Positions 1 through 64,000 of a stretch of 64,000 bases of DNA are shown piece after piece. Position 1 is the stretch's first letter. Every line of letters begins with the position of its first letter. The DNA is from Candidatus Magasanikbacteria bacterium RIFCSPHIGHO2_01_FULL_33_34 (lineage in GTDB: Bacteria; Patescibacteriota; Patescibacteriia; Magasanikbacterales; UBA922), in contig MFPS01000009.1 in assembly GCA_001782825.1 (NCBI GenBank), forward strand, positions 122,102-186,101. The letters are read 5' to 3'. Position numbers and translations under genes: made by a program. Below the pieces are notes generated by a model that searched no databases, was not told the origin of the DNA, and saw nothing but the letters and a program-made list of their open reading frames with translations.

Positions 1-145
1 CCCCATTTCCACAGCCAATCTCCAAGATACTTTTACCTAATATCAATTTAACCAATTTACTAATTAGATTGGCATTTCTAAAATCATTATCTAGTTCATC
101 TAGATCATTATAAATCTCAGCTAATTTTTTATCAGTATTTTCCAT
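1..145 (-). CDS. Class I SAM-dependent methyltransferase, N-terminal part (runs off the left edge of the window)
   Basis: Reverse-strand translation from ATG (reverse complement of 143-145) reads MENTDKKLAEIYNDLDELDNDFRNANLISKLVKLILGKSILEIGCGNG, with the glycine-rich SAM-binding motif I (LEIGCGNG). The frame is still open at position 1. Confidence 0.6.
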   Translation of the reverse strand, partial: MENTDKKLAEIYNDLDELDNDFRNANLISKLVKLILGKSILEIGCGNG

Positions 146-212
146 ATAATATTTATCAATATACCAAGAAAATGATCATAAGTCTATATAAACCAATAAA
201 TCATAAAAATCA

Positions 213-887
213 TTGAAAAAAATACCAATAAATGATAATCTACTATTAAACTCAAAGAAAAATCACATGAATTTAATAAATTTACTCAAAAAAATCCCCC
301 TAGACCTCGGTCAAGGCAACCTAAGAACAACCACAAAAGGCAAGCTAATTGCCTTAAATTTAATTTCTGATGGCCATAACAAAACGGCAATAGATATAGG
401 GTGTAGAGAAGGTGCACAATCAAAATGGCTTGAAAACAAAGGTTATACTGTAACCTCTGTAGATATAGAAAAAGTGTATGAAAAATGCATTATAGTTGAT
501 GTCAATAAACCCTTGCCTTACCAAACAGAAAGTTTTGACTTAATTTGGTGTAGTGAAGTTATTGAACATTTGGATAATCCTGAATTTACCACAAATGAAT
601 TCAGAAGAATCCTAAAACCTAGTGGATCAATGATACTCACAACCCCAAACAGTTATTTTTGGTTACAAATACTGATGAGTATGTTTGGACTAACACCTCA
701 AAAAGTTCAGCGTGATGATCATAAGTTTTTCTTTGATATACATGACATTAAAAAACTTTTTCCAAAAGCAAAGTTATTTGGTTTCTTTCCATATTTTATA
801 TTAAAATTCACAATTACATCTCTACCTTTTATTGGTTTCCTGTCCCCTACATTTGTAATCCACGAAATTAAAGAACAGAATAATTAA
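213..887 (+). CDS. Class I SAM-dependent methyltransferase (Methyltransf_11/25-like)
   Basis: 224 aa. Motif I-like AIDIGCREGAQ and motif LIWCSEVIEHLDNP, typical of small-molecule/lipid SAM methyltransferases. Confidence 0.7.
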   Translation: MKKIPINDNLLLNSKKNHMNLINLLKKIPLDLGQGNLRTTTKGKLIALNLISDGHNKTAIDIGCREGAQSKWLENKGYTVTSVDIEKVYEKCIIVDVNKPLPYQTESFDLIWCSEVIEHLDNPEFTTNEFRRILKPSGSMILTTPNSYFWLQILMSMFGLTPQKVQRDDHKFFFDIHDIKKLFPKAKLFGFFPYFILKFTITSLPFIGFLSPTFVIHEIKEQNN

Positions 888-889
888 AT

Positions 890-1831
890 ATGAAAATCTC
901 CATTATAGTGCCAGTTTATAATGAAAAAGAAAATCTTGATATATTTTTGGAAGAATTGCAATTTTCTTTTACAAAACAAGAGGTTGAAAAAGAAGTGATT
1001 TTTATTGATGATGGCTCAACTGATGGCAGTACAAAAATCATAAAAAAACTTACAGAAAGTGATCCATCAGTAAAAGCGATTATTTTCAAAATTAATCATG
1101 GTCAAACAGCAGCTATGTCTGCTGGCATAAAATTTGCAACCGGAGATATTATTATACCAATGGATGCTGATCTACAAAATGACCCTGCAGATATTTGGCC
1201 ATTGGTTGATAAACTAAATGAAGGCTATGATCTAGTATCTGGTTGGCGCAAAAATCGCAAGGATAAATTTATCAGCAGAAGACTACCTTCTATACTTGCA
1301 AACAAACTAATATCCTATGTTACTGATGTCAATCTTCATGATTATGGCTGTACCATCAAGGCTTACAAAAAAAATATAATTGATGATGTAAATTTGTATG
1401 GTGAAATGCATCGTTTTATCCCTATATATATCAAACAACTCGGTGGCAAAATAACAGAAATAGTCGTCAATCACCGAGAAAGAAAATATGGCAAATCAAA
1501 ATATGGCATTGGACGAGTATCCAGAGTAATGTTAGATCTTCTTGTAGTAAAATTTTTAAATAACTATATTACCAAACCAATCCATTTCTTTGGTGGCGCC
1601 GGAGTTCTTTCATTCTTACTCGGTATGGCATCCTTTACAATTGCTTTGGTTTTGAAATTTAGTGGCTATGCATCCCTAAACAGAACCCCTCTACCATTAA
1701 TCGGAGTATTCTTTTCTTTGATTGGCTTCCAATTAATATTGATGGGATTGCTTGCAGAAATAATAATGAGAAATTATTTTGAATCAAATAATAAAACAAC
1801 CTACTTAATTAAAGAAAAATTAAATCTTTAA
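890..1831 (+). CDS. GT2-family polyprenyl-phosphate glycosyltransferase (DPM1/GtrB/CsbB-like) with two C-terminal TM helices
   Basis: N-terminus IIVPVYNEKENL...FIDDGSTDGST and a DAD motif. C-terminal hydrophobic helices as in GtrB/ArnC-type enzymes. Confidence 0.85.
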   Translation: MKISIIVPVYNEKENLDIFLEELQFSFTKQEVEKEVIFIDDGSTDGSTKIIKKLTESDPSVKAIIFKINHGQTAAMSAGIKFATGDIIIPMDADLQNDPADIWPLVDKLNEGYDLVSGWRKNRKDKFISRRLPSILANKLISYVTDVNLHDYGCTIKAYKKNIIDDVNLYGEMHRFIPIYIKQLGGKITEIVVNHRERKYGKSKYGIGRVSRVMLDLLVVKFLNNYITKPIHFFGGAGVLSFLLGMASFTIALVLKFSGYASLNRTPLPLIGVFFSLIGFQLILMGLLAEIIMRNYFESNNKTTYLIKEKLNL

Positions 1832-1842
1832 TTTTTAAAAAA

Positions 1843-3153
1843 GTGATAATTATCACTTTTGCTGAACTCTCTATGACCTCAAGATTATTTAAATTAATAA
1901 AATCAAAAGAATTTTTAGTTTTTATAATTGCTTTTTTTATCATCACCATCTTCCAAACCAATTTTATTACCGATCTATCAGCTTCACGCATAATGACTAT
2001 TCAAGCCTTGATTGAACACAATACTTTTGCTATTGATGATATTGAATTTTTTAAAACTATAGACAAAATTTACTACAATGGTCATTTTTATTCTTCCAAA
2101 CCACCTTTTATATCCATAATTGGCGCTGGCGCATATTTTTTGTATAGATTATTTACTGGCAATGAATTTGGTCTACCTGCCTACTTTGTAATAAAATTGT
2201 TTACCGTTATTTTACCATTTTCCCTACTCCTTCTCTTCTTCTACAAATCACTTCAATGGCAAGACATACCAAAAACTATCAGATTTATTATTCCATTCTT
2301 ACTTGGTTTTGCGACAATTTTATTTCCTTATTCTGTAATATTACAAAACCATACAATGTCTACTTTTTTAATTTTCTTGAGCTTTTACTGCATACTAAAA
2401 AATAAATTAAATGGTTACAAAAAATATTTAATTTTTTTGTCAGGCCTATTTGCCTCATTATCTGTCACAACAGAATTTGTTCAATCATCATTAATTCTCT
2501 TTGTATTTTCCCTTTATTTAATTTTTACTTTGAAACAAAAAAGTGATATAAAATGGTTTTTGTTAGGATGCGCGCCAATCGCTATTTTATATATTATCTA
2601 CAATTTACATACAAACGGTTCATTTTTACCACCCTACGCAAATTTTGATTCTCTTTATGGTTATGAAGATTCCTATTGGAAAAATCCTACTGGCATTGAT
2701 GCCTATGATCACCCAAAATGGTTATACTTTTTTAATATTCTTTTTGGCACCCATGGTTTATTCATCTATAGTCCTATTCTTATTTTTGGTTTTATTGGGC
2801 TATACAAAACTATCAAAGACAAGACCAATCAATTACATGATATTGCCATAATGCTTGGTGCGTCTATTGTCCTTGTAATATTTATGATCGGTTTTTTTAC
2901 CTACAACTATGGTGGCACCACATTTGGTATGCGTTGGCTTATTATTATCTACCCATTAATCATGTTTTTTATGGCAACCACCATTTCAAAAATTAAAAAA
3001 CCGCAGTATATTATAATTTTGTCTTTTATAATCATATTGAGCATATTATTAAATTACTCTGGTATGCACCACAAATGGTTTTTAACCGAATTTACAATAA
3101 ATGGTATTCAAATGGCCTCTCCACTGCTGGATATTATTAGAATTAATTTTTAA
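1843..3153 (+). CDS. GT-C fold integral-membrane glycosyltransferase (ArnT/PMT/YkcB-like)
   Basis: 436 aa, about 11 TM helices. First-loop acidic motif AIDDIEF and a SSKPPF (KPP) motif characteristic of GT39/GT83-type enzymes. Immediately follows the GT2 gene, as in GtrB/GtrC or YkcC/YkcB pairs. Confidence 0.6.
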   Translation: MIIITFAELSMTSRLFKLIKSKEFLVFIIAFFIITIFQTNFITDLSASRIMTIQALIEHNTFAIDDIEFFKTIDKIYYNGHFYSSKPPFISIIGAGAYFLYRLFTGNEFGLPAYFVIKLFTVILPFSLLLLFFYKSLQWQDIPKTIRFIIPFLLGFATILFPYSVILQNHTMSTFLIFLSFYCILKNKLNGYKKYLIFLSGLFASLSVTTEFVQSSLILFVFSLYLIFTLKQKSDIKWFLLGCAPIAILYIIYNLHTNGSFLPPYANFDSLYGYEDSYWKNPTGIDAYDHPKWLYFFNILFGTHGLFIYSPILIFGFIGLYKTIKDKTNQLHDIAIMLGASIVLVIFMIGFFTYNYGGTTFGMRWLIIIYPLIMFFMATTISKIKKPQYIIILSFIIILSILLNYSGMHHKWFLTEFTINGIQMASPLLDIIRINF

Positions 3154-3243
3154 TTTATTACCATTGAAAAAACTATCGCAAAATGATATTCTATAATAAC
3201 TTATATAAAAAATATAGAATTAATTATAGTATAACAAAAGTTT

Positions 3244-3356
3244 GATAATTATCTTTTTTACGGATTTGGTTGTCACAACAGACAACCACCTCGGAGCCAC
3301 AGCGAGAATCCTGCCTGCCGGCAGGCAGGGAGTAAAAACAAATAATTGAAATTAAT
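3244..3356 (+). repeat. Nested-hairpin repeat element, copy 1 (carries an extra GC-rich perfect palindrome CCTGCCTGCCGGCAGGCAGG)
   Basis: Shares the core ACGGATTTGGTTG(t/c)CACAACAG(a/g)CAACCACCTCGGAGCCACAGCGAGAAT...GAGTAAAAACAAATAATT with copies at 19461, 22513 and 23930, flanked by long inverted repeats. Confidence 0.7.
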
Positions 3357-3405
3357 GAAATCATGATTGAAAATATAAACAAAACTATTCTAGTTTACAA
3401 ATCAT

Positions 3406-4353
3406 ATGAAAAAAAACATACTCCTATCTGGCTCACTCGCATACGACTATATAATGGACTTTCCAGATAGCTTCAAAAACCATATCCTTCCTGATCACCT
3501 ACATATATTAAATGTATGTTTTATGGTTGACAAATTAGAAAAAAACTATGGTGGTACAGCCGGTAATATTGCTTACAACATAAAATTGCTTGGCGGTGAA
3601 CCATTGATCTTATGTCCTCTAGGCAAAGATGGTGATGACTACAAAAAATACCTAAAAAATCTGAATATCAATACAAACTACATATCAGAAACAAAAGAAA
3701 AAATGACTAGCGCTGCCCATATCACCACTGACAAAGACAACAACCAAATCACTGCCTTTTACAATGGGGCTCTTGCTGAAGCTACCAAATTAAATATATC
3801 TGATATCAAAGATGAATTTGATATAGTCCTAATTTCCCCTACCCAAAAAGAAGCCATGATAAAACATGCGCACGAATGTTATGATCAAAAAATTAAATTT
3901 GTGTTTGATCCAGGTCAACAAATAACGGCCTTTGACCAGCAAGAAATGTTGATGATGCTCGGTATGGCAAATTTCCTTATTGCTAACGATTATGAAATCA
4001 AATTAATTGCCAATATAACCAATCTAACAGAACAAGATATTATAAAAAAAGTAGATATAATGATAAAAACTCTTGGCAGTGATGGCTCGGTTATTTATAC
4101 AAAAGATGAACTAATCAAGATAAATCCATGTCCAGCTAATTCAGTAGAAGATCCAACTGGCGCGGGAGACGCATATCGGGCAGGATTTTTTACAGCTCTA
4201 TCCCAAGACCGTGACTATGAAACTTGTGGACAGATTGCTAGTGTTTCAGCCACTTATGCTATTGAACAATACGGTACTCAAAATCATACTTATAACAAAA
4301 AAGGATTTGAGGAAAGATTTTTTAATACTTATAATAAAAAAATAATTTTGTAA
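3406..4353 (+). CDS. PfkB-family carbohydrate/nucleoside kinase (ribokinase/adenosine kinase-like)
   Basis: 315 aa. C-terminal PfkB signature DPTGAGDAYRAGF, plus GG-dipeptide and NxxE regions. Confidence 0.8.
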   Translation: MKKNILLSGSLAYDYIMDFPDSFKNHILPDHLHILNVCFMVDKLEKNYGGTAGNIAYNIKLLGGEPLILCPLGKDGDDYKKYLKNLNINTNYISETKEKMTSAAHITTDKDNNQITAFYNGALAEATKLNISDIKDEFDIVLISPTQKEAMIKHAHECYDQKIKFVFDPGQQITAFDQQEMLMMLGMANFLIANDYEIKLIANITNLTEQDIIKKVDIMIKTLGSDGSVIYTKDELIKINPCPANSVEDPTGAGDAYRAGFFTALSQDRDYETCGQIASVSATYAIEQYGTQNHTYNKKGFEERFFNTYNKKIIL

Positions 4354-4354
4354 T

Positions 4355-5311
4355 ATGTTAATCCCAATCATTTTAATCATAATTGGACTTACTATTCTAA
4401 TTATAGGTGGTGAGCTAGTAGTGCGCGGTTCAGCTTCTATAGCAAAAAAATTAGGTGTCAAACCGATTGTTATTGGTTTAACTGTAGTAGCTTTTGGCAC
4501 TTCTGCCCCTGAATTAGTTGTAAATATATTCTCAGCTTTAAGAGGCACACCTGATATTGCTATTGGGAATGTGGTGGGCAGTAATATTGCCAATATTTTA
4601 TTAATCCTTGGTATCTGTGCCTTAATTAGACCACTAAAAGTATCTATAGGCACAGTTTGGAAAGAAGTCCCACTGGCACTACTTGCTGTAATTTTAATTT
4701 TATTTTTGGGTAATGATGCTTTTACTGATGGTATGAATTTTAATTTATTATCTCGTACAGACGGTTTTGCCTTAATTGCATTTTTTATTATATTTTTATA
4801 TTATACTTTTGGTATTTCCAAAGTTGAAAATAAAGGAAGTGAAGAAATTGCCAAATATTCTTGGACTATTTCTATCCTTTTAACCTTGTTGGGTTTTGCT
4901 GGATTAGTTTTGGGTGGAAAACTGCTGATTGATAATGCCATAATTTTGGCTACAATTGCTGGTATGTCTGAGGCTCTGATTGGTCTCACTATAGTAGCGA
5001 TAGGGACTTCCCTACCAGAACTGGTCACCTCGCTGATTGCCGTTCGTCACGGCCACGATGATATTGCTATTGGCAACATTGTTGGCTCTAATATTTTTAA
5101 TATATTTTGGATTTTAGGCCTAACAGCAACCTTACTACCACTACCATTTAACCCAGCAGTAAATTTGGACATTGCCATAAATATTTTTGCTACTTTATTA
5201 TTATTTATTTTCATGTTTATACATAGCCGACACAAACTTAATCGCTGGCAAGGTGGTTTAATGTTACTATCATATATAGCTTATATTATATATTTAATTT
5301 ACCGTGGTTAA
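4355..5311 (+). CDS. Ca2+:cation antiporter (CaCA family, YrbG-like)
   Basis: 318 aa polytopic membrane protein with the two alpha-repeat signatures GTSAPELVV and GTSLPELVTS. Confidence 0.8.
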   Translation: MLIPIILIIIGLTILIIGGELVVRGSASIAKKLGVKPIVIGLTVVAFGTSAPELVVNIFSALRGTPDIAIGNVVGSNIANILLILGICALIRPLKVSIGTVWKEVPLALLAVILILFLGNDAFTDGMNFNLLSRTDGFALIAFFIIFLYYTFGISKVENKGSEEIAKYSWTISILLTLLGFAGLVLGGKLLIDNAIILATIAGMSEALIGLTIVAIGTSLPELVTSLIAVRHGHDDIAIGNIVGSNIFNIFWILGLTATLLPLPFNPAVNLDIAINIFATLLLFIFMFIHSRHKLNRWQGGLMLLSYIAYIIYLIYRG

Positions 5312-5316
5312 ATTCT

Positions 5317-5895
5317 ATGTGGAATTGGATAAAAAAATACCCTTACAGCTTAATCTTTATATTATCAATTATCCTTGCAATTATTTTATATTTTCTAGGA
5401 ATAATAGACTTGATAGTTTTAACTTTAGGGCCACTTGGTTATATAGGCGCTTTTTTAGCCGGGATGTTTTTTTCTACAAGTTTTGGCGGAGCAATAGGCG
5501 CATTATTCTTATTAGATTTAGGAGCCACTCTTAACCCTTATTTAGTAATAATATTAGGTGGTTTAGGAGCTATGTCTATGGACTTATTAATCTACAAATT
5601 AATAAAAGATCATCTTTTTCAAGAAATAAAAATTGGCCTTGCCTTTCTTGTTACAAACAAAAACAGAGAAAAACTAGAGTTGATATCTAGAAAAAGATTT
5701 TTTTTATGGGGCGTGCCATTTCTAGCCAGCTTTTTTATTGCATCGCCTTTGCCGGATGAAATTGGTGTATCACTATTTAGCATAATCAATTTTAAACCAA
5801 AATATCTCTCTGTTATTACTTTCATATTAAATACTTTAGGTATTTTTATTATAGTAATGCTAGGACACTCGGTAATCAATTTAAATCAATTATAA
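5317..5895 (+). CDS. Hypothetical integral membrane protein
   Basis: 192 aa, 4-5 predicted TM helices. No recognisable motif. Confidence 0.55.
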
Positions 5896-5908
5896 TTTAA
5901 AATTAAAT

Positions 5909-7309
5909 ATGAATTACAAAGTAAAAGATCTTAATTTATCTGATTGGGGAAGAAAAGAAATTTCAATTGCCGAGCACGAAATGCCCGGCCTTATGTCTCT
6001 GCGTGAAAAATACTCCAATGAAAAACCCCTCAAAGATGTAAAAATAATGGGTTCACTTCACATGACTATCCAGACCGCAGTATTGATTGAAACATTGGTA
6101 GAACTGGGTGCAGAAGTACGCTGGGCTAGTTGTAATATATTTTCTACCCAAGATCACGCAGCCGCAGCCATTGCCAAAGTTGGTATACCAGTATTTGCTT
6201 GGAAAGGTGAAAATCTAGAAGAATATTGGTGGTGTACTGAGCGCGCTCTTGATTTTGGTGAAGGAGTTGGTCCTGATATGATAGTAGACGATGGATCTGA
6301 TGCCACTTTACTTGTTCACAAAGGAGTTGAAATTGAAGCCAATCCAACTATTCTTGAAGAGGATTACACTAACAAGGGAGAAGATATGCGAGAATTAATG
6401 AAACTCCTCAAAACAGAATTCAACAAAAATCCAAAACGCTGGACTAATGTATCCAAGAAAATAAAAGGTGTTTCAGAAGAAACCACAACCGGCGTTCACC
6501 GACTCTACCAACTCCACAAAGAAAACAAATTGCTCTTCCCTGCCATCAATGTTAATGACTCTGTTACAAAAAGCAAATTTGATAATGTCTATGGTTGTCG
6601 TCACTCTGTAATTGATGGACTCAACCGCGCCCTAGATGTCATGCTCGGTGGCAAGACTGCAGTTATTTGTGGTTATGGTGATGTTGGCAAAGGCTGTGCC
6701 CAAGCACTCAAAGGACAAGGCTGTCGCGTAATTGTCACAGAGATTGATCCTATCTGCGCCCTTCAAGCAACTATGGAAGGACACGAGGTCACAACCGTTG
6801 AAGACACACTCGGTCGAGCTGATATTTATGTGACAACTACTGGCAACAAAGATATTATCCGAGTTGAACATATGGAAAAAATGAAAGATCAAGCAGTAGT
6901 TTGTAATATTGGCCACTTTGATAATGAAATCCAAATTGAACCATTAAACGCTCGCGCTGATATCAAAAAATTAAATATAAAACCCCAAGTAGACAAATAC
7001 ACTTTCCCCTCAGGCAATGAAATTTTCATGCTAGCAGAAGGAAGACTGATGAATCTAGGTTGTGCCACCGGCCACCCAAGTTTTGTAATGAGCAATTCCT
7101 TTACCAATCAAGTCCTAGCCCAACTAGAATTATGGAAAAACAATTATGAAATTGGCGTCCACACATTACCAAAAAAACTAGACGAAGAAGTCGCTCGATT
7201 ACACCTCGCAAAGATTGGAGTCAAACTAACCAAGCTTAACCAAGAGCAAGCTGATTATCTAGGTATAAAAATTGAAGGTCCATACAAACCAGATCATTAC
7301 CGATACTAA
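5909..7309 (+). CDS. ahcY: Adenosylhomocysteinase (S-adenosyl-L-homocysteine hydrolase)
   Basis: 466 aa. N-terminus [27 protein letters not shown] and an NAD-binding [10 protein letters not shown] motif. Full-length SAHH architecture. Confidence 0.95.
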
Positions 7310-7315
7310 ATCAAA

Positions 7316-7345
7316 AGACCGTCCATACAAGACGGTTTTTTGATT
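7316..7345 (+). terminator. Rho-independent terminator after ahcY
   Basis: AAAAGACCGTCCATACAAGACGGTTTTTTGA: GC stem GACCGTC/GACGGT followed by a T-run. Confidence 0.7.
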
Positions 7346-7439
7346 TATATAATTAAATTTAATTATATTACTATTGACAAAAATATTATTTTGTGATTAT
7401 ATTGATTTACTCTTTAACCGAAATTTCCTCGGCAGAGCA

Positions 7440-7745
7440 AAGGGGTTTAAAATGCCAAACATCAGAACCGTTGAAGTTCACATCAAAAACGAAGTGATCG
7501 ATACAATACGAGCAATACAACAAAGAACAATGCTAGTTGGCATAGATTCCGACATCCTCCGCCAGGGGGCATATCTCCTGCTGGAGGTGTTGCAAAAAAG
7601 CCAAAACGGAAACTCGGTTTCCGTTTCGATGGATCAATACGGCTCCTTCTCAGTGGAGCCCATTCCAAAACCCTAACCACACCCCCGACCACAGACCGCC
7701 TCGGCATCTGTACTGGTCGGGGTCAAACAAAAGCAACTCATAATG
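7440..7745. other. GC-rich, hairpin-dense island: candidate structured ncRNA (an alternative small ORF 7452-7676 is possible)
   Basis: GC content far above the local background. At least four strong stems: CCTCCGCCAGG..CCTGCTGGAGG, AACGGAAAC-TCG-GTTTCCGTT (9 bp perfect), GGCTCC..GGAGCC, and CCGACCA..TGGTCGG. Both strands lack stop codons, as expected for a GC island in an AT-rich genome. Confidence 0.3.
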
Positions 7746-7767
7746 GGTTGTTTTTGTTTTATTTATT

Positions 7768-8370
7768 TTGAATAATCATCTTGAAAAATTACTCCAAATA
7801 TGCTATGCTCTAGATATGAAAAAAGCTAAATTTGGAAAATTAAAACCTAAATACAAAGGAAAAATATTCTCAATCTCACAAAGAGAAATAACTTTTCCTG
7901 ATGGAGTAACCGAAACTTATGAATACTGCAAACGCGCACCAAGTGTCAGTGTTTTGGCTTTTAATGAAAAAAATGAAATCTTGATGATAAAAGAGCGTCG
8001 ACATGGTTACCATAAAAATATATGGTTTTTGCCTGGTGGCCGAGCTGATCAACCAAAAGATACTCCCCGCACAGCTGCTCTACGAGAACTAGAGGAAGAG
8101 GCCGGTTACAAAGCCAAACAAATAAAAATGATCCACAAAAAATCTCCTAGTAATACTTTGTTATGGGATATATACATTTTTTATGCCACCGACCTAAAAT
8201 TTGTGGGGAATCACCCCGAACGAGGTGAACATATTGAGAGTACTCAATTTATCCCATTTAAAAAGGCCGTAAAAATGGCGCTGGATGGTACGATTGAAAA
8301 TGAATTTATCTCTTACAATATAATCCGTTTTGACCAAATGCTCAAAAATAAAAAATTTAAAATAAAATAA
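7768..8370 (+). CDS. NUDIX hydrolase (ADP-ribose pyrophosphatase-like)
   Basis: Nudix box GGRADQPKDTPRTAALRELEEEAGY (GX5EX7REUXEEXGU). An alternative start is at 7816 (MKKAKF). Confidence 0.85.
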   Translation: MNNHLEKLLQICYALDMKKAKFGKLKPKYKGKIFSISQREITFPDGVTETYEYCKRAPSVSVLAFNEKNEILMIKERRHGYHKNIWFLPGGRADQPKDTPRTAALRELEEEAGYKAKQIKMIHKKSPSNTLLWDIYIFYATDLKFVGNHPERGEHIESTQFIPFKKAVKMALDGTIENEFISYNIIRFDQMLKNKKFKIK

Positions 8371-8372
8371 TT

Positions 8373-9119
8373 ATGGAAGTACGATTACAAAAACAAATGG
8401 CTGACTTGGGAATATGCTCTCGTAGAAAAGCAGAAATTTTGATTGCTGAAGGCAAAGTAAAAGTAAATGGTAAAATCATAAAAAAACTTGGAACAAAAGT
8501 AAATTCTGAAAAAGATAAAATTGAAGTTATAGACACAAAAATAAAAACAAATGTAGACAATAAAACCAAAGTATATATTGCGCTAAACAAACCAATAGAC
8601 TATATCAGCTCAGCTAGCAATGAACAAGGTCAAACAGTTTTAGACTTATTGAATCCAGAAAACAATGTTGGAAAATTCAAAAAACTACTAACTGCTCGCG
8701 TATATCCTGTAGGCAGATTAGACAAAGATTCTGAAGGTTTGATTCTACTCACCAATGATGGTGAACTGACAAATGAACTCACCCACCCTAGCAATGAACA
8801 CGAAAAAGAATATGAAGTGATTATCAATCATCCATTATCCCGTGATTCCAAAAAAGTGTTAGAATCTGGAATGAATGTTGATGGTGAACATTATAACGGT
8901 ATAGAAGTAAAAAAAGAATTCAACAAAGGCAGACAAACAATTGTAACTGTTGTGCTAAAAGAAGGAAAAAATAGACAAATTAGAAAAATGTTTGGACGAC
9001 TTGGTTACAATGTCTCAACTCTACGACGTATACGACTAGGTAAATTAAAACTAGGAACATTACCTATTGGTAAATGGAAACTTGTCAAAAAAGAAGATAT
9101 TATATATAATAAATTGTAA
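8373..9119 (+). CDS. rRNA pseudouridine synthase, RsuA/RluB family
   Basis: N-terminal S4 domain (LQKQMADLGICSRRKAEILIAEGKVKVNGK) and catalytic motif YPVGRLDKDSEGLILLTNDG. Confidence 0.85.
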   Translation: MEVRLQKQMADLGICSRRKAEILIAEGKVKVNGKIIKKLGTKVNSEKDKIEVIDTKIKTNVDNKTKVYIALNKPIDYISSASNEQGQTVLDLLNPENNVGKFKKLLTARVYPVGRLDKDSEGLILLTNDGELTNELTHPSNEHEKEYEVIINHPLSRDSKKVLESGMNVDGEHYNGIEVKKEFNKGRQTIVTVVLKEGKNRQIRKMFGRLGYNVSTLRRIRLGKLKLGTLPIGKWKLVKKEDIIYNKL

Positions 9120-9142
9120 TATTATTTTTAACAATAAAATAT

Positions 9143-9355
9143 ATGAATGGAGAAAAATTTGAAGGTCTAAGTAACTTATCCGAAGAAGAACTAAACAACG
9201 CAATTAACGCACCAATAGCAGAAGCTGGCGCAGAACATGAAAATCCAGATAAATTAGAAGGCTTAACAGATGAAGATGTTGGTGCCGGTCTAAGCGATTT
9301 AGAAATGGATAGACAACAAGATGCAAATGAAAGAGAAGATGAAGAAACTAGTTAG
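9143..9355 (+). CDS. Small acidic hypothetical protein
   Basis: 70 aa, Glu/Asp-rich. Followed by a strong terminator. Confidence 0.45.
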   Translation: MNGEKFEGLSNLSEEELNNAINAPIAEAGAEHENPDKLEGLTDEDVGAGLSDLEMDRQQDANEREDEETS

Positions 9356-9368
9356 AAAAATTATATAA

Positions 9369-9400
9369 CAACCCCCGTTTTTGCGGGGGTTTGTTATTTT
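9369..9400 (+). terminator. Rho-independent terminator
   Basis: ACCCCCG-TTTTT-GCGGGGGT followed by TTGTTATTTT. Confidence 0.75.
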
Positions 9401-9449
9401 GTAATAAAAAATGCTATAATAGTATTATTAGCTTTTCAAAATTTTTAAT

Positions 9450-10517
9450 ATGCCAACCAAAAACAACATGAGTTTTGACAAATTACGCTCAGCCATTTTT
9501 TTAGGCTTTGTGGCAATTTTACTTATAACTTTTTTATATCTTATCAGACCTTTTATATACGCTATTTTTTGGGCCGCTATTATAGCAATTCTATTACACC
9601 CCATTAACAAATTTATCAAAAAATATATTGATATGCCGGCAATCAGTTCACTTATTAGTGTAATATTAGTAATAGTAATTATCTTTTTACCTCTATTTTT
9701 ACTCTCTATTTTACTGGTACAACAATCAGTCCAATTATATATATCATTTGCACAAAATGGTTCAATATTCACCAATGTAGAAGGTCTAACAGCTTGGCTA
9801 CAAAGAACACCAGTAGCGCCATATGTCCAACAAGTCAGCGAACAATGGAGTCAATATGCAGTTAGTGCAGCCAAAAGCATCAGTCTATTCTTATTTAACA
9901 ATATAAAAAGCATTACTCAAAATTCTGTAACATTTCTTTTCATGCTTTTTATAATGTTATATACTCTTTATTATTTCTTCAAAGATGGAGAAAAAATTGC
10001 CAAATATTTATCATTCGTTTCACCCATTGGTGACAAATACGAATTAATGTTTTACACAAAATTCAGAACTACAGCTATATCCACTCTCAAAACCACATTG
10101 ATTATTGGTGGACTTCAAGGAACAATGGGTGGATTATTATTTTGGGCAGTCGGCATAAAAGGCGCTTTTGTTTGGGGAGTAATAATGACAGCACTTTCCT
10201 TGATACCTGCTCTAGGTACATTTATAGTTTGGTTTCCAGCCGCTATCATCATGCTTGCTACAGGTAATATTTGGCAAGGTGTGGTTATATTAGTGATTGG
10301 AACATTCTTGATCAGTACAATTGACAATTTGTTGAGACCAGTGCTGGTTGGCAAAGGCACAGAAATGCACCCACTTATAGTACTCTTTACTACTCTTGGT
10401 GGACTTATACTTTTTGGACTTTCTGGTTTTGTTATCGGGCCAATTGTCGGATCACTATTTTTAGCTACTATGTCAATTTATTCTCATTATTTCAAAACTG
10501 AACTTAGTTCAAACTAA
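9450..10517 (+). CDS. AI-2E family transporter (PerM/YhhT/UPF0118-like permease)
   Basis: 355 aa, about 8 TM helices. Topology and conserved C-terminal G-rich helix region (LLRPVLVGKGTEMHPLIVLFTTLGG) typical of AI-2E family. Confidence 0.7.
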   Translation: MPTKNNMSFDKLRSAIFLGFVAILLITFLYLIRPFIYAIFWAAIIAILLHPINKFIKKYIDMPAISSLISVILVIVIIFLPLFLLSILLVQQSVQLYISFAQNGSIFTNVEGLTAWLQRTPVAPYVQQVSEQWSQYAVSAAKSISLFLFNNIKSITQNSVTFLFMLFIMLYTLYYFFKDGEKIAKYLSFVSPIGDKYELMFYTKFRTTAISTLKTTLIIGGLQGTMGGLLFWAVGIKGAFVWGVIMTALSLIPALGTFIVWFPAAIIMLATGNIWQGVVILVIGTFLISTIDNLLRPVLVGKGTEMHPLIVLFTTLGGLILFGLSGFVIGPIVGSLFLATMSIYSHYFKTELSSN

Positions 10518-10545
10518 TCAATCTCAAAAAATATATAAACAAACT

Positions 10546-10575
10546 AAAAAATCCCTTATGAGGATTTTTTAGTTT
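10546..10575 (+). terminator. Rho-independent terminator after the transporter gene
   Basis: AAAAAATCCCTTATGAGGATTTTTTAG hairpin plus T-run. A second hairpin, CCGTAAAGCGCTTTCCG plus T7, lies at 10590-10615. Confidence 0.65.
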
Positions 10576-10624
10576 GTTATTTCAAAAAACCGTAAAGCGC
10601 TTTCCGTTTTTTTAAAATAACTAT

Positions 10625-10738
10625 GACCTTAGAATAACACCTACTATACCCGCTACTGAAAGAACGTACATCACAGCAGCAAAGCATAAGAAGCCTACCA
10701 AAATTCCTATACCTAGAACAGAACGACTCTTGTTCATA
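10625..10738 (-). CDS. Small hydrophobic peptide (37 aa; below the ORF-track length cutoff)
   Basis: MNKSRSVLGIGILVGFLCFAAVMYVLSVAGIVGVILRS: a single TM helix, with its own downstream terminator. No SD, but SD sites are generally absent here. Confidence 0.3.
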
Positions 10739-10882
10739 TAGTTTTTGATTAATGAGTTAATTAATTGTTATAAACATTATACCACAAAACAAAATAAAAA
10801 AACACCTAATATGTGCAAAAAAGGTAAGCCCGCTAAAGAATAATCTATTCTAGCGGGCACAAATTTTGCAAAGTATTTACTA

Positions 10883-11095
10883 TTATAAAAAATAAGTATT
10901 TTTAATTGTCCATGAAAAAGATGCCAATTGAACCAAAATAGCCTGCTCTTGATTAATACCCTGAGCTACAACCAAATACTTTCTACGCATTGTCTTATCA
11001 TACCATTTGATAAATTTATCTTCATTATCAAATTTTGATAAAGTTATATTACCCTTACCTGAACCAGTTACACACAAAAGAATAACATTGTGCAT
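10883..11095 (-). CDS. Hypothetical protein
   Basis: 70 aa. Downstream hairpin terminator GCCCGCTAGAATAGATTATTCTTTAGCGGGC plus T-run on the coding strand. Confidence 0.5.
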   Translation of the reverse strand: MHNVILLCVTGSGKGNITLSKFDNEDKFIKWYDKTMRRKYLVVAQGINQEQAILVQLASFSWTIKNTYFL

Positions 11096-11192
11096 TGGTC
11101 ACCTCCATGGTGGACATAAAACATTATTATAGTTTATCAATACTTACAAACAAAATTTTAAAATAAAATCGCTTCAAAGCGATTTTATTTTG

Positions 11193-11276
11193 TGCCCAGG
11201 GCGGGAATCGAACCCGCACGGTATAATTACCACAGGATTTTAAGTCCGGCGTGTCTACCAATTTCACCACCTGGGC
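11193..11276 (-). tRNA. tRNA-Leu (anticodon TAA), type II long variable arm
   Basis: Reverse complement GCCCAGGTGGTGAAATTGGTAGACACGCCGGACTTAAAATCCTGTGGTAATTATACCGTGCGGGTTCGATTCCCGCCCTGGGCA. 7-bp acceptor stem, GTTCGATTC T-loop, anticodon loop CTTAAAA, discriminator A. CCA is not encoded. Confidence 0.85.
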
Positions 11277-11289
11277 TTTTTCTCAACAT

Positions 11290-11318
11290 ATTTAACCACA
11301 AAATTACATATAAGTCAA
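11290..11318 (-). promoter_or_regulatory. Sigma70-type promoter for tRNA-Leu
   Basis: On the minus strand: TTGACT, 17 nt, TTAAAT, ending about 12 nt upstream of the tRNA 5' end. Confidence 0.5.
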
Positions 11319-11387
11319 CTAAACAAAAACCCCTCAAAGTGAGGGGTTTTTGTTTTGTTTGTTTCTTTTTATTTTTTGGCCAATTTT

Positions 11388-12653
11388 TTATTTTTTTGTT
11401 TTTACTTTTTTTGTATCTTCAGACTTTTTATCTGATTCAAGCTCAACAGCATCAGATTTTTCTTTTTTATCTTTTCCAGACTCTTTCTTTTCTTTCTTAT
11501 CTGGTTTTACTTCTGTTTTTTCACTTCTCTTGCCTTTTACACCTTCAGCTTTCAAACCTAAACGGTGTTCTGCTGGTTCAATATTTACAATCTCAAATTT
11601 ATATTCTTTACCAAGTTCAAATTTTTCTTTGAGCTCTTCAACACTCTTGATAGGTGTATCTGACAATTCAGAAATATGAGCAAGACCATGAATATCTTCA
11701 TCCAACTTTACCATAAGTCCAAACTGTTCAACTTTGTGAACTTCACCCTTAACAATTTGTCCCACTTTATAATTATCTTTCACTTTTTTCCATGGATCAT
11801 CAACCAAACGTTTGATTGACAAATAAATTTTTGATTTGTTCAAGTCAATAATTTGGGCTTTGACATTGTCGCCTACTTTCAAAACATCCTTTGGGTGATC
11901 AATTCTTTGCCAAACAATTTCCGAAATATGTACCAAACCTTCAAGACCCTCACCAAATTTTACAAATGCTCCAAATGGAGTAAGAGCAGCAATTTCTCCA
12001 TCAACCACATCCCCAATCTTGAATGCATCTAGAACTGCTTTTTGTTCATCTTCCCAAACTGCTTTTTCAGAAACAATCAATTTATCTTCTTTCTGATTGG
12101 CATCAAGGACTTTTACTTGTACTTTTTCACCAATTAATTTTTTTAATTTTTCTAAAATTCTTGACTTGTCTCCACCAGGTACACGTGGATAATGATCAGG
12201 ATTCAACTGAGAAACAGGCATAAATCCAACAATGGCGTCCACCTGCATCATCAAACCACCTTTGTTTGCGTCCAAAATTTTAGCTTCAATAGTAACACCA
12301 TCTTTAACCAATTCTGCCATTCTATCCCATACTCTCTGATTACCTGCGCTACGAAGTGACAATTCCATTTCACCATTTTCATTTTCTTGTTCAATTATGG
12401 TAGCTTCTACTTTATCTCCAATTTTGATATTGGCAAATTCATCAGATTCTGTAAAAAGTTCATGTCCTCTTACAATACCAGTAGTTAAGCCATTGATATC
12501 CAATCTAATAGCGCTACTATCAACTGAGATTACTGACCCCTCTACCAAATCTCCTTCATTTGGCATTTTTGCAAAATAATCTTTCAAAAGCTTACCAAAC
12601 TCACTATTGTCTTTAGCTTCATCTTTTGCACTCAAATTTAATTTCTTTGACAT
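11388..12653 (-). CDS. rpsA: 30S ribosomal protein S1 (four S1 domains, Lys-rich C-terminal tail)
   Basis: 421 aa with repeated S1-domain signatures (GxV..I..fGaFV). A bidirectional hairpin terminator, AAAACCCCTCAAAGTGAGGGGTTTTTG, lies at 11330-11360. Confidence 0.9.
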   Translation of the reverse strand: MSKKLNLSAKDEAKDNSEFGKLLKDYFAKMPNEGDLVEGSVISVDSSAIRLDINGLTTGIVRGHELFTESDEFANIKIGDKVEATIIEQENENGEMELSLRSAGNQRVWDRMAELVKDGVTIEAKILDANKGGLMMQVDAIVGFMPVSQLNPDHYPRVPGGDKSRILEKLKKLIGEKVQVKVLDANQKEDKLIVSEKAVWEDEQKAVLDAFKIGDVVDGEIAALTPFGAFVKFGEGLEGLVHISEIVWQRIDHPKDVLKVGDNVKAQIIDLNKSKIYLSIKRLVDDPWKKVKDNYKVGQIVKGEVHKVEQFGLMVKLDEDIHGLAHISELSDTPIKSVEELKEKFELGKEYKFEIVNIEPAEHRLGLKAEGVKGKRSEKTEVKPDKKEKKESGKDKKEKSDAVELESDKKSEDTKKVKTKK

Positions 12654-12916
12654 AAATTAATAATTAATAATTATCCTTGCTATTAGCAAAGCCTATCTAA
12701 ACTCCTGTCAAAAGGAAGTAGACAGATGATTTAATATATTTGGAATAGACTAAATAGCCTATTTCAAGGTGGCAGTAATATACACCATTTAAAATATTAT
12801 GTCAATATAAATTTATTTTATAGTATCTACCAACAAACCAATACTAAACAAACTTTATCAAACAAAAATACCTTATTTAAGCCAAAAAATATCACATTTT
12901 ACCCACCAATAACCTC

Positions 12917-12945
12917 TTGCAGTCCCAAACAAATTATTGTATAAT
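12917..12945 (+). promoter_or_regulatory. Sigma70-type promoter upstream of 13011 gene
   Basis: TTGCAG, 17 nt, TATAAT. Confidence 0.4.
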
Positions 12946-13010
12946 ATTATCACTATATTCACCGTATTTAATGGCTATTTACCCTTTAAACTACACTTAT
13001 TTAGACAAAT

Positions 13011-13625
13011 ATGCATTTATCATGGCTAGGAAGCACTGCAATCAAAATACAAGCAAAACCATTCAATGAAGACATAACATTGGTATTAGACACATACAAA
13101 CCAAAAATAGGGTCATTTCCACGCAATCTGACAGCTCATATCGCTCTTTATACCAGAGGAGAAGAAGACTCCATTACTATCTCAGGAAATCCATTTACAT
13201 TGTCAATCCCTGGTGAATGCGAAAACAAAGGCATATTAATTATGGGTGTGCAAGGTGAAAAAGCAGATGAAACAATGTTTAGAATTGATGCCGAAGATAT
13301 CAGTGTCGCCCATCTTGGCCTCGCTAGCAAACAGCTCACTGATGCTCAGTTGGAAGTTTTTGCTGGAGTTGACGTTTTAATTTTGCCTATTGGTGGCCAA
13401 GATAGCTATGACGCCGAAACTGCAGTAAAAATTGTTAATTCTATTGAACCTAGGATCATAATCCCTATGGCATTCAAATCTGATAACGATCCAAAAGCAA
13501 CAACGGTTGATAATTTCCTAAAAGAAATGGGTAGCGCTGATATAAAACCAGAAAAAAAAGTTATCCTAAAACAAAAGGACCTACCACAAGAAGAAACACA
13601 GATAATTGTTCTAGAAAAAGAATAA
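13011..13625 (+). CDS. Metal-dependent hydrolase of the MBL fold (Lactamase_B_3/UPF0173-like)
   Basis: 204 aa. N-terminus MHLSWLGSTAIKIQ resembles the M-ITWLGH start of the UPF0173 family. The canonical HxHxDH motif is not obvious. Confidence 0.5.
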   Translation: MHLSWLGSTAIKIQAKPFNEDITLVLDTYKPKIGSFPRNLTAHIALYTRGEEDSITISGNPFTLSIPGECENKGILIMGVQGEKADETMFRIDAEDISVAHLGLASKQLTDAQLEVFAGVDVLILPIGGQDSYDAETAVKIVNSIEPRIIIPMAFKSDNDPKATTVDNFLKEMGSADIKPEKKVILKQKDLPQEETQIIVLEKE

Positions 13626-13633
13626 TATTTTTT

Positions 13634-14197
13634 ATGCCTGTTAAAAAAAGAAAAAATAATGAAGCCGACAATGAAATGAAAGAGCGTATAAAAAATACAA
13701 TTGAAGAATTGCCAAAAATTATTGCTGAAGAAATGCGTGAAAATAAAAAAGAAAAAAAATTAACCAAAAATTCTACCCCATACAATGATCCCAGCTACAA
13801 AAAAAGAAAACTTATTATGTGGTCATTTGTAATCGTATTTATCTTAATTATATTTACAATGTGGGCCATAAATATCAATTCTGTATTCTATGATTTCAAT
13901 AAAAAAATACAAAATGATGATAGTTTGTCTAACATAAATAAAGGCAAAGAAATAATCCAAGAAACATATGACAACAATATAAAAAATGTTTTTGATAAAT
14001 TTGATACACTAATAGAAGATTCACTTGAAGAAAAAGCTACAGAAAAAGAAAATAATAATATAAGTTTAGAATCACTTGTTAACGCTATCAATAATTTTAC
14101 TAGTACAACAATCAATACAACTTCTTCCACTGACATAATTGCGACATCCACAATGGATACAACAACTACAACAGAAGAAGTTCCTAATAAAAATTAA
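13634..14197 (+). CDS. Hypothetical low-complexity protein with one TM helix (Lys/Asn/Thr-rich)
   Basis: 187 aa. Internal hydrophobic helix [20 protein letters not shown] and a Thr-rich C-terminus. Confidence 0.5.
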
Positions 14198-14219
14198 TCA
14201 GTTATTTATACGTAAGTTT

Positions 14220-16706
14220 ATGGCAAAAGATATTGCAAAAGACCAAACAAAACTTCCAGCAGAAGGTAATGTGGGCAAAATTGAACCAATCAGACTAATT
14301 GATGAAATGCAAACATCATATCTAGATTATGCAATGAGTGTGATAGTATCTCGCGCTCTACCTGATGTCCGCGATGGTTTAAAACCAGTACACAGACGTA
14401 TTTTATACGCAATGTGGGGACTTGGTCTCAGACATAGTTCCAAATTCCTCAAGTCTGCTCGTGTAGTCGGAGATGTGATGGGTAAATATCATCCTCATGG
14501 CGACTCAGCAATTTATGACTCTCTGGTACGCATGGCCCAAGATTTTTCTATGCGCCACCAACTCGTCCACGGTCAAGGAAACTTCGGATCAATGGACGGA
14601 GACTCGGCGGCGGCTATGCGTTATACAGAAGCCAAGCTCAAAGCAATTGCCGAAGAACTTTTGTTTGATATAGAAAAAGATACTGTAGACTTTGGTCCAA
14701 ACTATGACGGTTCTACACGAGAGCCCAGAGTATTGCCAGGCAAACTACCCAATCTACTCTTAAATGGCAGTATGGGTATCGCTGTTGGAATGGCTACAAA
14801 TATTCCACCACATAATTTACGTGAACTTTGCGAAGCAATTACTCTATTGATAGACAAACCAAAATGTAGTATTGAAGAATTGACCGAATTTGTCAAAGGA
14901 CCAGATTTTCCTACTGGCGGAATAATTTACAACAAAAAAGATATAGTAACAGCTTATGCTACCGGCAAAGGCGGAGTTATATTGCGAGCCAAAGCTGATA
15001 TCCAAGAAAATAAATCAGGACAATTTCAAATTATTGTCACAGAAATTCCTTACCAAGTTAACAAATCAAACTTATTAGAAAAAATTGCCACACTAGTCCA
15101 AGAAAAAAAGCTAGAAGGTATAAAAGATTTGCGTGATGAATCAAACAAAGAAGGTGTCCGCGTTGTCCTTGATTTGAAAAAAGACTCATACCCAAAAAAG
15201 ATTTTAAATCGCTTGTACAAATTAACTGAACTCCAAACTACTTTCCACTTCAATACCATTGCGCTAGTTGATGGTATTCAACCTCGCTTACTAAACCTCA
15301 AAACCATTTTAGAAGAATTCATCAAACACAGACAAGTAGTGATTGTCCGCCGAACTGAGTTCGACTTGAGAAAAGCCAAAGACCGCGCTCATATTTTGGA
15401 AGGTTTGAAAATGGCATTGGACAAAATTGATATTATCATCAATACAATTCGCAAATCCAAAGACAAAGAAGAAGCCAAAATAAATTTGATGAATAAATTT
15501 AAGTTTAGTGATAGGCAAACACTTGCAATTTTAGAAATGAAATTGCAACAATTGGCAAATTTGGAAAGAAAAAAGATAGAAGATGAATTAAAAGAGAAAA
15601 AAGCCTTAATCAAAGAATTAGAAGCATTACTCTCAAGTCCAAAAATGATTCTAAATGTTATCAAAAAAGAAACAGCTGAAGTAGCTGAAAAATTTGGTGA
15701 AGATAGACGAACAAAAGTTGTAGCTGGTGGAGTAAAAGAATTTTCTATGGAAGATCTAGTACCAAATGAACCAACAATTATCATGGCCACCAAAGACGGC
15801 TACATAAAACGCATGCCGGTTGACACCTTCAAAACTCAAGCTCGTGGTGGCAAAGGTGTAGTCGGATTAACAACCAAAGAAGAAGACGTCATTGACCACC
15901 TCATAGCCACCAATACCCATGACAATATGTTATTCTTCACTACTCGTGGACGAATATTCCAAATGATGGCTTATGATATTCCGGTAACTAGTCGTACAGC
16001 CAAAGGACAAGCCTTGGTAAATTTCTTACAACTAGCCCCAAATGAAAAAGTATCCGCCATACGCTCAATGGAAGATATCAGTAAATACAAATATTTAGTA
16101 ATGGTTACCAGCAAAGGCGTAATCAAAAAAACTGACTTATCTGACTTCTCAAATGTTCGCGCTTCAGGACTGATTGCTCTTAAAATCAAACCAGACGATA
16201 CACTTGAGTGGGTAATACCTTCTACTGGCAAAGATGATATTATCATTATAACTTCTGGTGGCCAAGCCATCAGATTCAAAGAAACCAGTGTGAGACCTAT
16301 GGGACGTACAGCTAGTGGTGTTCGCGGTATAAAACTTCGCTCGCATGATGAAGTAGTCGGAATGGATGTTGTATCCCCTGAACTGGTTGGTAAAAAAGTC
16401 TTAGAATTATTAGTAATATCAGAAAATGGGCTCGGAAAAAGAACAGTACTGACAGAGTACAAAGTCCAAGGTCGTGGTGGCAGTGGAATAAAAACCATGT
16501 CTGTAACAACCAAAACAGGCAAAATAATCAGCGCTCAAGTAATTAATAATACCGAAGAAAAAGACTTGATGATGATATCTGTCAAAGGACAAGTAGTAAG
16601 AACACCAATGAAAACTGTCTCCACTCTAGGTCGCGCTACCCAAGGTGTTAGGATGATGCGATTCAAACAAGATGGCGACAAAGTTGCAAGTATTGCTCTC
16701 CTATAA
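14220..16706 (+). CDS. gyrA: DNA gyrase subunit A
   Basis: MAKDIAKD...[43 protein letters not shown], including the active-site Tyr region, plus C-terminal beta-pinwheel repeats. The ORF-track start at 14139 is upstream read-through; ATG at 14220 fits the GyrA N-terminus. Confidence 0.95.
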
Positions 16707-16713
16707 AATATAA

Positions 16714-16757
16714 ATACCAATAACAAAACTCCCATTAGGGAGTTTTGTTATTGGTAT
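16714..16757 (+). terminator. Rho-independent terminator after gyrA (20-bp perfect stem)
   Basis: ATACCAATAACAAAACTCCC-ATTA-GGGAGTTTTGTTATTGGTAT. Confidence 0.7.
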
Positions 16758-16817
16758 TTATAAATTTTATTTTTCATAATATAAATTTATGATATAGTTA
16801 CTTTAAACCAAACTGAA

Positions 16818-17144
16818 ATGGAGTCCATCATGATATTGCCAATAATAGAATATGATATACTTCCAAGCAACACAAATCTTAGTAGTGAAAATATAATTAA
16901 AGCATTTGAAAATAGTAATAATATCGTATTCAATGTTTACAATAGAAATTCTAAAAAAATAGAAACCCTACAACTAAGATTCACAATGCTTTTAAATTCA
17001 CATGACACACCCCACTTATTTGAATTTCAAGCTATATTAATTACAGATTCATCAGAATACATTTGTGATGTTGAAGGAACATACAACTCCCAGGATGGTT
17101 CTGGCTCTATCAAGATTGATTATAATAATTACCTTGTGGTCTAG
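16818..17144 (+). CDS. Hypothetical protein
   Basis: 108 aa. No motif. Flanked by terminators. Confidence 0.5.
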   Translation: MESIMILPIIEYDILPSNTNLSSENIIKAFENSNNIVFNVYNRNSKKIETLQLRFTMLLNSHDTPHLFEFQAILITDSSEYICDVEGTYNSQDGSGSIKIDYNNYLVV

Positions 17145-17146
17145 CC

Positions 17147-17192
17147 AATATCTGCGTTCATCATTGCCCTAATATTGATGAACGCAGATAAA
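17147..17192. terminator. Bidirectional hairpin terminator between converging genes
   Basis: ATCTGCGTTCATCA...TGATGAACGCAGAT, a 14-bp perfect inverted repeat. Confidence 0.6.
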
Positions 17193-17270
17193 ATACTCAA
17201 TTTATCAATAAAATTTTATTTAAAAAATAAAAAAATTCCTATTAAAGAATTTTTTTATTAAGATATAATA

Positions 17271-17849
17271 TTATTTAGACAACTGTCGCAAAACAATTTT
17301 CAACAACTCCTCTGCATTTTTGTCTGCAGTATTGAGTCCATTCACCACTGCCTTTATTTCTTCTTTTCCATAGCCCATCGCAGTCAGTCCATCTATCACA
17401 TCTGTTAAAGCTTTGTTATCACTTGTCAGCTCACCAATATTTTCCAATTTTCCAATTTTATTTTTTAATTCTACTACCAATCTCTCGGCAGTTTTTTGTC
17501 CCATACCTTGAACAGCCGTCAGATATTTTACATCCTCACGAGCAATTGCTCCTTTGATATCTTCCATTGATCCCAAATTCAATATATTCATCGCGCTTTT
17601 TGGACCAACACCAGAAACAGACAAAAGAATTTCAAAAAACTCTTTTTGAGATATATCTTCAAAACCATACAAATCCATCGCATTTTCACTTACTTTTAGA
17701 TAAGTAAAAAATTCCACATTTTGGCCTGCAAAATATTTGGACGCTAAAATTTTTGATAAATAAATTTCATAACCAATCCCACTAGCAGTTTCTACAACCA
17801 CATTATCTTTGCCAACTGCTTGAATTTTCCCTTTGATATATGAAATCAT
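17271..17849 (-). CDS. ruvA: Holliday junction DNA helicase RuvA
   Basis: MISYIKGKI..VVVETASGIGYEI, an HhH motif pair, and the C-terminal RuvB-interaction domain. Confidence 0.9.
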   Translation of the reverse strand: MISYIKGKIQAVGKDNVVVETASGIGYEIYLSKILASKYFAGQNVEFFTYLKVSENAMDLYGFEDISQKEFFEILLSVSGVGPKSAMNILNLGSMEDIKGAIAREDVKYLTAVQGMGQKTAERLVVELKNKIGKLENIGELTSDNKALTDVIDGLTAMGYGKEEIKAVVNGLNTADKNAEELLKIVLRQLSK

Positions 17850-17852
17850 ATA

Positions 17853-19340
17853 TTATCTCAAATACTCTACCAGTGTCTGTATACCAAAACCATTAGCCCC
17901 ATGTCTTATCCATGGTTTGCCTTTACCATCATAATGAGAACAAGACAAATCAATATGCGCCCAAGGATAATCCGTAAAAAATTGCAAAAATGCAGCCGCC
18001 GTACTAGCTCCACCATAACCAGGACCACCAACACCAGCCAAATTCTTTACATCAGCCACTTCACTTTTAATCGCTTCTGTATATTCTTCACCAACTGGCA
18101 AATGCCACAATTGTTCACCAACTTCTTTTGATTTATCTTCTAAATTTTTTATTATACTTTCATCATTACCAAACAATCCTGATCTCTCATTTCCCAGTGC
18201 CACCATACATGCCCCAGTCAAAGTAGCAAAATCAATTACTTCACGTGGTTTATACTTTACAGCATAAGCTAATGCATCAGCCAATATCAAACGCCCTTCT
18301 GCATCAGTGTGAATTATCTCTACTGTCTTGCCATTGTGCGCAGTCAAAATATCATCTGGTCTATATGAACTGCCACTCGGCATATTCTCACAAGATGGAA
18401 TCAGACCAATTACATTTTTCTTTAATTTGAGAGACGCTACTGCTTTTATAACTCCAAGCACTGTTCCTGCACCCAACATATCAAACTTCATATCATTCAT
18501 ATAATTGCCCGGTTTTATTCCCAAACCACCAGAATCAAATGTGATTCCTTTACCAACCAAAACTACTGGTTTTTGACTAGATCCACCACCCAAATACTCT
18601 ACAATTATAAATTTTGGTTCTTCAACTGATCCTTGTGAAACACCCAACAAACATCCCATATTCAATTTTTTTATTTCAGGTCGTGACAATACTTTCACTT
18701 TTATAGCGTTATTTTCTTTTGCCAATTTTTGCGCTTCTTTTGCCAACAAACTAGGTGTCATAATACTTGGTGGAGTATTACCAAGATGACGAGTATAATT
18801 TACACTATGCCCAATCACTTCTCCTTCAGCAATACCTTTTTGCAAATTGGTTTTTTCACTTGCAGAAAATTTTCCAACCACTGATAATTTTTCCAACTTT
18901 TGCACCCGAGCATCAGCTTCACTCTTGTGCTCGTCAAATGCATAACTGGCAGTCTCAACAGCCACAGCCAATTCTAACCCCAATTTTTTTGCACCAAATT
19001 TCTTTATCAATTCATTTGATAAAACCAAAGAAAAATTTCCAATTTTTTTGCCTTGCATACCGATCACACAAGCACCCACTACTTGCTTTAATGAACGAAT
19101 ATCAAAATCCGTATCTTTGCCCAAACCAACCAAAAGCACAGCCGGCACATCCTTGTTTTGCGTCCGACTAAAACTCATTTGCATTTTTTTACTCTCAAAA
19201 TTGTCTGATATACACATCTCAGACAAAAGTCCATTCAATTTTTTATCAAGTTCTTTAGCTTGTACACTCAATCCTTTACCTTCAAAAACTGGCACTACCA
19301 TAACTCCTGCAAAATTATTTTCTATACTATATTTTGTCAT
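17853..19340 (-). CDS. pepA: Leucyl aminopeptidase (M17 family)
   Basis: M17 signature NTDAEGRL (IHTDAEGRLILADAL) and upstream metal ligands. Confidence 0.9.
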   Translation of the reverse strand: MTKYSIENNFAGVMVVPVFEGKGLSVQAKELDKKLNGLLSEMCISDNFESKKMQMSFSRTQNKDVPAVLLVGLGKDTDFDIRSLKQVVGACVIGMQGKKIGNFSLVLSNELIKKFGAKKLGLELAVAVETASYAFDEHKSEADARVQKLEKLSVVGKFSASEKTNLQKGIAEGEVIGHSVNYTRHLGNTPPSIMTPSLLAKEAQKLAKENNAIKVKVLSRPEIKKLNMGCLLGVSQGSVEEPKFIIVEYLGGGSSQKPVVLVGKGITFDSGGLGIKPGNYMNDMKFDMLGAGTVLGVIKAVASLKLKKNVIGLIPSCENMPSGSSYRPDDILTAHNGKTVEIIHTDAEGRLILADALAYAVKYKPREVIDFATLTGACMVALGNERSGLFGNDESIIKNLEDKSKEVGEQLWHLPVGEEYTEAIKSEVADVKNLAGVGGPGYGGASTAAAFLQFFTDYPWAHIDLSCSHYDGKGKPWIRHGANGFGIQTLVEYLR

Positions 19341-19460
19341 AAATAATATGAATAAAAGAAATACCGAGACTACCTAAGCATTTCTAAATGAATTAAATTT
19401 ATATCGAAACATATCTATTATTTTATTTATAAAAATTAATAATATTATTTATAATCAAGC

Positions 19461-19560
19461 ATTAGTTCTAATTATTTGTTTTTACGGATTTGGTTGCCAC
19501 AACAGGCAACCACCTCGGAGCCACAGCGAGAATGAGTAAAAACAAATAATTAGAACTAAT
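19461..19560 (+). repeat. Nested-hairpin repeat element, copy 2
   Basis: 25-bp perfect terminal inverted repeat ATTAGTTCTAATTATTTGTTTTTAC/GTAAAAACAAATAATTAGAACTAAT enclosing the conserved core. Confidence 0.7.
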
Positions 19561-19591
19561 ATAATCATGATCTAAAGTATAAATAACACTA

Positions 19592-22462
19592 TTATACCTC
19601 ACATTTTACTTTTAACTTTAATTTTTTTTGATTTATTTCCACTTCTTCTTCACCTTCACCTATTTCAACATTATCCGCACTCACTTGCTTTTTGATTTCA
19701 TCTGCAAATTCATCAAAAACAGCCTTAATCTCCTCATCTTCTGTTTCATACAAAATACTTACCTTAATTTCCCGTGTCAAACCTTTTTCTTTACGGATTT
19801 GATTTATTGCCCGTACTACTTCACGAACCAATCCTTCTTTTATTAATTCTTCTGATAACTGTGTATCCAATTCAATTTTCTCACCAAACAAAACTTCTTT
19901 TACATTTACTTCATCTGCAATTATATTCTTTAATCCATCTGGAAAATCTTTGTCTATAACCAATTTTTGCAATGGTTGCCTTACTTTTATTTTGGCCTCT
20001 TTTCTCAAAAATAAACTCTCTTCTACAATTTTTCTAGCTTCATTCATTTGAATTAAAACTTCTTCACCAACATAATCATCATTTATTTCTGGCCAATTTT
20101 CCAAATGCACACTAGTCTCTCCACTATTCAAATCCATAAATATTTTCTCAGAAACAAATGGAGTAAACGGCGCCATTACTTTTGACAAAGTTAATAAAAC
20201 TTCTTTGAGCGTAGCCAGAGCAAATTGCTTATCCTTTTCATCATCACCCTTAAATCTATCTCGACTCCTGCGCACATACCACTGCGACAGCTCCAAAATA
20301 AAATCCATAATCGGACGACTTGCCTCTGCCAGTTTGTAAGCCTTCATATTATCAGTTACTTCACGAACTAACTCTTGTTGTTTTGCTAATATCCAAGTGT
20401 CCAATATATTTTCTGACTTACCCACGTCTATTTCTTTTGCATCAACCTCAAACATTTTGTAAAAAGAATAAACATTCCAAAGTGTATTCACAACTTTATT
20501 ATACACATCACGCACAGCTGATTCTGAAAATCGCAAATCTTCTGCATACATAACTGGTGAAGATACCAAATAATACCTCATAGCATCAGCACCATATTTT
20601 TCAAGCATTTCATTTGGATCCGGATAATTTTTCAACCTCTTACTCATCTTTTTGCCATCTTCTGCCAAAACTATGCCGTTTACTATTACATTTTTGAAAG
20701 CACCGCTAGTTTTTTCTTTTGGAATTGACGACTCACTCCCGATTGTAAGAGCAGTTGCAAGCACATGAAGTGTATAAAACCAACCACGAGTTTGATCTTG
20801 ACCTTCGGCAATAAATTCTGATGGAAAACCGGCTTCAAATTTAGCTTTATTTTCAAATGGATAATGCATTTGTGCATATGGCATAGAACCAGATTCAAAC
20901 CAACAATCCAAAACTTCTGGAATTCTAGTATATTTCTTTCCATTTTTTTCTATGACTATATTATCAACAATATGCTTGTGTAAATCTGTTATTTTCTGTC
21001 CTGACAATTCTTCCAACTCTTTTACATTACCAATACAAAATACATCACCATCATCACTTTTCCATATTGGTAATGGAGTACCCCAAAAACGATTGCGAGA
21101 AATTGCCCAATCGCGTGCACCTTCCAACCATTTACCAAACCGACCTTCTTTCAAATGTTCTGGCACCCAGCTTATATCATGATTATTATTCACCAAATCA
21201 TCTTTCAAATCAGTGACCCGAACAAACCAAGATGAAGTCGCATAATTTAAAAGCGGAGTATCGCAACGCCAACAATGTGGATAGCTATGTTCATATTTTG
21301 CCTTACTAAACAATTTGTTATTATGCGCTAGCCATTTGATAATTTCTACATCAGTCTTAGTTATATCTTCTTTTGGCTTAACCTCAAACCCTGCAAAATC
21401 CGTAACTTCATTTGTAAATAATCCATCCATTGTCACATGTTGCACCCAACCAATCTTTTCTTTTTGACCAACTTCATAATCGTCATTACCAAATGCAGGG
21501 GCAATATGGACAATACCAGTTCCATTTTCAACCGTTACAAAATCAGCCGACACAACTTTAAAGGCATTTTCTGTATTTGCAAAATATGGAAACAATGGCT
21601 CATACTCTAAACCTACCAAATCTTTATTGTTAATTTTTTGTACAACTTCAAACTCTTTTTCCTTAAACACTTCCTGCAATCTTTCTTTTGCAACCACAAA
21701 ATTTTCATTTTCAAATCTGACCACCATATATTCAATATCTCCACCAACCGCAAGTGCAACATTTCCTGGCAAAGTCCAAGGTGTTGTCGTCCAAGCGAGT
21801 ACATACACATCGCCATCAACCCCCAACTTTTCTTTGGCATTCTTTAATTTAAATTTGGCTGTTGCAGACAAATCTTTCACATCTTTATATCCTTGAGTCA
21901 CTTCAAAATTTGAAAGTGGTGTAACACAGCGAGGGCAAATATGCATTGCCTTATAACCTTCATAAATCAAACCTTTATTAAACAATTCTTTAAAGACCCA
22001 CCACACACTCTCCATATACTCAATATCCATTGTCTTATACGAATGCTCCATATCTACCCATCTACCCATTCGCTCTACAGTCTTGCGCCATTCTTCTGTA
22101 TATTTCAAAACCGCAACTCGGCAAGCTTCATTAAACTTATCAACCCCCAATTTTTCAATATCTTTTTTACTATTAAGCTTGAGATCACTTTCAATAATAT
22201 TTTCAACTGGCAATCCATGACAATCCCAACCCCATACCCGCTCTACCCGATAACCCTGCATAGTCCAATATCTAGGTACTACATCTTTCATAAGACCTGC
22301 AACAATATGACCATAATGAGGCAAACCAGTCGCAAATGGAGGCCCATCATAAAAAACATACGGCTTATTCTCTGGCCGTTCATTAACAGATTTTTCAAAT
22401 GTTTTGTCTTTTTTCCAAAACTCTAGTATCTCACTCTCTTGTTCATTTGCATTATATGGCAT
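19592..22462 (-). CDS. ileS: Isoleucine--tRNA ligase (type 2)
   Basis: 956 aa. N-terminus FYDGPPFATGLPHYGH (HIGH) and KMSKRL (KMSKS). Type-2 IleS N-terminal signature. Confidence 0.95.
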   Translation of the reverse strand: MPYNANEQESEILEFWKKDKTFEKSVNERPENKPYVFYDGPPFATGLPHYGHIVAGLMKDVVPRYWTMQGYRVERVWGWDCHGLPVENIIESDLKLNSKKDIEKLGVDKFNEACRVAVLKYTEEWRKTVERMGRWVDMEHSYKTMDIEYMESVWWVFKELFNKGLIYEGYKAMHICPRCVTPLSNFEVTQGYKDVKDLSATAKFKLKNAKEKLGVDGDVYVLAWTTTPWTLPGNVALAVGGDIEYMVVRFENENFVVAKERLQEVFKEKEFEVVQKINNKDLVGLEYEPLFPYFANTENAFKVVSADFVTVENGTGIVHIAPAFGNDDYEVGQKEKIGWVQHVTMDGLFTNEVTDFAGFEVKPKEDITKTDVEIIKWLAHNNKLFSKAKYEHSYPHCWRCDTPLLNYATSSWFVRVTDLKDDLVNNNHDISWVPEHLKEGRFGKWLEGARDWAISRNRFWGTPLPIWKSDDGDVFCIGNVKELEELSGQKITDLHKHIVDNIVIEKNGKKYTRIPEVLDCWFESGSMPYAQMHYPFENKAKFEAGFPSEFIAEGQDQTRGWFYTLHVLATALTIGSESSIPKEKTSGAFKNVIVNGIVLAEDGKKMSKRLKNYPDPNEMLEKYGADAMRYYLVSSPVMYAEDLRFSESAVRDVYNKVVNTLWNVYSFYKMFEVDAKEIDVGKSENILDTWILAKQQELVREVTDNMKAYKLAEASRPIMDFILELSQWYVRRSRDRFKGDDEKDKQFALATLKEVLLTLSKVMAPFTPFVSEKIFMDLNSGETSVHLENWPEINDDYVGEEVLIQMNEARKIVEESLFLRKEAKIKVRQPLQKLVIDKDFPDGLKNIIADEVNVKEVLFGEKIELDTQLSEELIKEGLVREVVRAINQIRKEKGLTREIKVSILYETEDEEIKAVFDEFADEIKKQVSADNVEIGEGEEEVEINQKKLKLKVKCEV

Positions 22463-22512
22463 AAAATAATCACTAAGGTATAAAAATTGAAATCATCATT
22501 TATAATTAAGTA

Positions 22513-22608
22513 TTAATTTCAATTATTTGTTTTTACGGATTTGATGCTCCAATAAGCATCACCCTCGGAGCCAAAGCGAGAATGAGTAAAAACAAATAAT
22601 TGAAATTA
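22513..22608 (+). repeat. Nested-hairpin repeat element, copy 3
   Basis: 24-bp perfect inverted repeat TTAATTTCAATTATTTGTTTTTAC/GTAAAAACAAATAATTGAAATTAA. Inner hairpin GATGCT-CCAATAA-GCATC shows compensatory changes relative to GGTTGCC-ACAACA-GGCAACC in copy 2. Confidence 0.7.
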
Positions 22609-22714
22609 ATACAATCTTGGTCAAAAATATAAACAACACTGTCTTATCTTACAATCAAGAAATTTGCCTAATTATAGGCACAAGTATAAACTACTATACA
22701 AAAGAAATGCAGGA

Positions 22715-22743
22715 TTGTAAAGACCAGCCTCACATGTTATAAT
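22715..22743 (+). promoter_or_regulatory. Sigma70-type promoter for rpiB
   Basis: TTGTAA, 17 nt, TATAAT, 23 nt upstream of the ATG. Confidence 0.5.
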
Positions 22744-22765
22744 TTTATTACATTAATATAAACTT

Positions 22766-23221
22766 ATGTATACAGGATTATTATATATTGCCTCAGACCA
22801 TGCTGGTTATGGCCTCAAAAAAAGACTAATTAGATATATAAACAACGAACTAAACCTCAAGGTAGAAGATATGGGAGCCAAGCAATACGATGAAAACGAT
22901 GACTTTCCTGACTTTATATTACCCGCTACCCAAAAAGCAGTTGCTAACAATGGCCGAGTCATCGTTATTGGTGGTAGCGGAAACGGTGAAGCCATAGCCG
23001 CAAACAAAGTAACCGGCATGCGTTGTATCTTGGCCCACAGTATAGAAACAGCCCAACTAGGTAGAACTCACAACAATGCCAATGGCATTGCTTTTGGTGC
23101 ACGCATTATAACAGAAGAACACGCCATGGCTATGCTAAAAATATGGCTAGAAACAGAATTTCTAGGTGGTAAATATGAACTACGCAATATAAAAATAAAA
23201 CAATTTGAAGAAAAAAAATAA
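22766..23221 (+). CDS. rpiB: Ribose-5-phosphate isomerase B
   Basis: 151 aa. N-terminus LYIASDHAGYGLKKRL. RpiB/LacAB fold. Confidence 0.9.
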   Translation: MYTGLLYIASDHAGYGLKKRLIRYINNELNLKVEDMGAKQYDENDDFPDFILPATQKAVANNGRVIVIGGSGNGEAIAANKVTGMRCILAHSIETAQLGRTHNNANGIAFGARIITEEHAMAMLKIWLETEFLGGKYELRNIKIKQFEEKK

Positions 23222-23870
23222 TATGCCAAAAATTATACCTTCACTACTTGTCACAAATGAAACAGATTTTGAATCACAAATAAAATCTGTGACAGGACTC
23301 GTTGATATGATACAAGTTGACTTAGCTGATGGTAAATTTGTACCCAACACCACTTGGCCTTATCAAGAACCACAAAAAGCACAAAAACATCTTGAAAATA
23401 TTGATTTTGAACTACATCTCATGGTTGAAGAACCACTAAAGATCATAAAACAATGGATCAATCACAAACGACTCAAACGCATTTTAGTTCATATTGAATC
23501 AACCAATGATATAGAATCAATACTTTCAGAAATAAAAATGTTCCATAAAGAAGCTGGGATAGTCCTCAATCCAACTACCTCTATATATGATGCAGAACCA
23601 TACTTTGACAAAATAGACTCTCTAATGCTAATGGGTGTCAAACCTGGTTTTCAAGGACAAGCTTTTATACCAAGCACAATAGATAAAATCAAAAAAGTAA
23701 AAGAAATTAATAAAAATGTATTTATTGAAATTGATGGAGGTGTAAACAAACTGACAATTACCCAGATTGCTAGAGCTGGAGCTGATGTAATTTGCCCTGG
23801 CAGTGCAGTTTTTAAAGGAGATAATATAGAAAATAATATAACAGACTTAACTAATTTACTCACAGCTTAA
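23205..23870 (+). CDS. rpe: Ribulose-phosphate 3-epimerase
   Basis: IIPSLL..VDLADGKFVPN, HLMV, and a C-terminal GxDGG motif. An alternative start is at 23223. Confidence 0.85.
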   Translation: MKKKNNMPKIIPSLLVTNETDFESQIKSVTGLVDMIQVDLADGKFVPNTTWPYQEPQKAQKHLENIDFELHLMVEEPLKIIKQWINHKRLKRILVHIESTNDIESILSEIKMFHKEAGIVLNPTTSIYDAEPYFDKIDSLMLMGVKPGFQGQAFIPSTIDKIKKVKEINKNVFIEIDGGVNKLTITQIARAGADVICPGSAVFKGDNIENNITDLTNLLTA

Positions 23871-23929
23871 TTAAAATTTACTTAATTAATAACTTGTTAG
23901 AAAAACTAATGTTATTTATAAAATAATAA

Positions 23930-24027
23930 AAGTCTGATAATTATATTTTTTACGGATTTGGTTGCTACAACAAACAACCACCTCGGAGTCCAAACGAGAA
24001 TGAGTAAAAAATATAATTATCAGACTT
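23930..24027 (+). repeat. Nested-hairpin repeat element, copy 4
   Basis: 24-bp perfect inverted repeat AAGTCTGATAATTATATTTTTTAC/GTAAAAAATATAATTATCAGACTT. The stem sequence differs from the other copies, but pairing is preserved. Confidence 0.7.
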
Positions 24028-24087
24028 TACTACCAAAAAACAATACAAATAACATTACAAAATCTTACAAATAACTTAATAAATATT

Positions 24088-25032
24088 ATGTACGACCTAG
24101 TCATTATAGGCGCTTCAGCAGCCTCATTTCCAGCAGCCATTTACTCAGCCCGCAGACATCTAAATTTTGTAATGGTCACCAAAGATATCGGTGGCGAATT
24201 AGCTTTGTCTGGATCAGTAAACAATTGGCCTGGAGTAATTGAGACCAATGGATATGAATTGGCCAAACAAATGCACGAACACGCAAAATCATATGGAACA
24301 CAAATTGATGAAGGTATAGAAGTACAAGAAATAAAGCAAAATGGCAAAACTCATACCGTGATTGCAAAAGATGCCGTTGGTAAAGAAAAAATATATGAAA
24401 CAAAATCTATCATAATAGCCAGTGGAATTCATCCTCGTGAACTTGGAATTGAAGGAGAAGACAAATTCAGAGGAAAAGGGGTTACTTATTGTACAGTCTG
24501 CGATGGTCCATTATTCAAAGGAAAAACAACCGCTACGATTGGCTCAGGAAATTCAGCCTTAGAATCAGCTTTGATGATGGCTGGCATTGCTGAAAAAGTC
24601 TATATTGTAACCAAATACACAGAGAGTAATATGGGAGGATTTCCAAGAGGCGAATCTATTCTTGTAAAAAAATTAAAAGAACTTAAAAATGTAGAAATCC
24701 TATACAATACAGACACAAGAGAAATACAAGGAGAGAATATGGTAAACAAAATCATAGTGGCCGATAATGAAAGTGGTGAAATCAAAGACATAACTGTACA
24801 AGGCGTAATGGTTCATATTGGTATGATACCAAATAGTGATTTTGTTGAATGTGTTAAAAAAAATAAACAAAAAGAAATTGAAGTAGACCTAAAATGCGAA
24901 ACCTCTGTTGCTGGCATTTTTGCTGCTGGAGACGTTACCAATATACCTTATAAACAAATTGTCATTGCCGCTGGTCAAGGAGTAACCGCTGCCTTATCAG
25001 CTATTGATTATCTTAATAAGTTTGATGAATAA
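24088..25032 (+). CDS. trxB: Thioredoxin-disulfide reductase
   Basis: 314 aa. FAD-binding motif, redox-active CTVCDG (the CATC-equivalent), and NADPH-binding GSGNSALE. Confidence 0.85.
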   Translation: MYDLVIIGASAASFPAAIYSARRHLNFVMVTKDIGGELALSGSVNNWPGVIETNGYELAKQMHEHAKSYGTQIDEGIEVQEIKQNGKTHTVIAKDAVGKEKIYETKSIIIASGIHPRELGIEGEDKFRGKGVTYCTVCDGPLFKGKTTATIGSGNSALESALMMAGIAEKVYIVTKYTESNMGGFPRGESILVKKLKELKNVEILYNTDTREIQGENMVNKIIVADNESGEIKDITVQGVMVHIGMIPNSDFVECVKKNKQKEIEVDLKCETSVAGIFAAGDVTNIPYKQIVIAAGQGVTAALSAIDYLNKFDE

Positions 25033-25077
25033 AAGGCTCAAATTAGCCAAAAAAAATAAAAAATCACATTAAAATGA

Positions 25078-25106
25078 TTGACAAATCAACTTTTTTAAGG
25101 TATACT
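25078..25106 (+). promoter_or_regulatory. Sigma70-type promoter for the ATP-grasp gene
   Basis: TTGACA, 17 nt, TATACT. Confidence 0.45.
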
Positions 25107-25168
25107 ACAAACTTATAAATATAATTTTAACTACAAATCCATCATAATTTTTCTTATAAAAAAGACTT

Positions 25169-26548
25169 ATGTCTAATCAAAAAGGGAAACAAACTGCTCA
25201 AATCATAAACAAAATATTTGACCAAATGATAAAAGCAGTCAATGATACAGGTGAAGAAAAACAAAAAAATATTATTCTCTTCGTAGGTAAAATACAAGAC
25301 TTCACATACTCTTCAATAGAAGCATACAACAAATCATCCGAAAAAAAATATCGTATTGGTTTAATTTATGATTCAAAATCAAAATTTGATTTATCAGGAC
25401 AAAAAATTTTTGATTCCATTGAAATTAAAATTCCTTGCGATATTAACAATCCTTCATCTATTCAAAAGGCTTTGTTACCTTATCAAGACGAACTATTGGC
25501 TATCACCTGTCGTGGAGAAGATAAAATACCAACATTTTCCAAAATAATTCCCCATGTACCATATCTAAATACTCCAAGCTCAAAATCACTAGAATGGGCA
25601 TCTGACAAAATCATGATGCGTGAAAGATTGCGCATACACAACAAAAATATAACACCAGCATTTACCATAATAAAAGACTACAAAAATTCATCCATAAAAA
25701 AAATAGAAGACGAAGTAGGCTTTCCAATAGTTGTAAAACCATCAGGACTGGCAGCTAGTAGGCTAGTATCAATTTGCTTCCACAAAGAAGAACTGGAACA
25801 AATTTTGAAAAAGATTTTTAAAAAAATAGATTCAGTTTACAAAGAAAATAATTTTACTGGTGAACCACAAGTACTAGTAGAAAAATTTATGGATGGTGAA
25901 ATGTACTCTATAGATGGCTATGTCAATAGAAGAGGTATTATAAATTTTTGTCCAATGGTACACATAAAAACAGGTAGATCAATCGGATTTGATGATTTTT
26001 TTGGTTATCAACAAATTACCCCAACACTTCTTGGAAAAGAAAAAATAATAAATGCAGAATTTGTTGCCCAAGAAGCTGTTCATGCACTAGCATTAAGAAA
26101 TACCACTGTACATGTTGAAATGATTAAAACAGAGTCTGGCTGGAAAATTATTGAATTGGCTGCTAGAGCTGGTGGTTTCCGTCATCAAATGTACAAATAT
26201 TCTTATGATATTGATCACACCCTAAATGATATTTATATACATATACCAGAAAAAACAATAATCCCAAAAAAAGTCTTAGGCTATACTGTGGCAATGAAAT
26301 TTTTTGCAAAACAAGAAGGTACTTTGACTAAACTAACTGGAATAAAAAAAATACAACTTCTAAGCTCATTCAAAGAAATTAGTGTTAACAAAAATATTGG
26401 TGATATGTGTTTATATGCCAAAAATGGTGGAAATAGTGTTTTTAATTTAATAATGTTTAACAAAGAAAGATCAAAACTACTAGCAGATATCAGAAGAGTA
26501 GAGCAAACAATAGAAATAGAAACTAGTAAAAACGGAAATACTAAATAA
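25169..26548 (+). CDS. ATP-grasp domain ligase with N-terminal extension (carboxylate-amine ligase family)
   Basis: 459 aa. Central ATP-grasp core GFPIVVKPSGLAASRLV...LVEKFMDGEMYSIDGYV. Substrate unknown. Confidence 0.6.
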   Translation: MSNQKGKQTAQIINKIFDQMIKAVNDTGEEKQKNIILFVGKIQDFTYSSIEAYNKSSEKKYRIGLIYDSKSKFDLSGQKIFDSIEIKIPCDINNPSSIQKALLPYQDELLAITCRGEDKIPTFSKIIPHVPYLNTPSSKSLEWASDKIMMRERLRIHNKNITPAFTIIKDYKNSSIKKIEDEVGFPIVVKPSGLAASRLVSICFHKEELEQILKKIFKKIDSVYKENNFTGEPQVLVEKFMDGEMYSIDGYVNRRGIINFCPMVHIKTGRSIGFDDFFGYQQITPTLLGKEKIINAEFVAQEAVHALALRNTTVHVEMIKTESGWKIIELAARAGGFRHQMYKYSYDIDHTLNDIYIHIPEKTIIPKKVLGYTVAMKFFAKQEGTLTKLTGIKKIQLLSSFKEISVNKNIGDMCLYAKNGGNSVFNLIMFNKERSKLLADIRRVEQTIEIETSKNGNTK

Positions 26549-26571
26549 AAAATCCCTAATAGGGATTTTTT
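26546..26571 (+). terminator. Rho-independent terminator
   Basis: AAAAAATCCCTA-ATAGGGATTTTTT. Confidence 0.7.
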
Positions 26572-26612
26572 AAATTATTAATAATTATTGATTTTATTAT
26601 TATTTTAATAAA

Positions 26613-27323
26613 TCATACAAAATTTCTCATCTTATAATCATGTTTTCTACCAACAAAATGCTCTACAGTTTGGCATATGCTATCATAATGATAAGGTGGC
26701 CCAAGCAAACACAAACCATATTCAAAAGCCAAAACTTGCCCACGAATTTCTTCTGCCAAATTAGGATACTCTTGCTCGTCATCTGCCATAGCCGACAAAA
26801 CATTTAATCTTTTTTCTATATCATCTAAAATTATTTGAAACCTAGCAACTTTTTTTTCATATTCAATTCTACTAGAAGCAAAAACTGCTTGCGCAGTATG
26901 CCCCCAAATGTCTCTTTTTACATCAACTAATGCTTCACCAACTTTCACCCTATCTTCAACATCAAAAAACATTGCAGGGTTACCACTATACAAATCAACA
27001 AAATTACCACCATATCCAACAAACTCTTTATACCTACGCTTTAAATTTGGTTCAAGTTTTCCTAATAAAAAACTTTCACCTAATTTATTTTCAAATACAT
27101 TAAAAAACTCCTTAAAAGCCTGACGATATGGCCATAATTTCTTACCAAAAAATATAATAGTTTTTTCCATTTCTCCCAACTCCAAATCAAAATTTGATTC
27201 CATTTGCTTATAAGCCTGTTTAGCATCTGCAACCATATTTTTTGGAGCCAAAGGTGGAATTCTATTAACTAAATGAGAAAAAATATTTAATGTATGTTTT
27301 ATATGTGGTTTATGCATACTCAA
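26613..27323 (-). CDS. Hypothetical protein
   Basis: 236 aa, soluble. No motif. Confidence 0.5.
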   Translation of the reverse strand: MSMHKPHIKHTLNIFSHLVNRIPPLAPKNMVADAKQAYKQMESNFDLELGEMEKTIIFFGKKLWPYRQAFKEFFNVFENKLGESFLLGKLEPNLKRRYKEFVGYGGNFVDLYSGNPAMFFDVEDRVKVGEALVDVKRDIWGHTAQAVFASSRIEYEKKVARFQIILDDIEKRLNVLSAMADDEQEYPNLAEEIRGQVLAFEYGLCLLGPPYHYDSICQTVEHFVGRKHDYKMRNFV

Positions 27324-27435
27324 TAAAAACTATAATTACCAATGTTAGTATACACTTTTTTTAAAAATGACTCAACAAAAAACCCCGATCCGTTGTAAAC
27401 GGACCGAGGCAAGCACGGTACAGGCAAGATAATGC

Positions 27436-27741
27436 CTACTTTTTTTCCATGCTTTTGAGCACATCACGGCGCTCCTTATCTGAACAAGGTTGACCCGATG
27501 GCTCCCACCGACAATCAACCAAAGAAACCCCTCCATCTTCCTCGTCTGTCCATATTATGATACGCCTAGTTGGAAGTATAACAGAATTTTCTTCTGATTC
27601 GAGTTTTTCAAACACAGAACCACGATCAATCTTAGAGGTTATGTCCACATCCACAGACGTGGGAAAAAACATCAAAATCAACAAGGTTGAAACGACAAAA
27701 CCCACCACGAAATCAAACATCGACATTCTACGATTTTCCAT
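27436..27741 (-). CDS. Small membrane-anchored hypothetical protein (N-terminal TM, acidic ectodomain)
   Basis: 101 aa. The 3' part lies in a locally GC-rich patch (27370-27560). A downstream hairpin plus T-run on the coding strand acts as terminator. Confidence 0.45.
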   Translation of the reverse strand: MENRRMSMFDFVVGFVVSTLLILMFFPTSVDVDITSKIDRGSVFEKLESEENSVILPTRRIIIWTDEEDGGVSLVDCRWEPSGQPCSDKERRDVLKSMEKK

Positions 27742-27843
27742 GTTAACCCCCTATATCTTTCTTGGTCCCATACCAAAAAGACAAATAAGTATATCACAAA
27801 AAAATACTTTTGTCAAGTATTTTACACTTATTTTAAGCTAATC

Positions 27844-28302
27844 TTAGCTATTTTTTCTTAAAATATGCATAGCAATTCCACCAGCAATACTCACATTCAA
27901 ACTCTCCTTTTTACCTTGCATCGGTATATGTAAAACTTCATCACACAACCTTATTATATCCTCAGACACACCCTCTACTTCATTACCTACTATAAGTGCT
28001 ATGTCTCCTTTATATTTAAACTTATTTATATCATTACTTTTATTAGTTTTTTCTAAAGCTACTATCTTAATATTATTTTTTTTCAATTTTTGTATTAATA
28101 TTTTCAAATTTTTCTTTGTTTCAAATGGTACCCATTTTTCTGCGCCAAGAGAAACTTTGTCGATCTGTGGTTTTGGTGGAACCGGAGTATATCCAACCAA
28201 AAATATTTTATCAATACCAAAAGCATCAGCCGTACGAAACATAGCTCCAACATTATGACAAGATCTAATATTTGGTAAAATTAAAAAAAATTTTCCTTTC
28301 AC
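27844..28302 (-). CDS. SpoU/TrmH-family RNA 2'-O-methyltransferase (TrmL-like)
   Basis: 152 aa. SPOUT motifs NVGAMFRTADAFG and LVGNEVEGVS..IPM. Confidence 0.8.
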   Translation of the reverse strand: MKGKFFLILPNIRSCHNVGAMFRTADAFGIDKIFLVGYTPVPPKPQIDKVSLGAEKWVPFETKKNLKILIQKLKKNNIKIVALEKTNKSNDINKFKYKGDIALIVGNEVEGVSEDIIRLCDEVLHIPMQGKKESLNVSIAGGIAMHILRKNS

Positions 28303-28339
28303 ATCAATATATTATACTTGCATACATACAACTAAAAAT

Positions 28340-29569
28340 TTACTCTACTGTATTTGGATATCTTCTGAGTTCTGTTTCTCTATCACTTTCCAATCTTTCT
28401 GCCTTGATACGAGCAGACTCTATCTCTGCACGCATATCTTGTCTATCTTCTATAAACTCACTTTGAGCCCTTCTCAGCTCTACAGACTTACCCTTCAAAT
28501 CTTCAATCTTTTTAGTATGTTCATCTATCAATTGTTGCATTCTCTCTCTAATCTGTTCCTCTGTTAAACCCTCACTTTTAAGTTCCATCATTTTTTGAGA
28601 ACGTTCCTTAAATAAATTATTTTTTTCTTGAAGAATTTTCTTTGCATCACTAATTACTTCCAACCGATGTCCAGCCTGCAAATCCCCAGACTGAGCTTTA
28701 CTAACAAGATCTTCATAAAACCCTTTATAATTCAAACGAATAGACTCTAGCTTTAATTTTCTTTCCTCCTGAAGAATACGAATTTGTTCAACCTTTTCTT
28801 CTGTAGTCAATTCACTATTATTCAAAATCTCTTTCTTTTGTTTATTAAATTCTTTTACCGCACCTAAATGTGTTTGAATTCTCTCCCAAACACTATTCAA
28901 ATGTTCAAAAGTTCTACTAGTAACCTCAGCATCATCAATATCCCCAATCAAAGATCTCCCTCGATCAAGCATTTGCTCTCTCAATAACTCAAATCTATCT
29001 TTAGCATCTTCAGGTAAATTATCAGCCAAATCTTCCATAATTTTATCCCTTCTCAATTGATGAGTAGCCAAATTCTTTTTTAATTTTTCTGCTCTTTCAG
29101 TTGTTTTTTCAATCCAACTATCCTTTTTTCTCTGTATATTATCCATATGCTTTTGCGCAATTTCAATCATTTGTTCTGCTTTTTTTTGGGCATTTGCATT
29201 TGTAGATTCTTCAAGAATTTTTTGAGCAATCGCCATTCTTTCTTCAGCATATATCAATTGCTTTTCAGCTTTTTTTACTGGATCAAAAGTTAAGGCAATA
29301 GATATTTTTTCTCTCCAATCACGCAACCACATACCAAACCCACTTGGTACTTTTGTAATATTCTCTAATTCCACACCCTCCAACTCTTCTGGTTCTTCCA
29401 ATTCAACCAAAATATCATCCACTGTCTCTAAATCACCAGAATTATCTGATGTTTCTCCTACATTATTATCTGTTAATACAGGCTCTTCTGTCTGCGCAGA
29501 AACAAAAGAAATGGCAAAAAAAGCCACAAAAAAGCTCAAAGATAAACTCAAAAATACATTCTTCTTCAT
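28340..29569 (-). CDS. Secreted coiled-coil protein (signal peptide, heptad-rich, Glu/Lys/Arg-rich)
   Basis: 409 aa. N-terminal signal peptide ending VSAQ, then a long charged alpha-helical region. Confidence 0.6.
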   Translation of the reverse strand: MKKNVFLSLSLSFFVAFFAISFVSAQTEEPVLTDNNVGETSDNSGDLETVDDILVELEEPEELEGVELENITKVPSGFGMWLRDWREKISIALTFDPVKKAEKQLIYAEERMAIAQKILEESTNANAQKKAEQMIEIAQKHMDNIQRKKDSWIEKTTERAEKLKKNLATHQLRRDKIMEDLADNLPEDAKDRFELLREQMLDRGRSLIGDIDDAEVTSRTFEHLNSVWERIQTHLGAVKEFNKQKKEILNNSELTTEEKVEQIRILQEERKLKLESIRLNYKGFYEDLVSKAQSGDLQAGHRLEVISDAKKILQEKNNLFKERSQKMMELKSEGLTEEQIRERMQQLIDEHTKKIEDLKGKSVELRRAQSEFIEDRQDMRAEIESARIKAERLESDRETELRRYPNTVE

Positions 29570-29820
29570 ATTAAATAAAATTATATTATAACTAAAATAT
29601 ATTATACTCCATTAGAAATTCTTGGCAAGAACAAAAAAACAGACACCAACAGCATGATACCTGCAAATAAATAATAATAAATAGGGGCAAAACCTTCATT
29701 CTGTATTTCTGTTGTGCCCAAAACTGACCCAAACTTATCTTGTTTGTTACTCATATGTTTATGTTTATGTTTATTTTTGTATAAAAAAATCTTGAAGTCA
29801 ATGACAACAAGAAATTTTTT

Positions 29821-30018
29821 TTACATTGATTGTTTGTCACTATCGTCTTCTAAAACATCTGAAACAGGTGCTTCAGGTGCTTGTACTTCTTCTACTGAAG
29901 TGTCCTCAACAACAGGAGCTTCTGGAGAAGTAGGCATTTCTGGAGAAACAGGTGCTTGTGATTCACCAGATTCTTCTGACCCTTTACTACCTTTAAAAAG
30001 TTCTGAAAAAAAACCCAT
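29821..30018 (-). CDS. Small acidic Pro/Glu/Ser-rich protein (uncertain)
   Basis: 65 aa from MGFFSELFKG.... Preferred over the overlapping plus-strand Cys/Leu-rich ORF 29714-30046 on composition grounds only. Confidence 0.3.
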   Translation of the reverse strand: MGFFSELFKGSKGSEESGESQAPVSPEMPTSPEAPVVEDTSVEEVQAPEAPVSDVLEDDSDKQSM

Positions 30019-30082
30019 AGATTTATTTTTAAAAATTAATTTTTGATTAATTACTCTATTAGTATAGCACAAAATTGACGTT

Positions 30083-30976
30083 TTGTCAATAGTGTCGTAC
30101 AATATATTTATGAAATTATCCAAACTAATTGACAACTACCTTGATAATCTAGAAAAAAACAAAGGTAGAACAAAAAAAACTATAAAAAACTACCAATTTT
30201 ATTTATCTAGATTTGTAGATTTTTTTGGCAATAAAAAACCTGAAAAAATAAATACTGAGATAATCAAAAAATATAAAAAGTGGTTAGATAATCTCATAGA
30301 TGTACATGGAGAATCATTGAAAAAAAATACTCAAAATTATCATTTGATAGCCTTGAGAAATTTTCTAAAATATTTAAAACAAACAGACAGTCAAACATTT
30401 TCCTACCAAGATATAAAATTACAACCAAGTAAACTAAACAAACCTAGTGTTTTGAGTGAATCTGAAATTGAAAGTTTATTGAATTCTCCTCTACACGTTA
30501 AAAAAACAGGCAAAAATGATAATTTAATAAATCACAGAGATAAAGCCTTATTAGAATTATTATATTGCACTGGTTTATTGGTATCCGAAATATCAGATTT
30601 AAAAAAATCAGATATTGATCTAAATAAAAATGGATTCACACTAAAATCTAAAAATCATGCCCAAAAAACAGTCTCCTTATCACAACAAGCCAAATATTGG
30701 ATAAAACAATATCTAAACCTACGAAATGACTCCAACTCTTATTTATTCATATCTCATGACAAAAGGACTGGCAAAATAACTATAGATGGCATAACTCCAC
30801 GCACAGTCCAAAGAATAGTTAACAAATGTGCAAAGATTGCTGGGATAAATAAAAATATCACCCCTCACTCCCTAAGACATTCTTACACTCTTTCTATGAT
30901 AAAAAGTGGTGTAAACACCTCTCAAATAAAACAACTCTTGGGTATCAAAAATGATAATAGCAAAAGATATGCCTAA
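30083..30976 (+). CDS. Tyrosine-type site-specific recombinase/integrase (phage integrase/XerC-XerD family)
   Basis: 297 aa. Catalytic-domain signature RDKALLELLYCTGLLVSE (Arg I), HSLRHSYTLSMI (HxxR), and a C-terminal Tyr. Sits directly upstream of the tRNA-Arg/tRNA-His locus. Confidence 0.8.
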   Translation: MSIVSYNIFMKLSKLIDNYLDNLEKNKGRTKKTIKNYQFYLSRFVDFFGNKKPEKINTEIIKKYKKWLDNLIDVHGESLKKNTQNYHLIALRNFLKYLKQTDSQTFSYQDIKLQPSKLNKPSVLSESEIESLLNSPLHVKKTGKNDNLINHRDKALLELLYCTGLLVSEISDLKKSDIDLNKNGFTLKSKNHAQKTVSLSQQAKYWIKQYLNLRNDSNSYLFISHDKRTGKITIDGITPRTVQRIVNKCAKIAGINKNITPHSLRHSYTLSMIKSGVNTSQIKQLLGIKNDNSKRYA

Positions 30977-30989
30977 TCACTACAAAACA

Positions 30990-31018
30990 TTGACAAACGA
31001 CAAAAATGATGATACAAT
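30990..31018 (+). promoter_or_regulatory. Sigma70-type promoter upstream of the tRNA-Arg/tRNA-His locus
   Basis: TTGACA, 17 nt (AACGACAAAAATGATGA), TACAAT, then TTTGTGCATAA. Almost the same architecture as the tRNA-Ala promoter (TTGACA, 17 nt ending in GATGA, TACAAT, TGTTGCACATAA). Confidence 0.5.
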
Positions 31019-31127
31019 TTTGTGCATAATGCGCCCATAGTTTCAACCAGAGGCTGATCAGCCTTTGGCTGACAATGGATATTTCTACAAGATAGAATTA
31101 ATAAGATTGACAAAATTAACAAATAAT

Positions 31128-31199
31128 GCGCCCATAGTTCAATGGATAGAACACCAGCCTTCTAAGCTGGTTATGTAGGTTCGATTCCTGCTGGGCGTA
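31128..31199 (+). tRNA. tRNA-Arg (anticodon TCT)
   Basis: GCGCCCATAGTTCAATGGATAGAACACCAGCCTTCTAAGCTGGTTATGTAGGTTCGATTCCTGCTGGGCGTA. Cloverleaf with anticodon loop CTTCTAA and T-loop TTCGATT. Confidence 0.8.
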
Positions 31200-31215
31200 C
31201 AAAAGAATGCATCGG

Positions 31216-31291
31216 GGTGGCTATTGTATAATGGTTATTACTTCGGCTTGTGGAGCCGATAATACGGGTTCAATTCCCGTTAGCCACCCCA
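31216..31291 (+). tRNA. tRNA-His (anticodon GTG) with G-1 and encoded CCA
   Basis: G(-1)GTGGCTATTGTATAATGGTTATTACTTCGGCTTGTGGAGCCGATAATACGGGTTCAATTCCCGTTAGCCACC-CCA. Anticodon loop TTGTGGA. The extra 5' G pairs with discriminator C73, the hallmark of tRNA-His. Confidence 0.85.
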
Positions 31292-31413
31292 ATGTGTTTT
31301 TTTAATTGAAGAAAATTACTATTCCAGCATAGGCTCCTGGAAGCCGAAAGATATAGGTTGTTTCCCGTTAGCCACCCCAATGTGTTTTTTTATTTGTTCA
31401 AATTATTGTTAAT

Positions 31414-32559
31414 TTGCTATACTATAATAAAATTATAGCTTATTTATACTCTATGGAAAAAAGTAAAATTTTACTTATATCTGTTTCCACTGGTTCTGGT
31501 CATGTTAAAGCTGCTGAAGCATTAAAAAAAACTGCTAATATTTTATATCCAAAACTTGATATTGAACATATCAATATGATGGATTATGTAAGTTTGGCAA
31601 TGAAAAAAACCATTACTGAATTCTACGATATCATGGCAAAAAAAATTCCAGACTTATGGGGCTACTTTTATAAAAAAACCAATTCTGCAAAATTGGCACC
31701 TCACACAAATAAAATAGCCAGTCTTTTCAATCAATTAAATTCTGCTACTTTTTTCAAATTTGTTCTTGACTACAAACCAACTCACATACTTTGTACTCAT
31801 TTTATTCCATTATATGCTCTACTAGCTTTGCAGAATAAAAATGAATTAAATACTAAAATAAGTATTTTAATGACTGACTATTTTTCTCATGATTTGCAAA
31901 TTATAAAAAATGTTAATCATTATTTTGTCCCATCTAAAAAAACAAAATACCATCTAATTGAAAGTGGAATAAAAAATGAAAATATTACTATCAGTGGTAT
32001 ACCAATTGATCCAATATTTTATACAAAAAAAAATATAAGGGGGCTTTATAAAAAATATAAAAGTGATAAAAATAAAATAAATTTATTAATACTATCTGGT
32101 GGTCAAGGATTAGTGGATACCAGCCATATTATACAAATATTATCTAAATTAAACACACAATATAGGGTATTTGCTATAGCTGGAAAAAACGCAAACCTTC
32201 AAACTATATTAGAAAAAATAGAACCACCAAACAATGTTGAACTTCATACAATAGGTTGGACAGACAATATGGACGAATATATGAGAATTGCCGACTATAT
32301 AATTACCAAACCTGGCGGACTCACCACTACTGAATGTATTACGCTTGGTAAACCAATAATTGCAATCTCACCAATTCCTGGTCAAGAAGAATGCAATACT
32401 GAATACTTGCTTGAAAAAAATTATGGAGTTGTCGTTAGAACTCCATCAGATTTATTATATTACCTAGAAAACACCAATGAATGGACTCCTAAAATAAAAA
32501 AAATAACCTCACTGCCATCAACCAATGAGATTATATTAAAAAAACTATTAAATTTATAA
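31414..32559 (+). CDS. GT28-family diacylglycerol glycosyltransferase (MGDG synthase/UgtP/MurG-like)
   Basis: N-terminal ILLISVSTGSGHVKAAEAL and C-terminal ITKPGGLTTTECITLGKPII, typical of MGDG synthases and processive DAG glucosyltransferases. The likely true start is MEKSK at 31453. Confidence 0.75.
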   Translation: MLYYNKIIAYLYSMEKSKILLISVSTGSGHVKAAEALKKTANILYPKLDIEHINMMDYVSLAMKKTITEFYDIMAKKIPDLWGYFYKKTNSAKLAPHTNKIASLFNQLNSATFFKFVLDYKPTHILCTHFIPLYALLALQNKNELNTKISILMTDYFSHDLQIIKNVNHYFVPSKKTKYHLIESGIKNENITISGIPIDPIFYTKKNIRGLYKKYKSDKNKINLLILSGGQGLVDTSHIIQILSKLNTQYRVFAIAGKNANLQTILEKIEPPNNVELHTIGWTDNMDEYMRIADYIITKPGGLTTTECITLGKPIIAISPIPGQEECNTEYLLEKNYGVVVRTPSDLLYYLENTNEWTPKIKKITSLPSTNEIILKKLLNL

Positions 32560-32560
32560 T

Positions 32561-33058
32561 CTAAAGTCCACGAGAACAGCTACTAACAGTCCCTCCAGAT
32601 GCTATACAAGCATCATACTCACTCGTTCCAATATCATAATCAAAATAAGCTGGTGGCTTATCCTGCGTAGCATTAAGTGCTACACTAGAAACTAAAGCCA
32701 AAATTGAATAAGCACTCATAATTACAAAAATACCGATTATACCCGTACGCAAAGTGCTCTTGCCTTTTTTTACTTTTTCCTCATCCCCTGCCGAAGACAT
32801 TATCAAATATCCAGCATAAACAGAATACGCAAAAAACATTATACCAATCATCCCTAACAAAAATTTTACCAACTGAGCCACGACAATCCTTGGATCAGTT
32901 GGAATAGTATCTCCTGCGCCAGACTTATTTGCAAAAGTTTTTAATTGTTGAGTAAAATCCTGAGCATTAACTTTTGCAAAATCAACAAAACTGTAGCCTA
33001 AAAATAAAATAGTTATCAATATATATAATGTTAAAAAATTTTTTTTATGTTTTTTCAT
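32561..33058 (-). CDS. VirB2/TrbC-like (T4SS-pilin-like) small secreted protein, paralog 1
   Basis: 165 aa. Signal peptide then the two-helix module ...VYAGYLIMSSAGDEEKVKKGKSTLRTGIIGIFVIMSAYSIL, followed by a short Cys-containing tail. Confidence 0.65.
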   Translation of the reverse strand: MKKHKKNFLTLYILITILFLGYSFVDFAKVNAQDFTQQLKTFANKSGAGDTIPTDPRIVVAQLVKFLLGMIGIMFFAYSVYAGYLIMSSAGDEEKVKKGKSTLRTGIIGIFVIMSAYSILALVSSVALNATQDKPPAYFDYDIGTSEYDACIASGGTVSSCSRGL

Positions 33059-33064
33059 ATAAAA

Positions 33065-33526
33065 TTATCCAGCAAAATCATCCCAACAACTTTCATCTTC
33101 CAGACAATCAAAGCGATCAGAACTTTGAGGTTCTTGAACAGCTTTCTGTAAACCTGAAGCAACAAAACTAGTGATTGCATAGGACAAAACTACTATAAAC
33201 AGTCCTATTACTGCACCACGCATTGTAGCTGATGCTTTTTCAATCTTTTCTGATCTACCACGAGCAATTATAAACCAATATGATGCCATCGCAATCAATA
33301 TAATAAAAATTGAGCCAATAAACCCTAAAAATATCTTTATAACTGAAGCTATGGTAACTTGAGGTGCGACCGCATCAGTATAACCTGCACTAGTCTTGCC
33401 AGCATTCAATTGGCCAAGTACTTTATCATTTAAACTTCCAGCTTGAACAACATTTGTAAATAATAAAGTACTTACAAATAAAATGACTATACTAAATATA
33501 AATTTATATACACTTTTTTGTTGCAT
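33065..33526 (-). CDS. VirB2/TrbC-like small secreted protein, paralog 2
   Basis: Start moved to MQQKSVYKF (ATG at 33526) to remove the overlap. Module ASYWFIIARGRSEKIEKASATMRGAVIGLFIVVLSYAIT, with a Cys-containing acidic tail. Confidence 0.6.
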   Translation of the reverse strand: MQQKSVYKFIFSIVILFVSTLLFTNVVQAGSLNDKVLGQLNAGKTSAGYTDAVAPQVTIASVIKIFLGFIGSIFIILIAMASYWFIIARGRSEKIEKASATMRGAVIGLFIVVLSYAITSFVASGLQKAVQEPQSSDRFDCLEDESCWDDFAG

Positions 33527-33530
33527 AATA

Positions 33531-33947
33531 TTAAAGCGATTCCTCAGATGGCGCAGTTTCAAGCAAAATCCTTGGAACAATAAAGAATGTAATACTGTAT
33601 GCACTAACAGCAATCACCAAACCAATCACTGAAGCGCGAATTATATTTTTTGCTTTATCAACTTGCGCTTCTTCACCACGGGCAGTCATCCAAAGAAAAC
33701 CAGCATAAACTGTCAAACTCATAAATATGATACCAGAAAATGACATCAATATTTTTACAACCGTACCCAATGTAGCTGCAAAAGTTGTTTCACTAGTATT
33801 TTCATCATATTGAGCAGCTTTGGCAGCATCACGTAAAAGTGAATTTGAATTAGATGAAGTTCCAAAACCAATATTTGGTTGAGCAAAAATAACTGTCGGT
33901 ACAAAAATTAAACTTAATAAAGTTATAAAAAATAATATTTTTTTCAT
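33531..33947 (-). CDS. VirB2/TrbC-like small secreted protein, paralog 3
   Basis: 138 aa. Signal peptide VIFAQ. Module VYAGFLWMTARGEEAQVDKAKNIIRASVIGLVIAVSAYSIT. Confidence 0.65.
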   Translation of the reverse strand: MKKILFFITLLSLIFVPTVIFAQPNIGFGTSSNSNSLLRDAAKAAQYDENTSETTFAATLGTVVKILMSFSGIIFMSLTVYAGFLWMTARGEEAQVDKAKNIIRASVIGLVIAVSAYSITFFIVPRILLETAPSEESL

Positions 33948-33956
33948 AAATATATG

Positions 33957-34340
33957 TTATTTATTTAAAGCCCCAGCTACCAGGAAAGTAATAGCATAAG
34001 CCGACAATACAAGCACAAGTCCAATAACAGTTCCTTTTATAATTGATTTTGCTTTGTTAACTTGATCTTCTTCACCCCTAGCTGTCATCCACAAAAATCC
34101 AGCATATACCATAAGCAACAAAAACATAAGACCAACCATAGACAATGCTACATTTATAACTCGTCCACTAATAGTCCCCAAACTATCAGATGCTTCAAAT
34201 CCAGCTTGACCACGAACAGTTTCCAAAGGACTATTTGTACCACCAAAAGCATTCTTAAGACCTTGGGCAGAAACAATTTGTGGTAAAACTACACTACTCA
34301 ATAAAACTATTATTATAATTATTTTTTTTATTGAAAACAT
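33957..34340 (-). CDS. VirB2/TrbC-like small secreted protein, paralog 4
   Basis: 127 aa. Signal peptide IVSAQ. Module VYAGFLWMTARGEEDQVNKAKSIIKGTVIGLVLVLSAYAIT. Confidence 0.65.
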   Translation of the reverse strand: MFSIKKIIIIIVLLSSVVLPQIVSAQGLKNAFGGTNSPLETVRGQAGFEASDSLGTISGRVINVALSMVGLMFLLLMVYAGFLWMTARGEEDQVNKAKSIIKGTVIGLVLVLSAYAITFLVAGALNK

Positions 34341-34348
34341 ATATATAA

Positions 34349-34717
34349 TTAATTTTCTAAAACGCCACCCAATAAAACTGTGATTGCATAAGATGCCAGC
34401 ACTACAATCAAACCTATTATAGCAGCAATTACAGTATTTTTTGCTTTCTTAATTTTATCCTCACTACCACTTGCCATCATCCAACTAAAACCTCCATAAA
34501 AAACCAAAATAAAAAATAATAAACCAACCGCAGTCAAACTTCCTTTTATCATACTACCAAATGTTCCACTAACACTCTCATTGGTAATACCTGCTTTCCC
34601 GGCTACTTTACCTAAATTACCACTAGCACTATTCAATGTGTATGCTGTTGCAAAATCTGCTTGAAAAAAAGAACACAAAATTATGATAAAACAAATATTT
34701 CTTAAAAATTTCTTCAT
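34349..34717 (-). CDS. VirB2/TrbC-like small secreted protein, paralog 5
   Basis: 122 aa. Module FYGGFSWMMASGSEDKIKKAKNTVIAAIIGLIVVLASYAIT. Confidence 0.65.
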   Translation of the reverse strand: MKKFLRNICFIIILCSFFQADFATAYTLNSASGNLGKVAGKAGITNESVSGTFGSMIKGSLTAVGLLFFILVFYGGFSWMMASGSEDKIKKAKNTVIAAIIGLIVVLASYAITVLLGGVLEN

Positions 34718-34733
34718 AAAAATTTACTAGCTA

Positions 34734-35228
34734 CTACGGACAAGCGCAAAACAAACCTCCAGAATTATTATCAACACAAGCTCTACCACCACATTCTGCT
34801 GATGAAGCTGATACTGTAGTACAAGGCTCAGTTGTTACACAACTACTATTTTGTGGTGTAGGCTCAGTAGTAGGTTCTCCACTAATAGCTCTAAATACAA
34901 AAGTAGTTATCGCATACGAGGCTACCACAATAATCAAACCAATCACAGCGGCCTTGATAGTACCCAATGCTTTATCAGTTTGCTGTTCATTACCACGAGC
35001 TATCATCCAAATAACACCACCATATATCATCAATAACAAAAATAATACACCAACCATAGTTAAGGCTGCCCCGACAACACTCCCAATAATATCTACTGGT
35101 GAGCTACCAGATACCGCCCCTTTCAAGCCTGAAACATCGGCAGTTTTGTCTAAACCATAATTTGCATAAACAGTTCCAGTACCAAATAAAGAAACAATGA
35201 TTGATAAAGTGATAATTATTTTTTTCAT
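34734..35228 (-). CDS. VirB2/TrbC-like small secreted protein, paralog 6, with Cys-rich C-terminal tail
   Basis: 164 aa. Module IYGGVIWMIARGNEQQTDKALGTIKAAVIGLIIVVASYAIT, then a tail with 6 Cys. Confidence 0.65.
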   Translation of the reverse strand: MKKIIITLSIIVSLFGTGTVYANYGLDKTADVSGLKGAVSGSSPVDIIGSVVGAALTMVGVLFLLLMIYGGVIWMIARGNEQQTDKALGTIKAAVIGLIIVVASYAITTFVFRAISGEPTTEPTPQNSSCVTTEPCTTVSASSAECGGRACVDNNSGGLFCACP

Positions 35229-35236
35229 AAATTTTA

Positions 35237-35857
35237 TTACTTAGGGATACAACAGACATTATCTGTCCCACCAGTACAATAACCAACCAAGGCTGTACCA
35301 GATACACAATCTGATGGATTACTACATTCAAATCTATCTCCACACTGGCTCGTACATAAACTATCATCATTTGAAATACACACATTTGCAGTTGGACTAC
35401 AAGATACAAGACTTGTACCAAAATCACATGGCTCAGTATCACTACAAGCAACCACCGTCAAACCATCTAGTCTATTTACACACTGTACAGAAGCACCAAT
35501 AGAACGAAAGATTAATCCTACAATCACATAAGAACCTAATACAATCACCAAACCAATTACTGCTGAAACGATTGTTTTGGTAGCTTTATCTGTTTGTTGT
35601 TCATTTCCTCTAGCCGTCATCCATATTATACCACCATATATAGTCAAAAGAAAGAATATAACACTTACAAAAGCAAGCGCTCCACCTATTACTTTTCCAA
35701 TCACTTCACTAGGAGTTCCAACATTCATTGATTTTGCAGAAGCTACCGACTTCAATCCATACTCACTATTTGATTGCGCATATATTGAATCTACAGATAC
35801 CAAAAAAAATCCGATGGCTGAAAAAAAAATAATTATCAAAATAATTAATTTTTTCAT
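35237..35857 (-). CDS. VirB2/TrbC-like small secreted protein, paralog 7, with long Cys-rich C-terminal extension
   Basis: 206 aa. Module IYGGIIWMTARGNEQQTDKATKTIVSAVIGLVIVLGSYVIV, then a roughly 90-aa Cys-rich domain. Confidence 0.65.
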   Translation of the reverse strand: MKKLIILIIIFFSAIGFFLVSVDSIYAQSNSEYGLKSVASAKSMNVGTPSEVIGKVIGGALAFVSVIFFLLTIYGGIIWMTARGNEQQTDKATKTIVSAVIGLVIVLGSYVIVGLIFRSIGASVQCVNRLDGLTVVACSDTEPCDFGTSLVSCSPTANVCISNDDSLCTSQCGDRFECSNPSDCVSGTALVGYCTGGTDNVCCIPK

Positions 35858-35858
35858 A

Positions 35859-36254
35859 TTAAAAATAATAAAAAAAGCCTCTGTGCGTCGCTTGAAATAA
35901 ACTCTTCAAAACAAAGCTAGTAATTGCATACGAACTCATTATTATTGCCAATCCGATAGAAGCTCCCCAAATAATTTTTTTGGCTTTATTTACTTTTTCA
36001 TCATTTCCCATAGATGTCATCCATAAAAAGCCAGCATACAACATCAAAACCATTGTTCCAATTCCAAGAAACCCTAAAACAGTCTGAATTATAGAACCAA
36101 TACTATATCTAATATCCCTATTTTCAAGTCCAGAATACCGAGCATAATTAACACCCAATAAATCATCTTCTGTAGCTACAACTGGACTAATAACAAAAAA
36201 TCCTAGTGATATAAAAAATAATAGGGAAAAAATAATGTATCTTTTTTTTTGCAT
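35859..36254 (-). CDS. VirB2/TrbC-like small secreted protein, paralog 8
   Basis: Start at MQKKRYII (36254). Module LYAGFLWMTSMGNDEKVNKAKKIIWGASIGLAIIMSSYAIT. Confidence 0.6.
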   Translation of the reverse strand: MQKKRYIIFSLLFFISLGFFVISPVVATEDDLLGVNYARYSGLENRDIRYSIGSIIQTVLGFLGIGTMVLMLYAGFLWMTSMGNDEKVNKAKKIIWGASIGLAIIMSSYAITSFVLKSLFQATHRGFFYYF

Positions 36255-36295
36255 ATAAAATATTTGTTTATACAAACAAATGTTTGCATATATAA

Positions 36296-36356
36296 ACAAA
36301 TAGGGCAGGGCTCCTAAAGCAAGGTTTTTCCCTTACATCAGGGGCCCTGCCCTTTA
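36296..36356 (-). terminator. GC-rich hairpin terminator after pilin-like paralog 9
   Basis: On the coding strand: GGGCAGGGCCCC...GGAGCCCTGCCC followed by a T-rich run. A strongly GC-rich stem in an AT-rich background. Confidence 0.6.
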
Positions 36357-36368
36357 ATAATTTGTTTC

Positions 36369-36764
36369 TTATGTTCCGTATCCAGTTGCTGTTCCAAGTT
36401 GTACAAGTACAAAACTTGAAATTGCGTAAGCACTCAAGATAACTGCAAGACCTACAACACCAGCGATGATGATTTTTCTAGCTTCACCAACTCCTTCATC
36501 GTTACCACCAGCTGTCATCCATTTAAAACCACCGTAAAGTACTATTACTAAAGCGATTATACCTAAAAGGCTGAGAGCTACATTGATAATAGAAGCAATT
36601 GTTGTTCTTAAATCTTGATTTCCAAGACGACTAACAGTACCGTAAGTCAAACCAAAATCAGCTTCAATAGAACCAGCTAATGCAGCTGGGGCCAAAGCCA
36701 AACTAAATACCATTGCAGCTAAAACTGAAAGTCCTACCTTGTATTTTAGAATTTTCGATAACAT
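36369..36764 (-). CDS. VirB2/TrbC-like small secreted protein, paralog 9 (candidate major subunit)
   Basis: 131 aa. Module LYGGFKWMTAGGNDEGVGEARKIIIAGVVGLAVILSAYAIS. The only gene here with a strong SD (GGAGGTGA, 7 nt before the ATG), plus a strong terminator. Confidence 0.7.
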   Translation of the reverse strand: MLSKILKYKVGLSVLAAMVFSLALAPAALAGSIEADFGLTYGTVSRLGNQDLRTTIASIINVALSLLGIIALVIVLYGGFKWMTAGGNDEGVGEARKIIIAGVVGLAVILSAYAISSFVLVQLGTATGYGT

Positions 36765-36891
36765 ATTCTCACCTCCCTTCCTATTATAGATTCATTTTTC
36801 ATAGTTAAATTATACTACAAATACTTTAATTAAACAACATTAGTGTGGATAATAATTTAACTATACAATCCTACTTAAAAAATTTTATTTT

Positions 36892-37281
36892 TTATGTGCC
36901 ATAACCAGTTGCGCTACCCAGACTAGTCAATACAAAACTAGAAATTGCATAAGCACTCAAAACTATTGCCAATCCAACTACACCAGCTATAATCGCTTTT
37001 CTACCTTGACCCGCTTGTTCATCATTACCACCAGACACCATCATCTGAAAACCACCATATAATACACCCACTAATGCCAATATACCTAAAAGTCCCAAAA
37101 TAACATTAATAATTGAAGCAATCGTTGAACGCACATCTTGATTCCCCAGACGACTAACAGTACCATAAGTCAAACCAAAATCTTCTTCAATAGAACCAGC
37201 TAACACAGTTGGTGTTAAAACTAAACTAAATATTACCAAAATTAAAGTCGCAAATATATTTAATTTTATTTTTTTATTCAT
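36892..37281 (-). CDS. VirB2/TrbC-like small secreted protein, paralog 10 (near-duplicate of paralog 9)
   Basis: 129 aa. Near-identical to paralog 9 over most of its length (AGSIEEDFGLTYGTVSRLGNQDVRSTIASIINV...). No SD. Confidence 0.65.
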   Translation of the reverse strand: MNKKIKLNIFATLILVIFSLVLTPTVLAGSIEEDFGLTYGTVSRLGNQDVRSTIASIINVILGLLGILALVGVLYGGFQMMVSGGNDEQAGQGRKAIIAGVVGLAIVLSAYAISSFVLTSLGSATGYGT

Positions 37282-37298
37282 AACATTTTTAATAAAAA

Positions 37299-37685
37299 TT
37301 ATTTGGCTATGACCCCAATTAATGCGCTTAAAATTGCATACGAAGAAAATATCACAAGAATACCTATGGTTGCATAAAGCATTGTCTTGGTACCTTTATC
37401 AACTCTCTGTTCATTTCCTGCAGAAGTGAGCCATAAAAATCCACCAATAACAAAAACTATCAACGTTACTGATCCCAAAATTCCTAAACTAGTATCTATT
37501 ATTTTCTTTATCAAAGGATTAATAACCGTACCATCTTCACCGGTAACCATCTCTCCCAAAGGATTTTGTAATCTTGATACACCACTACTATCTTCTTGGG
37601 CATTAACAGATACTGAACCATACACACCCAAAAACATAAAAGAAAAAATCATATAGCCTATTATATATTTTTTGAATATTTTCAT
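37299..37685 (-). CDS. VirB2/TrbC-like small secreted protein, paralog 11
   Basis: Start at MKIFKKYII (37685). Module VIGGFLWLTSAGNEQRVDKGTKTMLYATIGILVIFSSYAIL. Confidence 0.6.
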   Translation of the reverse strand: MKIFKKYIIGYMIFSFMFLGVYGSVSVNAQEDSSGVSRLQNPLGEMVTGEDGTVINPLIKKIIDTSLGILGSVTLIVFVIGGFLWLTSAGNEQRVDKGTKTMLYATIGILVIFSSYAILSALIGVIAK

Positions 37686-37692
37686 AAAAAAT

Positions 37693-38514
37693 TTATTTAA
37701 ATACATTTAATCTATCTGATACACCAAGCACATCAAGCAAAAAACCAACTATAAAATAACCAGCAAAGACTATTACCATACCAATCACTGACGCCACCAA
37801 AACATTTTGTCCTTGTTTGAAACGCTCTGCATTACCAAATGACAATACCATTAAACCACCACCAAAAACAAAGAAAGCAAAAACAATTGCGCCTATATAT
37901 TTGAATATACTACCAGCTGCATTTGAAACAATGACCACTATATCATTTGGGCTATTACAAGTACCCAATTTTGCGCATTTTGGCAATGTTCCTAATATGC
38001 CAGCTTTAAAATCATAATCATATACATTATCCAAATATTGCAAGGCTTCACTATAACAAGTCTCAGCATCTTCATTCCATTTACAAACATCACTTACAAT
38101 ACAATCTGTCTTTTTTTGCATATATGAACAATCCGAATTGGAAAATCTAGATAAACAACTACCATCTGTTGTAAAAAAACAACCAGATCTACGTATACAA
38201 AGATTTTTAGGCAAATCATTGCAGGTAACACAGTAATTTTCTGTACAAGATACACCCACTTCAACTCTATAAAAAGACTGGTCAACATACTTTATCAATG
38301 TATCACAAGGCAATACCTCCATATCATCGCGTCTACAACCAACTGGTTTCAAACTACTCTGGCTCGGTTCTGTACCTTCTGATATTAAACAGCAACCTAT
38401 AGATTCAGCTTTTAATTCTTGAGGACTAAATATAATTGCAACAAAAAAAACCAAAAACACAAAGCTAAATTTTTGTATTTTATGAATAAATTTTTTTTTA
38501 TTGATAAATAACAT
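37693..38514 (-). CDS. Cys-rich ectodomain protein with C-terminal VirB2-like two-helix anchor (subfamily A)
   Basis: 273 aa. Signal peptide, then a roughly 170-aa domain with about 20 Cys, then IGAIVFAFFVFGGGLMVLSFGNAERFKQGQNVLVASVIGMVIVFAGYFIV. Confidence 0.6.
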   Translation of the reverse strand: MLFINKKKFIHKIQKFSFVFLVFFVAIIFSPQELKAESIGCCLISEGTEPSQSSLKPVGCRRDDMEVLPCDTLIKYVDQSFYRVEVGVSCTENYCVTCNDLPKNLCIRRSGCFFTTDGSCLSRFSNSDCSYMQKKTDCIVSDVCKWNEDAETCYSEALQYLDNVYDYDFKAGILGTLPKCAKLGTCNSPNDIVVIVSNAAGSIFKYIGAIVFAFFVFGGGLMVLSFGNAERFKQGQNVLVASVIGMVIVFAGYFIVGFLLDVLGVSDRLNVFK

Positions 38515-38520
38515 TTTATA

Positions 38521-39903
38521 TTACATTGTTTGTTGAATAATTTTTACAGCATTTCCTATTAAACCAATATTTCTCTTGAGTTCACTTTCTTTTTCTCCAA
38601 CTGGTTTTAAGTAATTGCTAAATAATTCATCAAATGCTTTTTCTGCTGAAATAATATTTTTACCTCTATACCAATTTTCTGCTGTGATTGCTTGTAATGC
38701 AAACGGGCCAATATTCACATCTTCTTTTTGTACCAATAATTGCTCGCGCAAAGGACTTGGTTGACCAGTTTTTTTGGAATATTTTTCAACATTTTCAGGC
38801 AATGTTATGAATCTAACAAAATCCCATGCCTCTGATTTGTGTTGCGATTTTGCAACCACAGACTCAACCCAATAATTAGCGACGTTTGAAGGATCTGCAG
38901 AATTCAACTGTGGTACTGGCTCAATATCAAATTTAATCTGAGGGCCTCTAGCTTTAAGCCGAGGGAGATCATAGGCAAAACCAAAATAAAATACGCTTTT
39001 ACCACGCGCAAATTCATCCAATGAATTCGCCATTTTTGCATTCCAGGAATATACATCTTTTGTTGGTCTGGCAAAATCAGAATAAAATTGTAATGTTTGA
39101 AGTACAGGATGATCACTTGACCTGTCAGTCAACCCATTAGCAAAAGTTACTCTATCTCCCTGTGACATAATGAGACTATTTTGCATCATCAACAAAGAAA
39201 TTATATCAAAAGAATTATCAATATTTTCCCCAAGACCTAGGGCAACTCCTGATTGGATAATATTACCATCACGATCATATTTGGTTGATTTTTTGACAGC
39301 ACTAGAAAACTCATCCCAAGTTTTTGGTGGAATTGGAATTCCAGCTTTATCAAGCAATTCTACATTGTAATACATCGCCAATGTATCCATAAACAAAGGA
39401 AGTCCATAAACTTTGTCACCTACAATAATATCCTGCGCTACCGTTGTCACATATGATTTTTTGATATAATCAATTGTTGGCATTGCATTATTTTCTGTTG
39501 AAATAACAGTTTTTGGTTTAAATTCACCTTCAGTAAAAACATTAGTTACTTGAACATTATCAGGCATAGGATCAAGCCTATTCAAATATTTGTTAACCCA
39601 TCTAGGATGCATAGAAACAATATCCGGAGCATTATCATCAGCCAAAGCATTGGCAAACAAACTATCAAATTCATCATATCTAACTTGTTTTACTTTTATA
39701 GTTACATAACTATGCAAATTTTGATATGAGACTGCAAATGATCTCAACGCATCAACATCATTATAAACAGTCCAGTAATTTATTGTGATTGGTTTTACTG
39801 CTTCTTGTTGTTCTTGTGTAAGACCTTTACAACCCAACCCAGTCAAAACAAATATACTTATCAAAGAAAATATTATTAAGTATCTTTTATTTATTAATTT
39901 CAT
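38521..39903 (-). CDS. ABC transporter substrate-binding lipoprotein (SBP family 1, sugar-type). Orphan; no permease or ATPase gene adjacent
   Basis: 460 aa. Signal peptide with lipobox-like LTGLGC. Length and composition fit a maltose/sugar-type SBP. Confidence 0.6.
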   Translation of the reverse strand: MKLINKRYLIIFSLISIFVLTGLGCKGLTQEQQEAVKPITINYWTVYNDVDALRSFAVSYQNLHSYVTIKVKQVRYDEFDSLFANALADDNAPDIVSMHPRWVNKYLNRLDPMPDNVQVTNVFTEGEFKPKTVISTENNAMPTIDYIKKSYVTTVAQDIIVGDKVYGLPLFMDTLAMYYNVELLDKAGIPIPPKTWDEFSSAVKKSTKYDRDGNIIQSGVALGLGENIDNSFDIISLLMMQNSLIMSQGDRVTFANGLTDRSSDHPVLQTLQFYSDFARPTKDVYSWNAKMANSLDEFARGKSVFYFGFAYDLPRLKARGPQIKFDIEPVPQLNSADPSNVANYWVESVVAKSQHKSEAWDFVRFITLPENVEKYSKKTGQPSPLREQLLVQKEDVNIGPFALQAITAENWYRGKNIISAEKAFDELFSNYLKPVGEKESELKRNIGLIGNAVKIIQQTM

Positions 39904-39908
39904 ATTAT

Positions 39909-41201
39909 TTATACAAATAAACCAAATATAAATTTAAGTATAACATAACTAGACAAAATTACTACGACACCCAAAGATGACCAAGTCATCATTTTCAAAG
40001 CTTTACTAGTTTTCTCAGAATTCCCTCTAGCAGTCATCCACATAAATCCACTACCAACAAACATAGCGAGCGCCACACTGCCAGTGAAACCTAATATATA
40101 TTCTATAATCTTACCAACCAAAGTTTGAATCTGTTCTGTTTTGGTCCCAGAACCCAATTTTAGTTTATTGAGATTAGCAATACTATCTCCAACATCACAA
40201 CCCAACAACCCCGGTCTTTCACCTGTCTTTGGGCAAAGGCCTTCACATTCACGTGCTATATATTCTCTACATTTTGTTAAGGCTTCTCCAGTACCTTCTC
40301 CTTCTTTTTTACATACTTCATCAATTTGTGTCTGATCTTCACAAAAACTTAACACAGGTTTATCTTCAACCGCTTCTAATACAGTTTTGCAAGTAACATC
40401 AAACCAAAAATCTGGAAATAATTGATCAGAAAAATTAACTAAACCACATTTATCATAAGTAAAATTTGTTTGTATCCATTCTTTATCAAGACATTTTTTT
40501 TCTTCAACTGGCTGTTCTACTAGTGTTGGTATACCACAAAAACCATGACCATCTTCAGTAAAACTTAATTCACAATTAACTTGATTGACAGATCCACCAC
40601 AACCAAAACCCCCTTCATCATCTGTATTAATAAAACTACAATTAGCATTTGGAATTATTCTGATTACTCGTGTAGGTATTGGTTGGAATGCTAGTGGACC
40701 AATCCCAGGGGTAGTAGGCATACTACCAAGTATAGGACTACAATTGTCCTTAAACAGTCCCTCATCAAACGTATAACCACCAATTGTACTGGCAAACTCT
40801 CTAACAAATTTTTGTATTGCTTCAGTAAAACTAAAACAAGCAAAGCCACTTTCTGGAAATGCAATACTACCCAAATTTCCTGCAAGCGCACGATAACCAG
40901 ATGCCTCAAGATTCCTACGAACCCCATGACATGACGGGCAATCATCAGTACTTATACCAGTCGGAGGGACTTGCATATTTCTTATACTGATACTACAGCT
41001 ACATTGCCCAGCATCAGTCTTACTTCTGACAACCACTGCTTCTCCCAAAGAAGTAGTATATTCAGGTGGTGTAGCAGATTGAAAATTAGCGCATTGTTGA
41101 TTGGTCTGCGCATTAACTTTTACTCCAAAAAATAATCCTGTTATCAAAGAAGTAAAAAATAATATAGTAATAAATATTTTTTTTGAAAAAAATATACTCA
41201 T
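39909..41201 (-). CDS. Cys-rich ectodomain protein with C-terminal VirB2-like two-helix anchor (subfamily B)
   Basis: Start at MSIFFSKK (41201). About 30 Cys in the ectodomain. C-terminus GSVALAMFVGSGFMWMTARGNSEKTSKALKMMTWSSLGVVVILSSYVIL. Confidence 0.6.
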   Translation of the reverse strand: MSIFFSKKIFITILFFTSLITGLFFGVKVNAQTNQQCANFQSATPPEYTTSLGEAVVVRSKTDAGQCSCSISIRNMQVPPTGISTDDCPSCHGVRRNLEASGYRALAGNLGSIAFPESGFACFSFTEAIQKFVREFASTIGGYTFDEGLFKDNCSPILGSMPTTPGIGPLAFQPIPTRVIRIIPNANCSFINTDDEGGFGCGGSVNQVNCELSFTEDGHGFCGIPTLVEQPVEEKKCLDKEWIQTNFTYDKCGLVNFSDQLFPDFWFDVTCKTVLEAVEDKPVLSFCEDQTQIDEVCKKEGEGTGEALTKCREYIARECEGLCPKTGERPGLLGCDVGDSIANLNKLKLGSGTKTEQIQTLVGKIIEYILGFTGSVALAMFVGSGFMWMTARGNSEKTSKALKMMTWSSLGVVVILSSYVILKFIFGLFV

Positions 41202-41205
41202 AAAT

Positions 41206-42240
41206 TTATTCTGGTCTAAATTCAATACTGACACCAAATGATTTTATAATAAAATCTGTTATAAAATACGCGCCAAACACAATGATTAACCCTATCACAG
41301 CTGCCACTATTATGCCCTTACCTTTGGCTACCTTCTCTTGATTTCCAAAAGACAAAACCATAGTAATACCACCTATAATGAAAAAAATAAAAGCAAGAGC
41401 GCCCACATATTTGAATATTTCTTTGGCAAACATAAGTGGTACACCTAGCAAATCCCCAATACTATTACAAGTTCCAGCGACTGCACATGGTGGCATAAAT
41501 TTGCCACTATCTCTAGTACCATAAGTTTCATTTATATATTGTTGATATTCATCAATACACGTAGTTGATTCAAAATCCCATTTACATTTGTTACTTCTAG
41601 CACAATCAAATTCACTATTTATGTGTGGACATTCACTACCTCTCTCTGCTTCAAAACATGTTCCTTGTCCTTCAGACCAAAAACAAGCTCCTGTGTTATT
41701 ACAAGATCGTTTATCATTCTTGTTATGACATTCATCAATTCCATTGTATTTTCTCCAATAATCTACAGCAGTATTACATATATCTGAATATTTAGGTGGA
41801 GGCACATAATCCAAACATTTCATTTCAGTCTCCATATACTGTGGACATTCAGTTGGCAAACCTTCTCCTCCCATAACTCCTGAAATAAACTCAACTTGAT
41901 CAAGTTTATCTGATATACCACTCAAACCTCTACCAACTATAGCCCCAAAATCAAAAAGACCAAAATATTCATTGCAATTACTTTTTGTTTGTACACCTAT
42001 TTTACATGGCTTTGCTGTTGTTTTTAAACGACACCCTGATAAACTCCAATCACTTGTACACCTGTCCATACCTACTACATCCCCTATCCATGTTTTTCCA
42101 CACCAATTCGTCCAACTGCTTTTCTCTGTTCTAATTTCATTAATACAACAAACTGGCTCACTTTCACCTTGAGCAAAAACAATATTTGGACTAAAAAATA
42201 ATCCCATTACAAATATGCTGATTATTAAAAACTTTTTCAT
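41206..42240 (-). CDS. Cys-rich ectodomain protein with C-terminal VirB2-like anchor (subfamily A paralog)
   Basis: 344 aa. C-terminus VGALAFIFFIIGGITMVLSFGNQEKVAKGKGIIVAAVIGLIIVFGAYFIT is homologous to 37693-38514. The N-terminal Cys-rich domain is divergent. Confidence 0.6.
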   Translation of the reverse strand: MKKFLIISIFVMGLFFSPNIVFAQGESEPVCCINEIRTEKSSWTNWCGKTWIGDVVGMDRCTSDWSLSGCRLKTTAKPCKIGVQTKSNCNEYFGLFDFGAIVGRGLSGISDKLDQVEFISGVMGGEGLPTECPQYMETEMKCLDYVPPPKYSDICNTAVDYWRKYNGIDECHNKNDKRSCNNTGACFWSEGQGTCFEAERGSECPHINSEFDCARSNKCKWDFESTTCIDEYQQYINETYGTRDSGKFMPPCAVAGTCNSIGDLLGVPLMFAKEIFKYVGALAFIFFIIGGITMVLSFGNQEKVAKGKGIIVAAVIGLIIVFGAYFITDFIIKSFGVSIEFRPE

Positions 42241-42245
42241 AAAAA

Positions 42246-43373
42246 TTAACTAAAAATACTGAAAATAAAATCCAAAATCACATAACTAGACAAGATTACC
42301 ACAACACCCAAAGATGACCACGTCATCATTTTCAAAGCTTTGCTAGTTTTTTCAGAATTCCCTCCTGCAGTCATCCACAAAAATCCACTGCCAACAAACA
42401 TAGCGAGCGCCACACTACCGGTGAAGCCCAATATATACTCTATAACCCTACCTAAAAATGTTTGGATTGGTTGATCCCCTTCAATATTAAGTTGATTTAA
42501 AGCTCCATAAAGTTTTGCCACATCACAACCCAAATTACCCTTTTCTGAACCATCAGCACATTTTCCTTCACATTCATTTATCAATCTTTCCACACAATTA
42601 TCTAATTCATCTCCAGAAATTCCATCTTTACTTTTTTTACAATACTCTGATATTTTATCAACTGAACAATTTTCAAATAAATTCTCATCAATATCATCTT
42701 TAGTATGTAGTTTACAAGTCAAACTAAAATCTAATACATCATTATGCACTAGCCCCATCCAACTACAACCTCGTTCACTACAGATTCTATTTATCTCCTC
42801 AGTCCAATTTATAATTAAATTAAAATCATAAGTATCACCTTCACAATTTGATTCATTTATAATACCTTCAGTAGTACCTAATCGTTCTCTCATGCTTTGT
42901 TCTGTAGCAATCAAATCACCAACCAAAAAATTACAATTACTATTTATCATTGCAGCTCTAAAAGCATCGAACAAATCAAACCTAGAATTCAAAGCATAAA
43001 CTGTTGTACTCTGTCCTTGACAATATTGAGTTGATGGCCCTAATTCTTCATAATTAGGACTGTTTACTCCTATTACTTTTGCTCTACTGATTTGCAATCC
43101 ACATTCACAATATCCTGTTTCATATAATTTTTTTTTATATTCAACATATGCAACACATTCTGCTCTTCTGGCATCAGTACAATCACTACCATAATCCTCC
43201 AATATATTACATATATCTGTGTAATACTCTTGAGCACCCACAGAATCACAATCTTCATTGTAGCCTGGTTGATTTGTACTATCTAATTGCGCAGAAACAT
43301 TTTGAGTAAATACAAAAAATAAAAGCGCTATAAAAAAAGCTTTTAAAAAATAAATTTTTTTTCTTGCCTTCAT
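42246..43373 (-). CDS. Cys-rich ectodomain protein with C-terminal VirB2-like anchor (subfamily B paralog)
   Basis: 375 aa. C-terminal roughly 90 aa nearly identical to 39909-41201 (EGKCADGSEKGNLGCDV...GSVALAMFVGSGFLWMTAGGNSEKTSKALKMMTW). The N-terminal domain is divergent. Confidence 0.6.
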   Translation of the reverse strand: MKARKKIYFLKAFFIALLFFVFTQNVSAQLDSTNQPGYNEDCDSVGAQEYYTDICNILEDYGSDCTDARRAECVAYVEYKKKLYETGYCECGLQISRAKVIGVNSPNYEELGPSTQYCQGQSTTVYALNSRFDLFDAFRAAMINSNCNFLVGDLIATEQSMRERLGTTEGIINESNCEGDTYDFNLIINWTEEINRICSERGCSWMGLVHNDVLDFSLTCKLHTKDDIDENLFENCSVDKISEYCKKSKDGISGDELDNCVERLINECEGKCADGSEKGNLGCDVAKLYGALNQLNIEGDQPIQTFLGRVIEYILGFTGSVALAMFVGSGFLWMTAGGNSEKTSKALKMMTWSSLGVVVILSSYVILDFIFSIFS

Positions 43374-43388
43374 TTTATTAAATTATTT

Positions 43389-44237
43389 TTACAACAACCC
43401 TTCCTTCTTGGCGAAATGAATAGTTGTTTTTAATAAGGCTAATTTGTTTCCGGTATCAAAATATTGACCATCATATTCATAAGCATAAAATGGTTTTTTT
43501 TGTGTCAATGAATTGGCTGCGTCAGACAACCATATCTCACCATCTTTACCTTTGCCTTGATCCTCTAAATGACTCCAGATATCCTTGGTAAAAATATATC
43601 TCATACCACCGACAATTAATCCAAATGGTGAAGTCTTGGATACTGCTGGTTTTTCTACAAATTTTTCCACCCGAAAAATTTTTTTGTCTTTTGTTCCTTT
43701 TGCGTAGACATTGCCATATTTGGTCATTTCTTGTGGGTCTTCAATTCGCTGTACACCAATCACTGATGAACCAACCTCATTAAAAACTTTCACCAATTGT
43801 TTGATAACTGGAACTTCCGCATCAATGATACTGTCACCATCAGAAAAAGCAAAAGCATCGTCTCCTATAAAATCCTTGGCACACAATAGCGCATGTCCAT
43901 TACCTTTTGGTTCACTTTGACGAGTATAAAAAAACCGTACTTTTTTACAAAGATCAATCAAAGGTTGAACTCTATCCAATTTTCCTTTGCTCTCCAAGAA
44001 CCTTTCAAGCGCCTCATCTCGATCAAAATGATCCTCAATAGCTCGCTTTTGAGAGCTAGTTACAAACATAATATCTGTGATTCCACTCTCTGCCATTTCC
44101 TCAACAATATATTGAACTACCGGCTTATCAAGCACCGGCAACATTTCTTTTGGCATGGCCTTGGTAGCTGGCAAAAATCTAGTCCCCACCCCAGCAACGG
44201 TAATAACTCCTTTGGTTATTTTTGTTTGTTTTGGCAT
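43389..44237 (-). CDS. galU: UTP--glucose-1-phosphate uridylyltransferase
   Basis: VITVAGVGTRFLPATKAMPKEMLPVLDKPVVQYIVEE, the canonical GalU N-terminus. Confidence 0.9.
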   Translation of the reverse strand: MPKQTKITKGVITVAGVGTRFLPATKAMPKEMLPVLDKPVVQYIVEEMAESGITDIMFVTSSQKRAIEDHFDRDEALERFLESKGKLDRVQPLIDLCKKVRFFYTRQSEPKGNGHALLCAKDFIGDDAFAFSDGDSIIDAEVPVIKQLVKVFNEVGSSVIGVQRIEDPQEMTKYGNVYAKGTKDKKIFRVEKFVEKPAVSKTSPFGLIVGGMRYIFTKDIWSHLEDQGKGKDGEIWLSDAANSLTQKKPFYAYEYDGQYFDTGNKLALLKTTIHFAKKEGLL

Positions 44238-44307
44238 ATCTTTTATCAGTTATTAACACAGATATTATAGCAAAAAAAATATTAAAAATAAAGAGTCTAA
44301 AATTAAA

Positions 44308-45603
44308 TTATTGTATTGTCTCCAGCCAATTGCCAATAAGCCAACCACCACCCGGACCACTAGTAAAATTCAAATTCACCAAACCAGATTCATAAATAAT
44401 AGTTGAATTATTTTCAACTTGCATTTGATAGGCCGTAGCTTCTTTCAAAGTAGCTGAATTTTGTATAAACAATAATCCATAAGGCGCATATAATATTCCC
44501 CGAAGTTGAGTATTGTTTTGCATCATTATAGCTGGATCAGAAGTATCCAATTGATTAGCAGTCGTAATAAACATTATATAACTATCATTTGGAGTATTGC
44601 AGTCCACAATATCTTCATTATAACCCTCAGAACCACAAATTATTACATTATTTTTTAGATCAATATCACCATCTACTATCATAACCCCACTATTATCCCC
44701 ATAACCAGCATTCAATTCAATTCCGGCACTATTTTCCAAAACTAAATTTCCAGTTACCCATACTGTTCCATCAAATGTAAAAGTATCATCACCGTTACCA
44801 CTTATTCTTAAATCTCCATTAATCCTAACTGGCCCCAAAGAAAAATCCATATCATCAATATCCTGTGTACCAATTGTACCACCCGCAAGAGCGGCCGCTT
44901 TCCAACTATTTATTTGATCATCTGTTATAGGAAAATCTACAGTATCGGGATCCGCACTACCCGGAAATTCAGCTCCATTAAAAGTATTACCACCACTATC
45001 AACCGCATAATATGCATCACCATCAACAACAGTATCTGTAATTGTATGAGCACGAACATCTCCACCAACATTAAAATTATCAACCAGACCAGATGGACCA
45101 GCAACCCAAACATCACCAGTTGCATTAGCAGAGTTCACTCCAACAATATTACCATTTGAATATATACTCCCTTCAATTGTACTATCATTTTTCATTAAAA
45201 TTCCACCTTGACCCACCTGCATACCATAATTAAAACTAATCCCTTCTGTTGCTGGCACTAAACTAACTTCCACACCTCTCACAAATGAATCCTTGTCTGC
45301 AAATGATTCTATAACATAAACTCCATCATCCAAACCAAGACCTATTTCAGCCGTAGCACCTGCCAATGACAAAGTATATTCCCAATCATAAGACAAATCC
45401 GGATCAATCATTCGAAGTAACATATCTTCCAATCCTGCCTCAGCCGTATAATAACTTTGCGCTGAACCAACTACATTGCGAATTAATTTTTCTCTGGATA
45501 TCATCGATGAAGTTAAACTCATCACAATAATAAGACCAACTATGGTTGCCAAAAGCACACTGACAATTGCTGAATATCCTTTATTATTTAATAATTTACC
45601 CAT
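44308..45603 (-). CDS. Large pilus-associated protein (N-terminal pilin-like TM helix, Gly/Asn/Asp-rich beta-rich body; PilY1/tip-adhesin-like)
   Basis: 431 aa. N-terminus MGKLLNNKGYSAIVSVLLATIVGLIIV resembles a degenerate prepilin leader. First gene of a four-gene prepilin-type run. Confidence 0.45.
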   Translation of the reverse strand: MGKLLNNKGYSAIVSVLLATIVGLIIVMSLTSSMISREKLIRNVVGSAQSYYTAEAGLEDMLLRMIDPDLSYDWEYTLSLAGATAEIGLGLDDGVYVIESFADKDSFVRGVEVSLVPATEGISFNYGMQVGQGGILMKNDSTIEGSIYSNGNIVGVNSANATGDVWVAGPSGLVDNFNVGGDVRAHTITDTVVDGDAYYAVDSGGNTFNGAEFPGSADPDTVDFPITDDQINSWKAAALAGGTIGTQDIDDMDFSLGPVRINGDLRISGNGDDTFTFDGTVWVTGNLVLENSAGIELNAGYGDNSGVMIVDGDIDLKNNVIICGSEGYNEDIVDCNTPNDSYIMFITTANQLDTSDPAIMMQNNTQLRGILYAPYGLLFIQNSATLKEATAYQMQVENNSTIIYESGLVNLNFTSGPGGGWLIGNWLETIQ

Positions 45604-45607
45604 AATA

Positions 45608-46147
45608 TTAATATGATCTTAATGATGCGGTTGTTGTCAAAGTAACACTACTCTTTTCTTGAATTTCGGTCGACGGTGAATCATACGAAGCAGTGATTGA
45701 AACTCTCACCGCTTGATAGCTACCAGCAGAATTGATATGAGTGAATGTCAAATCATCAATTTTTGTTTTTTGAGATACAATTATTTCTGAGACAACTCCC
45801 TCTCTCTTCATATAAAGCCTATCCCCATCAACAAAAAAATCAATAAAAGTAATTGTTTCACCAACAGGCACATTATTTGTACTCTCCAAACTTAACTGCC
45901 CAGGACTTGAATCAAAAATACTTGTCGGTGTATAAATATTTGATGCATGCCTAATTTCTTGAGCAATGACTTCAAGCGCGCTTCTAGTATTTCCTAGGAC
46001 TTCACCTCTAGCTTGAATATTTAAATTATTTCTGACCAATTGAGGGAGAAAAGAAGCTACCATAGTCGTAATCAAAAGCATAATAAATATATACATCATC
46101 ATTTCTATCAAAGTAAATCCTTTTTTATTTTTTTTCAAAAAAAACAT
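45608..46147 (-). CDS. Type IV pilin/pseudopilin (prepilin-type N-terminal cleavage/methylation domain)
   Basis: KKGFTLIEMMMYIFIMLL: G-F-T-L-I-E with Glu at +5. Confidence 0.8.
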   Translation of the reverse strand: MFFLKKNKKGFTLIEMMMYIFIMLLITTMVASFLPQLVRNNLNIQARGEVLGNTRSALEVIAQEIRHASNIYTPTSIFDSSPGQLSLESTNNVPVGETITFIDFFVDGDRLYMKREGVVSEIIVSQKTKIDDLTFTHINSAGSYQAVRVSITASYDSPSTEIQEKSSVTLTTTASLRSY

Positions 46148-46150
46148 AAA

Positions 46151-46672
46151 CTAATTATTCAAAAAATTAGTTAAATAAGTTTCCAATACAACACTATTAG
46201 TTACACTTTTCTCCACCCAAGAAACTGTAACTACCACCCTCTTTGTTTTGGGGTCATCAGTGCCAACAACTGCAATATCATCATTTGCATCACGATTAAC
46301 CGCATAAATCGATATAGTTCTCGTAAAAGTTCCATTAATCAATGGCTGAGAAATAGTAGATAAAGTCCACAAATCACCCACCAAAACTGGATAATACACA
46401 GTACCACTAGTCAAAGTCGCTATATCATCAGTCCAACTAACATTTTTTATTGTTCTAACTATTTCAATACCCTCCTGAGCAAATTGCACTGCCTCAGTCT
46501 TTCTCAATGCTCTATGCATAGTTTGATTTGAAAAGAAAATTATACTATATATTGAACTGAAAAACATAAGAGCGATAGCGATAGCAATCACTACTTCTAC
46601 AATACTAAATCCAGAATTATTTTTTTTATTATTTTTATTTTGAATAAAATATTTTTTAAAAATTTTCAACAT
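46151..46672 (-). CDS. Type IV pilin/pseudopilin (prepilin-type N-terminus)
   Basis: NNSGFSIVEVVIAIAIALMFF. Start trimmed to MLKIFKKY (46672) to avoid overlap with the next gene. Confidence 0.7.
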   Translation of the reverse strand: MLKIFKKYFIQNKNNKKNNSGFSIVEVVIAIAIALMFFSSIYSIIFFSNQTMHRALRKTEAVQFAQEGIEIVRTIKNVSWTDDIATLTSGTVYYPVLVGDLWTLSTISQPLINGTFTRTISIYAVNRDANDDIAVVGTDDPKTKRVVVTVSWVEKSVTNSVVLETYLTNFLNN

Positions 46673-46676
46673 ATTA

Positions 46677-47534
46677 TTATTGAATAGACATTGTACCACC
46701 AAATACACCTACACTAGGTACACCATCTGCTGTAAACGATGCAATAGCATTGCCATCAACAGAAACATCTAGCATCTTTGTATTATATCTACCATCACGA
46801 TGTATACACAAAACAGTATCAAATTCATCCAATGAGTGAGTGTGTACCCTCAAAGTCTGAGGCTCACCATTTACATCAATAGTCCCAGTCCAATCAAACT
46901 CTGTTTCATCTGGATTAAAATAATCTGCCATTACAACAGTCTCATCAACATCTACTGTATCATCAAAATGAAGTTCTAAATCAGATGCACCTTGCAAACT
47001 CCACCCCAGTGCAAAATGAATATGTCTAGAATCTATTACTCTTGTATCTGTCAAATTTATTGTTCCCGCAAGACCTACTCGTCCAGAAGGCGATATTTTT
47101 ATTACTCTATTTTCATCATTGTCATCCACCAGTCTCAAAATAATATCACCTACATGGTCAGTTTTACCTGTAATCCGATCAAAAACGACTGACACGCCAA
47201 AAGTATTACCCCAAATATCTGTATACTCAACATTATCTGAAAAATAAAAAACTTCATTATTTGGATCATTTACATCCCAATCAAATCCCTTATATATGGC
47301 ATAATAAGTCGGCTCAAAACGAACCCCATATTGATCATTCTCCTTGGAAGAAAGAGTTCTTTCTGATGCTAAATGTAATGCAGAAATCACATCATTTACC
47401 GAAGTATTCAATTCTAATCTTTTGACAAACGATCTATAACTTACAAAACCACCAACTACCAAAATACTTGCTGTTGAAACAACCAATAAAATTTCTACAA
47501 GTGAAAAACCTCGTTTATTTAAACATTTAAGCAT
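46677..47534 (-). CDS. Type IV pilin/pseudopilin (prepilin-type N-terminus)
   Basis: True start is MLKCLNKRGFSLVEILLVVSTASILVVGG (ATG at 47534). The upstream 18 codons of the ORF-track call lie in the AT-rich palindromic leader. Confidence 0.75.
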   Translation of the reverse strand: MLKCLNKRGFSLVEILLVVSTASILVVGGFVSYRSFVKRLELNTSVNDVISALHLASERTLSSKENDQYGVRFEPTYYAIYKGFDWDVNDPNNEVFYFSDNVEYTDIWGNTFGVSVVFDRITGKTDHVGDIILRLVDDNDENRVIKISPSGRVGLAGTINLTDTRVIDSRHIHFALGWSLQGASDLELHFDDTVDVDETVVMADYFNPDETEFDWTGTIDVNGEPQTLRVHTHSLDEFDTVLCIHRDGRYNTKMLDVSVDGNAIASFTADGVPSVGVFGGTMSIQ

Positions 47535-47650
47535 ATAAACATATAAACATTCCATCGTTCCCAATAACAAATAAATTATTTGATGCAAATTTTATTAAAA
47601 ACAAAATATGTTTATATGTTTGTATGTTTACATGTTAAGTATTATATCAC
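47535..47650 (-). promoter_or_regulatory. Conserved palindromic AT-rich leader A (TATAAT, then CATACAAACATATAAACATAT, then AATGTTTATATGTTTATATG overlapping the start codon)
   Basis: Minus-strand reading: GATATAATACTTAACATGTAAACATACAAACATATAAACATATTTTGTTT ... GGAATGTTTATATGTTTATATGCTTAAATG. A near-identical arrangement is found at 62456-62592. Confidence 0.5.
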
Positions 47651-47691
47651 AAAAAACAAAAAACCGCCCTTTCAGACGATTTTTCTGTTTT

Positions 47692-47931
47692 TTATTTTGG
47701 AACAAAGGCTAGCAATCCGGCGATTCTTGCCTGTTTGATAGCTTTTGTAACTTTGCGTTGATGAAACGCACATAGTCCACTGCGTCTTCTTGGAGCAATT
47801 TTCATATATGATGAAACAAATCTGCGTAGAGTTTGAATATCTTTATAATCAATTGCTTTTTTATTGTTAACACAGTAATGACATTGTCTTTCAGTTTTTT
47901 TCATGATATGTCTATTAAGTAATAATTTCAC
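47692..47931 (-). CDS. rpsR: 30S ribosomal protein S18
   Basis: 79 aa. RRRSGLCAFHQRKVTKAIKQARIAGLL. Confidence 0.9.
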   Translation of the reverse strand: MKLLLNRHIMKKTERQCHYCVNNKKAIDYKDIQTLRRFVSSYMKIAPRRRSGLCAFHQRKVTKAIKQARIAGLLAFVPK

Positions 47932-47940
47932 TTGTTTCTA

Positions 47941-48378
47941 TTAAAATGGAATATCTTCTACTTTTACTTCGTCAATTGGTTCTTCTTGATAAGCAGGTCC
48001 AGAATCTTGGGTAGAGACAGTATTATCAGATGCAGGTGAACCACCAGTTCTACCACCATCTAACATTATCATATTGTCTACTACAATTTCTGTTTTATAT
48101 TTTTTGACACCATCAGTTCCAGTCCAATCACTAGTTTGCAATCGTCCTTCTACATAGACTCTCTTACCTTTTGACAAATATTGTCCTGCAATTTCGGCAA
48201 TCTTTCCCCAAAGGACACAATTGTGATATTCTGGCTTCTCTTGTTTTTGGCCAGCAGAATCAGTCCAAACTCTATTGGTTGCAATACCTAATTTTGTTAC
48301 AGTACGTCCACTAGGGGTGCTTTTTACTTCAGGGTCACGAGTCAAACGACCCAAAATTGTTGCTCTATTTAAATCCAT
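47941..48378 (-). CDS. ssb: Single-stranded DNA-binding protein
   Basis: 145 aa. OB-fold N-terminus LNRATILGRLTRDPE and C-terminal acidic tip DIPF. Confidence 0.9.
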   Translation of the reverse strand: MDLNRATILGRLTRDPEVKSTPSGRTVTKLGIATNRVWTDSAGQKQEKPEYHNCVLWGKIAEIAGQYLSKGKRVYVEGRLQTSDWTGTDGVKKYKTEIVVDNMIMLDGGRTGGSPASDNTVSTQDSGPAYQEEPIDEVKVEDIPF

Positions 48379-48428
48379 ATTAATATTTTATGATTTAAGA
48401 TTGAGTTAAGCCAAATATTTATGACTTA

Positions 48429-48980
48429 TTATACGTCTCCAAGATTATTTCCCAAAAGTTCATCAAGTTTCTTGTCAATATCTTCCATTTTTATATTTTC
48501 AACTTTTGTTTCGGTATTTTCCTTTGATTTGGCCTCTGTTTTTACAGACTTTTTTACATCAATTTGATGACTAGCCTCTATGTCTTCTCTTGGTTTTACA
48601 ACTTCTTCATTAGTAGTAGTTTTTGTAGACTCTGTAGTGTCTCTTACAGTAACATCACTAATAGCGCTGATCTTGTCTGGAATAGACTCACTTGATCCAG
48701 CCAATTTCAGCACAACACGCAACATTTCACTCATCAAACCAAGATTTTCTCTAATAGTTTTAATATCTGTTGTTTCTGCATCAAAAGTACAAAGCTGAAA
48801 ATATCCATATCTAATATGTTTGATTGGATAAGCAATTCTACTTTTTCCCAAATCTTTCACTTTGATATCTGTTCCACCACCTTTTTGAACAGCTTCCTTC
48901 ACCTTATCTACCACCGGAACCACTTCATTTTCTGCCAAAGTTCCCGGCAAAATAAATAATAATTCGTATTGTTTTATCAT
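48429..48980 (-). CDS. rpsF: 30S ribosomal protein S6 (with extended C-terminal tail)
   Basis: MIKQYELLFILPGTLAENEV. Order rpsF-ssb-rpsR is a conserved operon. Confidence 0.9.
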   Translation of the reverse strand: MIKQYELLFILPGTLAENEVVPVVDKVKEAVQKGGGTDIKVKDLGKSRIAYPIKHIRYGYFQLCTFDAETTDIKTIRENLGLMSEMLRVVLKLAGSSESIPDKISAISDVTVRDTTESTKTTTNEEVVKPREDIEASHQIDVKKSVKTEAKSKENTETKVENIKMEDIDKKLDELLGNNLGDV

Positions 48981-49195
48981 AATTTAATGTATATTCTTAT
49001 TAATCCGCTTTCTTGTCTATCCTTGGGATCGACCGACAAACAATAATCACAAATAATATAGTGGAAATAATATACCATTATGATATAGAAATGTCAATAG
49101 TTAACCATAATTTAATCTAAATAATAAACTAAAATACAAAATAGCAAAATTAGTAAAAATATGATATAATTTATTTGAATAAATATTGCTATTTT

Positions 49196-50923
49196 ATGCT
49201 TTCTCAAAAAATAATCACAAAAATACTCAAAGAAAAATACGGAATAAATGCAAAAGAACTTAATACCCATATTGCTACTGCCGAGAAACAAAAAAAAACT
49301 CTTGAACAATATGTACTTGATGAAAACATTGCTGACGAAGTAGAACTTTACTCAGAAGCAGCTATCAAACTCAAAATTCCTTTTGTTGCTCTAAAAGGAA
49401 GAGAAATAAAAAAAGAAATCTTAAATATTATTCCAGCACCTTTGGCCCAAACACACCAAATGGTTGTTTTTGCTACCACAAAAGAAGAAATGCAACTAGC
49501 AATGTTAGATCCAACTGATATTCAAACTATAGAATTTATCCAAAGAAAAACAAACTTGACCCCAAAAGTATATATAACCACACCCAGTGATATCAAAGAT
49601 GCGCTACGTCGATACCATGCTGATCTTGGAGATGACATGTCTATTGAACAACTCAAAGAAGGTCCATCAGTTGGTGCAAGTGATCTTAAAAAAGCCGCTG
49701 AAGAACTTCCTGTCGTAAATATTGTCAACAATATTTTAGAACATGCTGTTTTTGAAAACGCATCTGATATACATATTGAACCACAAGAAAAAGAAGTGAC
49801 TATACGCTATCGCATTGATGGTATCTTAAAAAATGTAATGACTCTACCAAAAACAATTCAAGGTGGTATTATTGCCCGTATAAAAATTCTTTCCAAACTT
49901 AAAATCGACGAACACATGTTACCTCAAGACGGAAGATTTAAAATAAAAATACAAGAAGACAAATTATCATTTCGTGTTTCTATTATACCAGTTTATGATG
50001 GTGAAAAAATCGTAATGCGTCTTTTGCACGAAGGACAAAAACCATTAAATCTAGACCAACTTGGATTTCTACCCGTACCAAAAAAGAAAGTAGAACGCGC
50101 CATAAAAAGTCCTCACGGAATGATACTAGTAACTGGCCCGACCGGTAGTGGTAAAACCACAACCCTATATTCTGTGCTTGGGTTACTTAACCGACCTGGT
50201 GTAAATATTTGTACTATAGAAGATCCAATTGAATATCATGTCCAAGGAATCAACCAAAGCCAAATAAATGTACGAGCTGGTTTTACTTTTGCCAGTGGTC
50301 TTCGTTCTTTTTTGCGTCAAGATCCTGATATTATTATGGTTGGAGAAATTCGTGACAAAGAAACTGCTGAAATTGCTATCCACTCAGCCATGACTGGACA
50401 TCTAGTACTCTCCACACTCCACACAAATGACGCACCTACAACTGTACCCCGTCTAATTGATATGGATATTCCACCTTTTTTAATAGCTTTTACAGCCAAC
50501 ATCATAATCGCTCAACGTTTAGTAAGAAAAATGTGTGAATTTTGCAAAAAAGAATTAGTCTTAGAAAAAGATGCGATTACTGAATTACAAAAAATATCCG
50601 ATACCAAAAAACTATTAGAACTTTTCAAAGAACATAATATTGAATTAAAAAAACAAGAAATAAACTTCGACTCATTTACATTTTATAGAGGTGAAGGTTG
50701 TCGACGATGCAACAATAGTGGATACAAAGGACGAATAGGTATTTATGAAGTACTTGAAATTGATAGTACCCTTACAAACAAAATCAATGAAGGAGCCAAT
50801 GCTGACGACATCAAAAAATATGCCATTGAAAAAGGTATGATTACTATGCTACAAGATGGACTTATCAAAGCCAAGCAAGGAGTCACAACTATAGAAGAAG
50901 TACTTAGAGCAACTAGAGAATAA
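49196..50923 (+). CDS. pilB: Type IV pilus assembly ATPase PilB (GspE family)
   Basis: N-terminal T2SSE_N domain, Walker A GPTGSGKTT, Asp box, His box, and a C-terminal tetra-Cys motif (CEFC...CRRC). The ORF-track TTG start at 49175 sits on a putative -10 (TATAAT at 49165-49170); ATG at 49196 is more likely. Confidence 0.9.
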   Translation: MLSQKIITKILKEKYGINAKELNTHIATAEKQKKTLEQYVLDENIADEVELYSEAAIKLKIPFVALKGREIKKEILNIIPAPLAQTHQMVVFATTKEEMQLAMLDPTDIQTIEFIQRKTNLTPKVYITTPSDIKDALRRYHADLGDDMSIEQLKEGPSVGASDLKKAAEELPVVNIVNNILEHAVFENASDIHIEPQEKEVTIRYRIDGILKNVMTLPKTIQGGIIARIKILSKLKIDEHMLPQDGRFKIKIQEDKLSFRVSIIPVYDGEKIVMRLLHEGQKPLNLDQLGFLPVPKKKVERAIKSPHGMILVTGPTGSGKTTTLYSVLGLLNRPGVNICTIEDPIEYHVQGINQSQINVRAGFTFASGLRSFLRQDPDIIMVGEIRDKETAEIAIHSAMTGHLVLSTLHTNDAPTTVPRLIDMDIPPFLIAFTANIIIAQRLVRKMCEFCKKELVLEKDAITELQKISDTKKLLELFKEHNIELKKQEINFDSFTFYRGEGCRRCNNSGYKGRIGIYEVLEIDSTLTNKINEGANADDIKKYAIEKGMITMLQDGLIKAKQGVTTIEEVLRATRE

Positions 50924-50927
50924 TTTT

Positions 50928-52046
50928 ATGCCAAATAAACACAAAAAAAAAGAATTAAGCAAATTTGAAGAAAAATTAAATAATTTTGCTGCCAAATTTT
51001 CTAGAATTTCATTTGTTGAAAAGATTTTCTTTGTAGATCATTTGCGAACAATGATACATGCTAGTCTTTCTCTGATTGAAGCATTAGATATTTTGGGTAA
51101 AGAAATGGAAAGTAGAAAATTTAAAGGCATAATTTTGAAAGTAAAAAGTGAAGTAGAAAAAGGTAGGCAATTAAGTGAGGTGTTAGCAGAATATCCAAAA
51201 GTTTTTCCTCCAATTTATGTCAAAATGATTTCCTCCGGTGAATTATCTGGTAAATTAGACGAATCCCTTGAACAAATTGTGGTGCAAATGAAAAAAACCC
51301 AACAATTAATCTCCAGTATTCGTGGGGCTATGATTTACCCAAGTGTAATTATTATTGCAATAGTTGGCGTTGCAATCTTTATGATGATTGCAGTATTACC
51401 AAAAATGTTATCACTATTTTCAGAATTTGATGCCGAATTACCACTAGCTACAAAAATCTTAATCAAAGTCACTCATTTTTTCAATCAACCACTTAACCTA
51501 GTTTTACTATTTGGTGGAATTTTTGTTTTTGTAATATTTTTTATTTATTCTCTACGAAAATTTCCTAGATTTAAAAAGATTATTCATACCATGAATTTAA
51601 ATTTGCCTATCATTGGCCATGTTATCAAACAAATTAATCTAGCCAGATTTTCCTTAACGCTTTCATCTCTTTTAAAAAGTACCATCCCTATAATTGATGC
51701 TATGGATATTACAGCTGATACTTGCACAAACTTACAATACCAAATATCCCTGCACAAGACTGCATTAGAAATAAAAACTGGACGCCCCCTATCTGAACTT
51801 TTGGCAGAATATGATAAACTATATCCACCGATGGTAACAGAAATGATCATGGTTGGCGAAAGGTCTGGTCAAGTTGATCAACTTTTAAACGAATTATCAG
51901 AATTTTATGGATCAGAAGTTGATAATACCATGAAAAATTTTGCCCAAATAATAGAGCCAATTATTATTATAGTATTAGGGTTTGCTGTAGCTGGTATCGC
52001 GGTTGCGATTATTATGCCAATGTACTCCCTAGTAGAAGCCGTATAA
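50928..52046 (+). CDS. pilC: Type IV pilus assembly platform protein PilC (GspF family)
   Basis: 372 aa. Two T2SSF repeats and three TM segments. Confidence 0.85.
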   Translation: MPNKHKKKELSKFEEKLNNFAAKFSRISFVEKIFFVDHLRTMIHASLSLIEALDILGKEMESRKFKGIILKVKSEVEKGRQLSEVLAEYPKVFPPIYVKMISSGELSGKLDESLEQIVVQMKKTQQLISSIRGAMIYPSVIIIAIVGVAIFMMIAVLPKMLSLFSEFDAELPLATKILIKVTHFFNQPLNLVLLFGGIFVFVIFFIYSLRKFPRFKKIIHTMNLNLPIIGHVIKQINLARFSLTLSSLLKSTIPIIDAMDITADTCTNLQYQISLHKTALEIKTGRPLSELLAEYDKLYPPMVTEMIMVGERSGQVDQLLNELSEFYGSEVDNTMKNFAQIIEPIIIIVLGFAVAGIAVAIIMPMYSLVEAV

Positions 52047-52055
52047 AATTATAAA

Positions 52056-53159
52056 ATGTTTTTCAATCCTTTCCCACACGCAATTGGTCTTGACATAAGC
52101 GATCTATCAATCAAGATGGTCCAGCTTAATAATATCTCCAAACTAAAAAAAGGAAAGACTTTTGAGCTAATCAATGCAAAAAGTACACAACTTCCCCACG
52201 GACTAATAGTTAATGGCGAACTAGAAAAACCAGAAGCTGTTAGAAAATATCTACTTCACTTATTTGAAAAAAATGATAAAAAAGAAAAATTTTATAAAAC
52301 CCCATGGGTAGTGGCTTCTATTCCTGACAAACACGGCTTTATTAAACTCATTCAATTAGCCAAAGAACCAAATGACATAATTGAAGAAGATATTATTATT
52401 GCCTCTCAGAAACATGTTCCCTTCCAAGAAAACGATTATTACCTAGATTGGCAAATAGTTCCAAGCCACCATCATGATGGCATCCAATATACAAATATAT
52501 TATTAGCAAGTATACCCAAAAATATTGCCAACATGTACACATATCTGTTAGAAAGTGTAGGGCTAGCAGTCATTGCCTTAGAATTAGGCGCGCTCTCCAC
52601 TGCAAGATCTATGATAACTGCCAACAAAGATTATGTAGATGAAGGACGGGCTATATTATATATTGGGGCAACAGAATCTACTCTTACTGTCTATGATCAT
52701 GATCATGTTCAATTTAGCAAATCATTAAATTATTCTGGAGAAATACTTACAACTGCCATTGCTCAAAATCTACACATTTCCTATGATGAAGCAGAAATGA
52801 AAAAAAAGGCTTATGGACTGGCCTATTCAAAAAATAAAAGCTGGCCAATACTTGCTGAACAAACAGACAAATTCATAAAAGAAATTGAAGGGGTACTAGA
52901 ATTTTATGCCACTCACTTTCCTGTAACTAACAAAATAAATCATATTACAATGTGTGGTGGAGGATCTGCAATGAAAGGACTAGACAAAGTACTTACAGAA
53001 AAATTAAAAATAGAATCAAGCCCAGGAAAAGTTTGGAAAAATCTACATTCACCAAAACCAATCGATATAGATGCAAATAAATCTCTCCGTTTTGCTAAAG
53101 CCATAGGTCTTTCACTCCGAGCAGCCAGTAATCCTTTTTTTGACAATAACTATATCTAA
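52056..53159 (+). CDS. pilM: Type IV pilus assembly protein PilM (actin-like ATPase fold)
   Basis: 367 aa. N-terminus IGLDISDLSIKMVQL and a C-terminal GGGS motif (TMCGGGSAMKGL). Confidence 0.8.
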   Translation: MFFNPFPHAIGLDISDLSIKMVQLNNISKLKKGKTFELINAKSTQLPHGLIVNGELEKPEAVRKYLLHLFEKNDKKEKFYKTPWVVASIPDKHGFIKLIQLAKEPNDIIEEDIIIASQKHVPFQENDYYLDWQIVPSHHHDGIQYTNILLASIPKNIANMYTYLLESVGLAVIALELGALSTARSMITANKDYVDEGRAILYIGATESTLTVYDHDHVQFSKSLNYSGEILTTAIAQNLHISYDEAEMKKKAYGLAYSKNKSWPILAEQTDKFIKEIEGVLEFYATHFPVTNKINHITMCGGGSAMKGLDKVLTEKLKIESSPGKVWKNLHSPKPIDIDANKSLRFAKAIGLSLRAASNPFFDNNYI

Positions 53160-53172
53160 ATAATTTTATACC

Positions 53173-53700
53173 ATGTATCCACTACGAATAAATTTACTTT
53201 CTACTGAAAAAAGAAAATATCTCAACAAGATGATATATGTTCAGTTCGTAAAAAATACATTTATTAGTATTGTATTTGTATTTTGTTTATCTGGTATAAC
53301 CTTACTCGGTTGTCAATCAGTATTACAAGAATATTTTAGTGATGTCAGCAACAGCTTAACACTATCTGATAGTATGCATGCAGAAAAAAATAAAAACATT
53401 CAAGCAGTAAATGAAACCTTAAAAAAAGTAGAAGCTATGCAAGAAGTTCATAATCTTTGGTCACAAAAAATTATAAAGCTTGGTAATGCCATACCTACTG
53501 ACATAATTATCAACAATATACTAATAGTCAATCAAAATAAAGAAATAAATATATCTGGCACAGCGCTTAGCCGTACTGCTCTATTAGAACTTAAAGATAA
53601 TTTTAATAATTTAGATTTTATTAATAATATAAATATACCCTTATCTCAACTTACCGAAAAAGAAAATATAGATTTCTCAATAAGTATAGAAATGAAATAG
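53173..53700 (+). CDS. PilN-like bitopic membrane protein
   Basis: 175 aa. Single N-terminal TM helix. Position immediately after pilM. Confidence 0.5.
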   Translation: MYPLRINLLSTEKRKYLNKMIYVQFVKNTFISIVFVFCLSGITLLGCQSVLQEYFSDVSNSLTLSDSMHAEKNKNIQAVNETLKKVEAMQEVHNLWSQKIIKLGNAIPTDIIINNILIVNQNKEINISGTALSRTALLELKDNFNNLDFINNINIPLSQLTEKENIDFSISIEMK

Positions 53701-53701
53701 T

Positions 53702-54280
53702 ATGAAAAAAATAAACTTAAAAAATCAAATGATTACAGTAACTGTTGTTATTATTATTTTAAGTTTTGTAATTATTTTTCTAGTGATCATACCTGTAATA
53801 AAAAATATTATAGAATTACGAACAGATATTACCGGTACTCAACAATTTCTTGAAAATCAATATGAAAAAACTCAGAGAATGCGTCGTTCCGTCCACAATC
53901 TAGATGATATTCTAATACAAATAGAAAAATTTAAAAACATATCAGTAACAAGTAACTCTGAACTACAAATAATCACCCAACTTGAACAACTAGCCAACAA
54001 GCACAATGTAAATCAAGTTCTTAAAGCCACACTAAAAGAAGGAGAAAATAAAAATCCTATTATAGAAGAACTCCCTTCTCTACTAAAAGGAAAAGATTAC
54101 TATATTTTTTCATTTAATACTGAAGGAAATTATATAGATCTAATGAAATATTTAAAAGAAATTGAAGAACTTCCTTATTACTTTAGCATAAACTCTTTGC
54201 AATTATCTCAAAAAAACCAACTTAGCCCGACAATACTAAAATTTGATGCTATATTATTCATCCTCGATCATGAAAAATAA
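53702..54280 (+). CDS. PilO-like bitopic membrane protein
   Basis: 192 aa. N-terminal TM helix plus coiled coil. Position after the PilN-like gene. Confidence 0.5.
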   Translation: MKKINLKNQMITVTVVIIILSFVIIFLVIIPVIKNIIELRTDITGTQQFLENQYEKTQRMRRSVHNLDDILIQIEKFKNISVTSNSELQIITQLEQLANKHNVNQVLKATLKEGENKNPIIEELPSLLKGKDYYIFSFNTEGNYIDLMKYLKEIEELPYYFSINSLQLSQKNQLSPTILKFDAILFILDHEK

Positions 54281-54680
54281 TATGAATTTCCGTAATATAT
54301 TGAGTAAAATTAAATTAAAAAAATCTACAGAAAACCCCACTAATAAAAATAGTGACTCAAAATCTGTTATAAAAGACAAACGAAATAGACCAATATTTAT
54401 TTTAAGATTATTGAGTTATTTTGTTATATTTTTGTTACTCTTAGCAATAATGCTCACTGTTATTTTTGTACATTCAAGTATTACAAATTCCATCGGTCAA
54501 ATTGAATCTATTGCTTCATATCAAAATAAAATTCATATAGAATTAATTGATTTTAATGCCCTAGAAAAAACAGAGGAATATTGGCAAGAAAAAGTTAAAT
54601 CTGAATTAACCCCAATAGAAAGAAATCCTTTCTTGGAAACTATAATAGAAGTAACTACTACCACTGAATTATTAGAATAA
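54243..54680 (+). CDS. Hypothetical bitopic membrane protein (pilus-operon accessory; start may be 54270)
   Basis: 145 aa. One TM helix (IFILRLLSYFVIFLLLLAIMLTVIFV). Confidence 0.45.
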   Translation: MMLYYSSSIMKNNMNFRNILSKIKLKKSTENPTNKNSDSKSVIKDKRNRPIFILRLLSYFVIFLLLLAIMLTVIFVHSSITNSIGQIESIASYQNKIHIELIDFNALEKTEEYWQEKVKSELTPIERNPFLETIIEVTTTTELLE

Positions 54681-54698
54681 TATTGATTATTAAACAAG

Positions 54699-55829
54699 AT
54701 GAATAAATATTTATTTTTTTTAGGCATTCACCCAGAACTATCTACCGCTGAGATAAGAGCGGTTTTTTCTGCTGACAGTATTAAATATAATATAGACAAA
54801 CTCACAAAAAAATATCTTTTTATTTCAACCACAAATAAATTAAATGAAGTAAGTTTAATAAGTAGATTAGGTGGTACAATAAAAATAGCAAAATTAATAG
54901 ATGAAAAAAATAATACTTTAAGCCTAGTGGATTTCCTAATGAATGCCCAACCAGAAGGCAAAATACAATTTTCTATCACAGGAGCTGGAAACAAAGAACC
55001 GCTTGCTGTAAAACAAGCGCTAAAAAACAAAGGTAGAAGTGTCAGATACGTTGAAATAAAAAATACTGCCAGCATTCTTCATAATAATTTAATTAAAAAA
55101 CGTGGTGATATAACAATCATAGATAATAAAGCTTATATTACTGTGGCCATACAGCCTATTTATGAAATGAGCAAACGTGATTTTGATAGACCCGGAGTCG
55201 ACAGTTTCAGTGGTATGCTACCACCAAAACTTGCGCGTATGATGATTAACCTTAGTGACGCACCCTTTGGCTCTACCATACTTGATGCTTTTTGCGGATC
55301 AGGAACAGTTCTTACAGAAGCGCTTGCCATAGGGTATCATAATATTTATGGTAGTGACATATCAAAAAAAGCAATTGAAGATAGTGAAGCAAATATAGAA
55401 TGGTATATAAATGAAAAAAATTTAACCAAAATAAAATATAAATTATTTTTATCAGATTCCGCTAATTTAGCGGATATAATAGAAAAAAATTCTATTCAAT
55501 CAATTATTTCTGAACCTTTTATGGGCAAGCCATTGCATGGCAATGAACATGAAAAAAATTTACAAAAACAAGCAAAAGAACTTGCTCAATTATATATAAA
55601 TTCATTTACTGCATTTCACAAAATTTTACGTTATGATGGTACTATAATTTTTATTATTCCATCATTTAAATCAGGAAATAAATGGATAAAAATTGATTGT
55701 ATTGATGAGATAAAAAAAATAGGTTTTAATATTGAACCTCTTTCAGAAAATTCTCCCTATCTTAGATATATGAGAGAAGACCAACATCTAGCTCGTGATA
55801 TATGGAAATTTACAAAAAACAATCAATAA
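54699..55829 (+). CDS. SAM-dependent RNA methyltransferase, UPF0020/THUMP-type (putative tRNA or rRNA m2G methyltransferase)
   Basis: Motif I LDAFCGSGTVLTEA (compare LDPMCGSGT of RlmL/Trm14) and a motif IV-like ISEPFMGKP. An N-terminal roughly 150 aa is consistent with a THUMP-like domain. Confidence 0.5.
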   Translation: MNKYLFFLGIHPELSTAEIRAVFSADSIKYNIDKLTKKYLFISTTNKLNEVSLISRLGGTIKIAKLIDEKNNTLSLVDFLMNAQPEGKIQFSITGAGNKEPLAVKQALKNKGRSVRYVEIKNTASILHNNLIKKRGDITIIDNKAYITVAIQPIYEMSKRDFDRPGVDSFSGMLPPKLARMMINLSDAPFGSTILDAFCGSGTVLTEALAIGYHNIYGSDISKKAIEDSEANIEWYINEKNLTKIKYKLFLSDSANLADIIEKNSIQSIISEPFMGKPLHGNEHEKNLQKQAKELAQLYINSFTAFHKILRYDGTIIFIIPSFKSGNKWIKIDCIDEIKKIGFNIEPLSENSPYLRYMREDQHLARDIWKFTKNNQ

Positions 55830-56048
55830 ACTAAAATACTTCTCAAAAGAGAAGTATTTTTAAATATAAATTTAAATAAAAAAAGATTTGGTTTGTGGCC
55901 AAATCTCGAGAAACAATGTTTCTCGAGATTCGCTTCTATTTCCTATTTACTAAGACTTAGAAGTGAATCTCGATCAACAATTTATAGTTTCTTAAATAGA
56001 GTATAACCTATATATTATATTCTGTCAAATATCACATGTGGATAACTT

Positions 56049-56765
56049 TCAAGCAAAGTATTTTTCAACTAATTGTCCTACTACATAACCCACAGACGCT
56101 GCAACCGATGCTAAAGCAAACATCTCAAACCCAGCTTTAAACCAATTTCTTTTGGAAAATTTTGTAGTATAAACACCCAATATAAAAAGAGAAATAAGAG
56201 TAAGTATAATAGAAGCATATATTGCATAAGGCAATCCAAATACAAAATAAGTTGAAACCGGTATAATTCCACCAAATAAATATGACAACAGCATAACAAA
56301 GCCATTTTTCAAAGGATTTTTCATTTTTTCGGGTATAATACCTAATTCTCTATAGGCCATTTCTTGTAAAAATAACTTCTCGTCCTTAGAGGCCACCTCA
56401 GCCATTTTTTCTGCCAATTCTTTTGGCCAACCATCAACCACATACATCCCTACCAGTTCTTTTTTCTCTTCCATAGGGAAATCATTCAACTCTTCCTTTT
56501 CTTCAGACAATTTTCTCTCATCAATACTTTTGACAGATTTACTAGACAAATAAGACCCAACTGCCATAGAAATTGACTCAACTGATATAATAACAAAACC
56601 AGAAAGTATTACTGTAAAATGACTACTGGTTGCCGCCGCAATACCAGTAATAGTCCCCAAAGTAGACACCATACCATCTTCCATACCAAAAACAAACTCA
56701 CTAAATGAATTATCTAATTTGGGATTTTTGTGATGGATATAATCTGGATTAAATTTTACAGTCAT
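56049..56765 (-). CDS. VIT1/CCC1-family Fe/Mn transporter
   Basis: FSEFVFGMEDGMVSTLGTITGIAAAT plus 5 TM helices. VIT family signature. Confidence 0.75.
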   Translation of the reverse strand: MTVKFNPDYIHHKNPKLDNSFSEFVFGMEDGMVSTLGTITGIAAATSSHFTVILSGFVIISVESISMAVGSYLSSKSVKSIDERKLSEEKEELNDFPMEEKKELVGMYVVDGWPKELAEKMAEVASKDEKLFLQEMAYRELGIIPEKMKNPLKNGFVMLLSYLFGGIIPVSTYFVFGLPYAIYASIILTLISLFILGVYTTKFSKRNWFKAGFEMFALASVAASVGYVVGQLVEKYFA

Positions 56766-56829
56766 ATTTTATATTATAAATAATCTATATATAGTATATA
56801 TTAGTTATTACCAAAAAACAAAAAGAGAC

Positions 56830-58026
56830 CTACAAATATTTAGCAAATAAATCTAACCAATCTTCAATAAGCCGTGTAATCAAAAAATTTTCTTCTATAT
56901 ACTTTTTTCCTCTTTTTCCCAATTTAACTGCATGTTTTTTATCTTTTAAAATCTTTACTATACTATCTGCAAAACTTTTATAATCCAATGGATCATGCAA
57001 ATATCCAGACTCATTATTTATTATTTGCAATGGCATACCGCCTATATTTGAAGCTACAACTGGTGTAGATTTATAGGCTGCTTCAGATATTGTCAAAGCA
57101 AAACCTTCTCGTATAGATTTTTGAATAACCACACTAGCTTTGCTCTGTAGAGCATTTACAGTCAAATCATTATTTTTTACATTAACTAATATTTTTATAT
57201 CTTTTTTATTGGAAAATTTTTTGATATAAGAATAGACTTTTACACCTTCTGGGTCATCAGTGGCAGTATTACCTAGTAGCACCAATTGACAATCGCTTTT
57301 TTTCTTAACCATATCAAATATTTTTATCACACCTTCTGGATCTTTCCATTTGTCAAACCTAGAAATTTGAGTAATAATTGGCTTACTTAAGCTTATTGAC
57401 TGCTCAGATAAAATTTTATTTATTTGACTACTTGTTAATTTTCTATTTTTATCACTCAATGGATCTATAGCTGGATGTATAATATCTTGAGAATTAGACA
57501 AATCTTTTCTATAAGCTTCATCTGAAACTACCACTTGATCGTATTTATCAATATATTCAGATAAAAAATTCCATACTTTTTTATCTGAATTGGTTAAATC
57601 AATATGACATCTCCAAATCCACGGCTGTCTCTTTTTATAAAAGTTTATCAAAGCTAAAGGCTGTGGATCGTGTACAATAACCAAATCATGATTTAAATGT
57701 GTAAAAATAGAATATCTTTCATTAGTATTCAGATATATTTCTTTTTCATGTCTAGACAAATTTACTGGCGCACCTTGCAATGCATTGTGTAAAGACTTAG
57801 TTATAGCAAAAAAATCTGGAGATCCATGGATAATCCTCCAACCAAAATTAATCCCCAAATCATTAAATAAAATCACAAGGCTATTTAACATTTCTGCTAC
57901 ACCACCACCTTGATTAGTTGAACTAATACAAACAATTCTTTTATCCTTAAATTTCTTAGCTTTCTTTTTAAGATTGTTTATGACATCTTTCCCCACGATG
58001 TCTATATAATCATTAATTTTTATCAT
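56830..58026 (-). CDS. GT4-family glycosyltransferase (trehalose synthase TreT-like candidate)
   Basis: 398 aa GT-B fold with C-terminal E..E region (ISEAAYKSTPVVASNIGG). Overlaps by 14 nt with a ROK glucokinase gene, suggesting sugar-nucleotide plus glucose chemistry. Confidence 0.55.
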   Translation of the reverse strand: MIKINDYIDIVGKDVINNLKKKAKKFKDKRIVCISSTNQGGGVAEMLNSLVILFNDLGINFGWRIIHGSPDFFAITKSLHNALQGAPVNLSRHEKEIYLNTNERYSIFTHLNHDLVIVHDPQPLALINFYKKRQPWIWRCHIDLTNSDKKVWNFLSEYIDKYDQVVVSDEAYRKDLSNSQDIIHPAIDPLSDKNRKLTSSQINKILSEQSISLSKPIITQISRFDKWKDPEGVIKIFDMVKKKSDCQLVLLGNTATDDPEGVKVYSYIKKFSNKKDIKILVNVKNNDLTVNALQSKASVVIQKSIREGFALTISEAAYKSTPVVASNIGGMPLQIINNESGYLHDPLDYKSFADSIVKILKDKKHAVKLGKRGKKYIEENFLITRLIEDWLDLFAKYL

Positions 58027-58843
58027 AATATTTTAATAAAGCCAATGCGCCAGCCAAACTAGAATAATCTTTAAAACTAGAGACCATCAATTTTGTTGGC
58101 GGTTTTATAATATGTAAGTTATTTTTTAAATTTTGTTTTATTTGCTTTATTTGATTCTTGCGATGCACTGCTATTGCACCGGCAAAAATAATAATATCTA
58201 CTGGATTATTCACCAACATTTGAGCTATACCCAATGCTATACGATTACCTACTTCATTCCACTGTTTATCTGTAATTTTTAAGATATTTTTTTTATATGT
58301 CTTTACTATGCCATCTCCACCACAACTCAATTCCAAACATCCTATTTGTCCGCAACCACATTTTCTTTTTGTAAAATTAAATACTTGATGACCCGGCTCG
58401 AGTGCAGTAATAATTGGTTTGTGATTATTTACCCTCACAATTGCTCCACCAATTCCAGTCCCCCATATTATATACAAAAACTCTTTTTTTCTACCTTTAC
58501 CAAATTCTGCTTCAGCCAATGCGCCGGCATAAGCATCATTTTGTATTACTACCCTACATTTAAAATGTTTATTTAAATCTAAGGCTGGCTTTTTACCATT
58601 CCATCCAGTTAAATTTGGTGATACTAATATTTTACCAGAAGAATCCAACTTACCCGCTACAGAAACTCCAATACTATCTACTTTTACTTTAAAATCCGTA
58701 ATAGTACTAATTATTTTTTCTAAATCCTGTTTATAATTATTCACCACAAAAAATTTCTTCAAAAATTTGAATTTAAATTGATTGTTGTTTTTAAAGGCAG
58801 CCACCCGTATATTGGTACCGCCGATATCTATGGCTATATACAT
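58013..58843 (-). CDS. ROK-family glucokinase
   Basis: MYIAIDIGGTNIRVA, and the zinc motif CGCGQIGCLE. Confidence 0.8.
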   Translation of the reverse strand: MYIAIDIGGTNIRVAAFKNNNQFKFKFLKKFFVVNNYKQDLEKIISTITDFKVKVDSIGVSVAGKLDSSGKILVSPNLTGWNGKKPALDLNKHFKCRVVIQNDAYAGALAEAEFGKGRKKEFLYIIWGTGIGGAIVRVNNHKPIITALEPGHQVFNFTKRKCGCGQIGCLELSCGGDGIVKTYKKNILKITDKQWNEVGNRIALGIAQMLVNNPVDIIIFAGAIAVHRKNQIKQIKQNLKNNLHIIKPPTKLMVSSFKDYSSLAGALALLKYYDKN

Positions 58844-58936
58844 AAGGTTTTTTTATATTTTACACCAAATGAATATATCAGTAAATGACAAAGCCCTTTG
58901 ATATTATCTTAGGGCTTGTGCAATACACCACTTTTA

Positions 58937-59431
58937 TTAAAATACATAATAGATGACAGCAAACATAGCTTTTACATTTTGTTTGCCATAAATATCATAA
59001 TAAAGATAAGTACCATCTATAACTTGCATACTACGCAAATCGATTCTGTCACCAAATAATGCAGGTAAAATATTTTTATATTCTTGAGCAAATTCTCTAG
59101 CCTTTGTATATCCATTAATATTATCAGCCACAAAACAATTCATGTGCATTTTATATTTTTTATCTGAAACACCAAATACTCCATGAAACCTAACAACAAC
59201 AAAAATCTCTGAACGCTGTCTATCCCCCTCATAAAAAATAACTTGCTCCAAACTTATTCTGATATCCCTTGGTCTTGCCCCTCTATCTAACAAGGAATTT
59301 ATAAAGTCATTAACTTTTTTCAAAGTATTTCTATACTCAAAATAAAATCCATCAATACCAATACTCAAAGTCTCATTTTCAAACTTGAATATTTGTCCAC
59401 GAAATGGTCCAAAAAACATGGTACTACTCAC
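58937..59431 (-). CDS. Hypothetical protein
   Basis: 164 aa. No motif. Confidence 0.5.
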   Translation of the reverse strand: MSSTMFFGPFRGQIFKFENETLSIGIDGFYFEYRNTLKKVNDFINSLLDRGARPRDIRISLEQVIFYEGDRQRSEIFVVVRFHGVFGVSDKKYKMHMNCFVADNINGYTKAREFAQEYKNILPALFGDRIDLRSMQVIDGTYLYYDIYGKQNVKAMFAVIYYVF

Positions 59432-59504
59432 TCCTTTTTGTGTATTACACTATAATATATAGAAACACAAAAATTACCATTTAGTCAACTCGTATACAAA
59501 AACC

Positions 59505-60584
59505 TCAAGGGCTTATATGAAAATAACAAACATCTCCATCTTGAACAATATAATCTTTCCCGACCAATAACATTTTTCCATTTTCTTTCACCCCATTCCA
59601 ACCATTAAACTCAACGAAGTTTTCATATTTGGTAACATCAGCTTTAATATACCCTTTTTCAAAATCAGTATGAATAACAGCAGCCGCTTTTGGGGCTATA
59701 GTTCCTTCTTTTACAGTCCAAGCACGAGTTTCCTGTTCACCAGAAGTAAAATAAGTAACTAATTTCAATAATTTATAACCAGCCAAAATAATTTTATCTA
59801 ATCCAGATTGATTCATACCCAAATCTTTCATAAATTCTTTTGCATCTTCGACCGACAATTCTGCCAATTCTGCTTCTAACTTTGCACAAACTTTGACACT
59901 AACTTCATTTTTAGAAAATTTTATTTTTTCTTCACTTGCGCTCAAATTATCATCATCATTAATCACATACATCATCGGTTTCATAGTGAGCAAATGTAAA
60001 TCCTGCAAAATCAAAAACTCATCATCAGTATACTCCAAAGTACGAGCCGGTTTCCCCTCAAGCAAATGTTTATCTAACTTTTCTAATAAAGCAATTTCAA
60101 TAGCAAACTCTTTGACTGCGATCCCTTTTGCTTTTTTACTAGTATTTTCCAATCTCTTTTTTACTGTTTGAGAATCAGCCAAAACTAATTCCAAATTTAT
60201 AATGTCAACATCATTATTTGGATCAATCTTATTGTGAACATGCGTTATATTATTATTTTCAAATGCACGCACAACCTGAACAATCGCATCAACTTCACGA
60301 ATATGTGACAAAAATTTATTACCAAGCCCTTCACCCTCTGAAGCACCGGCCACCAGACCAGCAATATCAACAAACTCAATTGCAGTTGGAATAATTTTTT
60401 TTGATTTGGAAATATCTGAAAGTTTTTGTAGACGATTATCTGGCACTTCTACTATTCCCACATTTGGTTCAATTGTACAAAAAGGATAATTTTGAGCATC
60501 TGCCTGCTTACTGCGAGTTAATGCATTAAACAATGTTGATTTGCCAACATTTGGTAGACCTACAATTCCCAGAGATAATGACAT
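59505..60584 (-). CDS. ychF: Ribosome-binding ATPase YchF (Obg-family GTPase)
   Basis: [22 protein letters not shown]1 motif and a C-terminal TGS domain. Confidence 0.9.
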
Positions 60585-60626
60585 ATTTTTATTTTTTAAA
60601 ACCCCTGCTTTAGGGGTTAAAAAGTG

Positions 60627-60699
60627 TGGACCGAACAGGACTTGAACCCGCTACCTCCGCAGTGCAAATGCGGCGCTCTACCAGATGAGCTATCGGCCC
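60627..60699 (-). tRNA. tRNA-Ala (anticodon TGC)
   Basis: Reverse complement GGGCCGATAGCTCATCTGGTAGAGCGCCGCATTTGCACTGCGGAGGTAGCGGGTTCAAGTCCTGTTCGGTCCA. G3:U70 identity pair and anticodon loop TTTGCAC. No encoded CCA. Confidence 0.8.
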
Positions 60700-60718
60700 T
60701 TATAATTTATGTGCAACA

Positions 60719-60748
60719 ATTGTATCATCACTTTAAAGCATTGTCAAC
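60719..60748 (-). promoter_or_regulatory. Sigma70-type promoter for tRNA-Ala
   Basis: Minus strand: TTGACA, 17 nt (ATGCTTTAAAGTGATGA), TACAAT. Confidence 0.55.
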
Positions 60749-60754
60749 ACCAAA

Positions 60755-62455
60755 TCAATGGCTACTATCCTTAAATCTCTGTCTCATTTCATTGATTTGG
60801 TCTTTTTTGAGTTCATTAAAAGTATGTTTGGTCCATGGTTTATTTTTCAAAATATTAGACATCCATGAACCACCCAACAAATGTGGCATCATAACATAAT
60901 TGGCGCCAGCTTTGTATACATCATCTATATGAACAGGGTGATACAAATTACCAATAATAACAGCTTTGCCACCATTTTGTCTCACCGTTCTTATCAATGT
61001 ATTTTGTGAATCAAACTCAGGTATAGTTGAAACAATCAATTTTGCCTTTTCAAGCGGAAGAATCTGTAAAAATTCAACATCAGCTGCATCACCAAAATAG
61101 GCTGGAATATTTCTACTTTTTAATCTACTAATAGCTTCAGGGTTAAAATCTACTACAGCATATTTAACATTCATTTCTTCTAGTGCTTCACACACTTTCC
61201 AACCAATTCTATGATAACCAAACACCCATACTTTATATGGCTCAGCATCCTTTATTTTATCTTTAAATTTGTCATTCCCAAATTTTTTCAAAAAAGGTAA
61301 TATTTTTTGATATAACTGATCATTGTATGTAATAAAATATGAAGAAATTACAATCGTAATAAGAGCTGTCATTGTAAGTATAGTTACTTCATTTCCATAC
61401 AAATAACCCAAATCTTTACCTTTGAAAACCAATATAAAACCAAATTCACTAACTTGCGCAGCGGTAATACCAGCAAAAAAAGCATTTCTACGAGTATACT
61501 TCATACTTCTCATCACTACATACAAGACCAAAGGATCAACAATTAATATAAAAATAGACAAAATAATTGCTGGCCAAAAAGAAGAATACACATCACCTAT
61601 CTGCATTTGACTTCCCAAGACAATAAAAAATAAAACTATAAAAAAATCTCGCAAAGGCCTTATACGACTAACAATTTGAGATTGATAAGGAGATGCGCCT
61701 AAAGAAATACCCGCTATAACCGCCCCAATTTCAATATTAAAACCTGCCCAATAAACCAAGCTAGCCACCCCAAAACACCATGCAATCGTAAAAATAAATA
61801 ATAATTCTCCAGAGTGAGCTACCTTTTCAATCAATATTGGCAAAATATATCGTGCTGCCAAAAAAACAATACCTATCAAAAGTATACCCTTGCTTATTGT
61901 CATCATAAATACTTCCCCCAATGTTCCCTCTCCACCAACAGTATTCAAGAAAATCATTATAATAACAGCTATAATATCTTGTACCAAAAGCAATCCAATC
62001 ACATACCTGCCATACATTGATTCACTATCTTTCTTCTCTGACAAAAATTTAGTGACAATAATCGTACTAGAAAATGTAATGGCAACCGCAACAAACATTG
62101 CTGAAACAGCCCCGTACCCCAATGCTTTCATTATCAAAAATCCTAAAGATGCTGCCAAAAGAAACTGAACTATACCACCGATAAAAACAACCTTGCCAAC
62201 TTTTTTGATATATTCAAAATTCAAACTCAAACCCACAATAAACAATAATAATACAATCCCAAAATGCGCAAAAGTTTCAAAAAATGCTTCACCACCATGA
62301 AGTAAGTTAAAAAATAATGGACCACCAACAATACCGGCTATAATATACGCAACTACAAGAGGCTGTTTGAACAAACGCAAAACAAGAGCAATCGTCACTG
62401 TAATTGCAAGCAATGTACTAATTTGAATAAAAATATTATCAACCACATTTAACAT
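60755..62455 (-). CDS. Cation:proton antiporter (CPA2/Kef-type) with C-terminal RCK/TrkA-N domain
   Basis: 566 aa. N-terminal 12-13 TM Na+/H+-exchanger domain. C-terminal Rossmann segment KVWVFGYHRIGWKVCEALEEMNVKYAVVD. Start is MLNVVDN at 62455. Confidence 0.75.
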   Translation of the reverse strand: MLNVVDNIFIQISTLLAITVTIALVLRLFKQPLVVAYIIAGIVGGPLFFNLLHGGEAFFETFAHFGIVLLLFIVGLSLNFEYIKKVGKVVFIGGIVQFLLAASLGFLIMKALGYGAVSAMFVAVAITFSSTIIVTKFLSEKKDSESMYGRYVIGLLLVQDIIAVIIMIFLNTVGGEGTLGEVFMMTISKGILLIGIVFLAARYILPILIEKVAHSGELLFIFTIAWCFGVASLVYWAGFNIEIGAVIAGISLGASPYQSQIVSRIRPLRDFFIVLFFIVLGSQMQIGDVYSSFWPAIILSIFILIVDPLVLYVVMRSMKYTRRNAFFAGITAAQVSEFGFILVFKGKDLGYLYGNEVTILTMTALITIVISSYFITYNDQLYQKILPFLKKFGNDKFKDKIKDAEPYKVWVFGYHRIGWKVCEALEEMNVKYAVVDFNPEAISRLKSRNIPAYFGDAADVEFLQILPLEKAKLIVSTIPEFDSQNTLIRTVRQNGGKAVIIGNLYHPVHIDDVYKAGANYVMMPHLLGGSWMSNILKNKPWTKHTFNELKKDQINEMRQRFKDSSH

Positions 62456-62592
62456 TTAAACATATAAGCATATAAACATTAAAACATAAAAATTGACTTA
62501 CTATCATCAAAAAACTTTCAAACAAAATATTTCAATTTGTTTAAATGCTTATATGTTTATATGTTTGTATGCTTATTATTATACCAAATTTT
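62456..62592 (-). promoter_or_regulatory. Conserved palindromic AT-rich leader B (same arrangement as leader A)
   Basis: Minus-strand reading: GGTATAATAATAAGCATACAAACATATAAACATATAAGCATTTAAACAAATTGAAATATTTTGTTT ... TTAATGTTTATATGCTTATATGTTTAAATG overlapping the ATG. Confidence 0.5.
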
Positions 62593-64000
62593 TTAACGTT
62601 TTACGAATGATATAATAGATACTAAAAACCGTTTAAGAAATCTTTTGATAAAAAAAGCTCGTGATTTTAAACTTATACCAATCAACGTTAATACCAAACC
62701 AATAATTATGGCTGTCAAATATTTTTCAGTATTATTTTTTTTAATTTCTTGCGAATTTAATAAATTGTCAGTTGATGTGGCCACATCAATTAATTCTATA
62801 TCCATATCAAAGCGTGGCATTAATTGTACGCCAGATGTACTATTGCCTAATATTCCTTTTATGATCATATTGTCACCCACATCAAACAAGCTTTTGTCTA
62901 TATTTGCATTTTTTTTAAAATAAACTTTAATTTCTTCACTCCCATCATCAAGATAAATATATGTGCTTTTCTTTTCAGTTATTTCACCACTTATTTGCAA
63001 ATAACTTCCTATATAATTTTCTGTAATTTCATTTATTTCAATTTTTTGTTCAACAAGCTCAGCTTTATCTAATACAACAATATCTTTTTTTGCCTTTATT
63101 TTAACCCTAGTTTCTCCATAAGCCATAGAAATCTCCCCTACTATTTCAACTTCATCACCCACTTCAAATTCAGGAAAATCCTTGCTATACATATAAACCT
63201 GAACGCCAGCAATATTGTCTGTAATATAAAAATACTGCGTACCAAAAATATTTGGCATCACACTTACAATTCCTTTTGTTTTTATTTGAGTGCCAACCTC
63301 AAGAGTCCTTATTTCAGACAAGCTAACATTTACTATTAATTTATAACCACTAGTATTAGATACTATTTTTACCAATGGTTTTGAAAAAGTATTTTTTACA
63401 CCCGGAGTAATCTGTGTTGTCCATTGCCATTCATCATCTTCATCACGAGAAAAACTTGCGCCCTCAACCACACTCACATAATCAATCTCATCAACAACAG
63501 TATCGTCCAACCATAACAAACGTGCTGAATCAATTGTATTATTTAATGCAATCTTTGTATCCCATTTACCAAATACCATATATTCACCGGCTTTAATAAA
63601 AGTATTATCAGGAATTTTGTAAGGTCTTGAACCACCTTCTTCATCATCCAACCTTAATCCTGTCAAATCAAAATCTTCATTTGTTGGATTATACAGCTCA
63701 ATCATTTCTGTTGAATCTGACCCAGCTGGATTTGGTAAAATTTCTGTAATTATTATATTTACATCTTCAATATTTCTTTGACTATTTTTATTTCCTATAT
63801 TCTCCAAATTATTTTTTATGGTTGTTGTATTTGTAATTACAGAATTATAAATTTTTGTAGATGTACTTAATGTATATTCTTCTTCATCTGATTCTATATA
63901 TATTATATTTTCAATACCCTTGGTAATTTCCATTGTAATAACAAAATCAATAGAATCCATATCAGTATCTTGACCATCATAAACTCTCGCAACTGCAAAA
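62593..64000 (-). CDS. Lamin-tail-domain (LTD) surface protein with OB-fold-like domain and C-terminal TM anchor. N-terminus runs off the window edge
   Basis: LTD signature IIITEILPNPAGSDSTEMIELYNPTNEDFDLTGLRLDDE. C-terminal TM TAIIIGLVLTLIGISL. The frame is open through position 64000. Confidence 0.6.
   Translation of the reverse strand, partial: FAVARVYDGQDTDMDSIDFVITMEITKGIENIIYIESDEEEYTLSTSTKIYNSVITNTTTIKNNLENIGNKNSQRNIEDVNIIITEILPNPAGSDSTEMIELYNPTNEDFDLTGLRLDDEEGGSRPYKIPDNTFIKAGEYMVFGKWDTKIALNNTIDSARLLWLDDTVVDEIDYVSVVEGASFSRDEDDEWQWTTQITPGVKNTFSKPLVKIVSNTSGYKLIVNVSLSEIRTLEVGTQIKTKGIVSVMPNIFGTQYFYITDNIAGVQVYMYSKDFPEFEVGDEVEIVGEISMAYGETRVKIKAKKDIVVLDKAELVEQKIEINEITENYIGSYLQISGEITEKKSTYIYLDDGSEEIKVYFKKNANIDKSLFDVGDNMIIKGILGNSTSGVQLMPRFDMDIELIDVATSTDNLLNSQEIKKNNTEKYLTAIIIGLVLTLIGISLKSRAFFIKRFLKRFLVSIISFVKR

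Follow-up and report, generated by a model that had tools for sequence, protein, structure and literature searches.

The leaders of a prepilin gene and of a CPA2-type cation:proton antiporter gene (leaders A and B) in a stretch of Magasanikbacteria DNA belong, judged by sequence, to a dispersed repeat family, of which they are two local copies; among the matches listed, this family was found only in bacteria of the Candidate Phyla Radiation (CPR). The whole stretch analysed, 64 kb in length, is referred to here as the window, and homologues of its proteins assign the organism to Candidatus Magasanikbacteria, a CPR lineage. The element is a widespread repeat family and not, as a preliminary description of this DNA had suggested, the mark of a private pilin and antiporter regulon. 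What might it do? The most likely reading in this genome, to which we give a probability of about 0.4, is that translation is damped or made conditional by the two leaders, which also close off the 5' end of the mRNA with a stem. The anatomy of the element, the family, its spread over CPR lineages and its turnover between relatives are demonstrated by the comparisons given below. The pattern is robust and its breadth is surprising, and its function could be nil.

The leaders, which are both on the minus strand, share one set of parts, and the order of these is the same in each, as the preliminary description held. These are an extended -10 element TGnTATAAT, a gap of 5-6 nt, four (CATNYAAA) octamers, a spacer of 46-57 nt and then four or five (ATGYTTAW) octamers that include the start codon (Table 1). 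The 5' block is the reverse complement of the 3' block, with arms complementary over 29 nt at 90% in leader A and over 28 nt at 93% in leader B, and the 3' block overlaps the start codons of both genes (ATG 47534 for the prepilin, ATG 62455 for CPA2); both points were correctly seen at the outset. A standard -35/-10 scan called neither leader promoter, and there is no -35 box; the promoters are assigned because TGnTATAAT is conserved. In orthologous leaders the -10 element of leader A is kept as TGGTATAAT (L125, L126 and L127) or TGATATAAT (L138), and for leader B the promoter sequence TTTGGTATAAT recurs in L001 and L004, with TTTGTTATAAT in L003. The putative +1 of both leaders is placed from the -10 boxes, and the first CAT of the leader A 5' arm, 6 nt past its -10 box, falls at about this predicted position. 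The T-tract of the rpsR terminator extends into the promoter of leader A. Ordinary leaders in the window, which has a GC content of 32%, are about 25-30 nt long, AU-rich and unstructured and follow TGnTATAAT or TATAAT boxes; a Shine-Dalgarno-like 4-mer is present in only five of the 67 window genes.

Table 1. Features of the two leaders and their neighbouring genes (positions in the window)
Feature	Position	Strand	Basis or remark
rpsR (S18) intrinsic terminator	47658-47685	minus	12-pair stem then TTTTTT; upstream ORF is Pfam Ribosomal_S18
Leader A extended -10 element TGATATAAT	47641-47649	minus	seen in sequence
Leader A 5' arm, octamers CTTAACAT GTAAACAT ACAAACAT ATAAACAT	about 47606-47639	minus	TRF period 8, 3.9 copies
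Leader A spacer/loop, about 57 nt	about 47551-47607	minus	no alignment to leader B spacer
Leader A 3' arm ATGTTTAT ATGTTTAT ATGCTTAA ATGTTTAA	47519-47550	minus	TRF period-8 array
Prepilin-like gene, MLKCLNKRG/FSLVEILLVVS	46677-47534	minus	Pfam N_methyl
Leader B extended -10 element TGGTATAAT	62578-62586	minus	7 nt past stop codon of upstream LTD/OB-fold gene
Leader B 5' arm AAGCATAC AAACATAT AAACATAT AAGCATTT AAACA	62538-62576	minus	TRF period 8, 4.9 copies
Leader B spacer/loop, about 50 nt	62488-62537	minus	stem extension z -0.89
Leader B 3' arm ATGTTTTA ATGTTTAT ATGCTTAT ATGTTTAA ATGTTAAA	62448-62487	minus	TRF period-8 array
CPA2-type cation:proton antiporter gene	60755-62455	minus	Pfam Na_H_Exchanger and TrkA_N

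The prepilin-like gene is the first of a four-gene minor-pilin operon. Its N-terminus, MLKCLNKRG/FSLVE, consists of a prepilin leader and an N-methylation motif that Pfam N_methyl confirms, and the protein is identical (100%) to P0121 of Magasanikbacteria RIFCSPLOWO2_01_FULL. The in-frame ATG (47534-47532) is supplied by the third unit of the leader A 3' arm; a public annotation places the start at 47555. In leader B, the first in-frame ATG of the CPA2 gene (62455) belongs to the last unit of the 3' arm, and the CPA2 orthologues begin two codons further in, at the position of GTG 62449. Repeat turnover affects gene callers, since the repeats encode annotated N-termini such as MECLYVYMLKCLN...

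How specific are the shared blocks? Exactly four period-8 arrays are found in the window by TRF, and they are the arms of leaders A and B. The 21- and 28-nt blocks CATACAAACATATAAACATAT and AATGTTTATATGYTTATATGYTTAAATG each occur twice in the 64-kb window, in leaders A and B only, where none is expected. This part of the sequence sharing first described stands, and another part is weaker: the shared 11-mer ATATTTTGTTT is near chance, with three matches in the window against 0.66 expected. As to the -10 element, the window has 18 copies of TGNTATAAT, where 8.4 would be expected. That the motif might be randomly spread AT sequence had been named beforehand as the finding that would tell against it; the 13-mer core, with up to two mismatches, has 25 matches in the window against 11.3 expected, a count attained by none of 100 shuffles, and the four arrays account for 15 of these matches, the others being at about the chance level. 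Two further sites had been listed as related fragments, but neither belongs to the family, and both were missed by the 13-mer search. The one assigned to 36255-36300 is a period-20 repeat (36258-36302) with its own 12-nt inverted repeat, and the one assigned to 29756-29775 is a period-6 run, (AAACAT)3, at 29754-29778, in the opposite orientation to its gene. This last run stands before a 50-aa ORF.

The long hairpin that had been proposed to hide the start codon is predicted by RNA folding of both leaders, at -30.6 kcal/mol for leader A (z -5.4) and -36.6 kcal/mol for leader B (z -4.4). The predicted pairing probability of the start codon is 1.00 for the pilin gene and 0.98 for CPA2, ranks 1 and 7 among the 67 window genes. 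The spacer of leader A extends the stem weakly (z -1.66). Leader A is 100% identical in four assemblies, the window and three others, which possibly represent one aquifer population and in which minority length variants are invisible.

Is the element confined to this genome? The pattern ATGYTTAWATGYTTAWATG was used, without regard to orientation, to scan 185,579 species genomes, and all counts given here are among the matches listed. Many of these are random single matches in AT-rich genomes. The family has the form (AAACATNT)n, a loop of 1-150 nt and (ANATGYTT)n, and it is present at no fewer than about 50 CPR loci, at least, in Morani-, Nealson-, Kuenen-, Falkow- and Saccharibacteria and in unclassified Patescibacteria, several CPR genomes having at least 2-5 loci each. 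From one CPR lineage to another the hexamer core AAACAT/ATGTTT stays the same, and the two linker bases vary. Among the matches listed, paired arrays have the 5' array of AAACAT type and the 3' array of ATGYTT type in at least about 18 cases, and the reverse order in one weak case; the same pairs were recovered independently by a TRF census. The pairs of the prevalent order, among the matches listed, come from loci titled CPR or of unnamed origin, with the exception of L006, an unclassified MAG. Among 94 viral loci that match the same pattern there is one doubtful pair, and single arrays are present.

The 3' array ends 0-10 nt ahead of the start codon, often in an 8-10-nt register with it. The genes that adjoin the element on its 3' side, and in which position 1 of the Pfam profile falls at about residue 1, are rplB, rplV, rplT, rplN, rpsN, rpsT, tuf, trpS, rpsR and leuS; gene identities and N-termini at these ends were mostly confirmed by Pfam. 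In other CPR lineages pgk and ruvA are also preceded by the octamer palindrome. Some copies fill intercistronic spacers of ribosomal-protein operons, between rplW and rplB and before rplV, rplN and rpsN. In leaders A and B and in L125, L127, L124 (a tuf leader), L093, L044, L054 and L116, the 5' array begins 0-9 nt after a -10-like box. Spacers extend the stem in several copies. Unpaired single arrays adjoin starts in either orientation; one stands upstream of a tRNA-Ser gene and another just past a tRNA-Gly gene. Palindromes built of tandem repeats of 7-8 nt, in a wide variety of units, are frequent in the scanned loci and are found also in some Bacteroidota, where the AATGMTTA family has an arm order opposite to that of the CPR element. 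Units of 7-8 nt dominate all palindromic tandem-repeat pairs found in the TRF census.

The antiporter gene lies in conserved synteny among relatives, which allows its leaders to be compared. Tandem-repeat palindromes span the region from promoter to ATG in three of them, and consist of AAATTCG heptamers in L001, of the 14-mer AGTTCATAGCCAAT, unrelated to the octamer, in L004, and of AGTTATAA octamers in L133. GC-rich hairpins are found in L130 and L132, the leaders of L135 and L003 are short and plain, and the CPA2 genes of L129 and L131 have in effect no leader. In L001 the AAATTCG repeat has a further copy, inside the YchF coding sequence. The pilin leader has kept the octamer element in three of six relatives, and it persists in three species at 51-65% pilin identity. 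In L125 (65% pilin identity) the leader reads GGTATAAT-acgcg-(CATNTAAA)x4-TTGTA-(ATGYTTNN)x4-start, and in L127 (51%) it reads GGTATAAT-actata-(CATATAAA)x4, followed by a 130-nt spacer, (ATGTTTTA)x4, 45 nt and ATG. The pilin leaders of L126, L138 and L137 are without the octamer element. Deep conservation at both genes was considered and rejected, the CPA2 leaders being hypervariable and the pilin leaders carrying the element in only three of the six relatives.

The same comparison bears on the dedicated regulon, a scheme that would put pilin operon and antiporter together under an RNA thermosensor or a single specific factor. Within the 64-kb window the element is present only at these two genes, with near-identical 21- and 28-nt blocks, and both start codons are predicted to be buried. 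The view, however, covers 64 kb of the genome, and one public contig with the pilin gene measures 504 kb. In other CPR lineages the same octamer palindrome stands before housekeeping genes. In the population to which L004 and L125 belong, the octamer element is found in the pilin leader and an unrelated 14-nt repeat in the CPA2 leader, with no common unit; in the L003/L126 genome the element is absent at both genes and both promoters are kept. Since the element is a generic one, and since the orthologues of the two genes in sister genomes do not have it in common, the dedicated regulon is unsupported, and we regard it as very improbable. A thermosensor, also put forward earlier, is unlikely because the stems are 28-29 bp long; at -30 kcal/mol or stronger they are far beyond those of known RNA thermometers, which are far less stable. 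The start codon is predicted to be sequestered as in a thermometer, but no Rfam thermometer matched.

What, then, of the hairpin as a cis-acting RNA? If the arrays are transcribed, each copy would fill the whole 5' UTR from about +1 to the start codon, and the mRNA would fold so that the AUG is buried in an AU-rich stem of about 28-29 bp at the 5' end. Translation of the prepilin and CPA2 genes would be damped or made conditional, the paired 5' end would shield the mRNA from 5'-end-dependent decay, and the long double-stranded stem would be a candidate substrate for RNase III. Because Shine-Dalgarno sequences are nearly absent, accessibility of the start site should dominate initiation, and therefore the most likely effect is post-transcriptional and in cis. 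At CPA2, a tandem-repeat palindrome architecture is kept while its sequence is replaced, which points to the fold and not to one binding sequence. The exact fit of the element between the predicted +1 and the start codon favours an RNA function, and the spacers that often extend the stem, together with the hmw1A and STRR precedents treated below, appear to favour it as well.

Other observations do not fit so readily. The sense hairpin is the more stable in 9 of 19 cases and the antisense hairpin in 10, so that there is no sense advantage, and several sense hairpins are weak, e.g. that of the L044 rplT copy at -12 kcal/mol. Among arm mismatches on the sense strand, C·A is commoner than G·U, and at unit position 4 there is C in 39% of the 3'-arm units as against the complementary G in 15% of the 5'-arm units. 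Sense-strand G·U compensation as an RNA-level constraint was thus rejected, the stability counts being even and the mismatch bias opposite; pairing in the mRNA is without a compensatory signature. Single arrays beside starts and tRNA genes imply that the hairpin is not obligatory. The preference for 7-8-nt units has no obvious RNA rationale and counts against an RNA function, and the 3-9 out-of-frame AUGs upstream of highly expressed genes are paradoxical for a translation element. With no G·U signature, DNA operator arrays and non-adaptive repeat DNA stay live rivals.

An operator array would be coated by a repeat-binding protein of the ribbon-helix-helix type (omega repressor, MetJ, ParG/ParR) on 8-bp units. 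The array at +1 to +30 would block promoter escape, and the second array would co-operate with it or act as a roadblock. The metboxes of MetJ are spaced at 8 bp and the omega heptads at 7 bp, and the ParG tetramer boxes have 4-bp spacers; a restriction to 7-8-nt units is typical of such operators, and the omega repressor accepts heptads in direct or converging, though not in diverging, arrangement. Much in the CPR element agrees with this. Units of 7-8 bp dominate the palindromic tandem-repeat pairs and stand, direct and inverted, at the promoter, with the 5' array 5-6 nt past the -10 box in leaders A and B and right at a promoter in nine cases overall; the arrangement is converging in at least about 18 cases against one among the matches listed; the hexamer core is kept across CPR while the linker bases vary; and the sense strand lacks a G·U signature. 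Many copies, however, are intercistronic in ribosomal-protein operons, where no promoter is expected, and the spacing of the two arrays varies freely (1-150 nt). Orthologous leaders with entirely different units would each need a different protein, and Pfam calls on the neighbouring genes gave no candidate. On balance we consider an operator unlikely.

Might the element be repeat DNA of no adaptive value, or selfish DNA, produced by slippage, by template switching at quasi-palindromes or by REP/MITE-like copying and merely tolerated, any effect on expression being incidental? In favour of this, it is patchy at orthologous sites in close relatives and rapidly replaced. Many unrelated unit families share the same design, Bacteroidota included; an AAATTCG copy lies within the YchF coding sequence of L001; single arrays occur in either orientation, also beside tRNA genes; and the element is symmetric on both strands. 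These points are weighed against the recurrence of hexamer core and arm order in distant CPR lineages, the retention of the pilin-leader element in three species at 51-65% protein identity, the precise placing of the element ends, one near +1 and the other on the start codon, and the near absence of pairs from the 94 viral loci with the same pattern. The identity of leader A in four assemblies also argues that it is not hypermutable on that scale. A non-adaptive origin and maintenance is possible, and we hold it to be somewhat unlikely.

Copying as a MITE can be judged more closely. Correia elements and other MITEs have terminal inverted repeats and target-site duplications, and REPs are GC-rich palindromes of 20-40 bp that have GTAG/CGTC tags, reach high copy numbers and are associated with a RAYT transposase. 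Terminal inverted repeats are present here (28-29 nt, 90-93%), but there is no flanking target-site duplication, and no clean empty site, L126 and L003 carrying a different short leader and not a precise excision. There is also no conserved core: the spacers of leaders A and B do not align, and loops measure 1-150 nt in other copies. A REP/BIME assignment was rejected as well, the element being AT-rich, built of octamers and without the GTAG/CGTC tag. For an intrinsic terminator or attenuator the element stems are AU-rich and have no U-tract, and the only terminator found is that of rpsR, upstream of leader A. Among other known signals, the Cheo/LexA box, the epsilon enhancer, parS, Fur hexamers and the PUF element UGUANAUA do not fit in spacing or in arm order and were rejected.

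A further explanation is that the (AAACATNT)n...(ANATGYTT)n arrays constitute a conserved, CPR-wide expression signal that is read by a shared trans factor, i.e. an RNA-binding or DNA-coating protein or the ribosome. One form that this could take is an 'AUG-ladder', a device for ribosome loading or coupling that would replace Shine-Dalgarno pairing in SD-poor, reduced genomes, and in which the upstream complementary array might serve as a built-in anti-sequence switch. We think such a signal quite improbable. If true, it would add a new level to global gene control in a group that accounts for much of bacterial diversity.

To our knowledge, CPR/Patescibacteria are almost entirely uncultivated, and the control of expression in them is next to unexplored. 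The octamer-repeat hairpin element is apparently undescribed. Rfam 15 gave no match at the gathering threshold, the window yielding four tRNAs only, and in permissive mode only generic hairpin and miRNA families appeared, the best at 21 bits against a gathering score of 100; nothing describing the motif, or leaders or repeats of this sort in CPR, came up in full-text searches of the literature. If functional, the element would be among the first candidate generic cis-regulatory signals for CPR and would be relevant to the question of translation initiation in the absence of Shine-Dalgarno sequences. If non-adaptive, it would point to an unusual intergenic turnover, one of palindromes made of 7-8-nt tandem repeats.

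How does the element compare with known systems? With RNA thermometers such as ROSE and fourU it shares a hairpin over the translation start, but those have short, weak stems with characteristic motifs, as against 28-29 bp and -30 to -37 kcal/mol here. The operator arrays of omega, MetJ and ParG/ParR likewise consist of non-palindromic 7-8-bp units, direct and converging, at promoters, whereas the CPR copies are often intercistronic or beside tRNA genes and their array distance is highly variable. Period-8 arrays between a -10 box and a start codon also recall phase-variable contingency loci.

A closer parallel to the cis-acting RNA hairpin is found in H. influenzae hmw1A, where an (ATCTTTC)n heptamer repeat forms a 5'-UTR hairpin that acts in cis and is processed by RNase III (PMC12721329). 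There, too, a gene for a surface structure has its promoter separated from its start codon by a short tandem repeat (PMC12721329), and leaders A and B have in silico the long, stable repeat hairpin of this type (-30.6 and -36.6 kcal/mol). In hmw1A, however, only the left arm is a repeat and the right arm is G-rich, whereas both arms of the CPR element are inverted 8-nt arrays. The repeat number in hmw1A is phase-variable, and leader A has no length variation in four assemblies, possibly of one population. The CPR element is, moreover, dispersed over many genes and lineages and in the window overlaps the start codon. The STRR (short tandemly repeated repetitive) sequences of cyanobacteria are families of 7-nt tandem repeats in intergenic and promoter regions, with several unit families per lineage (PMC2670836). 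They can form hairpins, e.g. between hupS and hupL, and roles in transcript stability and translational coupling have been suggested for them (PMC2670836). They differ from the CPR element in phylum, in units and in having period 7 as against 8.

REP/BIME, ERIC, Correia/NEMIS and BOX sequences are also multi-copy, lineage-specific extragenic palindromes that are patchy at orthologous sites, and they are co-transcribed with their neighbours and can alter mRNA stability or processing (PMC3184786). These have a defined length and consensus, whereas the CPR element has no fixed length, shared core or target-site duplication; its arms are tandem octamers, and its unit is common to CPR lineages of phylum level. 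In kind the element is nothing new, since 5'-UTR hairpins built of repeats and dispersed palindromic repeats between genes are both known. What sets it apart is the combination of two arms that are inverted octamer arrays, a fixed arm order, an anchoring at the predicted +1 and the start codon, and a spread over CPR lineages.

A Shine-Dalgarno-like 4-mer is found at -20 to -4 in only 5 of the 67 genes of the whole window, and plain AU-rich sequence precedes most of the gene starts. As the pilin gene is annotated publicly (P0121, a protein 100% identical to the prepilin of the window, start at 47555), some of its residues are encoded by the repeat array. Other repeats and promoter-like features, in the window and elsewhere, are listed in the table.

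Repeats, structured elements and associated genes in the window and in other loci
Feature	Location	Coordinates	Strand
Conserved element, ~100 nt, four copies	Window	3240-3345; 19461-19560; 22510-22612; 23929-24028	+
50-aa ORF, putative membrane protein	Window	29602-29754	-
(AAACAT)x3, period 6, adjoining the ATG of the 50-aa ORF	Window	29754-29778	
Run of at least 7 small paralogous genes, ~130-200 aa each	Window	32560-37450	-
GC-rich hairpin, then period-20 AT repeat	Window	36258-36353 (hairpin 36302-36353)	
Second perfect extended -10 box, TGATATAAT	Window	62608-62616	+
Heptamer repeat AAATTCG/AAATCCG, x4, inside the YchF coding sequence	L001	12748-12778	
GC-rich hairpins, type CCTCCCCTnnnAGGGGAGGTTAGGTGGGGTC	L001; L127; L130, L132 and L135	14030-14130; 2375-2480; upstream of CPA2	
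Palindromes of octamer tandem repeats, Bacteroidota	L050; L055; L057; L068	3620-3869; 3270-3427; 2413-2500; 951-1072	

In the four-copy element, the core TTTTTACGGATTTGGTTGCCACAACAGGCAACCACCTCGGAGCCACAGCGAGAATGAGTAAAAA is unchanged among copies and is enclosed by an outer stem of 30 nt, variable in sequence and 93-94% complementary in every copy. Genes on the + strand that start at 3406, 22766 and 24088 lie downstream of copies. The element has no match among Rfam families and has the appearance of a structured leader or riboswitch-like RNA that has not been described before.

The extended -10 box lies 22 nt from the promoter of leader B (the leader of the CPA2 antiporter gene), faces the opposite way and falls within the 3'-terminal part of the LTD/OB-fold gene; it could be an antisense promoter. 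The type IV pilus region lies downstream of the run of small paralogous genes, whose members have a conserved 85-nt block (family D1) in common. These genes appear to encode pilin-like or membrane proteins that arose by tandem duplication.

Among Magasanikbacteria relatives with orthologous CPA2 or pilin genes, the antiporter gene of two loci (L129 and L131, position 1501) is effectively leaderless (TATAAT-gtctac-ATG), which shows that its 5' UTR is freely remodelled within the clade. The heptamer repeat inside YchF of L001, another such locus, is the same repeat that builds the L001 CPA2 leader; this copy is ~2.8 kb downstream of that leader and is apparently in frame with YchF. The GC-rich hairpins recur in intergenic regions of several of the relatives; they apparently form a REP-like family of their own, separate from the palindromes built of AT-rich repeats.

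How do the remaining repeats compare with the octamer (CPR) element, the AT-rich palindrome of 5' leaders? The hairpin and period-20 repeat, directly upstream of the ATG at 36254, shows only a loose similarity to it; the AT repeat holds a 12-nt inverted repeat, TATTTGTTTATA...TATAAACAAATA. The (AAACAT)x3 array has the identical hexamer core; it is without linker bases, and its orientation is opposite to that of the start-proximal arrays of the octamer element. The Bacteroidota palindromes are built of the octamer units AATGMTTA, AATGAGTG and TCATGGTT, and in the AATGMTTA family the order of the arms is reversed relative to the CPR octamer element.

Follow-up and report, generated by a model that had tools for sequence, protein, structure and literature searches.

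Inverted octamer arrays at the start codon of a CPA2/Kef-type antiporter gene in a Magasanikbacteria genome

The CPR, or Patescibacteria, account for a large share of bacterial diversity and have tiny genomes with little non-coding DNA, and to our knowledge the control of gene expression in them is almost uncharted. In RNA thermometers and related devices the site of initiation is base-paired to a 5' segment of the mRNA, which keeps the 30S subunit from binding, and structure-controlled initiation has reportedly been studied by de Smit and van Duin. In the stretch of Candidatus Magasanikbacteria DNA that was analysed here (64,000 nucleotides, hereafter the window), a palindrome stands immediately in front of a cation:proton antiporter gene and reaches over its start codon. 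An initial annotation took it for the second copy of a palindromic leader that occludes the start codon. In this paper we ask what this structure is, how it may have arisen, and whether it is likely to affect the gene that follows it.

Gene calls and Pfam domains place the palindrome where the initial annotation had put it, between a gene for an LTD protein and the CPA2/Kef-type antiporter gene, in a spacer of 137 nt (62456-62592, leader B hereafter) with both genes on the minus strand. Orthologues of the LTD/OB-fold gene additionally carry a ComEA-like HHH_3 domain. In the direction of transcription the locus is arranged as follows.

62593-63960, minus strand: upstream gene with LTD and OB-fold domains (Pfam)
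62595-62593, minus strand: TAA stop codon of the LTD gene, followed by AAAATT
62586-62578, minus strand: extended -10 promoter element TGGTATAAT, 7 nt past the LTD-gene stop and a match to TGNTATAAT
~62573-62571, minus strand: predicted transcription start, placed by promoter consensus
Between the extended -10 and the first octamer of the 5' arm, minus strand: AAT
62576-62538, minus strand: 5' arm, AAGCATAC AAACATAT AAACATAT AAGCATTT AAACA, ~4.5-4.9 units of a ATAAACAT-type octamer
62537-62493, minus strand: spacer or loop, containing the ATG at 62507
62507-62439, minus strand: 22-codon upstream ORF (MIVSQFLCFNVYMLICLNVKCG, then stop) that opens within the loop, spans the entire 3' arm and terminates at TGA (62441-62439) shortly after entering the antiporter ORF
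62492-62451, minus strand: 3' arm, ATGTTTTA ATGTTTAT ATGCTTAT ATGTTTAA ATGTT, ~5 units of a ATGTTTAT-type octamer, containing the ATG at 62455
62455-62444, minus strand: start region, with ATG at 62455-62453 (the first in-frame ATG) and GTG at 62446-62444
After the 3' arm, minus strand: antiporter start sequence AAAT GTG GTT GAT AAT
60755-62455, minus strand: CPA2/KefB-type cation:proton antiporter gene (Pfam Na_H_Exchanger and TrkA_N)

The 3' arm that had been quoted as covering the antiporter ATG, AATGTTTATATGCTTATATGTTTAAATGTTAAATG, is found exactly at 62480-62446 on the minus strand and does contain the ATG at 62455-62453. Both arms of leader B are tandem arrays of an 8-nt unit (TRF: 62538-62576, 4.9 copies; 62451-62492, 5.2 copies). 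Together they form an inverted repeat that in its best register spans 28 nt with 93% complementarity (62451-62478 / 62538-62565) and in its longest 36 nt with 78%, the distance between the arms being ~45-59 nt according to the register chosen. A 19-nt two-unit motif, with up to 3 mismatches allowed, gave 10 matches in the window against 0.13 expected from shuffles, and all 10 fall either at leader B or at 47517-47636. The inverted octamer arrays of leader B are real and non-random. Their stem is AU-rich, with 7 G-C pairs, in a predicted helix of ~35 bp and ~-35 kcal/mol; folded as DNA, leader B gives -20 kcal/mol (z -3.8).

The second cluster of motif matches belongs to a sister copy, leader A, upstream of a pilin-like gene.

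47517-47649, minus strand: leader A
47649-47641, minus strand: TGATATAAT
47636-47606, minus strand: 5' arm of leader A
47551-47517, minus strand: 3' arm of leader A
47534, minus strand: start ATG of the pilin-like gene downstream

The description of leader B as a second copy of this palindrome holds for the arms, which are near-identical between the two leaders (CATACAAACATATAAACATAT is common to the 5' arms and ATGTTTATATGCTTAWATGTTTAAAT to the 3' arms). It does not extend to the loops, which are unrelated in sequence, and it had omitted that the arms are octamer arrays. When the hairpin energies of the two leaders are compared, as had been proposed, the RNA minimum free energy is -36.6 kcal/mol (z -5.47) for leader B and -31.0 kcal/mol (z -4.45) for leader A. 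Eight independent assemblies that cover positions 36677-57555 of the window, a segment with leader B outside it, agree at 99.99-100% identity. Leader A is the same in 8/8 of them, which rules out an assembly artefact for this copy. Unit number at leader A does not vary among these eight assemblies, which are consensus sequences of one strain, and on this comparison phase variation by unit number finds no support. By its antiporter homologues the window belongs to Candidatus Magasanikbacteria, and the pilin-like protein encoded downstream of leader A has an identical counterpart in a RIFCSPLOWO2_01_FULL Magasanikbacteria genome.

At both leaders TGNTATAAT lies directly 5' of the first arm (62586-62578 and 47649-47641). 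The element (T)AAATTTGGTATAAT that follows the LTD-gene stop is conserved in the orthologous loci L001, L003, L004 and L008, with TTATAAT or TATACT as variants, and in the same four loci the start region (A/G)TG GTT GAT AAT is conserved as well; TTTTGTGNTATAAT upstream of the pilin gene is likewise conserved in relatives. Since the conserved extended -10 stands directly 5' of the first arm, the palindrome would constitute the whole 5' UTR. The antiporter orthologues begin M-V-D-N, so that the ancestral start of the gene is probably the GTG at 62446-62444, with the ATG at 62455 three codons 5' of it; both codons lie within or at the foot of the 3' arm. An SD-like motif was found at 3/66 ORF starts in the window, and because the genome is SD-less, initiation must rely on an open AU-rich start region, which the hairpin would close. 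The geometry of start-codon occlusion that had been put forward was borne out: one arm lies over the start, a -10 element stands directly 5' of the other, and the genome around them is SD-poor.

Our best reading of these data is that leader B is a locally generated repeat palindrome which, once transcribed, would bury both the start codon and the 5' end of the message, its adaptive value being a candidate only. Two opposed AT-rich octamer arrays (ATGYTTWW and its complement) would have grown within a very short native antiporter leader, and the tandem-plus-inverted architecture, together with the rapid turnover described below, makes replication slippage plus inverted (template-switch) duplication the simplest origin. 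The mRNA would begin with the 5' arm and its UTR would end with the 3' arm, and the transcript is predicted to fold into the ~35-bp helix with both its 5' end and its start codon inside. Such a hairpin should strongly throttle or gate translation, an open AU-rich start being needed where there is no SD, and it may also shield the 5' end from 5'-end-dependent decay. Release could conceivably come from melting or helicases, from RNase III cutting the extended stem, or from ribosome entry at the loop, and the upstream ORF at 62507-62439 might act as a coupling device. At leader A, one may speculate that the in-frame AUG at 47555, at the edge of the loop, only lengthens the prepilin leader peptide, which is cleaved anyway. 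That the transcribed hairpin has a real effect on translation or stability is proposed tentatively, at a little short of an even chance. In its favour, orthologues preserve the promoter and the M-V-D-N start but have other sequence between the two, and strong hairpins of unrelated units are found at the same leader (L004, L008, L134); against it, many octamer arrays are unpaired or run antisense.

A metagenome scan for antiporter relatives yielded 8 loci. The leaders in related genomes are given below, with the identity of each antiporter to that of the window, followed by the orthologues of leader A.

L008 and L009, antiporter 76% identical: -10-to-start leader made of inverted ATGTTTTA octamer arrays (z -4.6)
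L004 to L007, antiporter 80%: inverted pairs of 14-nt units, AGTTCATAGCCAAT / TTGGCTCCGAACTA (z -3.9)
L134, antiporter 62%: GC hairpins enclosed by inverted ATAACTTT octamers (-51.5 kcal/mol)
L001 and L002, antiporter 83%: AAATTCGA units, with no significant single hairpin (z ~-1)
L131 and L133, antiporter 61-62%: small GC-rich hairpins in the leader
L136, antiporter 61%: short plain leader
L130, antiporter 61%: leaderless (TATAATGTCTACATG)
L003, antiporter 82%: leader of ~30 nt without repeat
L147, leader A orthologue: same octamer palindrome, with a 4-nt loop
L146, leader A orthologue: same octamer palindrome, with a ~140-nt loop full of other octamer arrays, in a 730-nt spacer
L145, leader A orthologue: no insert

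The hairpin is dispensable, given that there is no insert in L003 and L145, no leader at all in L130 and a short one in L136. In the RIFOXY*_FULL_40 genomes, taken as one species, ATG-octamers stand at leader A and 14-mers at leader B, and more ATG-octamer arrays are present at the VIT1 start and at another gene. Four related genomes have LTD-antiporter spacers of 137, 41, 199 and 119 nt and S18-pilin spacers of 157, 97, 730 and 130 nt; in four genomes the S6-SSB spacers measure 50, 54, 154 and 116 nt and the SSB-S18 spacers 36, 14, 175 and 142 nt. The surplus DNA in these syntenic spacers consists of tandem arrays, often inverted, with a unit of its own at each site. On these sequence comparisons the repeat elements are gained, replaced and lost fast, and they are not specific to the antiporter, filling the S6-SSB and SSB-S18 spacers too.

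Turnover of this kind, with different units at each syntenic site in four related genomes, favours the rival reading that the palindromes are a neutral or selfish by-product: expansions produced by slippage and template switching would pile up in the scarce non-coding bases, tolerated and unused, and any effect on the antiporter would be incidental or neutralised by helicases and RNases. The same reading gains from the distribution of arrays between genomes, L003 and L145 belonging to one genome with no insert at either leader and L001 and L146 to one that is full of arrays. It gains also from an array inside the ychF coding sequence of L001, which gives a 17-nt exact match to the AAATTCGA array of the leader and shows that such tracts can spread locally. 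Inverted arrays of many unit types are, furthermore, widespread: a unit-agnostic TRF scan found 47 of them, with many different 6-9-nt units, in 424 kb of CPR loci, and another 28 in the 553 kb of loci from outside the CPR, among them AATTACG arrays in a Prevotellaceae MAG.

Nor did positive evidence of covariation come from the arms themselves. In 18 curated octamer hairpins the 5' arm, compared with its own and with foreign 3' arms, reached a mean rank of 8.5 where 9.5 was expected, which is not a significant advantage for own arms (permutation p ~0.07), a comparison of low power since the search pattern had fixed 5/8 unit positions. Mismatches between the arms of these 18 hairpins comprise 26 G.U, 24 A.C and 71 others, with no wobble bias on the given strand, and sense folds were more stable than antisense folds in 6/8 leaders only. 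The lack of significant covariation and of strand asymmetry again suits a by-product. Against a by-product, a hairpin of ~-35 kcal/mol over the start of a conserved transporter gene in an SD-less organism should be costly, yet several species have a strong hairpin at the same leader; arrays of one unit stand as inverted pairs within ~100 nt far more often than separate origins would produce; and leader A shows no difference between the 8 assemblies. We judge the by-product reading to be rather unlikely. Of the claim that leader B is a dedicated regulatory leader, the part that concerns the geometry of promoter and start stands. The rest finds no support: octamer arrays elsewhere are unpaired, antisense or placed between convergent genes, relatives have other units or no insert, and the arms lack significant hairpin-specific covariation and strand asymmetry.

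Beyond the clade, a pattern scan (ATGYTTNN x3 + ATG, one genome per species) returned at least 119 loci. Among the matches listed, ~30 are labelled Patescibacteria, namely Magasanik-, Moran-, Falkow-, Kuenen-, Doudna-, Portnoy-, Uhr- and Saccharibacteria; many of the listed loci have a complementary array upstream, with loops of 6 to ~60 nt. Judged by these pattern matches, octamer arrays (ATGYTTWW and complement) recur in Magasanikbacteria and in other Patescibacteria. Where start codons were confirmed by Pfam, the profile beginning at residues 2-6, the last ATG of the array is the start codon of TrxB and glutaredoxin (L110), GltX (L121) and PrgI (L015), and the array stops 4-7 nt short of the start in PGM, a glycosyltransferase, L20 and a PfkB kinase. 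Direct arrays without inverted partner make up the whole 5' UTR at L004 (VIT1), L121 (gltX), L054 and L120. Further octamer arrays in other CPR genomes lie in antisense orientation or abut stop codons, and at L089 the two arms abut the stops of convergent genes, which gives them the look of a bidirectional terminator.

In a second rival reading the arrays act as DNA. The octamer would consist of a 4-bp box (ATGY/RCAT) and a 4-bp AT spacer and would be bound by a conserved CPR protein, for instance a ribbon-helix-helix repressor, that coats the arrays in either orientation past the -10 and over the start and so co-regulates the pilin operon and the antiporter. That a single genome has the same consensus at two of its promoters, and that many CPR lineages have it too, is consistent with this reading, as are the independence of orientation, the variable copy number and spacing, and arms that have neither RNA-type covariation nor G.U bias; the 5' arm of leader B, moreover, begins 1-2 nt past the -10 hexamer. 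Single octamers, on the other hand, are not over-represented, ATGYTTWW occurring 72 times in the window against 83 +/- 8 expected; the unrelated units at the leader of sister species would need other regulators; some arrays separate convergent genes or extend into the ends of coding sequences, where no promoter is apparent; and the binding protein is hypothetical, with no candidate identified. An operator function is improbable in our estimation.

Ribbon-helix-helix proteins do bind arrays of this general build, such as the 8-bp metbox arrays of MetJ, the 4-bp boxes with 4-bp spacers, direct and inverted, of ParG at parH, and the heptads of the omega protein. The likeness lies in tandem units of 7-8 bp at promoters; unlike these operators, the CPR octamer arrays are found also away from promoters.

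A bolder proposal makes the ATGYTTWW arrays a cis-element common to all Patescibacteria and recognised by a conserved factor that acts in trans, either the SD-independent initiation machinery or an RNA- or DNA-binding protein. The element would link genes for pili, ion transport, redox functions (TrxB, Grx) and translation (L20, GltX), with direct arrays as initiation pads and inverted pairs as an off-switch. We regard this as quite improbable; if true, the element would define a new type of post-transcriptional regulon, in bacteria that initiate without Shine-Dalgarno pairing.

Weakest of the functional readings is that of an initiation pad at the leader itself, in which AUG-phased octamers (AUGUUUUA, AUGUUUAA) would form an SD-independent landing and relay zone that funnels ribosomes to the last AUG, with the inverted copy as an anti-enhancer off-switch. 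The SD-less genome suits this idea, and most upstream AUGs open ORFs of 2-7 codons whose UAA stop overlaps or abuts the next AUG. Arrays end exactly on the confirmed start codons of several genes, and direct arrays alone form the entire 5' UTR of VIT1 (L004) and gltX (L121). The unit sequence itself gives rise to the UAAUG and UAA-AUG junctions, and the upstream ORF at 62507-62439 ends at the main start. The idea is made highly improbable by the lack of any overall orientation bias, about as many arrays being antisense or beside stop codons, by an (AAACAT)4 array, the complement, that abuts another start codon in the window, and by the many repeat units at other sites that have no ATG.

Known classes of element were also considered. 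For leader B a ligand-sensing riboswitch, a thermometer and a terminator are all excluded, and a transposable element is rejected on the comparison of loops. At the gathering threshold Rfam returned 4 tRNAs only from the whole window, none of them at the leader, and from 62300-62750 it gave no match at E<=10, which removes a known RNA family such as a riboswitch or leader. A thermometer of the ROSE or fourU type would not fit a leader without SD and with a helix as long and stable as this one, and an intrinsic terminator or attenuator is dismissed by 0 terminator-like sites in 62300-62800 and by the lack of a GC stem with U tract. Between leader A, leader B, L008 and L147 the arms are conserved and the loops unalignable, so that a MITE or REPIN duplicated whole is rejected; inspection by eye revealed no direct target-site duplication at the arm ends of leader B, and there are 2 such loci in the 64 kb. 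REP or REPIN-RAYT elements are set aside also by the variation of spacer and unit number between copies, a DNA uptake sequence (DUS/USS) by the octamer count given above, with no enrichment of single units, and an invertible promoter (inverton) by a promoter that lies outside the repeats and by the spacer of ~45-59 nt. The octamer element had no match among phage records, and among plasmid records only unrelated long direct (CATATAAG)n arrays were returned, in E. coli plasmids of ~30 kb.

The closest published case is that of the TAACTGA repeats, heptamer direct repeats near start codons in marine Beggiatoaceae and also in cyanobacteria and Bacteroidetes (MacGregor 2015, PMC4679880). They comprise 2-6 or more units a few nt from the starts of unrelated genes, housekeeping genes included, that have no SD, where they take up the position of a ribosome-binding site, and occasionally lie inside ORFs; their function is unknown, a post-transcriptional or translational role has been proposed, and BOGUAY has 169 direct sets and one indirect (PMC4679880). 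Leader B is like them a short array that reaches the start codon of a gene without SD. It differs from them in its host, a CPR bacterium, and in a unit that is an ATG-containing 8-mer, present in both orientations and very often in inverted pairs that form long hairpins.

Long simple sequence repeats with units of 5-11 nt have also been described (Mrazek et al. 2007, as cited in PMC4679880). Leader B is itself a non-coding tandem array, longer than chance, with a unit in that range. The STRR of heterocystous cyanobacteria, for which slippage has been proposed, are intergenic tandem arrays of 6-9-nt units with a sporadic distribution. The CPR arrays differ from both kinds in being short (4-5 units), in their link to gene boundaries and in their common arrangement as palindromes.

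REP/BIME/REPIN, ERIC and Correia (NEMIS) elements are intergenic imperfect palindromes that are co-transcribed with their neighbours, fold within the mRNA and affect its stability, its processing (by RNase III in the case of NEMIS) or the translation of what follows. Copies are alike in any one genome but differ from one genome to the next, and they occur as tens to hundreds of whole-unit copies with conserved internal sequence, in association with a RAYT transposase or target-site duplications. In its proposed action leader B resembles these elements and also the classical start-sequestering 5'-UTR hairpins. The octamer palindromes, in contrast to the former, share only the repeat unit and differ in loops and unit numbers. 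From the start-sequestering hairpins leader B is set apart by a far longer and more stable helix, by the lack of SD/anti-SD logic and of a conserved sensor architecture, and by its construction from tandem repeats.

In the stem-loop tigRNAs of CPR TIGR-Tas systems the stems vary, their base is marked by box C/D-like motifs, and a spacer pair and a tas gene close by complete the system (Xu et al. 2026, bioRxiv 10.64898/2026.09.09.750476). Both are CPR hairpins, but the octamer palindromes have no loop motif common to the copies, and no Nop domain was found among the Pfam-scanned flanking genes, which are housekeeping or pilus genes; with box motifs and a tas gene both absent there, a tigRNA is rejected for leader B. 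A different hairpin family in the window fits the stem-loop tigRNA description better than the octamer palindromes do.

In the literature that we searched, no description of CPR repeat palindromes of the octamer class was found. Leader B belongs to a class of short-tandem-repeat palindromes that is widespread, changes fast and is apparently undescribed. The findings suggest that many of the few intergenic bases of CPR genomes are occupied by fast-evolving repeat palindromes that abut start and stop codons and that, once transcribed, would hide start codons within their stems. If the hairpins do act, they would offer a simple and evolvable way of setting translation levels without regulators; if they do not, they would burden streamlined genomes with a striking mutational load and would be a repeated source of gaps in assemblies. 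The octamer class could explain how expression is tuned in SD-less, regulator-poor CPR bacteria, or else reveal a peculiar mutational process in them.

In addition to the inverted ATGYTTWW octamer arrays in the leaders of the antiporter and pilin-like genes, other repeats were found in the window, in a related genome and on a plasmid.

Window 19461-19560, 22510-22612 and 23929-24028: second hairpin family, three copies
Window 29755-29778: (AAACAT)x4, directly 5' of the ATG of the minus-strand ORF 29754-29602
Window 49131-49202: weaker inverted repeat in the divergent S6/PilB promoter region
L001 (antiporter-ychF region of the related genome) 12748-12780: tandem tract AAATTCGAAATTCGAAATCCGAAATCCGAAA within the ychF coding region
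L148 (E. coli plasmid CP088859.1) 2405-2545: direct array (CATATAAG)x17

The three hairpins are distinct from the octamer palindromes. Their outer AU stems (30-32 nt) vary in sequence from copy to copy, conservation is limited to the bases at the stem foot (TTTTTACGGATTTG ... GAGAATGAGTAAAAA), and the loop of approximately 40 nt contains an inner GC hairpin. This layout agrees with what has been published on the stem-loop tigRNAs of CPR, which have variable stems, conservation only beside the stem base, and a secondary hairpin in the loop (bioRxiv 10.64898/2026.09.09.750476). However, the neighbours of these hairpins are housekeeping genes (RuvA, LAP, IleRS, RpiB, Rpe and TrxB), and no Nop-domain gene is present among them. 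The hairpins have no match in Rfam.

The (AAACAT)x4 repeat, the third short tandem repeat in the window that adjoins a start codon, is complementary to the ATGTTT core, although its period is 6 nt; the ORF that follows encodes a predicted membrane protein of 50 aa (MSNKQDKFGSV...). The inverted repeat upstream of pilB has arms of 31 nt that are 74% complementary and consist of units of the AAAATAGC type, and its 3' arm covers the pilB start region.

In the related genome, the first 17 nt of the ychF tract match exactly that genome's own antiporter-leader array; the tract lies in a variable loop of YchF and the length of the protein is unchanged. Between the antiporter gene and ychF, the window has one tRNA (60627-60699), whereas in L001 (11700-12100) two or three tRNA-like copies stand in tandem, with TTATACGGGCCAGTAGCTCATCTGGTAGAGCG as a repeated lead-in. 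The S18-pilin spacer of the same genome (L146 2271-3000) is enlarged to 730 nt, versus 97-157 nt in relatives, and is made up of nested arrays, namely TAAGCAGA in direct and complementary form, GACTTTAG, and three arrays of the ATGTTT type, with the GACTTTAG unit found again in the first pilin codons (ATGACTTTAGACTT).

The octamer of the plasmid array is also found as one of the unit types in the arms of the window. The array, which also occurs in seven similar ~30-kb plasmids besides CP088859.1, has a ccdAB module on one side and a TadA-like ATPase gene on the other, and probably represents an iteron or a centromere-like site; arrays of this kind probably account for many of the non-CPR matches listed by the pattern scan.

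Octamer repeats disrupt short-read assemblies, with runs of N lying exactly within the arrays of two other CPR loci, L110 (about 1900-1935) and L121 (about 1580-1676).

Across all ORF starts in the window, a Shine-Dalgarno-like motif is present at just 3 of 66, and the sequence immediately upstream is plain and AT-rich. Several genes look leaderless, or appear to have very short leaders behind a TGnTATAAT element.
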